Source of the DNA: a virus
IMG/VR virus record: IMGVR_UViG_3300012013_000098
Location: 1-31,982 of that record
Strand: one strand, 5' to 3'
DNA length: 31,982 nt
In this document: piece after piece, positions 1 to 31,982 of the stretch
Numbering within the stretch: position 1 is the stretch's first letter
How the letters are laid out: each line of letters begins with the position of its first letter
Translations under genes and position numbers: made by a program
Notes under the pieces: model-generated
Seen by the model: the letters and a program-made list of their open reading frames with translations, nothing else
Databases searched by the model: none
What the model was told of the DNA's origin: nothing

Positions 1-55
1 CGATAATGTCCTGGAAGGTATATTTACCTTTTTCCGGGTGGATAGAAGTATACCA
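1..55. repeat. 55-bp terminal direct repeat identical to 31928-31982 (circular-contig assembly overlap)
   Basis: Base-by-base identity between window start and end. The length equals a commonly used de Bruijn k-mer (55). Confidence 0.9.
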
Positions 56-214
56 TGAATCACACCAGCCGCCTTCTCCGAACCAGCATCTGTGGGTGCA
101 GCCGGTTGTTCTTACGGCTATAGTTGGGCGCCCTTGTCTCGAACCCTCCGATTGTATACACGGATACAATTCAATTAAGGGAAGTCGTTTAGTGTAATCT
201 TTAAGCCTGTTCAC
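1..214 (-). CDS. queE: 7-carboxy-7-deazaguanine synthase QueE, N-terminal part (continues across the circular junction into 31371-31982)
   Basis: Manual minus-strand translation from GTG at 214 gives (M)[71 protein letters not shown]. This joins in frame to MYDAHPH of ORF 31371-31925. It has a QueE-like IQSEG motif and a radical-SAM Cys cluster. Confidence 0.8.
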   Translation of the reverse strand, partial: MNRLKDYTKRLPLIELYPCIQSEGSRQGRPTIAVRTTGCTHRCWFGEGGWCDSWYTSIHPEKGKYTFQDII

Positions 215-611
215 GGGGTCTATAAATTACTTTAGACGACTTTGTTTCTGCTAGGGAAATTTGTGTTAGAGGTAAGTCGGTCTCGTTAACAATTCTAGTT
301 GCTAACCACACACATAGATTTTCCGCCGAAGTTATAAAGGGTAATTTTTTATATTCCTCCCCCATCATGTCCAGAACTGGGACGAGTGGGTCTTCTTCCC
401 AGAGTAAGAAGTAGTGACAATAACCTTTTAAGATGGGTTCTACTAGGGCGTCTATGTCTGAAAAGAGACATGTAATTGAATTGGTCTTTGATTGGAAATT
501 GAAATCGCATTCTATTTCGTAAGTGTGTCCGTGAATTCTCCCGCATTTTTCCCCACCTTCCGGATTACGGTGGGCTGCATAAAAGTGGTATTTTTTGTTA
601 ATTATAAACAT
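201..611 (-). CDS. queD: 6-carboxy-5,6,7,8-tetrahydropterin synthase (QueD, PTPS T-fold)
   Basis: 136 aa. FYAAHRNPEGGEKCGRIHGHTYEIE matches the QueD AAH...KCGR-x-HGH-x-Y signature. The 3' end overlaps the queE start by 14 nt. Confidence 0.85.
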   Translation of the reverse strand: MFIINKKYHFYAAHRNPEGGEKCGRIHGHTYEIECDFNFQSKTNSITCLFSDIDALVEPILKGYCHYFLLWEEDPLVPVLDMMGEEYKKLPFITSAENLCVWLATRIVNETDLPLTQISLAETKSSKVIYRPREQA

Positions 612-614
612 AAC

Positions 615-1769
615 TTAGTTGGTTAATAATTTAGTAATGTATTCTTGCTCGTGCCAGACATTTAGTTCCGGCCCGGTATAGTCGGTGCAGACAATAAAGG
701 CTTCTAACCTTCTGCCTAGGTCGGCCCGTTGGGCTAACCCTTTATCTAGAATTTTATAATTGTCGGTTGCCTGGTTTAAAACGAAACCGGCCGAAGCAGC
801 ATCGAATGCATAATACTTAAATGTAATATCGTGCATCTCGGTAAAGCATCTAAAGTCTGGGTAAACTAAACAACAACCTAAAGCGTTTGCCTCTAGTGCT
901 GTCCAACTAACATAGTCCTGAAGGGAACAGTTAAATTGTATCTTAGAAGACTTTAACTCGTAGTAGTAATCTTCTTTAGTTAAGTTGGTTAGAATAGTAA
1001 ACCGGGGTTCTTGTTCTGCTAGTGCATAGAAGTCTTCCATAACCCCTTTTAAGTTGCTTCTAATGCTAGTTCCGGAAGTTGTAATCGTAAAGGTCCAGTC
1101 TTTATTTTCATCTAAGAAGTTTTTAATAACCTTCATTAAGAAGTAGGGGTTCTTTTCTTTATCGAACCGGCTAGTAAAGATAACGTTATTTTTTCTAGCC
1201 ACTTTATCCGGCGCGGTATCTAGAACATCTTGTAAGTGCAGAGGTAAAGACACAACGTGAATTGGTGCTTCGAACCCGGCCTGTCTTAACTGCTCTTTAT
1301 GAATAGTACTCCCAACAAATATTCCAGACATTCTTTTATCAATACCTAGCTCAAAAGATCTCATCCAGGACTTCATTGCAGAAGTAAAGTCGTATTCATC
1401 TACAGATTGGGCGTGCAACATAGAAAAGACTTTTACCCTTTTCAAATTGTATAAGTCTAAAGCATAGAAGACTGATTCAATACCCGGCGTCCAGAAGTCC
1501 TGTAAGAAGATAACATCTCCATCTTTTACTGCGCCGGTGTTTATTGCGTCCAGAAGTAAAGCACACTGGTCCATAGCCCATTTACCCCTACCAACAGCAT
1601 CTAGAACTACACCAACGTTAATGTTATCCCCACTCTGAATTGGCTTTAAATTAACAAAGTTGTATTCGTGGCTATATTCTGCAAATGCTTCCGGCATCCA
1701 GATGTTGGACAGCTGGTAAGTGTATCTTTCTTTTAACGGCTCTAGGCCGAAGTACCAAATTGTTTTCAT
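615..1769 (-). CDS. GT-B fold glycosyltransferase-like protein (GT4-like C-terminal half)
   Basis: 384 aa. VIFTSRFDKEKNPYFLMKV and DYVSWTALEANALGCCLVYP (a D-x7-E variant of the EX7E motif) resemble retaining GT-B enzymes. ATGA overlap with the methyltransferase stop and a 3-nt gap to queD. Confidence 0.5.
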   Translation of the reverse strand: MKTIWYFGLEPLKERYTYQLSNIWMPEAFAEYSHEYNFVNLKPIQSGDNINVGVVLDAVGRGKWAMDQCALLLDAINTGAVKDGDVIFLQDFWTPGIESVFYALDLYNLKRVKVFSMLHAQSVDEYDFTSAMKSWMRSFELGIDKRMSGIFVGSTIHKEQLRQAGFEAPIHVVSLPLHLQDVLDTAPDKVARKNNVIFTSRFDKEKNPYFLMKVIKNFLDENKDWTFTITTSGTSIRSNLKGVMEDFYALAEQEPRFTILTNLTKEDYYYELKSSKIQFNCSLQDYVSWTALEANALGCCLVYPDFRCFTEMHDITFKYYAFDAASAGFVLNQATDNYKILDKGLAQRADLGRRLEAFIVCTDYTGPELNVWHEQEYITKLLTN

Positions 1770-2356
1770 TTTATTATTGCCCAGGAACTATCTACAAAAG
1801 TTAAGTGGGGTAAACCAACAACCTCATTTACCGCCCGGCTAACCTCTAACCTTAATTTATGATTCTTATCGAAGTCGATAATTTCTTCTCTCTGCTTATC
1901 TGTATACTCGATTAGGTAATCGTGGCCGGATATAACCCCGCCTTGTTTTACCTTAGGGGTAAACAATTCCAGGTCTAATTTTACCTGCTCGTAAGTGTGA
2001 AGTCCATCAACATAAAGACAGTCAAAGTAATCATCTTTAAATAAGTCCACTATGTCCTGGCTATAGTACTTACACTTTACTAAATTTCTAACGGCTAGGG
2101 TTTCGTTATTGAATGCTTCTTCTACTAGAGATAAGTCGGTTTCGTTTATTAAGTCGTTATCATCTATCAATTCGTCCCACGGGTCAATTGCAACAATCAT
2201 AACATCTTCACCTAGAACTTCTTTCATCATTCTAATACTTTCTCCGGCGTAAGAACCTATTTCTAAAATCTTCTTTACGTTGTTCTGCTTTAAGAAGTCG
2301 CAGTAGTCTAAAAATCCTTCCCATAAGAAAGAACCTTCTGGTCTCATTTCAATCAT
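1766..2356 (-). CDS. Class I SAM-dependent methyltransferase (Methyltransf_24 / TylF-CmcI-like O-methyltransferase family)
   Basis: 196 aa. Motif I is ILEIGSYAGES, and YVDGLHTYEQVKLDLELFTPKVKQGGVISGHDY is typical of this family. ATGA overlaps on both sides. Confidence 0.7.
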   Translation of the reverse strand: MIEMRPEGSFLWEGFLDYCDFLKQNNVKKILEIGSYAGESIRMMKEVLGEDVMIVAIDPWDELIDDNDLINETDLSLVEEAFNNETLAVRNLVKCKYYSQDIVDLFKDDYFDCLYVDGLHTYEQVKLDLELFTPKVKQGGVISGHDYLIEYTDKQREEIIDFDKNHKLRLEVSRAVNEVVGLPHLTFVDSSWAIIK

Positions 2357-2766
2357 AAGATATCGTCTTTATAGTCGTTAGGTTGAACTGCTAGCCCATT
2401 GTATTTAGTAAAGCAAATTACGTGATAAGGTTCTGTCTTATCTATAAAAACACTATCAGTCGGTTTTAGATTAAAGATGTTATCATCGACAACTCTATAA
2501 ATTAGATGGGTTCTAACTTTAATGTTGGGGGTAAGTAAATGATAATTTTTATTATTACATTCAACAGAAATCATATAGTTGGAATTAATACACAGATCTT
2601 CTATTTGTTCAACCCCGCCTTTTGTTTCTAAAAACTCTTTTGTAAAGTAAAGATGCTTTACCTTTACCGGGTCTATCTCACCAATTTCATATCTAATGAA
2701 CTTAGTTTCAATTCCGTAAAGTCTACCCTCTACTTCTTTTCCGTACCAGTTATTTTTCTTTTGCAT
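2353..2766 (-). CDS. Hypothetical protein (137 aa) inside the modification operon
   Basis: I prefer the ATG at 2766 (MQKKNNWYGKEVEG...), because the track start at 2817 would overlap the upstream gene by 49 nt. ATGA overlap with the methyltransferase start. No family recognised by eye. Confidence 0.5.
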   Translation of the reverse strand: MQKKNNWYGKEVEGRLYGIETKFIRYEIGEIDPVKVKHLYFTKEFLETKGGVEQIEDLCINSNYMISVECNNKNYHLLTPNIKVRTHLIYRVVDDNIFNLKPTDSVFIDKTEPYHVICFTKYNGLAVQPNDYKDDIL

Positions 2767-2768
2767 TA

Positions 2769-3101
2769 TTATTTTATTAGGTAAGCACCGTTCTCGTTGT
2801 CCTCTAGAACTTCGCACGCTGCTAAATTAAATTTATCAATTAACATCTCGGCTATCATTTCACAGGACTTAGGACCGAAATCAATTCCTCTTGGTGTTGA
2901 CCAATTTAATAACCAGGCTTGCATTTCCCTTTTTAGAACAATAAATTCGATATCTCTATCTGCGTGGGAAACTTCTTTCCAGGCTTTAATCCAGAAGACG
3001 TGTCTGTGTGGGTAATTTAAAAAGTCTACTTCTGGAATATCGCATCCGGGCCAGTGGTGTAAGCCTTCTACTTGAAGGGTAATAACTATTTGTTGTCTCA
3101 T
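2769..3101 (-). CDS. Second PTPS/QueD-like T-fold protein (paralog, function unknown)
   Basis: 110 aa from ATG 3101 (MRQQIVITLQVEGLHHWPG...YPHRHVFWIKAW). The H...HRH pattern parallels AAH...HGH of QueD. ATGA overlap with the dpdA stop (3098-3101). Confidence 0.45.
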   Translation of the reverse strand: MRQQIVITLQVEGLHHWPGCDIPEVDFLNYPHRHVFWIKAWKEVSHADRDIEFIVLKREMQAWLLNWSTPRGIDFGPKSCEMIAEMLIDKFNLAACEVLEDNENGAYLIK

Positions 3102-3997
3102 CTTAACGGGTTTGTTTTCCAATCTAATTTTCCAGCCTCGTACTGTTCCTGAATTCCTGCAACTAATCTAAGTTGACTCTCTGCACCTATAGCCATAAAT
3201 ACCCTTAACCCGTTATTGTAAGAATACTTCTGGTATTCTAAAAAGGCTAGGGTAGACATATAGGCATTTAACCCCTTCATCCCCGACCTATAATTTCTAA
3301 AGTCCAGGGCTTCTTTGGGCGAGGCCTTCACCTTTTCGAAGGCCTCTATTAACCCCGGAGGTAATTTAAGCTTCTTACCGGACACTAGGGCTTTATTGTC
3401 TATTGTCTTTAGACCAACGCCGGGTTCGAACCAGGGAATAAGTCCATACACAACTGAATGTCCCCAGGAAGCAGAGTCGACTGAATGAAGGGGAAGTTGA
3501 TACATTTCCGGCCACTTAACGAAACCTAGCCCGTGGGTTTTGCAGGGGTTATTTTTATAAACCCGTTGGTATCTCTGTTGCATCCATTCTGCTTTAGAAA
3601 TTGTTCCGCCTGCAACACACACGTGTTCATTTTTATTTGTAGCATCTTTTAGATAAGCCCAGTCGTTATCTAATCTAGTAAAGACAAACATAGGATTAAA
3701 TCCCCGGGCGAGCATTGTTTCATAATTGTATTTAGTTTCCTTATCGTTGTTAATAACATCCAGCATAACATACTTTTCTGTATAAGGAGCCCATTGCTCT
3801 AAATAAGTACAATACCCATTTAAATCTAATCCTTTCCCCCCGGTCTTAGCGTTGAAAATTGTATAGGCCCCTGAGTCGATCATAGTGTTAGCTTGACCCG
3901 ACATCGATATAGACTTAAACAATTTAGAAAACTCTTCGTCTCTACTTAGATAAGCATACGAACAGAGCACATTGAAATAAGTGTTATTGGAAATCAC
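3098..3997 (-). CDS. dpdA: DpdA-like DNA guanine transglycosylase (TGT superfamily)
   Basis: 299 aa with a GTG start. Blocks MIDSGAYTIF (catalytic-Asp DSGA motif), YVMLDV, VCVAGG, THGLGF and SVDSASW are as in phage DpdA. Embedded among queD, queE and folE. Confidence 0.7.
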   Translation of the reverse strand: MISNNTYFNVLCSYAYLSRDEEFSKLFKSISMSGQANTMIDSGAYTIFNAKTGGKGLDLNGYCTYLEQWAPYTEKYVMLDVINNDKETKYNYETMLARGFNPMFVFTRLDNDWAYLKDATNKNEHVCVAGGTISKAEWMQQRYQRVYKNNPCKTHGLGFVKWPEMYQLPLHSVDSASWGHSVVYGLIPWFEPGVGLKTIDNKALVSGKKLKLPPGLIEAFEKVKASPKEALDFRNYRSGMKGLNAYMSTLAFLEYQKYSYNNGLRVFMAIGAESQLRLVAGIQEQYEAGKLDWKTNPLR

Positions 3998-4523
3998 AGT
4001 CTGGATATTTTTCAGTTAAGAATTCCATAATCACCCCTTTTATTTCGTCCATCTGATCTTTATAAGTTTCCGACACTACAATCTTTATAGTTAGATGCTT
4101 GTCGCCGCCTGGAAGGGGCATATCTAAATCCTCCATAATCTCTTCTAAGTTGTCCCAGTCGTGTTTAATTACTTTTAGACCCCAGTCTTCTAACAAATCG
4201 ATATTCCAATCTTCTTGCAGGACTTTCCAGTCCCATTCTCCGAATGAAGAGTTGTCTTTAATAACGAACTCTTTCTTTTGATCTTCTGTTAACCCAGTTG
4301 CTCTTTGAATTGAAATTGTTTTAAGTCCTGCTTCTTTCGCAGCCTTTAATCTCATGTTCCCACCCAGGACTACTAAATCTTCGTCCACCACTAAAGGTCT
4401 TAAATTTAACATCTCTGGAAAGTCCTTTATCGACTTAACCAGTTTTTTAAATTGTTCAGGATTAATGAACCTCGGGTTTTCTGGGTTCTCCTTAACTTTT
4501 TCAATATTGATTATTTCTATCAC
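3984..4523 (-). CDS. ParB N-terminal (ParB/Srx-like) domain protein
   Basis: 179 aa with a GTG start that sits 3 nt after a TATAG box. ENPRFINPEQFKKLVKSIKDF...LRPLVV...VVLGGNMRLKAAKEAG matches the ParB-like nuclease/NTPase domain. 14-nt overlap with dpdA. Confidence 0.7.
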   Translation of the reverse strand: MIEIINIEKVKENPENPRFINPEQFKKLVKSIKDFPEMLNLRPLVVDEDLVVLGGNMRLKAAKEAGLKTISIQRATGLTEDQKKEFVIKDNSSFGEWDWKVLQEDWNIDLLEDWGLKVIKHDWDNLEEIMEDLDMPLPGGDKHLTIKIVVSETYKDQMDEIKGVIMEFLTEKYPDCDFQ

Positions 4524-4526
4524 CTT

Positions 4527-4540
4527 CTATATATCAATTT
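4527..4540 (-). promoter_or_regulatory. Start-proximal box TTGATATATAG-N3-GTG (class B motif)
   Basis: Minus strand reads AAATTGATATATAGAAG then GTG. The TATAG-N3-start geometry is the same as at 6699, 7451, 9573 and 9513. Confidence 0.45.
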
Positions 4541-4562
4541 CTGTTTTCATCTAAAATTTAGA

Positions 4563-4582
4563 CTTTTTAGTCCTTTTTAGTC
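4563..4582. repeat. Tandem 10-bp direct repeat CTTTTTAGTC x2
   Basis: Read directly: 4563-4572 and 4573-4582 are identical. Confidence 0.85.
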
Positions 4583-4606
4583 TTACCCTCTTGATATTAT
4601 CAGATT

Positions 4607-4635
4607 TAATTAAATAACTAATCGTTATTTAATTA
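4607..4635. repeat. Perfect 12-bp inverted repeat TAATTAAATAAC-N5-GTTATTTAATTA
   Basis: Read directly. Arms at 4607-4618 and 4624-4635. Confidence 0.85.
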
Positions 4636-4649
4636 TAACCCAACTTATT

Positions 4650-4672
4650 AATAAACGGATAAACCGTTTATT
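4650..4672. repeat. Perfect 9-bp inverted repeat AATAAACGG-N5-CCGTTTATT
   Basis: Read directly. A third copy, AACCGTTTATT, lies at 4818-4828. Confidence 0.85.
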
Positions 4673-4888
4673 TTCCGTTCCGATAATTATTTTAATTATC
4701 TTTACCTTATTTTATAATCAAAGGCGGGGCCTCACGAATTTAATTTTACTCTACAAGTTTAATAGTGCCAATCTGAACTGCAAGATAACGTCCCGCCGGG
4801 CAAAATTCGTAAAAAGTAACCGTTTATTATCGATTCAGATGGGGCTTTAGATACTCAACCGGTACTATCCTGTCGTAATTCTCCTACC

Positions 4889-4903
4889 GTTTCCGGGTTT
4901 CCG
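4889..4903. repeat. Short iteron-like repeat GTTTCCG x2 (8-bp period)
   Basis: Copies at 4889-4895 and 4897-4903. A related GTTTCCCG lies at 4932-4939. Confidence 0.6.
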
Positions 4904-4963
4904 TCTTGATTTACTTCTACAGTTTAAGAAGGTTTCCCGATTCGAGGGTCGATTAATTTAAAT

Positions 4964-4995
4964 ATTATATAGCCATCAGGAAGAAGTATTTCCCT
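4964..4995 (-). promoter_or_regulatory. Class A promoter candidate AGGGAAATACTT-N14-TATAAT
   Basis: Minus strand reads AGGGAAATACTTCTTCCTGATGGCTATATAATATT. It shares the 12-mer AGGGAAATACTT and identical spacing to TATAAT with 28805-28836. It fires into the 430-nt untranslated region upstream of the ParB-like gene. Confidence 0.5.
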
Positions 4996-5011
4996 ATGTC
5001 CAGAACTTTTT

Positions 5012-5215
5012 TTAAATTATTTCCTGGGCTAACTTCTTTACCCGATTAACCACTGCTCTCCGGCAAGAACCGCAGCCGGTATCCCTTCTATTTTCCCCGG
5101 TGGATAAGTTAAAGATTTTATAAATAACCGCCATCTCCTCGGGCTGCCAGACTTTTTTATTCAACACAAACCACTCTCTGTGTTCTGTTAATAAAATCTT
5201 TGCCTCTTCGTTCAT
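5012..5215 (-). CDS. Hypothetical protein (67 aa)
   Basis: ORF with an ATG start, tightly packed after the upstream gene. No family recognised. Confidence 0.5.
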   Translation of the reverse strand: MNEEAKILLTEHREWFVLNKKVWQPEEMAVIYKIFNLSTGENRRDTGCGSCRRAVVNRVKKLAQEII

Positions 5216-5226
5216 CTTAGTATTCG

Positions 5227-5628
5227 TTAATCCACTTGTCCGTCTGTATCGACATCAGCGATGCTGTCCCCGCCGTTAGCAGGCTCGGAAGTATTCCCGT
5301 CTTCCATAAAAGCAAGGTTATCAATAAGGTCGTCCAGAACGTCAGACACTGGGGACAATCCAAGGGTTTCGTCCTCGTTAACTTCGTCCTCGTTAAAAAC
5401 CATCGATACGGCTGGCTGCTCTGGATTACCGGAATTGTCGCCGCAAGAAGAACAGCCTGTAGTAGTGCTGTGATCAGTTGTAAAAAATTCATCTATAATT
5501 TGTATTTTCGTTTTAGGAGATATTTGTAATCTCTCTCTTTGTCTCATAACATCTTTTTCTAAAGATGCTTCGGGGGTAATAAAGAAAATTCCCGTTCCTT
5601 TAAACTGCCATTTAATCTGTTTTATCAT
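5227..5628 (-). CDS. Hypothetical protein with a strongly acidic C-terminal tail
   Basis: 133 aa. The tail NEDEVNEDETLGLSPVSDVLDDLIDNLAFMEDG...DSIADVDTDGQVD contains a 15-bp-period repeat (TCGTCCTCGTTAA at 5369-5381 and 5384-5396). The start overlaps the sigma-like gene's end by 17 nt. Confidence 0.55.
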   Translation of the reverse strand: MIKQIKWQFKGTGIFFITPEASLEKDVMRQRERLQISPKTKIQIIDEFFTTDHSTTTGCSSCGDNSGNPEQPAVSMVFNEDEVNEDETLGLSPVSDVLDDLIDNLAFMEDGNTSEPANGGDSIADVDTDGQVD

Positions 5629-6115
5629 TATCTGTATTTTTTTTATTTTCTAGAACCAGGGCCATAATATGTCGTCTGATCCTATTGATTGTGAGAGAGA
5701 CTGATGTCCTCGGTATTTGAGTTGCCCTAGCCAACGAAGAAACCGTGTGGTTCTCGTTAACGAAGGTGTCGAACAGCATTCGGTCATACCAGGAAAGTTT
5801 GGCGAGTTCTTCTCTAACTTTGTCTGCTTTTTCCATATAGCTAGGATCTTCATCATAAACTGTGTCTTCGAATTCGCCGGTAAATTCCACATCTTCTTTT
5901 CTATAAGTATGAAAGAACTCTGAGGTGGTAGATTTCCATTGGTTCATCATAATACGAACGATAAAAAAGCGGGCGCCCCCCGACAAGATTATTGCTTTGC
6001 AGTCTTTCCTGCGAAGAAATTCGTCTAGACAGTAGTGGAGTAGTTCGTCTGCTAAAGGGGAATTTTGGGATATTCTTAAAGCTGCTTCGTTTAAGTTTCC
6101 GTAATTCTCTTTCAT
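5612..6115 (-). CDS. Sigma-70/ECF-like RNA polymerase sigma factor candidate
   Basis: Region-2-like PLADELLHYCLDEFLRR...ARFFIVRIMMNQW and region-4-like LSWYDRMLFDTFVNENHTVSSLARATQIPRTSVSLTINRIRRHI. I prefer ATG 6115 (MKENYG) because the track start at 6187 is a GTG that overlaps the upstream gene by 46 nt. Confidence 0.55.
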   Translation of the reverse strand: MKENYGNLNEAALRISQNSPLADELLHYCLDEFLRRKDCKAIILSGGARFFIVRIMMNQWKSTTSEFFHTYRKEDVEFTGEFEDTVYDEDPSYMEKADKVREELAKLSWYDRMLFDTFVNENHTVSSLARATQIPRTSVSLTINRIRRHIMALVLENKKNTDNDKTD

Positions 6116-6141
6116 AAATTGTTCTACTTCCACGTTCCACT

Positions 6142-6483
6142 TTAGTCCATTTGAAATACGTCTTCGGGTCCGAATGAACCTTCGCACACATCATTTACAT
6201 CCGAGAAGGTAAAAGATAAAGATCTAGCACCGTCGTCGAAATTTTTATTAATTTTAATGTAGCCCTTTAACTGGAGAAGATCTAGCGTAGTAGCAATATC
6301 AAAAGGTGGAATATTTAATTTATAACCCAACCACTCGTTGCTAGAAAAACAACATCTGTTTTGGATTGACCAACCGAATACGTAATTTAAAAGCATTTTT
6401 TCCATAAAGGTAAGCCCGTTTTCTCTAAAAATCCACGGGTCAATTCTCCAAAGGATTGCTGCTTCTGTTTTATCGTCTGTCAT
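6142..6483 (-). CDS. Winged-helix/HTH DNA-binding protein candidate
   Basis: 113 aa. LTFMEKMLLNYVFGW...FSSNEWLGYKLNIPPFDIATTLDLLQLKGYIKI resembles HTH_36-type wHTH domains. TAATG overlap with the upstream gene. Confidence 0.4.
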   Translation of the reverse strand: MTDDKTEAAILWRIDPWIFRENGLTFMEKMLLNYVFGWSIQNRCCFSSNEWLGYKLNIPPFDIATTLDLLQLKGYIKINKNFDDGARSLSFTFSDVNDVCEGSFGPEDVFQMD

Positions 6484-6695
6484 TATTCTGCTCCTATCAT
6501 TTTACCTAAAGTGTCCAACGAACACGCTGTCCAGATTTGGTTGTCTAATCTTACTGGATCATGTCCCAGTACAACTACATTCCCCGAAGGGGTTAACTTT
6601 ACTTCTTGAATTAACCATTCACGCCCTTCGATTGTGAGGTAAATTCCGTCAGGCTTTTCTAGCCTTTGTTTTTGTGTTCTTATTACGAATGCCAT
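6483..6695 (-). CDS. Hypothetical protein (70 aa)
   Basis: ORF preceded by the class B box (TATAG-N3-ATG). Confidence 0.5.
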   Translation of the reverse strand: MAFVIRTQKQRLEKPDGIYLTIEGREWLIQEVKLTPSGNVVVLGHDPVRLDNQIWTACSLDTLGKMIGAE

Positions 6696-6698
6696 ATA

Positions 6699-6713
6699 CT
6701 ATATATTCTTTTT
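6699..6713 (-). promoter_or_regulatory. Class B box AAAAAGAATATATAG-N3-ATG
   Basis: The 15-mer CTATATATTCTTTTT (plus strand) is identical to 7451-7465. It ends 3 nt before the ATG at 6695. Confidence 0.5.
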
Positions 6714-6735
6714 TAATTTAACCGAAAAATCTGGT

Positions 6736-7248
6736 TTAGTCTTCTTTTATTCTTTTACGAGCCCCTTTTAACCAGCTGGGGATTGTAAGGAAGTCGTAAA
6801 GTTCTTCTTTACTTATTCCCCATTTTTCCACTCGGGTCTCTATTGTTTTTAAATACAACGCAGAAGCAATTTGATAGTTTTTTTTAATTTTTGCAAGCCT
6901 TAATTGCTCCTGCTTAGATAAATTAGATTGAAATAATAAATTTTCTTTTCTTAAATCTAAAATATTACCATTAGCATATAAAAAGTGGGTGCCGGTTAAA
7001 ATTTCCCCGTGATAACATTCCCAGGCAATTTTAGTTTTAGATCCTATTTGTCTATTGATTTTTTTATTTTGCATTGTATTACCTTTACAGTTTTGCCATA
7101 ATACGAACTCTTCGTCATCATAATAAAGAACCCCTATTTGATTACATTTTATATCATAAAGAGGGTGATGAAAGAAAATTTCTTCTTCGTGGTCTTCCAA
7201 CATAGGAAACTTACTCTCGAAAAAATGTTTCGCAGGATAAACAATCAT
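6736..7248 (-). CDS. Hypothetical protein with a degenerate HNH_3-like segment
   Basis: 170 aa. IAWECYHGEILTGTHFLYANGNILDLRKENLLF resembles the HNH_3 layout (WE...G...DH-x-dGN..NN...NL) but lacks the catalytic His. Confidence 0.4.
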   Translation of the reverse strand: MIVYPAKHFFESKFPMLEDHEEEIFFHHPLYDIKCNQIGVLYYDDEEFVLWQNCKGNTMQNKKINRQIGSKTKIAWECYHGEILTGTHFLYANGNILDLRKENLLFQSNLSKQEQLRLAKIKKNYQIASALYLKTIETRVEKWGISKEELYDFLTIPSWLKGARKRIKED

Positions 7249-7249
7249 T

Positions 7250-7447
7250 TTACGGCTGGACAGTTTTCCAGGACTTGCGGGTAATAATTCTATAAATCTG
7301 AGTTTTACTAAGATTGGTTATTTCTGCTAGAGAAGCATAAGTGTATCCGCCTCCACGATATAATCCAATAATCTGTTTTACTTCTGCTAGAGTAAGTTTA
7401 GCATTTCCGTTATTTTCTCCTTCGAAATTACAATTAATCTTTTTCAT
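7250..7447 (-). CDS. Small HTH DNA-binding protein
   Basis: 65 aa. GENNGNAKLTLAEVKQIIGLYRGGGYTYASLAEITNLSKTQIYRIITRKSWK matches the HTH module often attached to phage HNH endonucleases. Preceded by the class B box. Confidence 0.55.
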   Translation of the reverse strand: MKKINCNFEGENNGNAKLTLAEVKQIIGLYRGGGYTYASLAEITNLSKTQIYRIITRKSWKTVQP

Positions 7448-7450
7448 CCT

Positions 7451-7465
7451 CTATATATTCTTTTT
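7451..7465 (-). promoter_or_regulatory. Class B box AAAAAGAATATATAG-N3-ATG
   Basis: Identical 15-mer to 6699-6713. It lies directly downstream of the terminator at 7482-7508 and 3 nt before the ATG at 7447. Confidence 0.5.
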
Positions 7466-7470
7466 CTAAA

Positions 7471-7508
7471 AACATAAAAAACCCCGGGAAGTTATGAGAA
7501 ACCCGGGG
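7471..7508 (-). terminator. Rho-independent terminator
   Basis: Minus strand reads CCCCGGG-N13-CCCGGGG (7-bp GC stem) followed by TTTTTTATGTTTTT. Confidence 0.75.
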
Positions 7509-7564
7509 AATGTAATTATGCGAACCGCCCGATAAAGAGAATGTTATCGAACTTTGTATTATAG

Positions 7565-7693
7565 TTAAGGCTTGTCTTTTTGTTTCGCCTTAGAAAAATA
7601 CCTTTCGTAAAGGTAATTCTTTAATTTTTTTTCGTTAGTCAAAGAAGACTTATAGCACTTCGATAATCTAACTTCTAAAGTTTTAATGTCCAT
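7565..7693 (-). CDS. Unlisted 42-aa Lys-rich ORF (MDIKTLEVRLSKCYKSSLTNEKKLKNYLYERYFSKAKQKDKP)
   Basis: Manual translation. Its ATG overlaps the stop of the 213-aa gene as TAATG, and the terminator follows. Too short for the ORF track. Confidence 0.3.
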   Translation of the reverse strand: MDIKTLEVRLSKCYKSSLTNEKKLKNYLYERYFSKAKQKDKP

Positions 7694-8334
7694 TAATTAG
7701 TAGGGGCTTGATAAAAATTCATTCCAAAGGGCTCGCAGCCTTCTGTGCCACCATACCAGCCAACATTCGCAGAATCACGGGTTCCAACCATAGTTCTTTT
7801 TTTCCACGCATACGGCTGTTTAGGAGTAACAAGGGACCCGAAGTAGGGGTTGCCACGCTCTGGAAGCTGTCCATCAAGAACCTGAGGCGCCACGTAGGCC
7901 TGGTAATTTCCTGGATGGAGGACCATCCATTCTATCATTCTTTTAATGTAAGTTTCCCCGGCCGACCTTACTTGTTCCATTAGAAATTTTAATTCTTCTA
8001 AAGTAACTGATTCGGAGTTTTCCGACGTTGGTGATAAAACAGACTTGTTAAAAATTTTATATTTCAAAAAAGGTAAAGCGTAAAAAAGCCCCCAATTACA
8101 AAGTGCAGACCCAATATAATTATCGAGCAGAAATTGATTATCTGCAGATACGGTATTTGTTATAACTTCGTTTTTTAATTGAATATAGTAGGTAGCCCCG
8201 ATGTAATTTTGAAGCACGATATCTTGACTTTGTAAAATATACGGAATTAGGTCAAGCGGACTTACATTATTATTTATAGAAGTAAAAGATTTTAACTTTT
8301 CTTCTGAGACCAATAAAGCTAGTTGTTGTGCCAT
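7693..8334 (-). CDS. Virion protein, possible head-tail connector/adaptor
   Basis: 213 aa immediately downstream of portal. The N-terminal pattern (VSPLDLIPYILQSQDIVLQNYIGATYY) resembles phage head-completion/adaptor families. This is a weak call. Confidence 0.35.
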   Translation of the reverse strand: MAQQLALLVSEEKLKSFTSINNNVSPLDLIPYILQSQDIVLQNYIGATYYIQLKNEVITNTVSADNQFLLDNYIGSALCNWGLFYALPFLKYKIFNKSVLSPTSENSESVTLEELKFLMEQVRSAGETYIKRMIEWMVLHPGNYQAYVAPQVLDGQLPERGNPYFGSLVTPKQPYAWKKRTMVGTRDSANVGWYGGTEGCEPFGMNFYQAPTN

Positions 8335-8336
8335 AG

Positions 8337-9512
8337 TTATTCGATTGCTGTTGTTGCTTCTTGACCTGCTACTTGATCACCTTCTTCGTTAAAAATCTTT
8401 TTAGGCTGAATAAACAGTTCCGTATCGTAGCCGTAATATAACATTAACCTGTCAAATACCTTTAATAACGTTGCTTGGTCGGGTTGAATAACGGTAGAAA
8501 CAAAGTGTTGATAAGACACAGTAATCTCGTCTGCGTTATTGGTGAACCCATTAGCTCCTAAGTCCTTAATACCCAATAGGAGGGGTGATGTAATTCTGTG
8601 TCCCGTAAGAATTCTAGAGGTAATCCTATTTTCAAGCGTGATATAGTAATCATCATTGGCGGAGTCTAAAGCCGTCACTTCTAAATTATGATCTTTATCG
8701 TCTGCGAAAGACAAGAAAAACTTGCCGGCCCCGTCAACCCCGGAAAAATTAGATGCAATTTCTTGGTAAATATCTTGGCGTTCTTCTGGTGAAGGAATAC
8801 CATTATGAAATTGTAAAACCAGGCTAGGATTTAAGCCATTCATAAGGTTCCAGTAGTGAAAACTAGATATAGATACGTCCACCTGGATATCAGTTAAACT
8901 TCCTGAATATGAAGGCATTGGGTAGTATTTCTGTCCTGGGTTATGTTTAAAGAAATACAGAATTTGGTTCGGGTATGTTGGTGCGTGTGCCGGGTCAAAA
9001 GACTTATAACCTTTAGGCTTATAAACATCTTTTTTATACTTAGTCCAGTCTGCTGAATAGTAATACCATTCAACTCTGTCTGTGTCGTAATCAATATGTC
9101 CAGAACGGATATCATTAAAGTCCATGTTAAACATGTCTATAATTTTATCGCCTGTCTGGTTCCAAATAATATTTAAAGCAAAGCCGCCGTAAATAATATA
9201 ATCTAGAGCCGCCCTGTCGAATACATCATTCCAAGACTGCATATAGTTTGCTCTTTTAAGAACGTAGTCAAGGTCGGGGTTTAACGTTTTTAGGCCTTCC
9301 CCGATTGTTGCAATATGCTTCGACACAATGCAAGAACGGTTCATAGCCGAGCCGTTATACAGCGGAGTAATTAGCGCGTTAGGATATAAGTTATCCGCTC
9401 CGTAATTTATCCAGCTCTGTCCTTTTACTTCGAAAACCCTAGCCAAAGTCGGGTCAGGAACCGCCTGGGAAAACTTTTGAAAAGAAGTTTTAGATTTAAA
9501 TTCTTTGTTCAT
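8337..9512 (-). CDS. Portal protein
   Basis: 391 aa. N-terminal WINYGADNLYPNALITPLYNGSAMNRSCIVSKHIATIGEGL and C-terminal ENRITSRILTGHRITSPLLLGI...FVSTVIQPDQATLLKVFDRL match portal family patterns. Confidence 0.65.
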   Translation of the reverse strand: MNKEFKSKTSFQKFSQAVPDPTLARVFEVKGQSWINYGADNLYPNALITPLYNGSAMNRSCIVSKHIATIGEGLKTLNPDLDYVLKRANYMQSWNDVFDRAALDYIIYGGFALNIIWNQTGDKIIDMFNMDFNDIRSGHIDYDTDRVEWYYYSADWTKYKKDVYKPKGYKSFDPAHAPTYPNQILYFFKHNPGQKYYPMPSYSGSLTDIQVDVSISSFHYWNLMNGLNPSLVLQFHNGIPSPEERQDIYQEIASNFSGVDGAGKFFLSFADDKDHNLEVTALDSANDDYYITLENRITSRILTGHRITSPLLLGIKDLGANGFTNNADEITVSYQHFVSTVIQPDQATLLKVFDRLMLYYGYDTELFIQPKKIFNEEGDQVAGQEATTAIE

Positions 9513-9518
9513 CGTCTA

Positions 9519-9545
9519 TAAGTATGAAATTAGAGAAAACTGACA
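9519..9545 (-). promoter_or_regulatory. Class C promoter-like motif TGTCA-N11-TTTCATACTTA
   Basis: Minus strand reads TTGTCAGTTTTCTCTAATTTCATACTTATAGACG then the portal ATG. Confidence 0.5.
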
Positions 9546-9572
9546 ATTGAATTTTTTGAATATTTTTTAATT

Positions 9573-9585
9573 GAATATATAGAAC
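9573..9585 (+). promoter_or_regulatory. Class B box GAATATATAG-N3-ATG on the plus strand
   Basis: TTGAATATATAGAAC then ATG at 9586. It has the same box and 3-nt spacing as the minus-strand copies. AATTGAAT is repeated at 9545-9552 and 9569-9576. Confidence 0.45.
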
Positions 9586-10482
9586 ATGATAAAAAAATCA
9601 ATTAATTTAGTTTTACATATTAACGGCGGGCTCGGTAAATGTATTATGTCCACTGCGGTTATTGCGTCTTACAAAAGAACTTTTCCTGATGCAAAGGTAA
9701 TCGTAGTGTCAGGCTACCCCGAAGTTTTCGTTAACAATCCATACGTTTATAAGAACTTTCCCTTTGCCACTCCTTACCTCTGGCAAGACTACTACGGCCA
9801 GGCGGGCTGGAAAGTATCCGCCCACGACCCCTACATGGAGGAAAGCTGGATTAAGAATGAAAATCTTCACCTTATAGATATCTGGTGTCGCATGTTAGGT
9901 GTTGATTCAGTCCAGAAGACGCCGCTGCTATACTTTGCTAGTCCAGAAGTGGACGAACTTAACACGATGATTAAAGTCGATAAGCCTCTAGTGGTTGTCC
10001 AGTCCACCGGAGGAGCAAATGCTGCTGCCCGTAGCTGGACCAGAACGCCACCGGCTGGTGAGTTCGACGAGTTCCTAGGAAGATACATGGAAACCCACTT
10101 CGTCGTCCATCTGTGCTTGCCTGAAACCCCCGTGTTGACCAACGTGCATCAGAGGGTGGATAATCTGAACCGTCGCCAGGCCTTAGCCCTAGTTTATTTT
10201 GCCGCAGAAGTTGTTGGGATTGATTCCTATGCTATGCACGCTCGTGCAGCAAACTTAGAGGCTGGGCCTAGTACAATCTTCTTCCCACTTGCCGAGTCAG
10301 TGGTAAGATTAGGTTATCCCCAATTCGTTAATTTAGTGCCCACCCCAGCAGTCCAGGACATGCTTAGAAATCACACCGACTACTTTGCAACTGTGTTTAA
10401 ATTGTCAATCGAAAATGCTGGGGAGAATTGCCCGGTACCAGTTGGAACCAAATGGTTCAACCTTGGCCCACAGACCGTTTAA
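9586..10482 (+). CDS. Glycosyltransferase family 9 (heptosyltransferase)-like protein
   Basis: 298 aa. NLVLHINGGLGKCIMSTAVIASYKRTFPDAKVIVVSGYPEVFVNNPYV, VVVQSTGGANAAARSW and ALVYFAAEVVGIDSYAMHARAA follow the GT9 layout. It is the only convincing plus-strand gene and is locally GC-rich. Confidence 0.6.
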   Translation: MIKKSINLVLHINGGLGKCIMSTAVIASYKRTFPDAKVIVVSGYPEVFVNNPYVYKNFPFATPYLWQDYYGQAGWKVSAHDPYMEESWIKNENLHLIDIWCRMLGVDSVQKTPLLYFASPEVDELNTMIKVDKPLVVVQSTGGANAAARSWTRTPPAGEFDEFLGRYMETHFVVHLCLPETPVLTNVHQRVDNLNRRQALALVYFAAEVVGIDSYAMHARAANLEAGPSTIFFPLAESVVRLGYPQFVNLVPTPAVQDMLRNHTDYFATVFKLSIENAGENCPVPVGTKWFNLGPQTV

Positions 10483-10589
10483 TGTAGTTTGCAGAACCCT
10501 TAGACTTAGACGTCTTGGTTTTGCTATGGATGCCCTTCCGCTTACGCTTGGGCTTAGCCATGAAGGCTGCTATGCTGGAAATCTTAGCT

Positions 10590-10856
10590 TTAGCCATTAC
10601 CTGGACCTGGACCTAATGGATCAGGAAAATTTACATCAAAATCTGCAGGCTGCCCTAACACTTGAGTTAGAGTTTCATCCCAGTTAATAAACCAGAAGAT
10701 TGGTAAATTTAGATTAGCCTCAGACGGAAGAACCCAGTTTTGTGTTTCGTCTTCTGCAGACTTAGGTATTCCATAGTGTTGATTGCATAACAATTTTGCG
10801 TTGTTAGCCTCCTCTTCTGTAATGTATTGATATCCAGTTATTGTCTTAGTAATCAT
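10590..10856 (-). CDS. Hypothetical protein (88 aa)
   Basis: ORF packed 2 nt after the upstream gene. No family recognised. Confidence 0.5.
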   Translation of the reverse strand: MITKTITGYQYITEEEANNAKLLCNQHYGIPKSAEDETQNWVLPSEANLNLPIFWFINWDETLTQVLGQPADFDVNFPDPLGPGPGNG

Positions 10857-10858
10857 GA

Positions 10859-11692
10859 TTAGTAGATTGAATAATATGTGTTAACGTTTGAATCTATACC
10901 TGATGCATTAGCAGACTGATCAAAATCCCAAACAATTAATTCTTGAAAATAAGCATTACATTGGGGGGCGTCTTCGGTATATTTAAACATCTGGGAATAA
11001 TTGTTGTTAATACTGTTATCCGTATTATTGGAAAGTGCAAGAGAAGAACCGTTTCTGTAAATAACAGAAGTTGATGCGGATGTAGTTGCTGCAAAAATAG
11101 TTTCGTAATTTATATTAGCAATTGAAGAATTAGGAACAGAATATTTGGTTAGCCATTGAAAATAAATGTTAGAATCTGTCCAATGGCTTAGCATCGGGGC
11201 TGCTCCTCCCGGTTTAGTTCCTCCTATACCAATCATATAATCTGAAGTTGCAGACGCTTTTTTTCCAACTAAAAGATTAGAAACTAAAGTTGTTGTAAAT
11301 GCAGTAAATTGCATAAAAGATCTACCTGAAGATGCATAAATAGCAGATTTTGTCCCAGCTGTGTAAATTGTTCCAGCAGAAACTATAGTTGCCTGTGTTG
11401 CCGCAGTGGATTGTGTAGCATTAGCCCCATTACCACTTTGATCATACCAAGTTGTTATAAAGCCATCATTTGCTCCCACAAAAGTAGTTAATGCAGAGGT
11501 ATCTAAATCTTCTCCGACAAATCCAATATTTTGTTCTGCGTTATCAGAAGATCTTCTAACTCTTATAGCATCTCCTGTATAGGAAGAAGATAATTTTCTA
11601 ACAGAATAGGCTCTTTTAGATCCCGTATAAACATCAAGGAGCAAAGTTCCGCCCGCCGGGGCCGCCATAAAAGTAAATGGTGTGTTAAACAT
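10859..11692 (-). CDS. Tail fiber/receptor-binding accessory protein with a jelly-roll (LamG/ArabFuran-catalytic-like) N-terminal region
   Basis: 277 aa. AYSVRKLSSSYTGDAIRVRRSSDNAEQNIGF...TWYDQSGNGANATQ is a motif I recognise from Bacteroidota phage and surface proteins. It follows the fiber gene. Confidence 0.4.
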   Translation of the reverse strand: MFNTPFTFMAAPAGGTLLLDVYTGSKRAYSVRKLSSSYTGDAIRVRRSSDNAEQNIGFVGEDLDTSALTTFVGANDGFITTWYDQSGNGANATQSTAATQATIVSAGTIYTAGTKSAIYASSGRSFMQFTAFTTTLVSNLLVGKKASATSDYMIGIGGTKPGGAAPMLSHWTDSNIYFQWLTKYSVPNSSIANINYETIFAATTSASTSVIYRNGSSLALSNNTDNSINNNYSQMFKYTEDAPQCNAYFQELIVWDFDQSANASGIDSNVNTYYSIY

Positions 11693-11693
11693 C

Positions 11694-13394
11694 TTAAGAG
11701 AAGTTTAGATTAGCATTACCGTAGTAGCCAGTAACTCCTGCTATGTAAACCAAAGAAACTGCGTCCGTTGCTCCGGCTGCGGTAGACAGAGTTGGAGGTG
11801 TTCCACCCGGCCAGTCAACATCTGATCCCCATGAAACCGTCTTGCCTCCTGTTCCTCCCTGAGTTACAAAGAGGGTGTAGACTGCCCCGTCGATCGGGTT
11901 AGACTTAGTTAATGTGGTGATGCTGGAAGTCAGAGTTAAAGTCTGGATGTTAGAGTTGTCCCAGTTCAAAGTTACTGAACCTCCAGTAGATCCAACTGCG
12001 TTAGTTAGAGATGCAGCCTGTCCAGTTGCTACAAGATGCTGAACAAATGCTGTGTTGGATCTGTCTGCTGTAACTGAAAGTCCCCCTAAGATAACTGTGT
12101 TGCAATAAGCAGAACCAATAATTCCGCAACGTCCTCCAAGAATAACATTATTACAAGAACTTGAACTGATTGTATGATTTGCTCCAGAATAAATTCCGCT
12201 GTATCCACTATTGCTATTTGTAATACATGATTGAACTGCTCCTATAATTACTGGAGAATATCCAGCTGAGCAAGATTCAATTGCTCCTCCTAAAAATCCG
12301 AAATAGTTCGCTCCACAAGTGAAAGAATTACCAGATCCTATAATAGTTGCATACCCATTGGTATTATTTACACAAGAATTATATGATCCGATAATAGAAG
12401 AACGGCTTCCTTGTAGAATGCAGTTTGTTAATCCTCCGATTATCGTATTATTTCCATCAGTAGAAGTAATTGAGTTGGTCGTGCAACCTCCGATGTTGAT
12501 GTCAAATGGACCAGGTGCAGTTTTAGAATTACCTATTGCGATAGAACTTAATCCTGTAGAACAAGCTGCATTACCTATTGCTATTGCGCAAGCTGCAGTA
12601 GTAACAGCTACATCTCCTATTGCTATAGAATCTACTCCTGTTGCTCTGGAAGAATTACCAATCACAACTGAGTTGCAAGCTCCAGTTCCTCCGACAGAAG
12701 AATTTCCTAAGACTACCGTGCCGGTTGCTCCTGGGAATATCTTTGGTGTATTTCCAATTGCTATTGAACAAGCTGCTCCAACAGCAGTAGTAGCAGTTCC
12801 ATCACCATTTCCTAAAGCGATAGAAGAGTTAGCGCAGTTACAAATACCATAACCAATAGCTATACCTTTGATTGCAGAAGATCCAACAACTGGTCCTATT
12901 GCAATTCCATAATCGCAACATGCTTTAGCATAGTTTCCTATTGCAAGTCCTGAATCAGAACCACAAGCAAGAGAATTTTGTCCAAGTGCAATGTTTCCTG
13001 GTCCAACTGCGCAAGCATAAGAACCGATTACAGTTGTTGATCTTGCAGGTAAACCTCCAACTTGTGAGTTAGAAATTGCTCCAGATCCAATTGCAATGTT
13101 TCCGTCATTATTTTGAACAGTAGAATTATATCCAATGGAGATAGAGGTATTACTTGTCGCTGTTGCTCCAACTGCTGTAGAAGCCAGAGAGTTAGTCTGG
13201 ACAACTGTAATTGGAGATGCTGCTCCAGCTGCTGCAATGGTGATGTCGGTTCCGTCAGAGTTTAGAGCATGCAGGGCCTTATCGGTTCCAGCATAGAGAG
13301 TTACTACTCCGACTGCCGGGGTTGCTGGTGCTGTCGCAGTAGAGATATTGACTTGTCCGCCCGTTTGGCCGACGTTGATTATTGCATTTGGCAT
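11694..13394 (-). CDS. Tail fiber with YadA-head/Hep_Hag-like repeats
   Basis: 566 aa. Many repeats of the type SIAIGxxA, NIALGQNS and GIAIGYG. The C-terminus GGKTVSWGSDVDWPGGTPPTLSTAAGATDAVSLVY is typical of phage fiber tips. Confidence 0.65.
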   Translation of the reverse strand: MPNAIINVGQTGGQVNISTATAPATPAVGVVTLYAGTDKALHALNSDGTDITIAAAGAASPITVVQTNSLASTAVGATATSNTSISIGYNSTVQNNDGNIAIGSGAISNSQVGGLPARSTTVIGSYACAVGPGNIALGQNSLACGSDSGLAIGNYAKACCDYGIAIGPVVGSSAIKGIAIGYGICNCANSSIALGNGDGTATTAVGAACSIAIGNTPKIFPGATGTVVLGNSSVGGTGACNSVVIGNSSRATGVDSIAIGDVAVTTAACAIAIGNAACSTGLSSIAIGNSKTAPGPFDINIGGCTTNSITSTDGNNTIIGGLTNCILQGSRSSIIGSYNSCVNNTNGYATIIGSGNSFTCGANYFGFLGGAIESCSAGYSPVIIGAVQSCITNSNSGYSGIYSGANHTISSSSCNNVILGGRCGIIGSAYCNTVILGGLSVTADRSNTAFVQHLVATGQAASLTNAVGSTGGSVTLNWDNSNIQTLTLTSSITTLTKSNPIDGAVYTLFVTQGGTGGKTVSWGSDVDWPGGTPPTLSTAAGATDAVSLVYIAGVTGYYGNANLNFS

Positions 13395-13396
13395 GT

Positions 13397-13603
13397 TTAT
13401 GGATTATTTTGCGTTAAGAAGAAGTTGGTATTGATGGTTAGTGTTCCCCCGTTGTTGATGGTGATAGGATCACAGTCTGTGGTGGTGTCGACTGAAACAA
13501 CATAGGTCTGCCCATTGACAATGGTACACGGGAAAGTCGGAACTGGAGCTGGTCCAGAACCAAAGATGCTTTCGCCTATGATTAGTCCAATGATGTTTAA
13601 CAT
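13397..13603 (-). CDS. Hypothetical protein (68 aa)
   Basis: ORF tightly packed within the fiber module. Confidence 0.45.
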   Translation of the reverse strand: MLNIIGLIIGESIFGSGPAPVPTFPCTIVNGQTYVVSVDTTTDCDPITINNGGTLTINTNFFLTQNNP

Positions 13604-13606
13604 AGC

Positions 13607-13906
13607 TTAATATAGAGCGTAGGCTGTTCCTGCAGAAACAGAAGTAACATTGGTAATTCTAATCGGCTGGTAGCCGGCGGGAAGTCCCATTGTTAAAGTT
13701 TGTCCACCTGCAGTGGTTAAGGTTAGAGTTGCTGCGTCAGTAAGCAGAAGAGCAAACTGCCCAACGCCTGCGAGAGTTCCCGAAGTAGCTCCTGGGGTTA
13801 GTTGAACGATGTTCTGTGCAGTAGCAATTTGTAAAGCCTGAGCGACTGCTTGGTCGTAGGAGGAGGAGTCCCAAGTGGTTAGTGAATCTGGGTTTAAGAT
13901 AGCCAT
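13607..13906 (-). CDS. Hypothetical virion-module protein (99 aa)
   Basis: ORF tightly packed. Ala/Thr/Gly-rich. Confidence 0.45.
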   Translation of the reverse strand: MAILNPDSLTTWDSSSYDQAVAQALQIATAQNIVQLTPGATSGTLAGVGQFALLLTDAATLTLTTAGGQTLTMGLPAGYQPIRITNVTSVSAGTAYALY

Positions 13907-13928
13907 TATTTGTTGTTATTTGAATTTT

Positions 13929-14351
13929 TTAAGGTTGAGAATAAAAGATGATGTTTGATAAATTTTCGTTGTCTGATATGTAAGGAACGAATTCAACTTC
14001 AGGAGGGGTAAAGGGATTAAAATACATCTGGCCTTGATCCTGCAAATCACCAGTAGCTGGGTCTAGAGAAGGCGCGTCCATGTTCCATAACTTATAGGTA
14101 AAGTTGCCCGGGGGGAATAAGTAGATAATCCCATTGGCCGGGTCGTCTACATCTACAGACGGAACATCTATTTGTAATTTAACGTATCTTGTATTTCTGG
14201 TGATAATATCAGGAATAACATAATACCATTCTTTTGTATAAGTGCTTTGAAATCCTATTAGAAAATAATCCCCATAGGTAATCTCTGATGTTGAAATTGT
14301 ATCAACATAAAAAACTAGGTTGTTTATTTGTCCAGCAGTAATATTTAGCAT
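13929..14351 (-). CDS. Hypothetical virion-module protein (140 aa)
   Basis: I prefer ATG 14351 (MLNITAGQ...). The track start at 14387 is a GTG lying inside the class C motif. Confidence 0.5.
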   Translation of the reverse strand: MLNITAGQINNLVFYVDTISTSEITYGDYFLIGFQSTYTKEWYYVIPDIITRNTRYVKLQIDVPSVDVDDPANGIIYLFPPGNFTYKLWNMDAPSLDPATGDLQDQGQMYFNPFTPPEVEFVPYISDNENLSNIIFYSQP

Positions 14352-14359
14352 CTTATTTA

Positions 14360-14386
14360 TAAGTATGAAAGTGAAGAAAACTGACA
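14360..14386 (-). promoter_or_regulatory. Class C promoter-like motif TGTCA-N11-TTTCATACTTA
   Basis: Minus strand reads GTGTCAGTTTTCTTCACTTTCATACTTATAAATAAG then ATG. It lies immediately downstream of the terminator hairpin at 14393-14418. Confidence 0.55.
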
Positions 14387-14392
14387 CAACAA

Positions 14393-14418
14393 GCCCCAGA
14401 AAAATTAATTTCCGGGGC
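14393..14418 (-). terminator. Terminator-like hairpin after the tail-tube candidate
   Basis: Minus strand reads GCCCCGGAAATTAATTTTTCTGGGGC followed by TTGTTGTGT. The stem is imperfect (GCCCC/GGGGC plus GAAA/TTTC). Confidence 0.5.
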
Positions 14419-14438
14419 CGCCGTTTAAAAAGATGGGG

Positions 14439-14972
14439 TTAAGCGTTTACGAAAGACGTGCCGGTTAGAGCAGCCAGGGTTGAAACCTGGAAAGCCATCT
14501 GTGGCTCCATTGCTTGAAGAACGAAAGAATATTGTGTAGCGTCTCCAGGGGCTGTACCAGTAGTGGTAGTTCCTGTTGAAATTACGCAACCTCTTGTTGC
14601 TCCGACTAGCCAGTATAGGCCGTTGTTGTCTTCGAATACAACTTTAGATGCTCTGTTATAAGCAAGTAGTTGAATTTGTGCCCTCTTAGCCGAGGAAAGA
14701 TGCTGAACTGGGATAGTTACTTCTTGAGTAAAGAAAGCGGTTCCATTTGTGTTGGAGATGTTAAAAGTCTCAGTAAATGAAGCTACGTCTTTTGCTACTT
14801 CGATTTGGTAAAATGTTCCAGTTGCACCAGCCAAGGAAGTAATTCCTGCAGTTGCACCAGCGGTGATTGTACCTGACTCGAAGTCAGAAGAAACCCACAG
14901 TGTTTTAATGCCGCCGATTGCGTCTAGACAATCTAGGGCTATAGCTGCTGTTAAATTACATGTAGTTGACAT
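14439..14972 (-). CDS. Major tail (tube) protein candidate
   Basis: 177 aa. The layout CLDAIGGIKTLWV...FYQIEVAKDVASFTETF...NGTAFFTQEV...VVFEDNNGLYWLVGATRG resembles siphovirus tail-tube families. It lies just downstream of the major capsid protein. Confidence 0.45.
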   Translation of the reverse strand: MSTTCNLTAAIALDCLDAIGGIKTLWVSSDFESGTITAGATAGITSLAGATGTFYQIEVAKDVASFTETFNISNTNGTAFFTQEVTIPVQHLSSAKRAQIQLLAYNRASKVVFEDNNGLYWLVGATRGCVISTGTTTTGTAPGDATQYSFVLQAMEPQMAFQVSTLAALTGTSFVNA

Positions 14973-15002
14973 TGGTTTCTATTGATTTTGTTTTTTGGTT
15001 GT

Positions 15003-15031
15003 AAAATCTTAAGGGCCTTTTTACAGGCCCC
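15003..15031 (-). terminator. Rho-independent terminator after the capsid gene
   Basis: Minus strand reads GGGCCT-GTAAAA-AGGCCC (15013-15030) followed by TTAAGATTTTAC. Confidence 0.65.
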
Positions 15032-15042
15032 GTCGATTAAAA

Positions 15043-15987
15043 TTAGACTGTAGATACGAACTGAGAAGCGTAAACTGCTGTTCCCATTCTGAAAGCAGCA
15101 AGTACGTTGACGATGTCCTGCGAAGGATCATAGTACATTTTTAGCTTATCTGCATCATCAAGTAGTCCCGTTCCAAAGAAGATATATTTTTTCGGCCCGA
15201 GGATGATGTGAGTGTTGCTGGTAAGACCTGGAGCAGCAAATATTGTTGCGTTAGTTCCTGGCCAGATAAATGAAGATGGAGCATCTCCAGTTACATTCAT
15301 GATGTTAGGATATTGGGTAAGTAAAGAATTACCTTGAGCCAATAAAGATTGAACTGCAATCTGGTAGTTGGTATAAGACATATACATTACTAGATCTCTT
15401 TCCTGCTTAAGTGCATTTGGAAGTTTGTTAATAATTCCCCAGATAGAAGTAAAAGCAGTTCCGACTGCCAAAGGAAGTGTAATACCAGTACCTGTTCCGC
15501 CGATACATCCGTTAGCTACGGTTGCCTGTGCAAGAAGACCGTCCAAAGAACCGCCGTCTCCAGCCCAGATAGTATTTTCAACATAAGCTGAAATGTTATC
15601 TACTTTGTTGTTAGCAATAAGTTGTTCGAAAGGAACTGACTCAAGATAAGCAGTTGGGCTTAACTGAGAAGATAACCAGTACTGACGCAAGTCTTCTGGA
15701 CATAGTTGCTCCTTCAGCATTTTTGTTTGTACTACAAGATCAATTTGATCGAATACAGTTGAGTTTCCTGTAGCACCACCTGGACCTACGGTTGAAGCAT
15801 TAAAGCCACACGCGTAGTCTATGATGTAAGGATTAGAGTTTAGCAAGTTAATTGCAGAAGTTCCAGCGGTTTTACCTGCTTGAACTGTTAAGAATTGTAC
15901 AGAATAAGGCTTCAATAAAGCGGCGCTTATTAGGTCTGTTGAAAGCTGATCAGTATAAACTGATAAGCCGGTTAAATCAAATGACAT
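15043..15987 (-). CDS. Major capsid protein
   Basis: 314 aa. It directly follows the scaffold-like gene and is followed by a terminator. Size and composition fit an HK97-fold capsid protein. Confidence 0.7.
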   Translation of the reverse strand: MSFDLTGLSVYTDQLSTDLISAALLKPYSVQFLTVQAGKTAGTSAINLLNSNPYIIDYACGFNASTVGPGGATGNSTVFDQIDLVVQTKMLKEQLCPEDLRQYWLSSQLSPTAYLESVPFEQLIANNKVDNISAYVENTIWAGDGGSLDGLLAQATVANGCIGGTGTGITLPLAVGTAFTSIWGIINKLPNALKQERDLVMYMSYTNYQIAVQSLLAQGNSLLTQYPNIMNVTGDAPSSFIWPGTNATIFAAPGLTSNTHIILGPKKYIFFGTGLLDDADKLKMYYDPSQDIVNVLAAFRMGTAVYASQFVSTV

Positions 15988-16007
15988 AGTGTTAGAGTTT
16001 TATTTTT

Positions 16008-16598
16008 TTAGAATCTTTTGTTGGGTTTCAAAGATGACTTTAAAGACTTAAGGTGATCAAGTCTTGCATCTAATGCGTTTTCTTTCTCGCTTGCTGGGTT
16101 AGCATTAAAGGTAGAAATTTTAGTTGTTGCTGGAGTAGCAGACATTTTCTCCATTTTACTTTTGTAGGAAGCCATTTCTTCTTTAACGATTGCAACTTCT
16201 TTAGCAACGTCTTCGATTGCTGCCATACATTGCATGATCATTTTTTCCATTTTTGTTTCCATAATGTCTCCTTCAGTTTTTACGGGCTCTTCAGCCATTT
16301 TCTTTTCTTCTTCTGCTGCTGCTTCGATTTCAACCTCGACCTTTGGCTCTGGTTTTTCTACTGCAGTGATTGTTCCTTCTGCGTCTACAGTTACTTTAGT
16401 TCCGTCTTCAGTGGTGTGAATACCTTCTGGTGCTGGGCCTTTCTCGCCAGTTTCGGATACAACGAATATCTTCTTTCCTGGTTCGAAAGCTTCCGCTTCC
16501 ACTCTGGTTACTCCATCTTCCAACATAGCTTCAGCCATTTTGTAGTCCACTCCAAGTGCAATCCTGATTTGGTTTAATTTTTCTTGATAAAAATTCAT
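16008..16598 (-). CDS. Scaffolding protein
   Basis: 196 aa, rich in Glu/Lys/Ala/Met with helical character, located between the protease and the capsid gene. Confidence 0.6.
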   Translation of the reverse strand: MNFYQEKLNQIRIALGVDYKMAEAMLEDGVTRVEAEAFEPGKKIFVVSETGEKGPAPEGIHTTEDGTKVTVDAEGTITAVEKPEPKVEVEIEAAAEEEKKMAEEPVKTEGDIMETKMEKMIMQCMAAIEDVAKEVAIVKEEMASYKSKMEKMSATPATTKISTFNANPASEKENALDARLDHLKSLKSSLKPNKRF

Positions 16599-16632
16599 GG
16601 TTAAACTTATTTTTTAATTTGGGTTATGCCTC

Positions 16633-16659
16633 TAAGTATGAAAAGAATAGCGATTGACA
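16633..16659 (-). promoter_or_regulatory. Class C promoter-like motif TGTCA-N11-TTTCATACTTA
   Basis: Minus strand reads ATGTCAATCGCTATTCTTTTCATACTTAGAGG. It lies 34 nt upstream of the scaffold ATG, just after the protease stop. Confidence 0.5.
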
Positions 16660-16663
16660 TTTC

Positions 16664-18112
16664 TTAAATAGACTTAAGAATTTTTACAACTCTGTCGTAA
16701 ATTTCTCTGTCTTTTCTATACTCGGCGTAATCTTCTTTGGACATAAAATTTCCTTCGATAGAAAAGCCGTTTAATTCTCCTGCTTTAATTTTTTTCCACA
16801 CTGCTGGATCTTGCACTCTCATTGCAACCATCCAGGTTCCGATAGGAACGTCCATTCCGTATTTAGTGTTGGCTTTATCGTCTTCGGTTTCTACAATCCA
16901 AGATTCTTTAACGTAAGAACCTGCAGGGTCTTCTCCCTTGTGTTGAACGTTAGTTTGGTCGTTGCGTAATTCTCTCATAAACTTTTCTGCAACTTTAGCG
17001 ATAGTTTCTTTAGAAAATCTAACATTATAGGCTTCTTTAGTGTCCGGGTCCATTCTGGGAATAACAATATCTGGTATCATTGCAGGCCCGATTACAATTC
17101 GTTGTTCTTCTGAAGCGAAAAATAACTTAGCCATTTTTTCTTTGGAAACATACCCGTCGAGTTCCGGGTGATACCCGATATAAACTAATTTTCCAGAGTC
17201 GGTAATTTTTTCCCCGTCTATTTTAACCTCGGCTGGCTCAATATTGTCCGGGGTTTCAAACCAGTATTCAACATTATAACCACCTTCTGGCATAAGTTCA
17301 ACTATAAGGCCCCGGTCATAATCTTTATCCTCGGCTTGTAAAACAACCTTCTGGCCCCGGGGTAAAGGTATACCCTGGAGTGCGTATTGGTCTTTTTTCT
17401 TCTTAGGTGTTTCGTCCACATATACGGGTAAAGCAGAAACATCAATAGACATTTCTTCTTTTCTGATTTGTTTTAATTTCTTCTCAGCCCAAGATACCCC
17501 AGCCTCTCCGCCCCAAGCATCCCACATAAGTCCGCCGCAACCTTCGCCGTAAGGTGTATCTGAATTTTGTCTGTGTCTCTGAAATGCAGACATTCTTGCG
17601 ATTGTGTCTTCAGAAATAGGTTCTTTATTTGCCAGTTGATTAGCACGGGCCTTACCCGGTCCCATTCCGCAGTCGCCCCAGCCATTTTCTTCTACCCATT
17701 TAAGAGCCCGCTTTGCGTTATTAACCGCTGCTTCTGGATAATCTGTATAAGTCGCTGCGAACTTTTGTGCTTTACTTTCTACTGGAATGCAGTTAGGTAC
17801 TCCGCCTTCTTTTAACCCATAAGGTTCGTAGCCCTCCCAGCACGGATTAGGTTCAATATCCATTTTTTCTCTATAAGTAGAATAACAGATAGCAGCCGCT
17901 TGGTCCATTTCATAACCTTCGTCCCCAACTAATTTTGCTATACAGCGGGGGATAAATTCATCTTCTGATTCTCCAGAAGCGGGTTCAACGAATACCTCTT
18001 TTTTAAAAGCCATCCAGTTCTTTTCGATTGCTGGGACATCTACTAGAGCAATCGAAGAAGCGCCCGACTGTTCTAATTCTTCTATAATTTCTAGGTCTAT
18101 TATATTTTCCAT
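16664..18112 (-). CDS. XkdF-type putative prohead serine protease with an inserted extra domain
   Basis: 482 aa. N-terminal SIALVDVPAIEKNWMAF and C-terminal IVIGPAMIPD...FSKETIAKVAEKFM...GTWMVAMRV...ELNGFSIEGNF match the Peptidase_S78_2/XkdF pattern. The middle segment YPEAAVNNAKRALKWVEENGWG...ISEDTIARMSAFQRH is a separate conserved phage domain. Confidence 0.6.
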   Translation of the reverse strand: MENIIDLEIIEELEQSGASSIALVDVPAIEKNWMAFKKEVFVEPASGESEDEFIPRCIAKLVGDEGYEMDQAAAICYSTYREKMDIEPNPCWEGYEPYGLKEGGVPNCIPVESKAQKFAATYTDYPEAAVNNAKRALKWVEENGWGDCGMGPGKARANQLANKEPISEDTIARMSAFQRHRQNSDTPYGEGCGGLMWDAWGGEAGVSWAEKKLKQIRKEEMSIDVSALPVYVDETPKKKKDQYALQGIPLPRGQKVVLQAEDKDYDRGLIVELMPEGGYNVEYWFETPDNIEPAEVKIDGEKITDSGKLVYIGYHPELDGYVSKEKMAKLFFASEEQRIVIGPAMIPDIVIPRMDPDTKEAYNVRFSKETIAKVAEKFMRELRNDQTNVQHKGEDPAGSYVKESWIVETEDDKANTKYGMDVPIGTWMVAMRVQDPAVWKKIKAGELNGFSIEGNFMSKEDYAEYRKDREIYDRVVKILKSI

Positions 18113-18133
18113 TTGTTATTAAGTATGTTTTTA

Positions 18134-20329
18134 TTATAATCTGGCAAGAGCGTTAAGTCTTGAATTTGCTTCTTGTTGGGAAGTCATATCGGTTGCAACA
18201 ACGTAAGTTTTTATAATCGGTGTTTGAGCTGCAGTAGCAACTTGTGGGCCCGGGGTATTTCCTAGAGAATTAATCGATTCTAATAAGGGAAGGAAATTAG
18301 CAGTTGATCTTCTATTCATAACGAATTCTCCGCCTTCTAGTTCTCCCATTGTTGTTCTAACCCCGCCTAGGTCATGAGAAGGGCCTAGCAGAAGCCCACC
18401 TTCTGCGTAAGTAGATGGGGTTTCTTTTACTGGAGCTGTTCTAATTGCCCCCGGAACATACTTTGCATTAGAAATTGCTGATAATTGTACTCCCGTTGTA
18501 GCAACAGAAAGTGCAAGAAATATAGCAGCTAGAGCAGGTCCACCTATTTCCATTCCCTGTGCAAACGCCTGAACTCCGGCTTGGATACCTGCTATAGAAG
18601 TTTTAGCATACTGGAAAGTCTTATCTTTTTCGAAATACTCTGCTTTAATTTCTTCCTGCTTAGCTGCGTTATCTCCTACTGCTGCAAGTTCTGCAGACAT
18701 TCTTGATTTAGTTAAAGACGACAGAGCATCTGTTAATTGATTAGCAGACGAAATTGCGAAATCGAAACTCTGTTGACGCTGAGATTTTTCGAATTCCTCC
18801 TCGTCAAGAGCTATCTGTCTTTTCTTCGCTGAAATCTCTTCGTCTATTTCAATTGTGCTTTTTCCGAATTGAATTGCATCTCTTCTCTTTCTACCGAGCG
18901 CATCTAAATCTAATTGATCTTGAGCTTCCTTAAATTCTCTTCCTTTAAGGGTAGAATTGTTAAGATCAGTTTGTTCTTGACTGTAGAATTTTTGAGTTCT
19001 TTGACCTGCTTTTGTATACTTTTCCTCCTGAGTTTTAAGAAATTCTTCTGTAGCTTTTTTGTTTGCTTCTTCTACTTCTTTATTACCTTTTTCAGTTAAA
19101 TCTAAAATTGTATTGTTATAAGCAATTAAAAGAGTTTCTGCTTCTACCCGATATCTTTCTCTGATACTTTTTTTAGCTTTCTCGGATAAGTTTTCTTGTT
19201 GAAGTTCTTTTGTTTTCGCTTCTTCTAGTCTGGCAAGGTCGTTTTCGTATTTAACTTTAGCCTTGTCCTGCTCATCTCTAGTTGCTGTCTCTATTTGTTT
19301 TCTTTTAGCTTCGTTTAAAGCATTTAAAGCATCTAATTCATTTTTTGCAATGTCTTGTCTTCTTTTTGTATCTTCTTCCTGCTTCTTAAGAATTTCTGCT
19401 GCTATTTTTTCTTCTGTTGCTATTTTATCGATACCTCTTTGGTTCTCTAAATCATAAAGTTTTTGATTAAAAGCATCGACTTTTGCTGCATATTCGTCTT
19501 CGAAATCTTGAGCTGCTTTAATTAAATCTTTACCTTCTTTCTTAGCTGCATTTAGTGCTATTTTTCTTCTTTGCTCTTTTTGATTTTTTAGAGTTTCGAA
19601 TTGAACAATAACAAGTCTCGATTCTTCCAGAGAAGCTTCTTCTCTGATATCTGCAATTTCCTTTATTGACTTTTTATCTCTCTCTGCTTCTGCAACTCTT
19701 AAATCTGTTGCTCTTTTGTTTTCAGCAGAAGAATTTTTTATTTGATTTTCTAATTTTTCGTAAGACTTTGTAAGGTCGTCTATTGTTTCTTTATTTTTCT
19801 TTTCTTGTTTAGCTGCTTGGTCGAAAGAATCTACTAAAACCATAACAGCTGCACTAATTCCTAAGATTAAAAGTCCAACCCCGCTTGAACCAATTGCTGC
19901 TTTTATACCATTAAAAGTATCAACTGCAACATTCTTTAAAGTCCCAAAGGCCCGGCCTACGTCTTCTAAGGCTGCTAACCCTTGGGTTAAGGCTAGAGCC
20001 GACTGAACTTTAACTAAAGTCTTTTGTAAATCTTCTGACTCAGAACCAAGTAGACCCATTGCTCCTTGAACAACTGCAAATCCTCCCGCAACACCTTGAA
20101 TTGCTTTTCCTATTGCTTGGAATTTACCAGCACCAGTAAATGCAGAGACTGCATCATTTGCGTCGTCTACTTGGTCTTTTAATTCTGCTGCCTTTTGGGC
20201 TGCTGCTGCAACTTGAGGCGAGGCTTCTCCGAAGAGAGAAACCATCTTTTGGACTTCCATGTTTGCCTCTTTTAACTGAGAGCGGAGAGACTGGAAGCCT
20301 ACTATTTCAATTTCTATTTGTTCTGCCAT
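18134..20329 (-). CDS. Tape-measure-like protein
   Basis: 731 aa. Long Lys/Glu coiled coil, Gly/Ala-rich hydrophobic segments (GVGLLILGISAAVMVLV, GGPALAAIFLALSVATTG) and a C-terminal EGGLLLGPSHDLGGV motif. Confidence 0.6.
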   Translation of the reverse strand: MAEQIEIEIVGFQSLRSQLKEANMEVQKMVSLFGEASPQVAAAAQKAAELKDQVDDANDAVSAFTGAGKFQAIGKAIQGVAGGFAVVQGAMGLLGSESEDLQKTLVKVQSALALTQGLAALEDVGRAFGTLKNVAVDTFNGIKAAIGSSGVGLLILGISAAVMVLVDSFDQAAKQEKKNKETIDDLTKSYEKLENQIKNSSAENKRATDLRVAEAERDKKSIKEIADIREEASLEESRLVIVQFETLKNQKEQRRKIALNAAKKEGKDLIKAAQDFEDEYAAKVDAFNQKLYDLENQRGIDKIATEEKIAAEILKKQEEDTKRRQDIAKNELDALNALNEAKRKQIETATRDEQDKAKVKYENDLARLEEAKTKELQQENLSEKAKKSIRERYRVEAETLLIAYNNTILDLTEKGNKEVEEANKKATEEFLKTQEEKYTKAGQRTQKFYSQEQTDLNNSTLKGREFKEAQDQLDLDALGRKRRDAIQFGKSTIEIDEEISAKKRQIALDEEEFEKSQRQQSFDFAISSANQLTDALSSLTKSRMSAELAAVGDNAAKQEEIKAEYFEKDKTFQYAKTSIAGIQAGVQAFAQGMEIGGPALAAIFLALSVATTGVQLSAISNAKYVPGAIRTAPVKETPSTYAEGGLLLGPSHDLGGVRTTMGELEGGEFVMNRRSTANFLPLLESINSLGNTPGPQVATAAQTPIIKTYVVATDMTSQQEANSRLNALARL

Positions 20330-20335
20330 GTGTGT

Positions 20336-23104
20336 TTAGTATGTTATGTTAACGTATGCTGTGTAAGTATTTAAAACGTTTACCGCTGCTGGAAATGTTG
20401 CTGAGATGGGCTGGTAAGTTCCTGATCTGCTTGCAGTCGCCCCGGTTATTCCGTTAGTTGCCAGGGAGATTAACTGGGATGCTGCAGTTGCCCCGGGAGT
20501 TAAAGACGAAGAAAGAGAAACTCTTACCCCGAAATTAGCAGGAAGATTTGGCCACAAAATATAAAAATCCTGATTACCAGAAACGGTATAGTTATTTAAT
20601 TCTATGTAAGTTCCCGCAGTTCCACCAGTTGCACCTAATACAGATACCGTTGTTGTAGTCAAAGGTGGGGTATTTGAAGCAACTATATGCAGTTCTAATT
20701 GTGTTCCGGTTGTTCCGCAAGGTCCTAGGTCCTGAACTGAAAAACCCGTAGGAAGAGGATTAATAAGGGGAAAAAGAGCACATAATTGAGCCCCGCAAGC
20801 TAAAGGTAAAACGGAAATTGTTTGTAAGTTATTATTACAATCTACATAAGTATAAGCATCAGTTTCCGATAGAGGATTATTATTACAAATTGTTAAAGTT
20901 CTACAATTACCTGAAGTTGCCCCGGTTGCACCTAAAGGAATTGGTCCCGGAATTGCTATTGGAGGAACTTTAACTAATTCTACTTCTACCAGATCAGTTT
21001 GTCCAACTGTGTAATTGCTAATTTTATAAATAAAGAACCAACTGTCTTTAATCCAGATACGGTCGTTGAATGCTAGTTCTACTATGTCGCCTGGATCTAA
21101 TCTTAGGGTTAAATTTACCTTTCTGTTAAACGGGTCATAAAGCCAATTAACATAGTCGGCCCAATACTTTGTGTATAGATCCTGAGAAGTCTGTCCGACA
21201 TAAGTAGCATTTGGAGACCAAGTTTGTGTCTTAGATAAGAAATTTAAGTTGATTGTCGTAAACAAATCTGGCTCCCAAGAAGAGTAAGGAGAAACTAAAG
21301 GGTAAGACGCCTGTGCTTGGCCAGAGCCCCCTCCGTCTGGCAAGTCATATAAATACCAAGGTATAGGATTAAGTTGGAGCCCGTTATAGTGGTAAACACG
21401 GGGCCTGGGTACTATAGGCTGTATCTGAGCAGAGTTTGGTTGATCTGGATCTCCCGGTTGCAGTCTTCCTAAAGTAGGAAACACCCAGTCTGGGTATTGA
21501 GTAGCACCTTTAGAAGGTATAGACTGGAGAGGGTTTGCACCGAACCCAACACTAATTTCTTGCTCGTCCCTAATAATTTTAATCCCAGAATCGAACTGGC
21601 GATACCAGTAGTCTGCTTTATTCTGGTCTTGGTATTGGTTGTTTAGCCAATCCTCGTCTTCTTGTGCTCCGAATTTTAGAATTCTCTGCTGTTCTGCGAA
21701 GACCGGCGAAGAAACCATTTCAGAAGATCCGTCATAAAGTTTTGTCCAGTCCCGAATTTCCCCTGCAACAGCCCAATCAATCCAGGGTTCTATTACAAAA
21801 GATTTTTCAACCACACGGGAAGGTTCGAACACTAGGTTGAACATACGGACTAAAGATCTAACAAAATCTATTTTTTTAAGAATTGTTTCGTCGGGGAAGA
21901 AAGAAGAAACTACAACTGTGTTAGGTCCCGTAAGACACTGGAACGAAGTGTTATAAAAAATTGCATTAGAATTACTAAATGATGTTTGTTCTATTCTTAC
22001 CGATATTACATCGCCTTTTAATAAAGCAGTACTACCAGGAACCCAAGACCAAATTAATTCTGCAGTATTAGCAGTCGTAAGTACTCCTGAGTTATAATAA
22101 ACAATATCGTTTTTATAAACTTTAACAATAAAGGCTGCATTACCACCAAAAGGAACCCTTACTTTTCCTGCTACAGAAAAGGTGTAATTACCATCTGCTG
22201 GTGCAGTCCAACTACCAGTTCTTAAAGAAAAAGCCTGGTTAACGTCGTTGTCTATTGTGTCCCACGGAACTACTCTTTCCTGTGGAACTGTTACAGAAAA
22301 AGGTAAAGATGTTGCCTGACAAGTTCCCGCTGCTTTTAAAAAATAAGGTCTTGCTAAAGAATCAGAAACAAAATAAAGAGATTGGAAATAATCAGTTTCT
22401 AAAAAAGCAGATGTATAAGTATAACCAGCGTCAGACATAATCTTATCGAACAACCATTTTAGTCTAACTGCTGGTTTTAGCTGTTCCAGTCTTAAGGCAT
22501 GTCCTGCATTCTTGGTAAACGACTCTGCATAGTTATGGGACAGTGTGTTCTGCTCGGGAAGTTTAGTTGCATCCGAATAAGTGTATCCCCACTCGCATAG
22601 TGGGTAGAGCACATCTCCATTTAGAAGACCTGCAGTTGCACCTCCGGTTGCCGCCCAAGATGCTGTGGTGTTTGCATAAGATAAAACGTGATTTAGCGAA
22701 GAAGCATCAATTGTGTTCATTCCACCTTCTCCGATACCAGTAGCAAGATTAGAGGTATCTCCTAAGAAATAAACTTCGTATTCTATTGAACCTAGCAGTT
22801 CATTAGTATAAACTGCAACTAAATTTAGATTGCCCAGGGAAAGTAGTGTTCCATCAGATAAAATCCAAGCCTGTGCTGCCGCTGCGGGGTTAAAAGAGGC
22901 CCCGTTAACTGAATAAACATCATTAAAAAATTGGGTATTTGGTCCAATACCGGGAAGTCTAAAGGTCTGGGTAAAGAAAGAAGACGGGGTAAAGGGGTTA
23001 ATCTCCGCCACGGACAGGTTCATTTTGATGGGTGAACCCTCGGATAATTGGAGAAGAACGGTTTCCCCGTCCGGATTAATTGCGTATAGTTGAACTTTAG
23101 ACAT
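20336..23104 (-). CDS. Large virion (tail/baseplate) structural protein
   Basis: 922 aa, contiguous with the other structural genes. No catalytic motif recognised. Confidence 0.5.
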   Translation of the reverse strand: MSKVQLYAINPDGETVLLQLSEGSPIKMNLSVAEINPFTPSSFFTQTFRLPGIGPNTQFFNDVYSVNGASFNPAAAAQAWILSDGTLLSLGNLNLVAVYTNELLGSIEYEVYFLGDTSNLATGIGEGGMNTIDASSLNHVLSYANTTASWAATGGATAGLLNGDVLYPLCEWGYTYSDATKLPEQNTLSHNYAESFTKNAGHALRLEQLKPAVRLKWLFDKIMSDAGYTYTSAFLETDYFQSLYFVSDSLARPYFLKAAGTCQATSLPFSVTVPQERVVPWDTIDNDVNQAFSLRTGSWTAPADGNYTFSVAGKVRVPFGGNAAFIVKVYKNDIVYYNSGVLTTANTAELIWSWVPGSTALLKGDVISVRIEQTSFSNSNAIFYNTSFQCLTGPNTVVVSSFFPDETILKKIDFVRSLVRMFNLVFEPSRVVEKSFVIEPWIDWAVAGEIRDWTKLYDGSSEMVSSPVFAEQQRILKFGAQEDEDWLNNQYQDQNKADYWYRQFDSGIKIIRDEQEISVGFGANPLQSIPSKGATQYPDWVFPTLGRLQPGDPDQPNSAQIQPIVPRPRVYHYNGLQLNPIPWYLYDLPDGGGSGQAQASYPLVSPYSSWEPDLFTTINLNFLSKTQTWSPNATYVGQTSQDLYTKYWADYVNWLYDPFNRKVNLTLRLDPGDIVELAFNDRIWIKDSWFFIYKISNYTVGQTDLVEVELVKVPPIAIPGPIPLGATGATSGNCRTLTICNNNPLSETDAYTYVDCNNNLQTISVLPLACGAQLCALFPLINPLPTGFSVQDLGPCGTTGTQLELHIVASNTPPLTTTTVSVLGATGGTAGTYIELNNYTVSGNQDFYILWPNLPANFGVRVSLSSSLTPGATAASQLISLATNGITGATASRSGTYQPISATFPAAVNVLNTYTAYVNITY

Positions 23105-23105
23105 A

Positions 23106-25040
23106 TTAGTAGCCTTGTGTATTATCTGGTAGTGCTTCTACGAAGGAAACAAAGTATTGAAATAAATTTTCTCTGCGTATAGTTTGAACTGAATATTCTG
23201 CATCTTGGATTACGACTGCAACTGGTTGTGTGCGGTCTGGAAGATAAGCTATGACAGAAGGTGAAGCGAACATTTCTCTTAACCAAGCAGATTGTTCTTC
23301 CGTTAACCAGTCCGTTGAAGCAGTCCAGGTATTATTTAAGTCCGCTCTATAAACCGTAGTTCCGAAACGAGCAGGCTGGTTATCTTGAACTGAGTAAGTT
23401 GCTGCAGACCAATAAGCGGGAAGTTTAAATAAAGTAGAACGAGATGCATTTTGAACGAAGGTATTTCTTTTAATGAAGGTATACCAGTCTCTACCGCCTA
23501 AGGGGTTAATCCAGGTAAAGCGGATAGGTTGAAAGCCCCAACAGTTTATATCGTCTATATTTAAACAGATACTTTCTGATAGAGCCGTTGCTCCTATACC
23601 GCAAGTTCCATATGTGTCGTATGGATACAAAGCCAAGCACATCTTGTCGAAGGGCTCAGTTAAAGATGCGGTTATATTCCATTCCTGGATACATTCTAAA
23701 ACTACAGTTGAAGGATAACCAGTAGGCCCGATAAACGGTTCATTAAATTGTCCCGCCGTAGTTATTTGAAATCTAACACCTAGTGCGTAATATTGTTTTG
23801 TTGTTGTGCCGTTAAAAGTGTAATAAGTAAAACTGGTGGGCTCTTCTATTTCTGAAAAATCCCCTAACTTCTCCCAGTTTGCTCCAGTGGTTAAAGTCGG
23901 TGAAGTTGTGCCCCAGAGTTGTAGAGTTGGAAAATCTGTTCCCCATGCATTAGAAGAAGACATTTCGATATTTAAAACAGAACCAGTTGCTGCTACCATT
24001 GCCCTATAAGCAATCTCAGTAGAACCAGTTGCTCCGAAATCACAAGTTAGCCAGGTGTCGTCGAAAGAACCTATTTGAATTCCAGAAACCGGTGGGGTAA
24101 GCCCCGTAGAAATCTGACTAGGAAAAGTATCTACTGTTGGGACATAAAGGCCGAACTGCCAGTTAGGTCCGAAAATTTCCTGCTTACCTCTCGTGTAAGT
24201 AAAAGCCTGTCCTGGATTAATTTTAAAGGACTCGAGATAATTTTCCGGGCCGGATGCTCCCGTTGCTGGTGAAGGTGCAACGGAACAAGAAGGCCAGATA
24301 CCCCCGTTAGCAATCGTGTTATAAAAAGTAGAAGAACCAACAGATGCTCCGTTGTTATAAAAATCCACCACCATCGCATAAGGAAAAATCTGTGGGCCGG
24401 TTGCTGCTTCGAAATTACGGTTTAACCAGGTTAAAGTAAAATCTTCGTCCGAGCGGATTGTCTGTGGCGAGTCAGGGCAAGTAGTTAAAAATTTACCTCC
24501 GGTATCATTTACCTGACCTAGAGCCATTTCGAATTGTAATGCAAGTTCCCCTCCGGTAGCCAGCCAGGTATAATAAGGTTCTGGGTTCTGTGCAGCCGCC
24601 CAGCCGATTACTGGGGTGGTTGCATCAGGACAAGGTCTAAAGTTTGCATCTGCGTATAGACCATATGCTGGTTCTCCCACGTTGCCTAGCCCATCGTAGA
24701 TAACCGAGTTGCCGTCTATTGTGGTTGCGTATTCTTCTCCCGCTAAAATATAAACATCAGCAGCCAGAAAATCCCCCATATAAAAAGGATTAGTAGACAA
24801 CATAGGAAGATTAGACGGAATATCGAGCTGGGCCGCAACAAGTGCGTTAACGTCTATTAGACCTTTACCTTTAGGGTTAGGCGGGGTCTTAAATCTTACT
24901 TTAGGGTTATTGTCGATATAAACGTCGAATACGTATCTGAATTTAAACTCAGTCGTCTTATCCGACTCGATCATCCAGATGATTGGATTATAAGCTGCGG
25001 ACCAAAGCGGGGGTGATTGAAGGGTGTTAGTAATTGCCAT
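23106..25040 (-). CDS. Large virion (tail) structural protein
   Basis: 644 aa, with a 1-nt gap to the downstream 922-aa gene. Confidence 0.5.
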   Translation of the reverse strand: MAITNTLQSPPLWSAAYNPIIWMIESDKTTEFKFRYVFDVYIDNNPKVRFKTPPNPKGKGLIDVNALVAAQLDIPSNLPMLSTNPFYMGDFLAADVYILAGEEYATTIDGNSVIYDGLGNVGEPAYGLYADANFRPCPDATTPVIGWAAAQNPEPYYTWLATGGELALQFEMALGQVNDTGGKFLTTCPDSPQTIRSDEDFTLTWLNRNFEAATGPQIFPYAMVVDFYNNGASVGSSTFYNTIANGGIWPSCSVAPSPATGASGPENYLESFKINPGQAFTYTRGKQEIFGPNWQFGLYVPTVDTFPSQISTGLTPPVSGIQIGSFDDTWLTCDFGATGSTEIAYRAMVAATGSVLNIEMSSSNAWGTDFPTLQLWGTTSPTLTTGANWEKLGDFSEIEEPTSFTYYTFNGTTTKQYYALGVRFQITTAGQFNEPFIGPTGYPSTVVLECIQEWNITASLTEPFDKMCLALYPYDTYGTCGIGATALSESICLNIDDINCWGFQPIRFTWINPLGGRDWYTFIKRNTFVQNASRSTLFKLPAYWSAATYSVQDNQPARFGTTVYRADLNNTWTASTDWLTEEQSAWLREMFASPSVIAYLPDRTQPVAVVIQDAEYSVQTIRRENLFQYFVSFVEALPDNTQGY

Positions 25041-25044
25041 TATC

Positions 25045-25839
25045 TTACTTTATGCTTAGTTTGTTTTTGAATTTCGAGATTGCGTTTTGTAATCTCGTTT
25101 TTTCTGTGGGCAAGCCAATTGAATGCTTGGCGAACTTTGAGCTGCGCTGCTTCTGAAACTCTGAGAGGGTCATCTCCAGAAAGGGTATTGAGTAATCCCC
25201 ACCAAGATCTAGCCGTGTTAGGGACTGTAGGCGCTCCCGGTCTTCTTGGGACATCCAGTTCATCTTCTCGCTCCCGGACAAATAATCCAGCGTATTCTTT
25301 AAAGAGGAGTGTGCGGACTGCAAAAAAAAAGCATTAGCAGAACGGATAGCAGATACGGGAAGATCTAAAAATTCCTGAGCTCTTTCTGCGGTCTTAGTTG
25401 TGTCGTAATCTTCTAGCAGAATAAAATCTCCCTTCTGTTTTACGACTGGGCGGTAAAGAATTGCAGCGGCTTCGTGCATTCTAGACTGTGAATCTTTAGA
25501 GGAAAAGAAAACTTCTAAGTCGGCGAATTCACCTACTGTTAAATCTTCCACTTTAGGAAGCCCGTATTTTACGTTGTTGAATTCTATGATGGGCTGGATA
25601 ACGTCTGTGTTTCCTTTTAAGGCGTCTATCTTTAGCAGGGCTTCTTCCCAGATAAGTAGCCAGTCCTGGAATTTCAATTTCTTGAGAAGTTCGACTGGAC
25701 AGCCGGTTAAAACTTCTACAATCTGGAATTCTTTATTCTTGTCCTCTGTTGCTAGGATTGCCTGCAATTCATAGTATCTTCTAATTGTTATGTCCTCGAA
25801 GAAGTAGTTCTGGTCTTGTATTTTAAAAGTTGGTCTCAT
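25045..25839 (-). CDS. Hypothetical protein (264 aa), structural-module
   Basis: ORF with an ATGA overlap with the upstream gene. No family recognised. Confidence 0.45.
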   Translation of the reverse strand: MRPTFKIQDQNYFFEDITIRRYYELQAILATEDKNKEFQIVEVLTGCPVELLKKLKFQDWLLIWEEALLKIDALKGNTDVIQPIIEFNNVKYGLPKVEDLTVGEFADLEVFFSSKDSQSRMHEAAAILYRPVVKQKGDFILLEDYDTTKTAERAQEFLDLPVSAIRSANAFFLQSAHSSLKNTLDYLSGSEKMNWMSQEDRERLQSLTRLDLGGDYSIPFLEMTLSEFQKQRSSKFAKHSIGLPTEKTRLQNAISKFKNKLSIK

Positions 25840-26231
25840 TTTTTATTTGTTATTGCCTTTGCTATTTGTTTAACGGTTTCTTTTGCTATTAATTTACTAA
25901 TCTGTTGCAGGGTTGCTTTATCTAAGTGGGTCCAATACCTGGGCCTTATGCCTTTTTTACCTGGGCCTGGTTTAGGGTTCCATTTTTTAGTTGGTTGGGA
26001 GCCTTTATAGTAAGGTCTCGTTCCTTCGTCGGTAAACTTCCCGTATTCTAAGTAGGAAGACTTAAACTGAACGCCCCGGTCATTTTGGTAAACTTTAACA
26101 TCTATAGATGCTTTTAGTGCCCCGCCCGGTTTTTTCCTTGTACCCTTAGCCACTGGAACTTGGAATTTAAGTCTGTTCTTAATTAAAGTTTCAACCTTCT
26201 TAAAAATTCCATCTAGCTTTACGTCCGCCAT
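25836..26231 (-). CDS. HK97 gp10-like head-tail joining / tail-completion protein candidate
   Basis: 131 aa. GGALKASIDVKVY...SSYLEYGKFTDEGTRPY follows the gp10-family pattern (G-x-L-x-x-SI...Y-x-x-x-x-E-x-GT). Confidence 0.4.
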   Translation of the reverse strand: MADVKLDGIFKKVETLIKNRLKFQVPVAKGTRKKPGGALKASIDVKVYQNDRGVQFKSSYLEYGKFTDEGTRPYYKGSQPTKKWNPKPGPGKKGIRPRYWTHLDKATLQQISKLIAKETVKQIAKAITNKK

Positions 26232-26704
26232 TAGAATGCTGCTTCACATAAGTTAAACGGCGAATTGATTTGCACATCGAAAATTGCCGCCCATCCCGCA
26301 AGATTGTTATTATAAGATTCAACGAACGGGGTTATGCTGGTAATCGGGGTCATAATCTCGTAAGGAACATCGGAATAAGGGGACATAATCACCTTAGAAA
26401 AGATGTCCTGCATAATCATCAGGGTATCGTTGTGGATATTTACCTGGAGATCTTCTTCGTTCTGGGCTATATCGGCCACGACAAAAGTAAAAGTTAAAAC
26501 AAATTTACCAAAGCGGTCCATCTCTGCATTCTCTGGGACTAGGAAACAGAAGGGGTATCTTTGAAAAGTCTCGATGTCGGTTTGCATGTCAACGTCGCTG
26601 GGCTGCCCTACTTGAAAATGCTTTACGCTTAGATGCGAAAGACAAAGTTCGCCGAAAGTCTCGACGAACTGTTTATAGGTTGTGGGATTGAATACTGCTG
26701 TCAT
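26231..26704 (-). CDS. Hypothetical virion-module protein (157 aa)
   Basis: ORF with a TAATG overlap with the downstream gene. A CATACTTATAA half-motif lies 4 nt upstream of its ATG. Confidence 0.45.
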   Translation of the reverse strand: MTAVFNPTTYKQFVETFGELCLSHLSVKHFQVGQPSDVDMQTDIETFQRYPFCFLVPENAEMDRFGKFVLTFTFVVADIAQNEEDLQVNIHNDTLMIMQDIFSKVIMSPYSDVPYEIMTPITSITPFVESYNNNLAGWAAIFDVQINSPFNLCEAAF

Positions 26705-26721
26705 ATGTTTATAAGTATGAA

Positions 26722-27273
26722 TTACTCATTTTCTGCCGGGGGAATTTCATCCACGAATTCTAAAATCCAATTTCCGAATATCGTATGTTTTTTCTTTTTC
26801 CAATAAGCGAATTTCATATTGGAAATTCCCAGAAATTCCAGGGCGTCTACTAGTGCATCGAAGTTAAGAATTATTCCTTCTTCTTTGCAGGTAAGTTTAA
26901 TTGGGCGGGCTCGAAACCTCCGGGTATTCTCAGAGGGGGTTGCCCATCTTAAATTTTCCACCCGGTTATCTGAGCGGTCGTTGTTAATGTGGTCCACTTC
27001 TTTTTTATTCTCTGGATTAGGAATAAAGGTTTGCGCTACTATTCTGTGGCAAGAGAGAGTTAAAGACCTTCTTTCGAATTCACCCCGGAAAGACAGGGTG
27101 GTAGATGAATACCCAGTCCTGCTATTTACAAAGGTCTTACAGGGCCTTCCCGCCCATGTTCCGCTTCCGGGCGTTGTCCGTCTGAAATTTCCTTCTGAAC
27201 TAACTTCATAGTCGGGCCAGTCGGCGATTGTTCTCCATTCTTCGTTAGTCGTTATCTTCGTCGCTTGTGTCAT
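26722..27273 (-). CDS. HNH homing endonuclease (NUMOD4 + HNH_3)
   Basis: 183 aa. EEWRTIADWPDYEVSSEGNFRR (NUMOD4) and CHRIVAQTFIPNP...VDHINNDRSDNRVENLRWATPSEN (HNH). Overlaps the upstream gene by 29 nt. Confidence 0.85.
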   Translation of the reverse strand: MTQATKITTNEEWRTIADWPDYEVSSEGNFRRTTPGSGTWAGRPCKTFVNSRTGYSSTTLSFRGEFERRSLTLSCHRIVAQTFIPNPENKKEVDHINNDRSDNRVENLRWATPSENTRRFRARPIKLTCKEEGIILNFDALVDALEFLGISNMKFAYWKKKKHTIFGNWILEFVDEIPPAENE

Positions 27274-27721
27274 AGTCTTCTTGTTTTAATCCTGTTATTT
27301 TTTCCCACATATTATTCTGTCTTCTCATAGTAAAGACGAGGGCGGCTATTACATCCGTAATACTCGATTCTTGAACTACACTATAGTGGTTCTCGTTTAA
27401 GTCCGAAACTTGAATTCCTAGAAAGGCAATACTTTCTGCAATTCTTTCCGCGTTCTCGTTGGAGTGGGTGAGAGAGGCCTCCAGGCCCATCAGGGTAAAG
27501 TTTAACCCTTCTATTCTTTCCGCCAGGAAGTCTATAGAGTCGGTAAGGATTGTATCATCGTAGATAAAGTCCTGGGGGGAATAAAATTCCTTTTTAGTGT
27601 TGGGGATTGAACCCAGTTTTTTGCGCCGATTGGTGGCTTTGACGCCCGCGGCAATTTTAGCTTTTACCTCTGGGGTAAGGGGTTTTCTTTTAGGCCCCTG
27701 GGGGTTATTTTTTCTTGGCAT
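27245..27721 (-). CDS. Hypothetical protein with a basic N-terminus (158 aa)
   Basis: ORF. MPRKNNPQGPKRKPLTPEVKAKIAAGVKATNRRKK is followed by a helical region. Confidence 0.5.
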   Translation of the reverse strand: MPRKNNPQGPKRKPLTPEVKAKIAAGVKATNRRKKLGSIPNTKKEFYSPQDFIYDDTILTDSIDFLAERIEGLNFTLMGLEASLTHSNENAERIAESIAFLGIQVSDLNENHYSVVQESSITDVIAALVFTMRRQNNMWEKITGLKQEDYDTSDEDND

Positions 27722-27728
27722 AACTTTT

Positions 27729-27935
27729 TTAAAATAAATTTCTTTTGTGGTGAATTCGTTTAACGTCTTTGACGGTATTTAAGGGCTCGCCTAGGGCGAA
27801 TTTTAGATTACGTTCCAGGTCTTCTACCTGAATCATGAGGGCGATAACGTGGGACGGCTTACGGGCGAGTTCCAGTTGTTGTTTACGGAATTTAATTTCG
27901 TCCCGTAATTCTTGGATTAGTGGTGGGGTTAGCAT
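27729..27935 (-). CDS. Hypothetical small coiled-coil protein (68 aa)
   Basis: ORF preceded by a class A promoter and an A9 tract. Confidence 0.5.
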   Translation of the reverse strand: MLTPPLIQELRDEIKFRKQQLELARKPSHVIALMIQVEDLERNLKFALGEPLNTVKDVKRIHHKRNLF

Positions 27936-27959
27936 AACTTTTTTTTTATTATTATATAT

Positions 27960-27988
27960 ATTATATACAAATATACGGGGTAAATTTC
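27960..27988 (-). promoter_or_regulatory. Class A promoter candidate GAAAT-N6-CGTATATT-N4-TATAAT
   Basis: Minus strand reads CCGAAATTTACCCCGTATATTTGTATATAATATATATAAT. It aligns position-for-position with 28805-28833. Confidence 0.5.
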
Positions 27989-28000
27989 GGCCTACCCCGT
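27975..28000 (-). terminator. Terminator-like hairpin ACGGGGTA-N10-TACCCCGT
   Basis: 8-bp stem followed on the minus strand by ATATTTGTAT. It overlaps the class A promoter spacer. Confidence 0.5.
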
Positions 28001-28017
28001 AATATTAGCGTAATTTT

Positions 28018-28374
28018 TTATAAATAAGTATTATTATTTCCCCAACATACCCTGAGGGGGAATATCCCAGAACCCATCGGGGCGTAGTGGTCCATCAAGT
28101 AGGCCTCTAAGTCCTCCCGGTATAAAATCCCCGGGGTCTCGGTAAATTCAGACGGAAACATTTTAGTTTCGTACCGGTCGGCCCCGTTTTCTAAATCTAA
28201 TAAATCGTAATAAGGGCTAATTTCGTAGGCGCCGGGCCCGTTTGGGGAATGAAGATACAATTTTACTTCGAAAAGGTAATTTTTTTCGTCCGCAAAGGCG
28301 ATAGTTAAATCTGTGTACTTGTAAGGGTCGGGGGTGTCCCACTGTCTTACCATTAATTGACGGTTCGTTTTCAT
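28018..28374 (-). CDS. Hypothetical protein (118 aa)
   Basis: GC-rich ORF bracketed by terminator hairpins. Confidence 0.5.
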   Translation of the reverse strand: MKTNRQLMVRQWDTPDPYKYTDLTIAFADEKNYLFEVKLYLHSPNGPGAYEISPYYDLLDLENGADRYETKMFPSEFTETPGILYREDLEAYLMDHYAPMGSGIFPLRVCWGNNNTYL

Positions 28375-28392
28375 CTTTTTTTTTTAAAATAA

Positions 28393-28408
28393 GGGGGCTT
28401 TCGCCCCC
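28393..28408 (-). terminator. Rho-independent terminator GGGGGC-GAAA-GCCCCC
   Basis: 6-bp GC stem with a GAAA tetraloop on the minus strand, followed by TTATTTT. Confidence 0.65.
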
Positions 28409-28415
28409 GTGGGGG

Positions 28416-28778
28416 TTAATTTAAAACTTCTTTTTGTAATTTAGAGGTGATTTTTTCGTATTTTAACCTGAGGAAATTTGTTAATCCCGGATACGGGCGG
28501 GTGACATAGGCGTCTAAACCGGGGAGTAATTGGTTGTCCGACATAAAATTCCAGGACATAAATTCCGTAAATTCCTCCGTTGTACCATATAAGTCTATGG
28601 CTACCCAACAATTGTCGGTCGGACTGGGGTTCTCAGTATCCGGTGGGGTGGTTAAATCCTCTCTTTGAAAAGAGCGGCTAATTTCGAGGAAACTCCCGGT
28701 CTGGGAATTAAAAATTTCGATGGCGGTCTCTACCTGTTCGAGGCGGACACTGGCTGGGGTTAATTGGGTTTTTCGCAT
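28416..28778 (-). CDS. Hypothetical protein (120 aa)
   Basis: ORF preceded by a class A promoter and an A9 tract. Confidence 0.5.
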   Translation of the reverse strand: MRKTQLTPASVRLEQVETAIEIFNSQTGSFLEISRSFQREDLTTPPDTENPSPTDNCWVAIDLYGTTEEFTEFMSWNFMSDNQLLPGLDAYVTRPYPGLTNFLRLKYEKITSKLQKEVLN

Positions 28779-28804
28779 AATCTTTTTTTTTATTTATTTT
28801 ATAT

Positions 28805-28836
28805 ATTATACCATAATATACGCTAAGTATTTCCCT
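28805..28836 (-). promoter_or_regulatory. Class A promoter candidate AGGGAAATACTT-N14-TATAAT (extended -10 TGgTATAAT)
   Basis: Minus strand reads AGGGAAATACTTAGCGTATATTATGGTATAATATATAAAAT. It lies 26 nt upstream of the ATG at 28778. Confidence 0.55.
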
Positions 28837-28847
28837 TTACCCTTGTG

Positions 28848-28868
28848 AATAGCGTAATAATAGCGTAA
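28848..28868. repeat. 11-bp-period direct repeat TTACGCTATT x2 (minus-strand reading)
   Basis: AATAGCGTAA at 28848-28857 and 28859-28868. A related TAGCGTAA lies at 28006-28013, also just upstream of a class A promoter. Confidence 0.7.
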
Positions 28869-28873
28869 AAGTT

Positions 28874-30124
28874 TTACGTCCAGGTCTCTTCCGGTGGGTT
28901 CATCCTCTTCCGGCCCGCAACGGCGTATCGTGGCCCACCTTTGAAGGAGTGGGTGGCATACCTCAGGGCGTCCATCAGGTGGTTGTAGGAGTCGATGGGC
29001 TTATCTGTCCCGGTCCGGTAGGCGTAGTTGTAATATTCCTCGATTAAATTCTCAGAAGACGGGTGGACAAATACCTCGTAGGTTCTTAGCCGGTCGATAC
29101 CCGCCCTAATTGAGTCCGGGCCCTTTACGGCCGGGTTGCAATTTCTCCAGCCCAGCCTTCTCAGCGTCTCGATGGACTTAGGTTCAGCGGAGTCGGCGTA
29201 AATCGAGGCCGTCCTTGGAATTTTTAAACTGTCCATCTTAGCAGAGATGTCCTCGTTGGTGAGGCCCTGGGAATACATTAACTCTTCCACCCAAATCCTC
29301 TTACCCCTTTTATAAACTTTTACCAGTGCGGTGGGGTCGGCTGCGAAGCCCCAGTCCAGCCCGTAAACAATTTCCGCCTCTGGGTCCGGGGTAAACTCGA
29401 ATCTCCAGTTCTTAAATACCTGTCCTTCCCCGATATCTTTCCACTGGCCTTCTATATGGTGGGCGTAGTAGTCTGGGTCGTACACACCAATGTCTTCCCA
29501 CTCCTTTATCTTCTTAGGGTCCAGGTTGTCCGCGTTGTCTTTATAAGTGGTGTGGAGGTATCCGTGGTTGTGGGTCCACCTAGGGCTGGGCTGCCCATCG
29601 GGTAAGTAGAACCTTTTGTAGATCCAGTGGGACTTAGACGTCGGGTTGAATAGCAGGAATATTTTCCTGTCCGCGCCCTTCTGTCTAAATGAGTCGATTA
29701 GTTTAACATACTCCTCCTCAGAAGGTAATTCTGTAGCCTCATCTATAAGAAGGTGAGTTACACGGGCGAGTCCCTTACCCTTGGCCGTCACAGTTCCTTC
29801 TTGCAGCCTCATAGCGTGGGTGGTAATCATATTCTTAGAACCCACCGCTCTTATCTCCTCGCCCTTTATTAACAGGTATTGGGCTACCCCCCAGTCGTTA
29901 ATTAAATCCACTATGTCCCTATAAATCGAGGACGATATAGACTTCTGGGTGTATCTGGTTATAACCCCGCGGAAGTACTCTGGGGATAAAAGCTTCATTA
30001 AGAAGTATGCAGCCGCCTGGGTGGACTTCCCGGATGCACGGCCGCCCGAGATAATCCAATACGTCTTGTCGTTGTCCTGGAAGACTGGGCCGAACCACTC
30101 TAAGAACTTAAAACTCTTGGTCAT
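28874..30124 (-). CDS. terL: Terminase large subunit (PBSX/Terminase_3-like)
   Basis: Walker A GGRASGKST and Walker B HLLIDEATEL, followed by a C-terminal nuclease region. I prefer ATG 30124 (MTKSFKFLEW), which gives a 17-nt overlap with terS instead of the longer track ORF. Confidence 0.9.
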   Translation of the reverse strand: MTKSFKFLEWFGPVFQDNDKTYWIISGGRASGKSTQAAAYFLMKLLSPEYFRGVITRYTQKSISSSIYRDIVDLINDWGVAQYLLIKGEEIRAVGSKNMITTHAMRLQEGTVTAKGKGLARVTHLLIDEATELPSEEEYVKLIDSFRQKGADRKIFLLFNPTSKSHWIYKRFYLPDGQPSPRWTHNHGYLHTTYKDNADNLDPKKIKEWEDIGVYDPDYYAHHIEGQWKDIGEGQVFKNWRFEFTPDPEAEIVYGLDWGFAADPTALVKVYKRGKRIWVEELMYSQGLTNEDISAKMDSLKIPRTASIYADSAEPKSIETLRRLGWRNCNPAVKGPDSIRAGIDRLRTYEVFVHPSSENLIEEYYNYAYRTGTDKPIDSYNHLMDALRYATHSFKGGPRYAVAGRKRMNPPEETWT

Positions 30125-30506
30125 CTGAGATATCAATGATTGGTCCTGGAAGCCCGGGGGAAATCCCACCCGGTAAGATAATCTGGACGGGCGAGAAGGT
30201 GTCAATCCCGATTAACGGGGACTCGATGTAGCCCCTTTCCTTCCCACGGGTCTTTAAGTAGAAGATTGTGGCCGCCGTGTTGCCCTCCCGGATCTGTTTG
30301 AACAGCTGGGACTCCACGAAGTCCAGGGTCACTGCCTGGATACCATCGACTGCCTCTTTAAAGGCCGGGTCGTCATTATAGTACTTATAGAACTGGCTCC
30401 GGGATATCCCAGCCTGCTTAACGGCCGAGGTGACTACGCCCAGACTTTGCTCCAGCGCCGCGAGCGCCCGCTCTTTACTCTGTTCTATTTTGTTCTCTAC
30501 TGACAT
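30108..30506 (-). CDS. terS: Terminase small subunit
   Basis: 132 aa. ALEQSLGVVTSAVKQAGISRSQFYKYYNDDPAFKEAV...TAATIFYLKTRGKERGY is a typical HTH small-terminase pattern. Confidence 0.8.
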   Translation of the reverse strand: MSVENKIEQSKERALAALEQSLGVVTSAVKQAGISRSQFYKYYNDDPAFKEAVDGIQAVTLDFVESQLFKQIREGNTAATIFYLKTRGKERGYIESPLIGIDTFSPVQIILPGGISPGLPGPIIDISDDQEF

Positions 30507-30544
30507 AGGGCTAGGAAGATTATGTTTGTTGGATTGGGCTATAA

Positions 30545-31366
30545 TTATTGTTTAATTAGATGTAAGAACTCCTGCCTCGCCTTCTGGTCCTCTTTGAATA
30601 CACCCAGCATCTTAGACGTTGTGGTGTGGGTATCGTGCTTCTTTACTCCCCTCATAGCCATGCATAGATGCTGGGCTGTTATAACAACGGCTACACCTTT
30701 AGCATTTAACTCTTTCATTAGCCTTTCTGCGACTTGGGTGGTTATTCTTTCTTGGTTCTGGAAAGCCCTAGCATATAAGTCCACACAACGGGCTAGTTTA
30801 GATAACCCGACTATCTTACCGTTGGGAATGTATGCAACGTGGGCGTGTCCGAAGAACGGTGCTAGGTGGTGTTCACATAGAGAGTAGAACGGAATGTTAG
30901 TTTGGATAATCATTTCATCTGTGCCCTCAGCGTCGAATGTCGTAAAATTAAACTCTTCTGGGTTAAGAAACTCTTTTAGAAACTTAATGTATCTTCTTGG
31001 TGTTTCTTTTAGCCCTTCTCTATTAGGGTTGTCGAAGTATTCTATTACTCTTAGCATATTCTCTTCTACTTCTTTGTGTCCTTCTTGCTCCCATGGAAAT
31101 TGTATCCACTGTTGAACGGGCTCTTCCCTTTTGTCTATTAGTCCTATAAACGGTTTATCTGGAAAGAGTGCATTATATTTAGATTGGGTTGCGCCGGAGT
31201 CTATTAAATCATCTATAATTATGTCCGCCTCTTCTGGGCTGTCCACTGGGTTAAGCATTGCTGCTATGTATTGTCCACCTCTAGGTACTCCATAGTAGGT
31301 CTTTGTTCTGTCTAGAGGGAGGATAAGTTGCTTTATCTCTTCCCAGGTTATTTTTCTTTCTTGCAT
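30545..31366 (-). CDS. folE: Fusion of a Gpt-like purine phosphoribosyltransferase domain (aa 1-95) with GTP cyclohydrolase I FolE (aa 96-273)
   Basis: The N-terminal part ITWEEIK...[13 protein letters not shown]...[12 protein letters not shown]...WIQFPWEQ parallels E. coli Gpt (VTWDM...AVSRGG...IVIDDLVDTGGT...WIEQPWDM). The C-terminal part [11 protein letters not shown]...[21 protein letters not shown]...GLSKLAR...QNQERIT...HLCMAMRGV is canonical FolE. Confidence 0.8.
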
Positions 31367-31370
31367 AGTG

Positions 31371-31982
31371 TTAAACTGCTCTTTTGGTATCGAATGCTAT
31401 GATGTGGTCGCGGCCGGTCCAGCAGTATCCCATCTCGAGGGCCTTTTCAATTGATTTAGCATACTCGTGAATTAGAGTTTGGCGCGTATCTCCCGCCGGC
31501 ATTAACCAGGTTTTTGTTTTAGGTATACCCATGTCTTCTCGGAAGGTCTCTATTTCACGTAGTGTGGTAGGAGCCCCATCCCAGACTGGTTTAAAATGAT
31601 AATCCTTATGGAATAATAAGGTTTGTTTTATAGCGTCTAAATTTAACCGGTCCCTATTATGGGTTTGTATAAACTTCTCGTCCACTACATTTCCTTTGGG
31701 CGTTAGGATACCTAATTTAGGTATAGAGTTGGAAAACTTAGGCGATAATGAAATTAAATCTATAGGGTAATCTGTTTCTAGGAAGTGTGAACCTTCTGTC
31801 TCCATAGTAATAAAGATGTTCCTTTCCTGTGCGAAGTGGGTTAACTCGTTAACTAGTTCTGGGTGCATAGTTGGGGAGCCGCCGGTTAGCATCATTTCTG
31901 TGATGTGCGGGTGGGCGTCATACATGTCGATAATGTCCTGGAAGGTATATTTACCTTTTTCCGGGTGGATAGAAGTATACCA
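31371..31982 (-). CDS. queE: QueE, C-terminal part (N-terminus at 1-214 across the junction)
   Basis: The frame stays open upstream of the listed ATG 31925 through the window end. The sequence [13 protein letters not shown]...ETEGS is QueE-like (LTGGEP analogue). Confidence 0.8.
31928..31982. repeat. 55-bp terminal direct repeat identical to 1-55
   Basis: Base-by-base identity with the window start. Confidence 0.9.

Follow-up and report, generated by a model that had tools for sequence, protein, structure and literature searches.

A putative QueC-less, DpdL-type 7-deazaguanine DNA-modification operon with an associated glycosyltransferase in a circular phage genome

The DNA of the phage described here probably carries 2'-deoxy-7-deazaguanine (dDG) or a sugar-decorated dDG derivative, judging from the genes that it encodes. 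The window, that is, the whole stretch of 31,982 nucleotides that was analysed, contains a chain of minus-strand genes that we are inclined, with modest confidence, to read as a QueC-less DNA-modification operon of the DpdL type. A glycosyltransferase (GT), a 137-residue protein and a methyltransferase would serve as tailoring enzymes, and the product would be dDG or a decorated derivative of dDG or of 7-carboxy-7-deazaguanine (CDG).

The phage genome is circular, with a unit of 31,927 bp; bases 1–55 of the window are repeated as bases 31928–31982, forming a 55-bp terminal repeat. The order of the chain is ParB-like, DpdA, T-fold paralog, 137-aa protein, methyltransferase, GT, QueD, QueE, a phosphoribosyltransferase (PRT)-like::FolE fusion, terS and terL, all on the minus strand. 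The initial annotation described this chain as running into terS and terL, and the ORF coordinates agree with it, reproducing the ATGA overlaps at 3098–3101, 2353–2356 and 1766–1769 and the 14-nt overlaps of ParB with DpdA and of QueD with QueE; the other gaps are 2–4 nt. Both terS (30108–30506) and terL (28874–30205, or from a later ATG start) are profile matches. The closest relatives of terL are those of Nonlabens and Cellulophaga phages, which points to a Bacteroidota-type host range. Upstream of the module lies an AT-rich non-coding stretch of about 490 nt (4524–5011) with direct and inverted repeats of the AACCGTTTAT type. ORFs of at least 45 aa are absent from it, and it may be where the operon is regulated.

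The pathway is defined by the absence of one enzyme and the presence of another. No called gene matches the QueC profile PF06508 or Gat-QueC, and none gives a QueF or GATase match above threshold. A phmmer --max search with E. coli QueC against 700 six-frame segments of at least 25 aa gave a best E-value of 6, and none of the six frames contains an SGGxDS motif in either strict or relaxed form. The absences of QueC, QueF and an amidotransferase reported in the initial annotation were thus upheld; all the profile searches that it suggested were carried out, and no result contradicts its inference. The T-fold paralog (2769–3101, minus strand, 110 aa) is QueD-like, and its more specific identity was missed in that annotation. 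Its motif LNYPHRHVF fits the LxxxHRHxF signature of DpdL, its full length aligns with CGPG_00067 of Cellulophaga phage φST at 38.6% identity, and it matches phrog_17812 (1.2e-22) as well as the DpdL of Acidovorax phage ACP17. By signature and homology, it is DpdL, the proposed CDG decarboxylase. DpdL, a QueD paralog with a substitution at the catalytic Cys, is the published candidate for decarboxylation of CDG to 7-deazaguanine; it occurs in phages with FolE, QueD, QueE and DpdA and without QueC, of which the type member, φST, carries dDG (PMC10516641). Because the paralog has the DpdL signature and φST homology, the module is assignable by sequence to this published QueC-less class. Since QueC is absent and DpdL is found in QueC-less phages of this class, a CDG-derived, non-cyano base is the best reading of the gene set, in support of the earlier proposal of a CDG-derived base in place of preQ0, ADG, preQ1 or G+.

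The enzymes predicted to supply CDG are well represented. FolE, which occupies residues 96–273 of a fusion protein (30545–31366, minus strand), matches TIGR00063 (1.4e-58, above the curated cut-off) and PF01227 (4.8e-64) and is a GTP cyclohydrolase I. QueD, the 6-carboxytetrahydropterin synthase (201–611, minus strand, 136 aa), contains the CGRIHGH motif and matches PTPS at 7e-19, with a TIGR03367 score (3.9e-14) under the curated cut-off. QueE, the radical-SAM CDG synthase, wraps the junction on the minus strand. Its N-terminal part lies at 1–214, with a GTG start at 214 and the terminal repeat at bases 1–55, and its C-terminal part at 31371–31982, so that the circularized ORF encodes 256 aa. 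Profile matches are to phrog_2076 (2.1e-44), Bsubt_queE (1.5e-15) and Radical_SAM (2e-7). QueE is 61% identical to that of φST and 68–69% identical to those of phages encoding a family-B DNA polymerase (PolB phages), and only 27% identical to that of the clade relative L006. The N-terminal domain of the FolE fusion, approximately residues 1–95, has xanthine(-guanine) PRTases as its best PDB matches (6.5e-4), with VPRGG among the aligned segments. Together with matches to NF006613 (2.3e-4) and phrog_8995 (5.9e-6), and none in Pfam, these weakly support a short, Gpt-like phosphoribosyltransferase. The same fusion is found in related loci L005, L014 and L015, and PRTase genes recur in related phage clusters, as Gpt in BUCT-ZZ01 and as Pribosyltran in L012.

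The candidate DNA guanine transglycosylase, DpdA (3098–3997, minus strand, 299 aa, GTG start), matches phrog_887, 'queuine tRNA-ribosyltransferase', at 4.8e-26, and its tblastn matches are annotated phage DpdA/TGT genes. AF2 predicts a TIM barrel (pLDDT 90.4), which finds phage queuine tRNA-ribosyltransferases in BFVD at E-values from 7e-13, and the catalytic-type Asp motifs D41-S42-G43 and D174-S175 are invariant across 36 homologues. Pfam TGT gave no match, and counting against the assignment, the fold finds only generic TIM barrels in the PDB. The ParB-like gene (3984–4523, minus strand) encodes a 179-aa ParB N-terminal-domain protein with a GGNMR box. It matches phrog_620 and phrog_498 at 1e-26 and Pfam ParB_N at 1.5e-5 (25.4 bits, slightly below the 26.3-bit cut-off). 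Homologues occupy the same position in L005, L006, L008 and L015, and the ParB–DpdA pair keeps its overlapping ends across the clade. In bacteria, the ParB-like ATPase DpdB is needed for DpdA activity (PMC10164549), and by analogy the ParB-like protein may be a DpdB-like NTPase that partners DpdA.

GT (615–1769, minus strand, 384 aa) is a GT-B fold, GT4-like glycosyltransferase. Its AF2 model (pLDDT 85.5) has Foldseek PDB matches that include MshA, BshA, PimA and SenB, at E-values of 1e-11 to 1e-9; matches to Pfam GT1 are slightly under the cut-off, and residues R201, K206, D285 and E293 are invariant. GT lies between DpdL and QueD, a slot that it also occupies in five related loci (L005, L006, L008, L014 and L015; 26–93% identity). 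In unrelated marine PolB phages, GT adjoins DpdL and a TGT-like gene, and in a fourth PolB-phage contig it adjoins FolE. A search of 50,697 phage records gave GT matches in 18 cultured-phage records, every one of them within the 29 that are DpdL-positive; no other GT4 gene in those records matches the family. Six records were fetched or had their coordinates compared, and in each of them GT and DpdL are adjacent or at most 3 kb apart. Overall, GT is confined to DpdL-positive genomes in at least eight lineages, adjoining DpdL or DpdA each time.

The DpdL-associated protein of 137 aa (2353–2766, minus strand) has no match in Pfam, PHROG or the PDB, and belongs to a family with 99 representatives at E ≤ 1e-3, with conserved residues E11, E13, H38, H87, D104 and D135. 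Four other lineages carry it beside DpdL, GT or DpdA, and family members are so placed in L010–L012, ACP17, Xanthomonas phage X1 and Burkholderia phage BCSR5. Two metagenomic proteins, P0291 and P0322, carry the domain as a C-terminal fusion to DpdL. Previously, this protein had been labelled an orphan and, like GT, treated as a bystander; the family and its DpdL fusions, and for GT the conserved slot and the exclusively DpdL-positive records, speak against both descriptions. GT and the 137-aa protein are a conserved, unexplained part of the module, and we found no description of their link to the 7-deazaguanine pathway in the searchable literature. The class I SAM methyltransferase (1766–2356, minus strand, 196 aa) is of the cation-dependent O-methyltransferase type, matching Methyltransf_24 at 1.6e-17; its nearest solved structures, weak matches at 6e-3, are flavonoid and caffeoyl-CoA O-methyltransferases. 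A search of 20 related loci (all except the E. coli reference L004) recovered it from L014 alone, a relative at 93% identity, so by sequence this O-methyltransferase-like gene is confined to the sublineage.

We propose the following pathway. FolE, QueD and QueE would supply CDG, a step resting on established family functions, and DpdL would decarboxylate it to 7-deazaguanine. The DpdA-family transglycosylase, probably assisted by the ParB-like protein whose gene overlaps its own, would then swap guanine in finished phage DNA for the 7-deazaguanine base. The swap would have to come after replication, because the genome encodes no recognizable DNA polymerase among its called genes. The Gpt-like domain would most likely salvage the guanine released by the exchange into the GMP/GTP pool on which FolE draws. 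GT and the 137-aa protein would act in the same pathway, joined in this sublineage by the O-methyltransferase-like enzyme, and these tailoring enzymes would most likely put a sugar, perhaps methylated, on the deazaguanine base before or after its insertion. The pathway would end in dDG or a decorated dDG/CDG derivative rather than preQ0, ADG, preQ1 or G+, and its purpose, judging from the family, would be to protect phage DNA from restriction. Huimycin biosynthesis, in which a GT and a SAM methyltransferase tailor the free 7-deazaguanine base, offers a chemical precedent (PMC7439116). Against sugar tailoring, 7-deazaguanine has no obvious hydroxyl acceptor, and the GT target could lie outside DNA. 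When ACP17 DpdL and DpdA alone were expressed in E. coli, no dDG was made, and the authors suggested that further enzymes may be needed; ACP17 has both GT and the small protein. These two are unnecessary for dDG in φST, since φST makes it without either. Of Pseudomonas phage PA5oct, all that is known is that its G is modified and that its DNA resists restriction enzymes with G in their recognition sites.

The tailoring genes could instead be merely co-located with a plain φST-type system that makes unmodified dDG, serving, for example, in host envelope glycan or virion protein modification. We consider this unlikely, while giving it real weight: φST attains full dDG replacement without GT or the small protein, the nearest structures to GT act on small molecules and lipids rather than DNA, and Methyltransf_24 O-methyltransferases are common in glycan clusters. 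It does not sit well with the strict nesting of GT in DpdL-positive genomes, with the failure of every other GT4 gene in the 50,697 phage records to match its family, or with the fusion of the small protein to DpdL. That CDG itself is inserted, giving dCDG, with DpdL in another role such as base binding or delivery and GT perhaps esterifying or modifying the carboxyl, appears improbable. CDG was not detected in φST DNA despite the same FolE, QueD, QueE and DpdL set, and the dCDG that occurs naturally in STSV-2 is a trace, 0.04% of G. Yet the decarboxylase activity of DpdL is a proposal, never reconstituted, and a carboxylate is a chemically plausible acceptor.

Schemes that depart further from the φST model fare worse. 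Most bacteria encode QueC, and a host QueC might complete the pathway, the phage genes boosting CDG supply and DpdA inserting host preQ0 to give dPreQ0 or a derivative. DpdA does fall in phrog_887 and has tblastn matches in the iggy and 9g phage groups, dPreQ0 being reported for iggy and archaeosine (dG+) for 9g, but DpdL would have no role, and we regard this scheme as very unlikely. We give hardly any credence to a route in which the PRT-like domain, in the manner of TubE in tubercidin synthesis, adds ribose phosphate to CDG or DG, and GT and the methyltransferase tailor the free deazapurine, as in huimycin. Such a route would end in a bioactive metabolite or a pool of modified nucleotides, with no base exchange into DNA. 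QueC-less tubercidin clusters do combine CDG, a PRTase and a decarboxylase, huimycin clusters have a GT and a methyltransferase acting on the base, and PRTase genes are recurrent in the phage clusters. Against this, a DpdA-family transglycosylase with a ParB-like partner is present in every case, and the accepted signature of DNA deazaguanine modification is DpdA; moreover, the called genes of the window include no kinase, reductase or polymerase for nucleotide processing and no UbiD-type decarboxylase.

The preferred reading, a DpdL-type operon with tailoring enzymes, can be set beside several known systems. The φST-type dDG system consists of FolE, QueD, QueE, DpdL and DpdA3 (Cui et al. 2023, PMC10516641). 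The window shares with it FolE, QueD and QueE without QueC, a DpdL with LxxxHRHxF, an adjacent DpdA-family gene and the Bacteroidota-type host range. It differs in its transglycosylase, which is of the phrog_887 type, so that assignment to the DpdA3 type of φST (phrog_20335) was rejected. φST, which has a MazG-like gene, lacks GT, a 137-aa family member, the methyltransferase, a cluster ParB-like gene and the PRT domain. ACP17, PA5oct, X1 and BCSR5 resemble the window in having DpdL with the same GT family adjacent or within 3 kb, along with QueE and FolE, and ACP17, X1 and BCSR5 share the 137-aa family as well. In contrast, these four have large myophage or jumbo genomes that encode polymerases of their own. 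Their candidate transglycosylases, of 420–540 aa, belong to other families (phrog_10773 or none), and they lack the ParB-like partner, the methyltransferase and the PRT::FolE fusion.

The bacterial Dpd system of Salmonella Montevideo likewise pairs a TIM-barrel guanine transglycosylase with a ParB-superfamily protein, the likeness to DpdB lying in the ParB N-domain, but it inserts QueC-made preQ0, which DpdC converts to ADG (PMC10164549). The huimycin and dapiramicin clusters of Kutzneria and Micromonospora have the same GTP cyclohydrolase I, QueD and QueE core, to which they add a glycosyltransferase and a SAM methyltransferase for tailoring a 7-deazaguanine base (PMC7439116), HuiG and HuiC being likened by enzyme type; they are QueC-dependent, proceeding through preQ0 to a free secondary metabolite, and lack DpdA. 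Tubercidin biosynthesis resembles the proposed pathway in dispensing with QueC, in building on CDG and in having both a phosphoribosyltransferase and a decarboxylation step, whereas its UbiD-family decarboxylase and GMP reductase are both absent here and its product is a free nucleoside. The QueC-less gene set is of a known type, with which a GT and a small partner protein travel in many unrelated phages.

The modification genes of the window form one chain on the minus strand, the strand that carries nearly all of its genes, as follows. A ParB-like gene (3984–4523) is followed by a DpdA-like gene (3098–3997), a T-fold paralog of QueD (2769–3101), the gene for a 137-aa protein (2353–2766), a methyltransferase gene (1766–2356), a glycosyltransferase (GT)-like gene (615–1769), QueD (201–611), QueE (256 aa, from 214 across the contig junction to 31371) and a fusion of a phosphoribosyltransferase (PRT)-like domain to FolE (30545–31366), after which terS and terL continue the chain. 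The gene calls, together with the circularised QueE reading frame, bear out the chain as it was described in the initial annotation, and the coordinates reproduce all of its ATGA overlaps, both 14-nt overlaps and the gaps of 2–4 nt. Since an exact 55-bp direct repeat is found at the two ends (1–55 and 31928–31982), the assembly is taken to be circular and complete, with a unit of 31,927 bp; the point at which the contig was linearised splits QueE.

FolE, QueD and QueE are co-encoded, as seen in Pfam, NCBIfam and PHROG scans. FolE exceeds the curated cut-offs, QueD is recognised as a PTPS protein and keeps the CxxxHGH motif as CGRIHGH, and QueE is recognised as a radical-SAM protein; PHROGs also recognise QueD and give QueE a match of 2e-44. 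The claim that QueC is missing from the whole genome holds up in each search made. The Pfam scan covered every called gene, the non-cluster genes being scanned as concatenates, and neither it nor the NCBIfam scan found a match to QueC (PF06508) in any called gene. For QueF and for an amidotransferase, nothing rose above threshold in any called gene. FolE gave a sub-threshold QueF-like echo, which is expected because FolE and QueF are both T-fold proteins. When E. coli QueC was compared by phmmer --max with 700 six-frame stop-to-stop segments, the best match was no better than E = 6, and the SGGxDS motif, strict or relaxed, occurs in none of the six frames of the window. The terminal repeat shows completeness, and the absence of QueC therefore holds for the complete genome. 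As no QueC-like domain was detected by profile, the inference drawn from its absence is not refuted by this check. A gene next to FolE in the DpdL/GT cluster of Xanthomonas phage X1 (L019 6338–6871) is annotated as a phosphoadenosine phosphosulfate reductase family protein, a family that we take to belong with QueC in the PP-loop superfamily; by phmmer, its product does not match E. coli QueC.

A QueC-less class of phage pathways has been described, of which Cellulophaga phage phiST is the type member. In that work, a QueD paralog, DpdL, was proposed as the decarboxylase of 7-carboxy-7-deazaguanine (CDG), with the signature LxxxHRHxF in place of CxxxHGH, and its activity was reconstituted neither for phiST nor for phage ACP17 (Cui et al. 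2023, PMC10516641). The 110-aa T-fold paralog of the window carries LNYPHRHVF, which fits this signature. Its alignment with CGPG_00067 of phiST spans the whole protein (38.6% identity, 7e-14), and the DpdL of ACP17 is matched as well. Judged by motif and homology, the paralog is DpdL. Because of this motif and homology, and because the true QueD keeps CGRIHGH, the module is assigned to the published QueC-less class, and every sequence-testable defining feature of a FolE/QueD/QueE/DpdL/DpdA class without QueC is present. The statement in the initial annotation that 2'-deoxy-7-deazaguanine (dDG) or dCDG occurs in the DNA of QueC-less phages was correct. To the extent that sequence can tell, the CDG-derived, non-cyano base inferred there is supported, and the inference can be sharpened to a base of the DpdL type, that is, probably dDG or a decorated derivative of it. 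In Chryseobacterium phage MA9V-3 (L002 7461–8342), DpdL makes up the last third of a protein of 293 aa, and the 180 aa that precede it do not match the 137-aa family.

The window QueE (31371–214) was compared with copies from the clade relative L006 (12541–13263), the marine phage contig L010 (1662–2483), which encodes a family-B DNA polymerase (PolB), and the related locus L001 (4959–5735). It shares 61–69% identity with the QueE proteins of phiST and the PolB phages and 27% with that of L006. Since it is nearer to the phiST and PolB copies than to the L006 copy, this mosaic indicates that parts of the cassette have been exchanged between phage lineages.

The DpdA-like protein (299 aa) matches phrog_887, "queuine tRNA-ribosyltransferase" (4.8e-26), and its AF2 model is a confident (beta/alpha)8 TIM barrel (pLDDT 90.4). 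By tblastn it matches the annotated DpdA genes of BcepGomr, iggy-like phages and mycobacteriophages, and a Foldseek search of the BFVD viral models recovers phage "queuine tRNA-ribosyltransferase" proteins from Arthrobacter, Microbacterium and Mycobacterium phages, Dinoroseobacter phage R5C and Vibrio phage nt-1. The PHROG, tblastn and BFVD matches place it in recognised phage DpdA families. In Pfam there is no match to the tRNA-guanine transglycosylase (TGT) family PF01702 even at E <= 5, a profile of 36 DpdA homologues run against PDB sequences gave noise and no TGT, and in a Foldseek search of the PDB the neighbours of the model were generic TIM barrels (KDO8P synthase, aldolases), with no TGT in the top 50. 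D41-S42-G43, D80, D110 and D174-S175 are invariant in the family, and the DSG at D41 and the VDS at D174 may correspond to the TGT motifs that hold the catalytic aspartates (general acid/base and nucleophile). A locus search of viral contigs with the single DpdA protein gave no confirmed relatives; homologues were gathered by protein search instead, and they make up a large family of metagenomic proteins of ~300 aa, whose contigs mostly measure 31–41 kb. The DpdA3 type of phiST is ruled out for the window protein, as BLAST is not significant and the PHROG families differ. BLAST likewise rejects a relation to the neighbours of DpdL in MA9V-3 and Faecalibacterium phage Roos, the sole similarity to any of these proteins being a short SxDSxSW patch. 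The 420–440-aa family of ACP17 and X1 (phrog_10773) is ruled out by the PHROG assignment.

The ParB-like protein scores 25.4 bits against ParB_N, for which the cut-off is 26.3, and 6.7e-26 against phrog_620; it has a GGNMR box, a GxxR nucleotide box. Its gene shares 14 nt with that of DpdA, and every clade relative examined (L005, L006, L008 and L015) keeps the two as a pair. Bacterial DpdA needs the ParB-like ATPase DpdB of the Dpd system to insert the base (PMC10164549), and by analogy the window protein is inferred to have a similar role.

The GT-like gene belongs to the module throughout the clade. That is, contigs with a DpdA relative carry ParB_N, DpdA, DpdL, a gene for a protein of 318–384 aa, QueD, QueE, FolE, terS and terL, and the 318–384-aa product is a homologue of the window GT (26–61% identity). 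The AF2 model of the window protein (pLDDT 85.5) has the GT-B fold of two Rossmann domains. Foldseek against the PDB gave 356 matches at E <= 1e-3, headed by MshA, BshA, PimA and glycogen synthase, and the nearest solved structures are retaining glycosyltransferases of the GT4 type, such as MshA, BshA, PimA and SenB. Against Pfam the protein stays below both gathering scores (Glycos_transf_1, 25.9 bits against 27; Glyco_trans_1_4, 20.8 against 26.4), and some of its homologues have precomputed PF00534 or PF13692 matches. R201, K206 and D285-x7-E293 are invariant in 30 homologues; in our own reading, they may be equated with the GT4 motif, a C-terminal acidic x7 E together with basic residues for the donor phosphate.

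The GT family has at least 826 members. Homologues with 54–58% identity are found in unrelated marine PolB-phage contigs, where the GT gene adjoins a TGT-like gene, a DpdL homologue, a cytidylyltransferase-like gene and FolE/QueD/QueE; on a fourth such contig, it adjoins FolE. A tblastn search of 50,697 cultured-phage records found the GT in 18, namely PA5oct-like jumbo phages, ACP17, X1 and BUDD, BCSR5, BUCT-ZZ01 and Phosso. Each of the 18 also has a DpdL match, which 29 records have in all. In six records, compared by coordinates or fetched, the two genes are neighbours or lie no more than 3 kb apart. Among the DpdL-positive phages that lack the GT is the phiST group, for which alone the chemistry has been measured. 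The cytidylyltransferase-like nucleotidyltransferase (PF01467) of the marine PolB phages (L010 6305–6727, L012 6254–6670 and L021 5226–5648) lies between a gene of the 137-aa family and DpdL-GT-TGT. It could make an activated donor for the GT, and it has no counterpart in the window.

The 137-aa protein had been considered an orphan. That view is overturned by an exhaustive profile search, which returned 99 cluster representatives. For the PolB phages, ACP17, X1 and BCSR5, a gene of this family neighbours that of the GT, DpdL or DpdA; two metagenomic proteins, P0291 and P0322, carry the domain as a C-terminal fusion to DpdL. The conserved Glu, His and Asp residues of the family suggest that it is an enzyme. 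No match was found in Pfam, PHROGs or NCBIfam, nor by profile in PDB sequences. BLAST and the family HMM show no similarity to CGPG_00066 of phiST or to the gene in the equivalent slot of MA9V-3.

The methyltransferase is a Methyltransf_24 protein, the weak structural relatives of which are cation-dependent O-methyltransferases. Among the loci examined, it is found only in the window and in a 93%-identical relative (L014). One PHROG label, "DNA methyltransferase" (phrog_2675), spans the generic SAM-binding region only; a function as a DNA base methyltransferase is rejected, the family and structure matches being solely of the O-methyltransferase type. The N-terminal ~95 aa of the FolE protein align with xanthine-guanine phosphoribosyltransferases through VPRGG and a second, 12-residue segment. 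The scores of this domain are weak (PDB 6.5e-4, NCBIfam 2.3e-4, PHROGs 5.9e-6), and in Pfam it has no match even at E <= 5. The PRT::FolE fusion recurs in the relatives L005, L014 and L015, and free PRTase genes occur in the clusters of BUCT-ZZ01 and the marine PolB contig L012.

The remainder of the genome gives some indication of the phage's host and replication. The terL product is a Terminase_3 protein with its nearest relatives in Nonlabens, Cellulophaga and Riemerella phages, and this closeness points to a Bacteroidota host; terS is assigned by PHROGs. Among the called genes, none was recognised as coding for a DNA polymerase, primase or helicase, and the window has no tRNA genes; the phage apparently relies on host replication. 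On related contigs, the region that precedes the module encodes ERF, DnaA_C-like, VRR_NUC and RNase_H_2 proteins. In the window, an AT-rich non-coding stretch of ~490 nt (4524–5011) lies directly upstream of the ParB-DpdA module, with repeats of the AACCGTTTAT type in direct and inverted orientation and two tandem copies of CTTTTTAGTC; the stretch may serve as promoter, operator or origin. The sole sizeable plus-strand reading frame (9586–10482, 298 aa) lies amid minus-strand structural genes and has no Pfam or PHROG match; its N-terminus looks Rossmann-like to us. A homing-endonuclease-like gene with HNH_3 and NUMOD4 (26722–27273, minus strand) is inserted amid the head and packaging genes.

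The pathway that we propose is as follows. By the established functions of their families, FolE converts GTP to H2NTP, QueD converts this to CPH4, and QueE then yields CDG. DpdL would then yield 7-deazaguanine from CDG, as is proposed, and unproven, in the literature. Once the phage DNA has been replicated, DpdA with the ParB-like NTPase would put the deazaguanine base in the place of guanine, and the Gpt-like domain would salvage the excised guanine towards GTP. The same pathway probably also includes the GT, the 137-aa protein and, in the window, the O-methyltransferase-like enzyme, given their conserved position, their co-occurrence within DpdL genomes in at least eight lineages and the gene fusion, evidence that is purely genomic but strong.

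For these additional proteins, we prefer a reading in which a sugar, here possibly methylated, would be added to the base before or after its insertion. Natural products offer a precedent in huimycin, for which the free 7-deazaguanine base is tailored by a GT together with a SAM methyltransferase (PMC7439116), and QueC-less tubercidin clusters combine CDG with a PRTase and a decarboxylase. Against the addition of a sugar, phiST makes dDG with neither the GT, the 137-aa protein nor the methyltransferase, and 7-deazaguanine is without an obvious hydroxyl acceptor. The additional proteins may instead be missing enzymes of the dDG pathway itself. PA5oct DNA is known to resist restriction enzymes with G-containing recognition sites. 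We offer only tentatively, as a possibility that we regard as somewhat unlikely, that phages with DpdL, a GT4-like GT and the 137-aa protein carry an undescribed, sugar-bearing 7-deazaguanine, with an O-methylated sugar in the window lineage. These phages include the uncultured Bacteroidota-type clade, the abundant marine PolB phages, ACP17, the PA5oct-like jumbo phages, X1, BCSR5 and BUCT-ZZ01. Such a base, if real, would be the first case of a glycosylated purine analogue in a genome and would explain the failure to reconstitute DpdL and DpdA alone.

The presence of 7-deazaguanine genes without QueC is largely explained already by the published phiST work, in which DpdL leads to dDG, and the window adds a further example of that class, from a widespread clade of uncultured phages with genomes mostly of ~31–41 kb. 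What is new with respect to the searchable literature, in which no glycosyltransferase is mentioned in connection with DpdL or dDG, is the strict genetic linkage of the GT family and the small protein, sometimes fused to DpdL, to DpdL itself. This linkage spans at least eight phage lineages, several of them cultured, including PA5oct, whose DNA has a modified G, and ACP17, whose modification could not be reconstituted. It is therefore directly testable in cultured phages and may reveal either a new DNA hypermodification or the missing dDG-pathway enzymes; either outcome bears on restriction evasion, on defence systems that sense modified G and on the sequencing and enzymatic handling of such DNA. 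Compared with the phiST type system, the window shares the FolE/QueD/QueE/DpdL/DpdA set without QueC. It differs in that its transglycosylase is of another subfamily and has a ParB-like partner, in its PRT::FolE fusion and, above all, in its conserved GT and small protein, to which a lineage-specific methyltransferase is added.

Follow-up and report, generated by a model that had tools for sequence, protein, structure and literature searches.

A GT4-like glycosyltransferase (GT), the predicted decarboxylase DpdL and, usually, a small protein of a new family (orf137) are a conserved module, as traced by their sequences, in hundreds of otherwise unrelated phages, and this module very probably belongs to the deazaguanine pathway. 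That GT, a methyltransferase (MT) and the new small protein recur beside pathway genes in so many unrelated phages points to an undescribed, possibly sugar-bearing, DNA modification. The window, by which we mean the whole stretch of 31,982 nucleotides analysed here, is a circular phage genome of ~31.9 kb; its ends share an exact 55-nt repeat (assembly overlap), which indicates that the contig is circular or complete. A sequence-only reading of this DNA had placed four open reading frames between dpdA and queD, and these are all present, on the minus strand and at the positions it gave (Table 1); since all four have conserved homologues, they are real genes and not chance ORFs. That reading regarded them as four extras wedged into the core pathway, a picture that has to be redrawn: DpdL is a known component, GT and usually orf137 belong with it to the widespread module, and MT is the only occasional add-on among the four.

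The operon comprises nine genes in the order ParB-DpdA-DpdL-orf137-MT-GT-QueD-QueE-FolE on the minus strand, and it is tightly packed, with neighbouring genes overlapping or sitting 2-4 nt apart. The four genes had been described as chained to dpdA, to queD and to one another by ATGA overlaps, which is the case at three of the five junctions (DpdA/DpdL, orf137/MT and MT/GT) and not at the other two, where there are spacers of 2 nt (DpdL to orf137) and 3 nt (GT to QueD). The ~200-nt "non-coding" stretch past queD is the start of queE: positions 31371-31927 joined to 1-214 give an unbroken 256-aa ORF that matches TIGR03365 QueE (E 1.5e-15), and the QueE profile matches both fragments. No Rfam families or tRNAs were found in the window, and megablast of window positions 1-8000 against the phage collection gave no match. 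Promoter and terminator scans gave no more matches than shuffled sequence did, so internal transcription signals cannot be claimed.

Table 1. Features of the 7-deazaguanine operon and of the contig ends, in window coordinates.
Feature	Position	Strand	Evidence or remark
55-nt direct repeat	1..55, again at 31928-31982	.	first and last 55 bases match exactly
queE 5' part, GTG start at 214, overlaps queD end	1..214	-	gene runs on across circular junction
QueD (CPH4 synthase), canonical CxxxHGH motif (EKCGRIHGH)	201..611	-	Pfam PTPS E 7.1e-19; TIGR03367 QueD E 3.9e-14
GT, GT4-like GT-B glycosyltransferase, 384 aa	615..1769	-	Pfam Glyco_trans_1_4 E 1.3e-5, just below cut-off; AF2 fold
MT, Methyltransf_24 SAM-dependent methyltransferase, 196 aa	1766..2356	-	Pfam PF13578 E 1.6e-17
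orf137, alpha/beta protein, 137 aa from ATG, new family	2353..2766	-	no Pfam, PHROG or NCBIfam match
DpdL, QueD-like T-fold protein, predicted 7-carboxy-7-deazaguanine (CDG) decarboxylase, 110 aa	2769..3101	-	39% identity to phiST DpdL; phrog_17812 E 1.2e-22
DpdA-family DNA guanine transglycosylase, 299 aa, GTG start	3098..3997	-	phrog_887 "queuine tRNA-ribosyltransferase" E 4.8e-26
ParB N-terminal-domain protein, 179 aa, first operon gene	3984..4523	-	Pfam ParB_N E 1.5e-5, just below cut-off; PHROG ParB-like matches down to 1e-26
FolE (GTP cyclohydrolase I)	30545..31366	-	GTP_cyclohydroI E 4.8e-64 over residues 112-271
queE 3' part (CDG synthase)	31371..31982	-	weak Radical_SAM match

By homology, FolE, QueD and QueE would make CDG from GTP, and the pathway would stop there because QueC is absent, a search of all six frames of the whole genome for the PP-loop motif SGGxDS having come out negative. 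DpdA would then swap the deazaguanine base into DNA, probably helped by the ParB-like protein, which we take to be a possible analogue of bacterial DpdB, a partner of DpdA; the end of the ParB gene overlaps the start of dpdA, and the pair is kept in 14 related loci. The window DpdA is a basic protein (pI 8.9) for which tblastn retrieves 119 phage records with a TGT/DpdA annotation, at 24-29% identity; Pfam TGT gives no match to it. Membership of the DpdA3 subfamily was considered and rejected, as BLASTP against the DpdA3 of phage phiST (CGPG_00065) gives an E of 0.73, i.e. the two are not similar. FolE carries an N-terminal extension of ~95 aa that looks like a shortened xanthine-guanine phosphoribosyltransferase with its PRPP motif present; the matches are weak and come only from PDB XPRT (5xtk, E 7e-4) and NCBIfam, and an XGPRT profile search did not detect the extension. 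A stand-alone phosphoribosyltransferase (PRT) gene is present at 17 related loci, and the PRT here could simply salvage guanine released by DpdA.

The suggestion that one of the small proteins is the decarboxylase proved apt: the 110-aa T-fold protein is DpdL, an already-named predicted CDG decarboxylase. It aligns over its full length with the founding DpdL, phiST CGPG_00067 (E 2e-22), and it carries LNYPHRHVF in place of the QueD motif CxxxHGH, with Leu where PTPS and QueD have the catalytic Cys. The DpdL signature is LxxxHRHxF (PMC10516641). Its context is as expected, with DpdA, FolE, QueD and QueE in the same operon and QueC missing. In MA9V-3 and Bakedbeans, DpdL is fused to additional N-terminal parts, which gave no matches.

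The assignment of the 384-aa ORF as GT-B-like is borne out by its AF2 model (pLDDT 84.5, pTM 0.86), a two-Rossmann-domain GT-B fold for which Foldseek against PDB returns 324 matches at E<=1e-3, with GT4 enzymes on top at TM ~0.6. The best of these are ManT (7qsg), glycogen synthase, BshA, MshA and PimA (E ~1e-11 to 1e-9), and sucrose-phosphate synthase and SenB are also among the closest structural relatives. The curated Pfam cut-offs of Glycos_transf_1 and Glyco_trans_1_4 are both missed (25.9 bits vs 27, and 20.8 vs 26.4), although some homologues at 55-60% identity do carry a precomputed Pfam match. The GT segment SRxDKEKNP aligns with the WlaC motif GRLDHNKNP, and D285-x7-E293, in which an Asp, D285, stands where EX7E has its first Glu, is invariant, as are R201, K204 and K206. 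GT is likely to be an intact, catalytically active glycosyltransferase.

The 137-aa protein had been called an orphan, which it is not: a profile search recovers 99 cluster representatives of its family at E<=1e-3. Its AF2 model (pLDDT 94.9) has no fold match in PDB (best E 0.15) and finds one unnamed 155-aa protein only in BFVD, and tblastn of orf137 in cultured phages gave no match at E<0.1. Two metagenomic proteins, P0197 and P0228, are DpdL::orf137 fusions with orf137 at the C-terminal end, and the P0197 locus reads DpdA-[DpdL::orf137]-GT. An orf137 gene lies within 1.5 kb upstream of GT in 50 of the 60 IMG/VR loci with enough upstream sequence; none was found near GT in ACP17, PA5oct, BUCT-ZZ01 or Phosso. 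These sequence comparisons suggest that orf137 is a functional partner of DpdL. The phiST protein CGPG_00066, considered as a diverged orf137, was rejected, with an hhalign probability of 0.7%; it is an AAA_18 kinase.

A close association of GT with the deazaguanine genes is evident wherever it could be followed. GT is present in 18 cultured-phage records (~16 distinct phages) and DpdL in 29, and DpdL lies within ~1 kb of GT in all 18 of the former. In IMG/VR, DpdL or orf137 is found within 1.5 kb upstream of GT at every one of the 60 loci, and DpdA is present at 67/67 informative loci, i.e. those with enough downstream sequence. The linkage of GT to DpdL/orf137 is the tightest; it is kept whichever of several DpdA types is present, in phages with unrelated backbones and under different gene orders. 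The module is common, with at least 270 viral contigs and 826 GT homologues. Among the genomes of 185,579 cellular species the GT clade has four matches, all of them short MAG contigs with the same neighbours as phage GT. The proposal that these genes belong to the 7-deazaguanine pathway gains from all of this, and the check on co-occurrence came out opposite to a pattern of GT and MT homologues living mainly in phages without dpdA. The counts (60/60, 67/67, 18/18 and 4/4), the GT clade never having been seen in any other context, and the start and stop codons that overlap inside the operon make it extremely improbable that virion proteins or host glycans are the targets of GT and MT, and that the two genes have no more than a physical link to those for DNA modification, as the sequence-only reading offered for an alternative, even though glycan synthesis often involves GT4 and Methyltransf_24 enzymes and remote MT relatives do sit among glycosyltransferases in one glycan-type cluster (L023).

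The same neighbourhoods bear on what GT may make. In BCSR5 a PIG-L-like deacetylase adjoins GT, and X1 has a homologue of it in the corresponding place; a second GT4-like protein adjoins it in BUCT-ZZ01, and an SDR epimerase/dehydratase-like protein adjoins it in the PA5oct gene cluster. These GT neighbours, each from another lineage, are of sugar-tailoring types. Pterin-glycoside pathways are built from GTP cyclohydrolase I, a PTPS homologue and a glycosyltransferase, and it could be argued that the corresponding proteins here, FolE, the PTPS-like T-fold protein and GT, make a pteridine glycoside as in cyanobacteria and Chlorobium, for an auxiliary metabolic function and not for DNA modification; one GT-bearing phage infects Synechococcus PCC 7942, and the SDR-like gene of PA5oct would also fit. 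We consider this very improbable, since the module is found throughout with QueE and DpdA, whose roles are particular to deazapurines and their insertion into DNA, DpdL is without the Cys that PTPS and QueD use in catalysis, the window ORFs that were scanned revealed no SDR or sepiapterin-reductase-type gene, and the hosts span many phyla.

The Methyltransf_24 assignment of the 196-aa ORF holds, with a PF13578 score of 64.7 bits vs a curated cut-off of 26.3. Invariant residues are E32/G34/G38, D117, H120, H145 and D146, the last four of which align with the DGGH...HD residues of 6g7d and may be metal ligands. Profile matches in PDB are led by 3ntv (1e-5) and 6g7d (2.3e-5), followed by caffeoyl-CoA O-methyltransferases, with 8k1f a weak match; MT appears to resemble metal-dependent O-methyltransferases and to be an optional tailoring gene. 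We take 6g7d to be a sugar 1-O-methyltransferase, MeT1, and 3ntv and 8k1f to be in a COMT-like group with nucleobase O-methyltransferases that includes tRNA 5-hydroxyuridine O-methyltransferase; with its best match in that group, the methyl acceptor of MT need not be a sugar. The enzyme might instead act on the deazaguanine substituent, e.g. by methyl-esterifying the CDG carboxylate or methylating C7 or an N of the base, and the MT homologue that lies beside QueD in one contig (L021), with no GT visible in 9.9 kb, would suit that. This is nevertheless unlikely, as the 10 other close-homologue contexts examined (L018-20, L041/43/44/46, L112, L113 and the P0132 contig) put MT directly between DpdL and GT, sugar-tailoring enzymes occupy the equivalent place in other lineages, and the second-best PDB match is the presumed sugar methyltransferase. 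A close-pattern scan for MT in viral contigs found none. Of the remote MT relatives, those in L023, being surrounded by glycosyltransferases, also speak for the explanation favored below; others occur in cyanophage ACG-2014f, in an uninformative context.

The explanation that we favor, at slightly less than even probability when its inferred steps are included, is that DpdL, with orf137, processes CDG, and that the GT4 enzyme would use a nucleotide-sugar as donor to glycosylate the deazaguanine derivative, whether this is still a free base or precursor before DpdA insertion or is already in DNA. The Methyltransf_24 enzyme of this phage would O-methylate the sugar or the C7 substituent, and virion DNA would thereby carry a methylated 7-deazaguanine with a sugar on it, as protection against restriction. 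Placing the sugar on the final DNA base is tentative, and a glycosylated and, here, methylated 7-deazaguanine is our best guess for the predicted product. It is conceivable, at similar strength, that phages with the module all put a sugar-bearing 7-deazaguanine in their DNA and tailor the sugar differently in each lineage (by O-methylation in the window phage, by de-N-acetylation in BCSR5 and X1, and by extension with a second GT in BUCT-ZZ01), with orf137 as a new enzyme that helps to create or present the acceptor.

Against this explanation, if DpdL decarboxylates CDG to 7-deazaguanine, no obvious hydroxyl is left for O-glycosylation. Cellulophaga phage phiST, which has DpdL and no GT, carries plain dDG (PMC10516641), so GT is not needed for dDG. 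A rather unlikely reading, though the least so of the alternatives, is that GT, with or without MT, works at the small-molecule level only, on a transient glycosylated carrier, an activated intermediate or a soluble side product, and that the DNA base is plain dDG or dCDG. The lack of a hydroxyl acceptor on dDG would agree with it, and so would the small acceptors used by BshA, MshA, sucrose-phosphate synthase and SenB, the tightest linkage being to DpdL/orf137 across several DpdA types, and the acidity of GT (pI 5.2) and MT (pI 4.4), which, set against the basic DpdA, fits small-molecule substrates weakly better than DNA. It is weakened by phiST making dDG without GT, by the lineage-specific deacetylase, methyltransferase and second GT, which suit a sugar retained in the final product better, and by a glycosylated intermediate in deazapurine synthesis being without precedent. 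For a sugar-bearing base there are two experimental hints. When dpdL and dpdA of the GT-bearing phage ACP17 were expressed in E. coli, no dDG was formed, and the authors suggested a possible need for other enzymes (PMC10516641); the DNA of PA5oct resists G-site restriction enzymes and carries a modified G of unknown identity (PMC12191111).

In keeping with the sequence-only reading, the literature searched describes no sugar-bearing 7-deazaguanine in DNA, and we found no published description of this GT module. To our knowledge, eight 7-deazaguanine derivatives are known in phage DNA, none of them sugar-bearing. If true, our explanation would give the first glycosylated purine analogue in any DNA and a new branch of 7-deazaguanine chemistry, with new enzymes in a nucleobase-linked GT4, a new-fold protein and a tailoring methyltransferase. 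The module offers an explanation for why DpdL and DpdA of ACP17 made no dDG in E. coli, and suggests a candidate for the modified G of the jumbo phage PA5oct. Modifications of this kind set how far DNA is open to attack by restriction enzymes, CRISPR, type IV nucleases and newly found anti-deazaguanine glycosylases, and so matter for phage therapy and DNA-modification tools; with several hosts and phages in culture, the prediction is directly testable.

The closest known system is the DpdL/DpdA dDG system of phiST (Hutinet et al. 2023, PMC10516641), which likewise combines FolE-QueD-QueE without QueC, DpdL and a DpdA-family enzyme in one cluster, but has an AAA_18 kinase, DpdA3 and a MazG-like gene and no GT, orf137 or MT. 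The only described sugar addition to a 7-deazaguanine derivative in nucleic acid takes place in animal tRNA, where QTMAN and QTGAL glycosylate queuosine after a TGT-family enzyme has inserted the base (PMC12518689). These enzymes differ in acting on RNA, not DNA, and on the cyclopentene-diol hydroxyls of queuosine, which the window pathway, lacking QueC, QueF, QueA and QueG, cannot make. The T4 alpha- and beta-glucosyltransferases (AGT and BGT) are phage GT-B enzymes that glycosylate 5-hydroxymethylcytosine (hmC) DNA against restriction. They attach the sugar to the hydroxymethyl group of a pyrimidine, and the window GT is acidic; T4-type AGT/BGT are absent among its top 50 Foldseek matches and were rejected as candidates, and the window ORFs that were scanned revealed no hmC pathway or thymidylate-synthase-like gene. 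In the toyocamycin and tubercidin pathways a phosphoribosyltransferase acts on preQ0 or CDG to give free nucleosides, and neither DpdA nor a GT4 enzyme is known to take part; shared with the window are a FolE/QueD/QueE-derived deazapurine and a PRT-type gene, here the FolE extension.

In the MshA/MshB and BshA/BshB pairs, GlcNAc transfer is followed by PIG-L-type deacetylation. ManT is an enzyme of mycobacterial methylmannose polysaccharide (PMC9883506). MshA, BshA and ManT differ from the window GT in sequence (10-15% identity) and in their acceptors, which are malate, inositol phosphate and oligomannosides and in no case a nucleobase, but the pairings recur: GT4 with a PIG-L-like deacetylase in BCSR5 and X1 mirrors MshA/MshB and BshA/BshB, and GT4 with a probable metal-dependent O-methyltransferase in the window mirrors ManT with MeT1.

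Our analysis demonstrates a CDG-producing, DpdA-containing gene cluster with a conserved DpdL-(orf137)-GT core. The window opens and closes with the same 55 bases (1-55 = 31928-31982, an exact terminal direct repeat) and is therefore a complete phage genome of ~31,927 bp, either closed into a circle or terminally redundant. The seemingly non-coding ~200 nt past queD are the 5' end of queE, the remainder of which lies at the opposite end of the window; the gene spans the circular junction, and the joined ORF is intact (256 aa) and matches QueE models. With queE joined over the junction and folE next after it, the operon order is therefore ParB-DpdA-DpdL-orf137-MT-GT-QueD-QueE-FolE. The four ORFs that the sequence-only reading placed between dpdA and queD are all present, on the minus strand and with unchanged coordinates (Table); the ATGA overlaps said to chain them occur at three of the five junctions (DpdA/T-fold, orf137/MT and MT/GT), the other two being spacers of 2 and 3 nt. 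Synthesis stops at CDG, since no PP-loop (QueC-type) motif was found in any frame of the window. The window also encodes terminase, portal and XkdF-type protease; Rfam and tRNA scans of it gave no matches, and promoter and terminator scans gave counts not above those of shuffled controls.

Table. Deazaguanine-cluster features of the window.
Feature	Coordinates	Strand	Length	Match
FolE	30545-31366			E 4.8e-64
QueD	201-611	minus		
GT-like protein	615-1769	minus	384 aa	
MT	1766-2356	minus	196 aa	
orf137	2353-2766	minus	137 aa	
T-fold protein (DpdL)	2769-3101	minus	110 aa	
DpdA-like gene	3098-3997	minus		PHROGs TGT-like, E 4.8e-26

Several further features of the window were observed. The 3' end of a gene for a ParB N-terminal-domain protein (3984-4523) overlaps the start of dpdA, and 14 related loci keep this pair, as does Faecalibacterium phage Roos; we take the ParB-domain protein to be reminiscent of DpdB, the bacterial partner of DpdA. 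The first ~95 codons of folE (~31082-31366) encode an N-terminal extension like a shortened xanthine-guanine phosphoribosyltransferase, which carries a 12-residue PRPP motif, matches XPRT in the PDB at E 7e-4, and could serve in salvage of the guanine released by DpdA or in deazapurine nucleotide formation. A 191-aa ORF at 5612-6187 has no Pfam match at E<=0.01, and its C-terminus, judged by eye, resembles a sigma-factor region-4 helix-turn-helix.

Neither the T-fold protein, orf137 nor DpdA has a Pfam match, and PHROGs places the T-fold protein in a family without a name. It shares 39% identity (E 2e-22) with CGPG_00067, the founding DpdL of Cellulophaga phage phiST, and its motif LNYPHRHVF fits the LxxxHRHxF signature that in DpdL stands in place of the CxxxHGH of QueD (PMC10516641); by sequence we assign it as DpdL, the predicted CDG decarboxylase. 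The 137-aa protein was earlier taken for an orphan, a description that no longer applies, as its family has 99 representatives among 1.84 billion proteins; it constitutes a new protein family. Its AF2 model is very confident (pLDDT 94.9) and matched no solved fold. Two metagenomic proteins are DpdL::orf137 fusions, one of them in the order DpdA-fusion-GT, and iterated profiles reveal diverged orf137 homologues directly upstream of GT in Burkholderia phage BCSR5 and Xanthomonas phage X1.

For GT, the Pfam match is to Glyco_trans_1_4 (E 1.3e-5, slightly under threshold), and the AF2 model (pLDDT 84.5) has a GT-B fold whose top PDB matches are the retaining GT4 enzymes ManT, glycogen synthase, BshA, MshA and PimA; the family conserves SRxDKEKNP, which lines up with WlaC's GRLDHNKNP, and a D-x7-E form of EX7E. 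MT belongs to Methyltransf_24 (E 1.6e-17), with invariant residues D117/H120/H145/D146; in the PDB, its profile matches metal-dependent O-methyltransferases of COMT-like type (3ntv, 6g7d, caffeoyl-CoA O-methyltransferases). Both are acidic (pI 5.2 for GT and 4.4 for MT, versus 8.9 for DpdA), a property more in keeping with small-molecule substrates than with DNA; a rival reading is that GT works on small molecules only.

The co-occurrence of GT with dpdA, which the earlier proposal named as a check, is borne out across phages. GT homologues number 826. GT relatives are encoded on 270 IMG/VR contigs, and 85 distinct loci were analysed for linkage: where at least 1.2 kb of upstream sequence was available, 60 of 60 loci showed DpdL (55) or orf137 (50) within 1.5 kb of GT, and where the downstream sequence reached at least 1.3 kb, 67 of 67 contained DpdA, either of the X1/ACP17/PA5oct type immediately downstream of GT (56) or of the window type (11). 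Among cultured phages, GT occurs in 18 records and DpdL in 29, and DpdL lies within ~1 kb in 18 of 18 GT-bearing records; in the loci inspected, GT sits inside folE/queD/queE/TGT clusters in a cyanophage, BCSR5, X1, Acidovorax ACP17, jumbo phage PA5oct and Sinorhizobium Phosso. BUDD and BUCT-ZZ01 are further cultured phages that bear GT. Cellular genomes (one for each of 185,579 species) yielded four GT matches, each on a short MAG contig that carries the usual neighbours too. Two other explanations, that the module makes pterin glycosides and that GT and MT do unrelated glycan work, fit these linkage data poorly.

MT is rarer, at ~5% of GT loci, and lies between DpdL and GT in the window and in nine contigs of a different, PolB-encoding phage lineage; one homologue, on the related metagenomic phage contig L021, adjoins QueD, and no GT is visible there. 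In L021, inteins also interrupt the ribonucleotide reductase genes and QueE (467-3379 and 7478-9406). In other lineages, the slot next to GT is taken by carbohydrate-type enzymes that differ from phage to phage: PA5oct has an SDR epimerase/dehydratase-like protein there, BUCT-ZZ01 a second GT4-like protein, and BCSR5 a PIG-L-like deacetylase (E 4.7e-5, below the cut-off) whose X1 homologue (E 2e-15 to the BCSR5 protein) holds the same position. A PP-loop enzyme adjoins this gene in both BCSR5 and X1, and the set, which recalls the GT/deacetylase/ligase logic by which mycothiol and bacillithiol are made, suggests a variant of another kind, based on an amino sugar. In gene order, orf137-GT is immediately preceded by two genes, first one of PP-loop/PAPS-reductase-like type and then the PIG-L/LmbE-like gene of BCSR5 or its X1 homologue (BCSR5 locus L002, 5981-7525; X1 locus L003, 6338-7526). 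A stand-alone Pribosyltran gene is present in 17 related loci, BUCT-ZZ01 and PA5oct among them.

Our best reading is that the module would use CDG to make a deazaguanine that carries a sugar and is present in the finished DNA, and that MT would methylate either this sugar or the C7 substituent; alternatively, MT may methylate the base directly. Consistent with this reading, dpdL and dpdA of the GT-bearing ACP17 gave no dDG in E. coli (PMC10516641, which gives [M+H]+ 267.109 for dDG), and PA5oct contains a chemically unidentified modified G (PMC12191111). Several points speak against it: 7-deazaguanine offers no hydroxyl as acceptor, phiST, which lacks GT, makes dDG (PMC10516641), GT and MT are acidic, and orf137 is absent from some GT-bearing phages. 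We therefore consider it highly probable that the module belongs to the deazaguanine pathway, and hold only tentatively that a sugar is on the final DNA base.

DpdL also occurs in phages that lack GT: phiST and Chryseobacterium phage MA9V-3 have DpdL, an AAA_18 kinase and DpdA3, and Roos has ParB-DpdL-DpdA. The AAA_18 P-loop kinases of phiST (CGPG_00066; L017, 7320-7799) and MA9V-3 (L102, 8342-8812) are 32% identical; for CGPG_00066, the 2023 study of DpdL reported that other deazaguanine phages had no homologue (PMC10516641). DpdL forms the C-terminal part of longer ORFs in MA9V-3 (294 aa; L102, 7458-8342) and Vibrio phage Bakedbeans (393 aa; L103, 7191-8372), whose N-terminal parts match no family and not each other.

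In the literature searched we found no account of a GT associated with the deazaguanine clusters of phages, or of DNA containing a deazaguanine with a sugar, and the prediction is directly testable in cultured phages. Glycosylated 7-deazaguanines are known only as mannosyl- and galactosyl-queuosine in animal tRNA (PMC12518689). The T4 glucosyltransferases are functional analogues of GT, yet not close structural matches. The closest system is the DpdL/DpdA3 dDG pathway of phiST, which shares the CDG genes and DpdL with the window but lacks GT, orf137 and MT.

Follow-up and report, generated by a model that had tools for sequence, protein, structure and literature searches.

The phage 7-deazaguanine pathway, comprising FolE, QueD, QueE, QueC (and its variants) and DpdA, is regarded as well mapped. 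That an accessory domain fused to one of its enzymes can mark added chemistry has a precedent in Gat-QueC (PMC6884629, PMC10516641), a fusion that differs from the one described here in that the added domain is a glutamine amidotransferase, acts at another step of the pathway and has a known role. Phosphoribosyltransferases (PRTs) likewise occur within a FolE–QueD–QueE pathway on a deazapurine scaffold in bacterial secondary metabolism: ToyH (toyocamycin) and TubE (tubercidin), which we liken to the present domain by their descriptions, differ from it in being detected by Pfam PF00156 and in acting on preQ0 or CDG. Two further comparisons are regulatory. GFRP, a small protein that binds to the FolE decamer, is a model for regulation without homology to the PRT domain; PyrR and PurR reuse the PRT fold for ligand sensing, but keep the full-size fold and bind RNA or DNA.

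The closest relatives in both sequence and structure are E. coli Gpt/XGPRT (PDB 1A95-98, 1NUL, 4JLS, 4JIT) and Yersinia XPRT (5XTK). Gpt-like proteins are also encoded, among others, by three cultured 7-deazaguanine phages, each time as a separate gene: Cellulophaga phage phiST (gp064, 142 aa), Brevundimonas phage MaInes (XPRT, 161 aa) and Flavobacterium phage immuto_2-6A (gp211, 131 aa), the latter two genes adjoining folE. These are annotated in GenBank. In the pathway papers (Hutinet 2019, Hutinet 2023 and the iggy paper) we found no discussion of them, nor is the fate of guanine excised by DpdA addressed there; literature searches, and term searches within these papers, turned up no reference to a PRT domain or gene as part of the 7-deazaguanine pathway.

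A Gpt-like domain joined in frame to GTP cyclohydrolase I

The window – the whole 31,982-nucleotide stretch of DNA analyzed here – is a complete circular phage genome of 31.9 kb, the last 55 nt of which equal the first 55 nt. It co-encodes DpdA, FolE, QueD and QueE, together with a DpdL-like protein, all on the minus strand. The DpdA-like DNA guanine transglycosylase (3098..3997; phrog_887, E 5e-26; 27% identity to PaMx25 DpdA) is the presumed source of free guanine, and supplies the DpdA on which the initial annotation had built its functional proposal. The DpdL-like protein (2769..3122), predicted to belong to the CDG decarboxylase family, is 38% identical (E 9e-21) to phiST gp040, identified as DpdL following PMC10516641; with this homologue present, QueC is absent from the window genome. 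QueD (PTPS) lies at 201..611. The gene for QueE (radical-SAM CDG synthase) runs on over the circular junction: its C-terminal 203 aa are encoded at 31371..31982 (phrog_2076, E 8e-27) and its N-terminal part, past the 55-nt terminal overlap, at 56..214, giving an open frame of 241–256 aa according to whether the start, which is uncertain, is GTG at 214 or TTG at 169.

Four nucleotides past the QueE stop codon is the ATG of the fusion ORF (30545..31366, minus strand), which the ORF list and re-translation show to encode 273 aa, with its stop codon at 30545..30547. Sequence, AlphaFold, Foldseek and a match to the phiST 'phosphoribosyl transferase' define residues 1–95 (31082..31366) as a minimal Gpt-like type I PRT domain. 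Residues 96–111 (31034..31081) form a 16-residue stretch of linker and FolE helix alpha1, modeled by AlphaFold as a helix, with pLDDT dipping to 74–79 at residues 81–100; a FolE-alpha1-like helix is also kept at the C-terminus of standalone PRT homologues. Residues 112–273 (30548..31033) are the GTP cyclohydrolase I (FolE) domain, as judged by profiles, conservation, re-translation and Foldseek. The in-frame fusion of a Gpt-like domain of some 95 residues to an intact FolE, as first proposed, is thus upheld by sequence profiles, structure and the single ORF. A frameshift or assembly artefact joining two genes, which the initial annotation had singled out as a danger, is ruled out: the ORF is continuous, and the fused form recurs as the same single ORF in all but one of the 80 best IMG/VR loci (79) and in the 120 best protein clusters. 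Megablast of the fusion gene against phages gave no match, relatives being found at the protein level only.

Residues 1–95 have a type I PRT fold, nearest to that of E. coli Gpt/XGPRT. Profile searches, proposed at the outset as a check for some other fold, assign the domain to PRTs: NCBIfam xanthine PRT PRK09177 (E 1.8e-5), PHROG 8995 'phosphoribosyl transferase' (E 3.7e-7) and, by phmmer against the PDB, XPRT 5xtk (E 5e-4). Searched against the PDB, a profile built from 41 homologues finds Gpt/XPRT, a single archaeal purine PRT and no other protein (E 2e-5), aligning over the whole domain with two gaps; the similarity exceeds chance. The AlphaFold model of the domain (pLDDT 92.6) has an alpha/beta core with a parallel sheet that superposes on solved PRTs, and the sole significant PDB matches by Foldseek are to E. 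coli XGPRT (4jls and 4jit; prob 1.00, TM 0.68), followed by weak matches to OPRT and APRT. A Pfam search of residues 1–99 gave no match at E≤1, PF00156 included, a family that is matched weakly in some relatives of the domain only. The PRK09177 match covers only profile positions 78–145 and scores 24.3 bits against a curated cutoff of 138: with this score and 95 aa in place of ~152, the domain is derived from Gpt, with which it shares 29% identity, without being a Gpt orthologue.

Blocks colinear with Gpt run through the domain in the order ITW, xRGG, hhhDDhhDoGxT, K115 and W134-x-x-x-P-W-[DE], in agreement with the colinear flanking blocks and PRPP loop reported initially. The corresponding stretches of the ORF are ITWEE (residues 6–10), GVPRGG (26–31), a 12-residue PRPP-binding motif (49–60) and WIQFPWEQ (87–94); re-translation at the exact window coordinates confirmed three of the four (26 residues). 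GVPRGG (31274..31291) aligns to Gpt V35–G39, including R37-G38-G39, which we take to be the PPi-binding loop I; PRGG, which does not vary within the family, stands opposite Gpt S-R37-G38-G39, with R29 conserved in 98% and G30/G31 in 99% of 181 distinct fusions. The PRPP motif (31187..31222), aligned to Gpt D88, D89, D92 and T93–T96, follows the 13-residue pattern of a hydrophobic run, two acidic residues, a hydrophobic pair and D-[ST]-G-x-T; among the same fusions D52, D53 and T60 are conserved in 100% and D56 in 99%. K79 (31130..31132; 97%) falls in an invariant column opposite Gpt K115, presumably the 6-oxo contact. WIQFPWEQ (31085..31108), with W87 and E93 conserved in 100%, aligns to Gpt W134-IEQPW139-D, in our understanding the region of the purine 2-substituent, with W134 as the purine-stacking Trp. 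K79, W87, I88 and P91-W92-E93 thereby lie opposite K115, W134, I135 and PW[DE], which we assume to be 6-oxopurine-binding positions of Gpt. The alignment columns that stay the same from E. coli Gpt through the phage family are R37, G38, G39, D88, D89, D92, G94, T96, K115, W134 and W139, on our reading the contacts to PPi, PRPP and the 6-oxopurine. Across the 181 fusions the ligand-motif residues are 96–100% conserved, whereas mean pairwise identity of the PRT domain is only 61%, which argues for selection on the binding of both PRPP/PPi and the purine.

Two segments are missing. In the alignment to E. coli Gpt, residues ~51–79 have no counterpart and 11 residues at ~118–129 make up a second deletion; in the AlphaFold model helix 30–36 runs directly into strand 49–55. 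Gpt 51–79 we take to be beta3, flexible loop II and beta4, a beta-hairpin bearing the catalytic loop. The central shortening noted at first is therefore present, but what has gone is the flexible-loop hairpin and not the hood. In other type I PRTs loop II covers the transition state, and mutating it lowers kcat by orders of magnitude; we know of no characterized PRT without it, and none was found among the solved structures matched in the PDB searches. Given the deletion of this segment, catalytic competence is uncertain and activity cannot be assumed.

The remainder of the ORF is, as supposed, a canonical FolE. It matches Pfam PF01227 (E 5e-64; 215.5 bits, cutoff 27) and TIGR00063 (197.4 bits, cutoff 181.6), and Foldseek places it, as a T-fold, on T. 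thermophilus FolE 1wm9 (TM 0.88, 45% identity). Re-translation shows C164, H166, H167, H233 and C235 all to be present (CEHH at 30866..30877, H233 at 30668..30670, C235 at 30662..30664); we equate these with E. coli C110, H112, H113, H179 and C181, the Zn ligands and catalytic His. C164, H166, H167 and C235 are conserved in 100% of the 181 fusions, a count that H233 lies outside.

Distribution of fused and standalone forms

A search for further PRT–FolE fusions, as had been suggested, found many: the genomes of 32 cultured phages, most of them Queuovirinae of the PaMx25/NP1- and VpKK5-like groups, and at least 294 IMG/VR loci. All carry the annotation GTP cyclohydrolase only, so that an unrecognized domain is present in 32 phage records of GenBank and in metagenomic 'GTP cyclohydrolase I' proteins by the hundred. 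The belief that this architecture had not been described is borne out insofar as it is unannotated and no literature mention was found; it is nevertheless common. Of 406 FolE-bearing phage records, 34 align over 80% or more of the query; the PRT domain as such is matched in 32. The profile of the PRT domain alone retrieves ~900 protein clusters (50% identity) at E≤1e-10. In PaMx25, the PRT domain is mis-split over two gene calls.

The neighborhood of these genes is consistent. QueD and/or QueE are always present in those of the best 80 IMG/VR loci that have an upstream flank, as is DpdA where the flank allows. The PRT is a separate gene immediately upstream of folE in loci L003, L007 and L127 and in Flavobacterium phage immuto_2-6A, and immediately downstream of it in locus L006 and in Brevundimonas phage MaInes. 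MaInes had been considered as a case of FolE and PRT without a deazaguanine pathway; this was refuted, QueC, QueD and QueE being annotated elsewhere in its genome. In many unrelated phages, gene neighborhood thus associates the PRT module with folE and with 7-deazaguanine clusters. Conversely, Gpt-like PRT genes among cultured phages are almost confined to 7-deazaguanine phages, with 32 fused and 11 standalone genes in such phages against two uncertain records. End-product genes differ from cluster to cluster: Gat-QueC in PaMx25, QueC in VpKK5, DpdL without QueC in the window, and QueF plus DpdN in immuto.

Outside phages, a PRT–FolE-like fusion, a CENH variant, occurs in ~15 Dehalococcoidia chromosomes. 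The single neighborhood examined is of housekeeping type, and no DpdA or Que genes were found in the ~6-kb flanks of any of these fusions: DpdA alone therefore does not explain the link between PRT and FolE.

One further fusion, P0182, joins the PRT to the C-terminal half of DpdA and is present on two independent contigs. It was rejected as a direct Rosetta-stone link to DpdA: because the Queuovirinae gene order is queD-folE-dpdA, P0182 seems to have arisen when an internal deletion took out FolE together with the catalytic N-terminal half of DpdA.

Proposed guanine salvage and competing explanations

Residues 1–95 are best explained as descending, in much reduced form, from a 6-oxopurine phosphoribosyltransferase of the Gpt type. 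For its function, a salvage loop of the kind the initial annotation put forward seems to us the best single hypothesis: the module, a guanine PRT cut down to a minimum, would clear and recycle the guanine released by DpdA, a proposition whose chances we consider evenly balanced. DpdA would exchange a guanine in DNA for a 7-deazaguanine base, freeing one guanine per exchange; the PRT module would join the freed guanine to PRPP to give GMP; host guanylate kinase and nucleoside-diphosphate kinase would convert GMP to GTP; and the fused FolE, followed by QueD and QueE (plus DpdL here), would turn GTP into the next deazaguanine base. Poorly soluble guanine, able to compete for re-insertion by the transglycosylase, would be cleared, and the precursor of the pathway would be regenerated. 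We infer, in this, that guanine is the substrate, that catalysis persists despite the lost flexible loop II, and that the phage gains physiologically.

The quantities concerned may be large. With 40.7% GC and 31.9 kb, the window genome holds an estimated ~13,000 G; full replacement and a burst of ~100 would release roughly one million guanines per cell, that is, millimolar amounts. Guanine is soluble only at tens of micromolar. Release is maximal in phiST and immuto_2-6A, since every G is replaced in both (PMC10516641). A conserved, widespread and unannotated Gpt-derived module on or beside FolE is a candidate for a missing accessory step, one that would drive base exchange by removing a product and would regenerate GTP.

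Several observations favor salvage. By sequence profile and structure alike, Gpt/XPRT are the only significant PDB relatives. Positions for PPi, PRPP and the purine are held under selection, and cultured phages with such genes are nearly all 7-deazaguanine phages. The PRT is fused to folE or adjoins it on either side, a Rosetta-stone pattern, and what stays the same while end products vary is its partner, the first enzyme of the pathway, which consumes GTP; this fits a common substrate, guanine or GTP. Moreover, the standalone PRTs of phiST and MaInes keep the Gpt 51–79 segment, unlike that of immuto, so that the ancestral phage protein looks like an ordinary enzyme. On the other side stand the deletion of the loop II segment and a score far below family thresholds (24 bits against 138 for PRK09177, and no PF00156 match). 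Two kinase reactions separate GMP from the substrate of FolE, so the fusion would give no direct channeling; most hosts probably own a Gpt or Hpt; and in Dehalococcoidia PRT is linked to FolE where guanine derived from DpdA is not evident. The salvage idea is directly testable in tractable P. aeruginosa phages such as NP1 and PaMx25.

If a PRT of ~95 residues with all ligand motifs and no flexible loop is active, it would be the smallest such enzyme; otherwise it would be a new sensor built on the PRT fold. According to the latter view, which we find possible if unlikely, the domain would bind guanine nucleotide, guanine, PRPP or (p)ppGpp without turnover and tune the FolE decamer, in cis when fused and in trans when standalone, docking through the FolE-alpha1-like C-terminal helix; its function would then resemble that of GFRP in mammals, or that of PyrR and PurR, regulators with a PRT fold. 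Such a role would sit well with the deletion of loop II, with the retention of the alpha1-like helix in standalone members, and with a partner that is always FolE, even in Dehalococcoidia without visible DpdA. Mammalian FolE is indeed controlled by a small docking protein, and GCH–GFRP complexes are among the Foldseek matches. However, the residues for PRPP, PPi and purine have all been retained, those of the acidic pair and of the RGG loop among them, which exceeds the need of a sensor of a single ligand, and the relatives that retain the loop II segment look like plain enzymes, one beside folE (MaInes) and one elsewhere in a 7-deazaguanine genome (phiST). Phage pathways, besides, rarely carry allosteric regulators, and the AlphaFold monomer (pTM 0.65, pLDDT 91), which carries no information on domain arrangement, shows no fixed contact between the PRT and FolE domains. 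A ligand for such a sensor is suggested by Gpt and Hpt themselves, which bind (p)ppGpp (bioRxiv 10.1101/2025.04.13.648610).

Alternatively, the module could phosphoribosylate CDG, DG or preQ0 in the manner of ToyH/TubE to give 7-deaza-GMP analogues, serving a nucleotide-level (pre-replicative) route into DNA or a feedback signal. We think this distinctly unlikely, and a shade more doubtful again that it is the loop-less PRT that makes these analogues, whether for a pre-replicative route or as a built-in inhibitor of the fused FolE. PRTs for preQ0/CDG are known from secondary-metabolite clusters (bioRxiv 10.64898/2026.04.15.718813), the P0169 representative is a PRT fused to a DpdL-like domain, and the standalone genes of phiST, MaInes and immuto sit among RNR, kinase and thymidylate genes; the replacement of 100% of G in phiST and immuto (PMC10516641) could also be read in this way. 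Yet in every case with flanks of sufficient length the module is accompanied by DpdA, an enzyme that works on free bases and would be drained of its substrate, and the purine-contact residues stay constant across clusters that make different bases. Since GTP cyclohydrolase I binds 7-deaza-GTP as an analogue of its substrate (PDB 6z86, 7alb), the product is expected to inhibit the fused FolE. All known cases have, in addition, been argued to be post-replicative (PMC10516641); deazapurine phosphoribosylation, if true, would contradict the view of phage 7-deazaguanine modification as purely post-replicative DpdA events.

That the domain is a decaying Gpt remnant, kept as an oligomerization or solubility tag for FolE, is very improbable: two deletions relative to Gpt and the many 7-deazaguanine phages that thrive without it (E. 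coli Queuovirinae, for example; only 34 of 406 FolE-bearing records match the query at ≥80% coverage, and 32 the PRT domain) would fit such an appendage, but ligand-binding residues stay 96–100% conserved in the 181 diverged fusions, and are conserved between fused and standalone PRTs as well, the family numbers ~900 clusters at E≤1e-10, and the AlphaFold fold is compact and of high confidence.

The fusion protein and its two halves

The reading frame at 30545..31366 (minus strand) is, in the ORF listing, single and uninterrupted and encodes 273 amino acids. The initial annotation divided its product into an N-terminal phosphoribosyltransferase (PRT) domain of about 95 residues and a GTP cyclohydrolase I (FolE), and the N-terminal motifs it quoted are all found in the translation of this minus-strand ORF: ITWEE at residues 6-10, GVPRGG at 26-31, a 12-residue PRPP-type motif at 49-60 and WIQFPWEQ at 87-94, with three of these, including WIQFPWEQ, re-translated at exact window coordinates.

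The FolE half passes the curated FolE models: Pfam GTP_cyclohydroI covers residues 112-271 (E 5e-64) and the full protein scores 197 bits against NCBIfam TIGR00063 (cutoff 181.6). C164, H166, H167, H233 and C235 are all present, and we take them to be the counterparts of C110, H112, H113, H179 and C181 of E. coli FolE (zinc ligands and catalytic histidines); C164, E165, H166, H167 and C235 are invariant across 181 related fusion proteins. The AlphaFold model of the full-length fusion (pLDDT 91.2) can be superposed, in its C-terminal part, on solved FolE structures (1wm9 of T. thermophilus, TM 0.88, 45% identity, Foldseek). Given the family matches, the conserved residues and the superposition, this half is a canonical FolE, as had been proposed.

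Residues 1-95 are a PRT fold derived from Gpt, the E. coli xanthine-guanine PRT, with a resemblance above chance. Pfam gives no match in residues 1-99; matches are obtained with the NCBIfam xanthine PRT model (E 1.8e-5), with PHROG 8995 'phosphoribosyl transferase' (E 3.7e-7) and, using phmmer against the PDB, with xanthine PRTs (E 5e-4). Searched against the whole PDB, a profile of 41 homologues finds nothing but Gpt/XPRT chains and a single archaeal purine PRT (E 2e-5), in an alignment that covers the complete domain with two long gaps. Structure prediction, which the annotation had suggested as a check, gives a confident PRT-type model of residues 1-99 (pLDDT 92.6, pTM 0.84), with which Foldseek pairs only two PDB entries significantly, E. 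coli XGPRT 4jls and 4jit (prob 1.00, TM 0.68); a search of a viral structure library adds the Cellulophaga phage phiST protein labelled 'phosphoribosyl transferase'. By sequence profile and by structure, the significant relatives in the PDB are of the Gpt/XPRT family.

The N-domain family was aligned with the product of the gpt gene of E. coli MG1655. Gpt shares R37, G38, G39, D88, D89, D92, G94, T96, K115, W134 and W139 with the phage family as invariant columns: these presumably represent the loop that binds PPi, the acidic pair for Mg-PRPP, the Asp close to N7 of the purine and the 5'-phosphate loop, together with the Lys contacting O6 and the Trp stacking on the base. Two Gpt segments are missing, residues ~51-79 and ~118-129. 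The first, which we take to comprise strands beta3 and beta4 with flexible loop II between them, shows that the shortened segment is the hairpin of the catalytic flexible loop and not, as originally described, the hood. In other type I PRTs loop II closes over the transition state; none of the solved PRTs matched in the PDB searches is without it, and we know of no characterised PRT that is. All features of a PRT fold are found in the N-domain except the flexible loop and a score above the Pfam threshold, while the FolE half is a full member of its family. In its presumed working the N-domain resembles Gpt most, yet it is no Gpt orthologue (24 bits against a cutoff of 138), being a loop-less domain of 95 aa compared to 152 aa: an unusual minimal PRT.

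Distribution of the fusion and its stand-alone relatives

The fusion is a real, selected and widespread architecture. In a tblastn search of 50,697 phage records with the complete protein as query, 34 records match over at least 80% of its length (44-47% identity), among them Pseudomonas phages PaMx25, NP1 and JG012/054, Xanthomonas phage DoCa3, Sphingomonas phage MMDA13, and Variovorax, Stenotrophomonas and VpKK5-like Vibrio phages; the two records opened (PaMx25 and VpKK5) are classified as Queuovirinae. The N-domain alone recovers 32 of these 34. The 120 best 90%-identity metagenome clusters all cover the full fusion (66-92% identity, 263-290 aa), and IMG/VR holds at least 294 loci, with a single-ORF fusion in 79 of the best 80. 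Over 181 distinct fusions mean pairwise identity is 61% for the PRT domain and 74% for FolE, and PRT motif residues are 96-100% conserved. Recurrence of the same single-ORF architecture in clusters and IMG/VR loci rules out an assembly or frameshift artefact.

The impression that the architecture was undescribed holds for the N-domain, which is unlabelled (every annotation of the cultured-phage fusions reads 'GTP cyclohydrolase' only), but not for the fusion itself, which is common in phages and metagenomes. Stand-alone phage PRT genes, by comparison, are labelled in GenBank. The term 'phosphoribosyl' does not occur in Hutinet 2019, Hutinet 2023 or the iggy Queuovirinae paper, and no description of a PRT-FolE fusion was found in the literature searched, most subscription journals lying outside its scope. 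In PaMx25 (NC_041953.1, 6883..7813) the RefSeq folE start is an internal codon: the folE frame runs open from 6911, coding for the complete fusion, and the PRT domain is covered by gp38, a 'hypothetical protein' in another frame that overlaps folE. Three fusions (P0244, P0246 and P0306) carry inteins inside the FolE domain, the first two with HNH-endonuclease matches as well.

A profile search run exhaustively over 1.84 billion representatives gave 893 clusters at E<=1e-10, and 2,825 with the threshold relaxed to E<=1e-3; among the top 150 representatives FolE is present in 50 and absent from 100, some of the latter being fragments. Members without FolE are genuine separate genes, several of which adjoin folE. 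At loci L003-L005, L007/L008 and L127 the stand-alone PRT immediately precedes folE and overlaps it in a different frame; it lies directly downstream of folE at L006, after QueE at the contig end at L128, and among replication genes at L009 and L129, where no folE occurs within the sequence available. The picture is similar in cultured 7-deazaguanine phages. A 131-aa 'phosphoribosyl transferase' is encoded just ahead of FolE, between QueE and DpdA, in Flavobacterium phage immuto_2-6A; in Brevundimonas phage MaInes FolE is followed by a 161-aa 'xanthine phosphoribosyltransferase', with QueC, QueD and QueE encoded elsewhere; and in phiST a 142-aa PRT lies near the ribonucleotide reductase gene, away from QueD-QueE-FolE-MazG-DpdL-DpdA3. 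Aligned, these form a graded series: the loop-II segment is kept in MaInes and phiST and lost in immuto_2-6A, and the fused forms are without both segments.

Phage Gpt-like genes are tied strongly, though not absolutely, to 7-deazaguanine DNA modification. E. coli Gpt matches 16 phage records in tblastn, of which 11 are these 7-deazaguanine phages; the others are two near-identical host gpt fragments, one misfiled Salmonella genome and two unverified faecal contigs, in one of which (the one examined) there are no FolE or Que genes near the match.

Some stand-alone PRTs (L003 8001..8396, L006 8001..8489, L007 4741..5103) end in a FolE-alpha1-like helix (..[DE]N..R...Y..) although the neighbouring FolE has its own N-terminus, and at L003 and L006 that FolE is a longer form (215-228 aa). 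The tail suggests either that the gene split and FolE was later replaced, or that the helix serves in docking. At L128 a QueE-like gene of 460 aa (4512..5894), about twice the usual size, lies directly upstream of the PRT and may contain an intein or extra domain. In protein P0182, found on two contigs from different studies (L096 1655..2449, L097 1641..2435), the PRT domain is joined to a C-terminal DpdA half; the gene order is probable QueE (without a Pfam match)-QueD-[PRT::DpdA-C]-ParB, and the arrangement looks like a deletion that took out FolE and the catalytic half of DpdA. P0169 (241 aa) combines the PRT domain with a C-terminal domain similar to the window's DpdL-like 117-aa protein (E 8e-6, small database).

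The 7-deazaguanine cluster

Positions 1..55 of the window are identical to 31928..31982, which makes the window a complete phage genome, circular or terminally redundant, with a unique length of 31,927 bp and 40.7% GC; the window ends interrupt its QueE gene. On the minus strand, followed across the circular junction, the cluster comprises genes for a ParB-like protein (3984..4523), a DpdA-like protein (3098..3997), a DpdL homologue (2769..3122; 38% identical to gp040 of phiST), a conserved 154-aa protein of unassigned function (2353..2817), a SAM methyltransferase (1766..2356), a GT-B-like glycosyltransferase (615..1769), QueD (201..611), QueE (~214..56 plus 31982..31371, spanning the junction) and PRT-FolE (30545..31366), followed by TerS and TerL. 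There is no QueC in the cluster, and this gene set could mean 7-deazaguanine, or a so far undescribed derivative with additional methylation or glycosylation. L010, L127 and many IMG/VR loci carry the same set from DpdL homologue to glycosyltransferase.

Wherever an IMG/VR locus has upstream flank, the fusion is accompanied by QueD and/or QueE, and DpdA is there too if the flank is long enough. None of the 80 PRT-FolE loci (L013-L092) has both QueC and the DpdL-like 117-aa gene: this mutual exclusion suggests two alternative pathway branches. At 28874..30506 the TerL ORF call (TTG at 30205) overlaps a small-terminase-like ORF (30108..30506) by 98 nt; translation of TerL probably begins further downstream.

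Proposed guanine salvage and alternative roles

The PRT module is minimal, loop-less and Gpt-derived, and has been recruited, usually by fusion, to the enzyme that opens the phage pathway to 7-deazaguanine. Enzymes of DpdA's transglycosylase family exchange the base and release free guanine (PMC6884629, PMC10516641). One GTP is spent at FolE for each deazaguanine made. A Gpt-type module would convert the released guanine and PRPP to GMP, which host kinases would return to GTP, closing the loop; salvage would also clear a poorly soluble product. Free guanine can, moreover, be re-inserted by TGT-family enzymes. Such a role would be a logical extension of known biochemistry and makes PRT-FolE a concrete, testable candidate for the handling of excised guanine in these phages.

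Salvage would fit a module whose closest family is Gpt and whose residues aligned to the Gpt PRPP, PPi and 6-oxopurine contacts are all kept. It is also consistent with a FolE partner that stays the same whatever the final base (preQ0, G+, DG-type, preQ1 derivatives), with enrichment of the module in phages with DpdA, and with a PRT in both phiST and immuto_2-6A, the two phages known for replacement of 100% of G (PMC10516641). The initial interpretation is partly borne out: there is support for the identity of the domain, and a salvage loop is plausible. We give salvage about an even chance and no more, because deletion of the loop leaves catalysis uncertain, because GMP is two steps from GTP (hence the fusion gives no channelling), and because fusions on Dehalococcoidia chromosomes have no Que or DpdA matches within ~6 kb.

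The module might instead be a non-catalytic ligand sensor regulating FolE in cis or in trans. Loss of loop II, a partner that is constantly FolE, the alpha1-like helix kept by stand-alone PRTs and the known binding of (p)ppGpp by Gpt and Hpt (bioRxiv 10.1101/2025.04.13.648610) would suit a sensor; given that the complete catalytic-type motif set is kept and that relatives with the loop-II segment look like plain enzymes, we consider it rather unlikely. Still more doubtful is a PRT acting on the deazapurine itself in the manner of ToyH or TubE (bioRxiv 10.64898/2026.04.15.718813): despite that precedent, it is opposed by the universal co-occurrence with DpdA, which uses free bases, by purine contacts that are invariant across clusters making different bases, and by the binding of 7-deaza-GTP to GTP cyclohydrolase I as a substrate analogue (PDB 6z86, 7alb). 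That the domain is a vestigial remnant or structural tag is very improbable given the motif conservation over the 181 fusions.

The Dehalococcoidia fusions, PRT-FolE-like proteins on about 15 MAG chromosomes (L101, L105-L112, L114-L119), have intact PRT motifs; the one neighbourhood examined (L106) holds ordinary housekeeping genes. Their FolE motif CEHH is changed to CENH in most (CERH in L101, CEMH in L118), and Y, N, S or Q takes the place of the His that precedes the second zinc Cys by two residues (the H233 position): the FolE-like part may be a repurposed T-fold enzyme.
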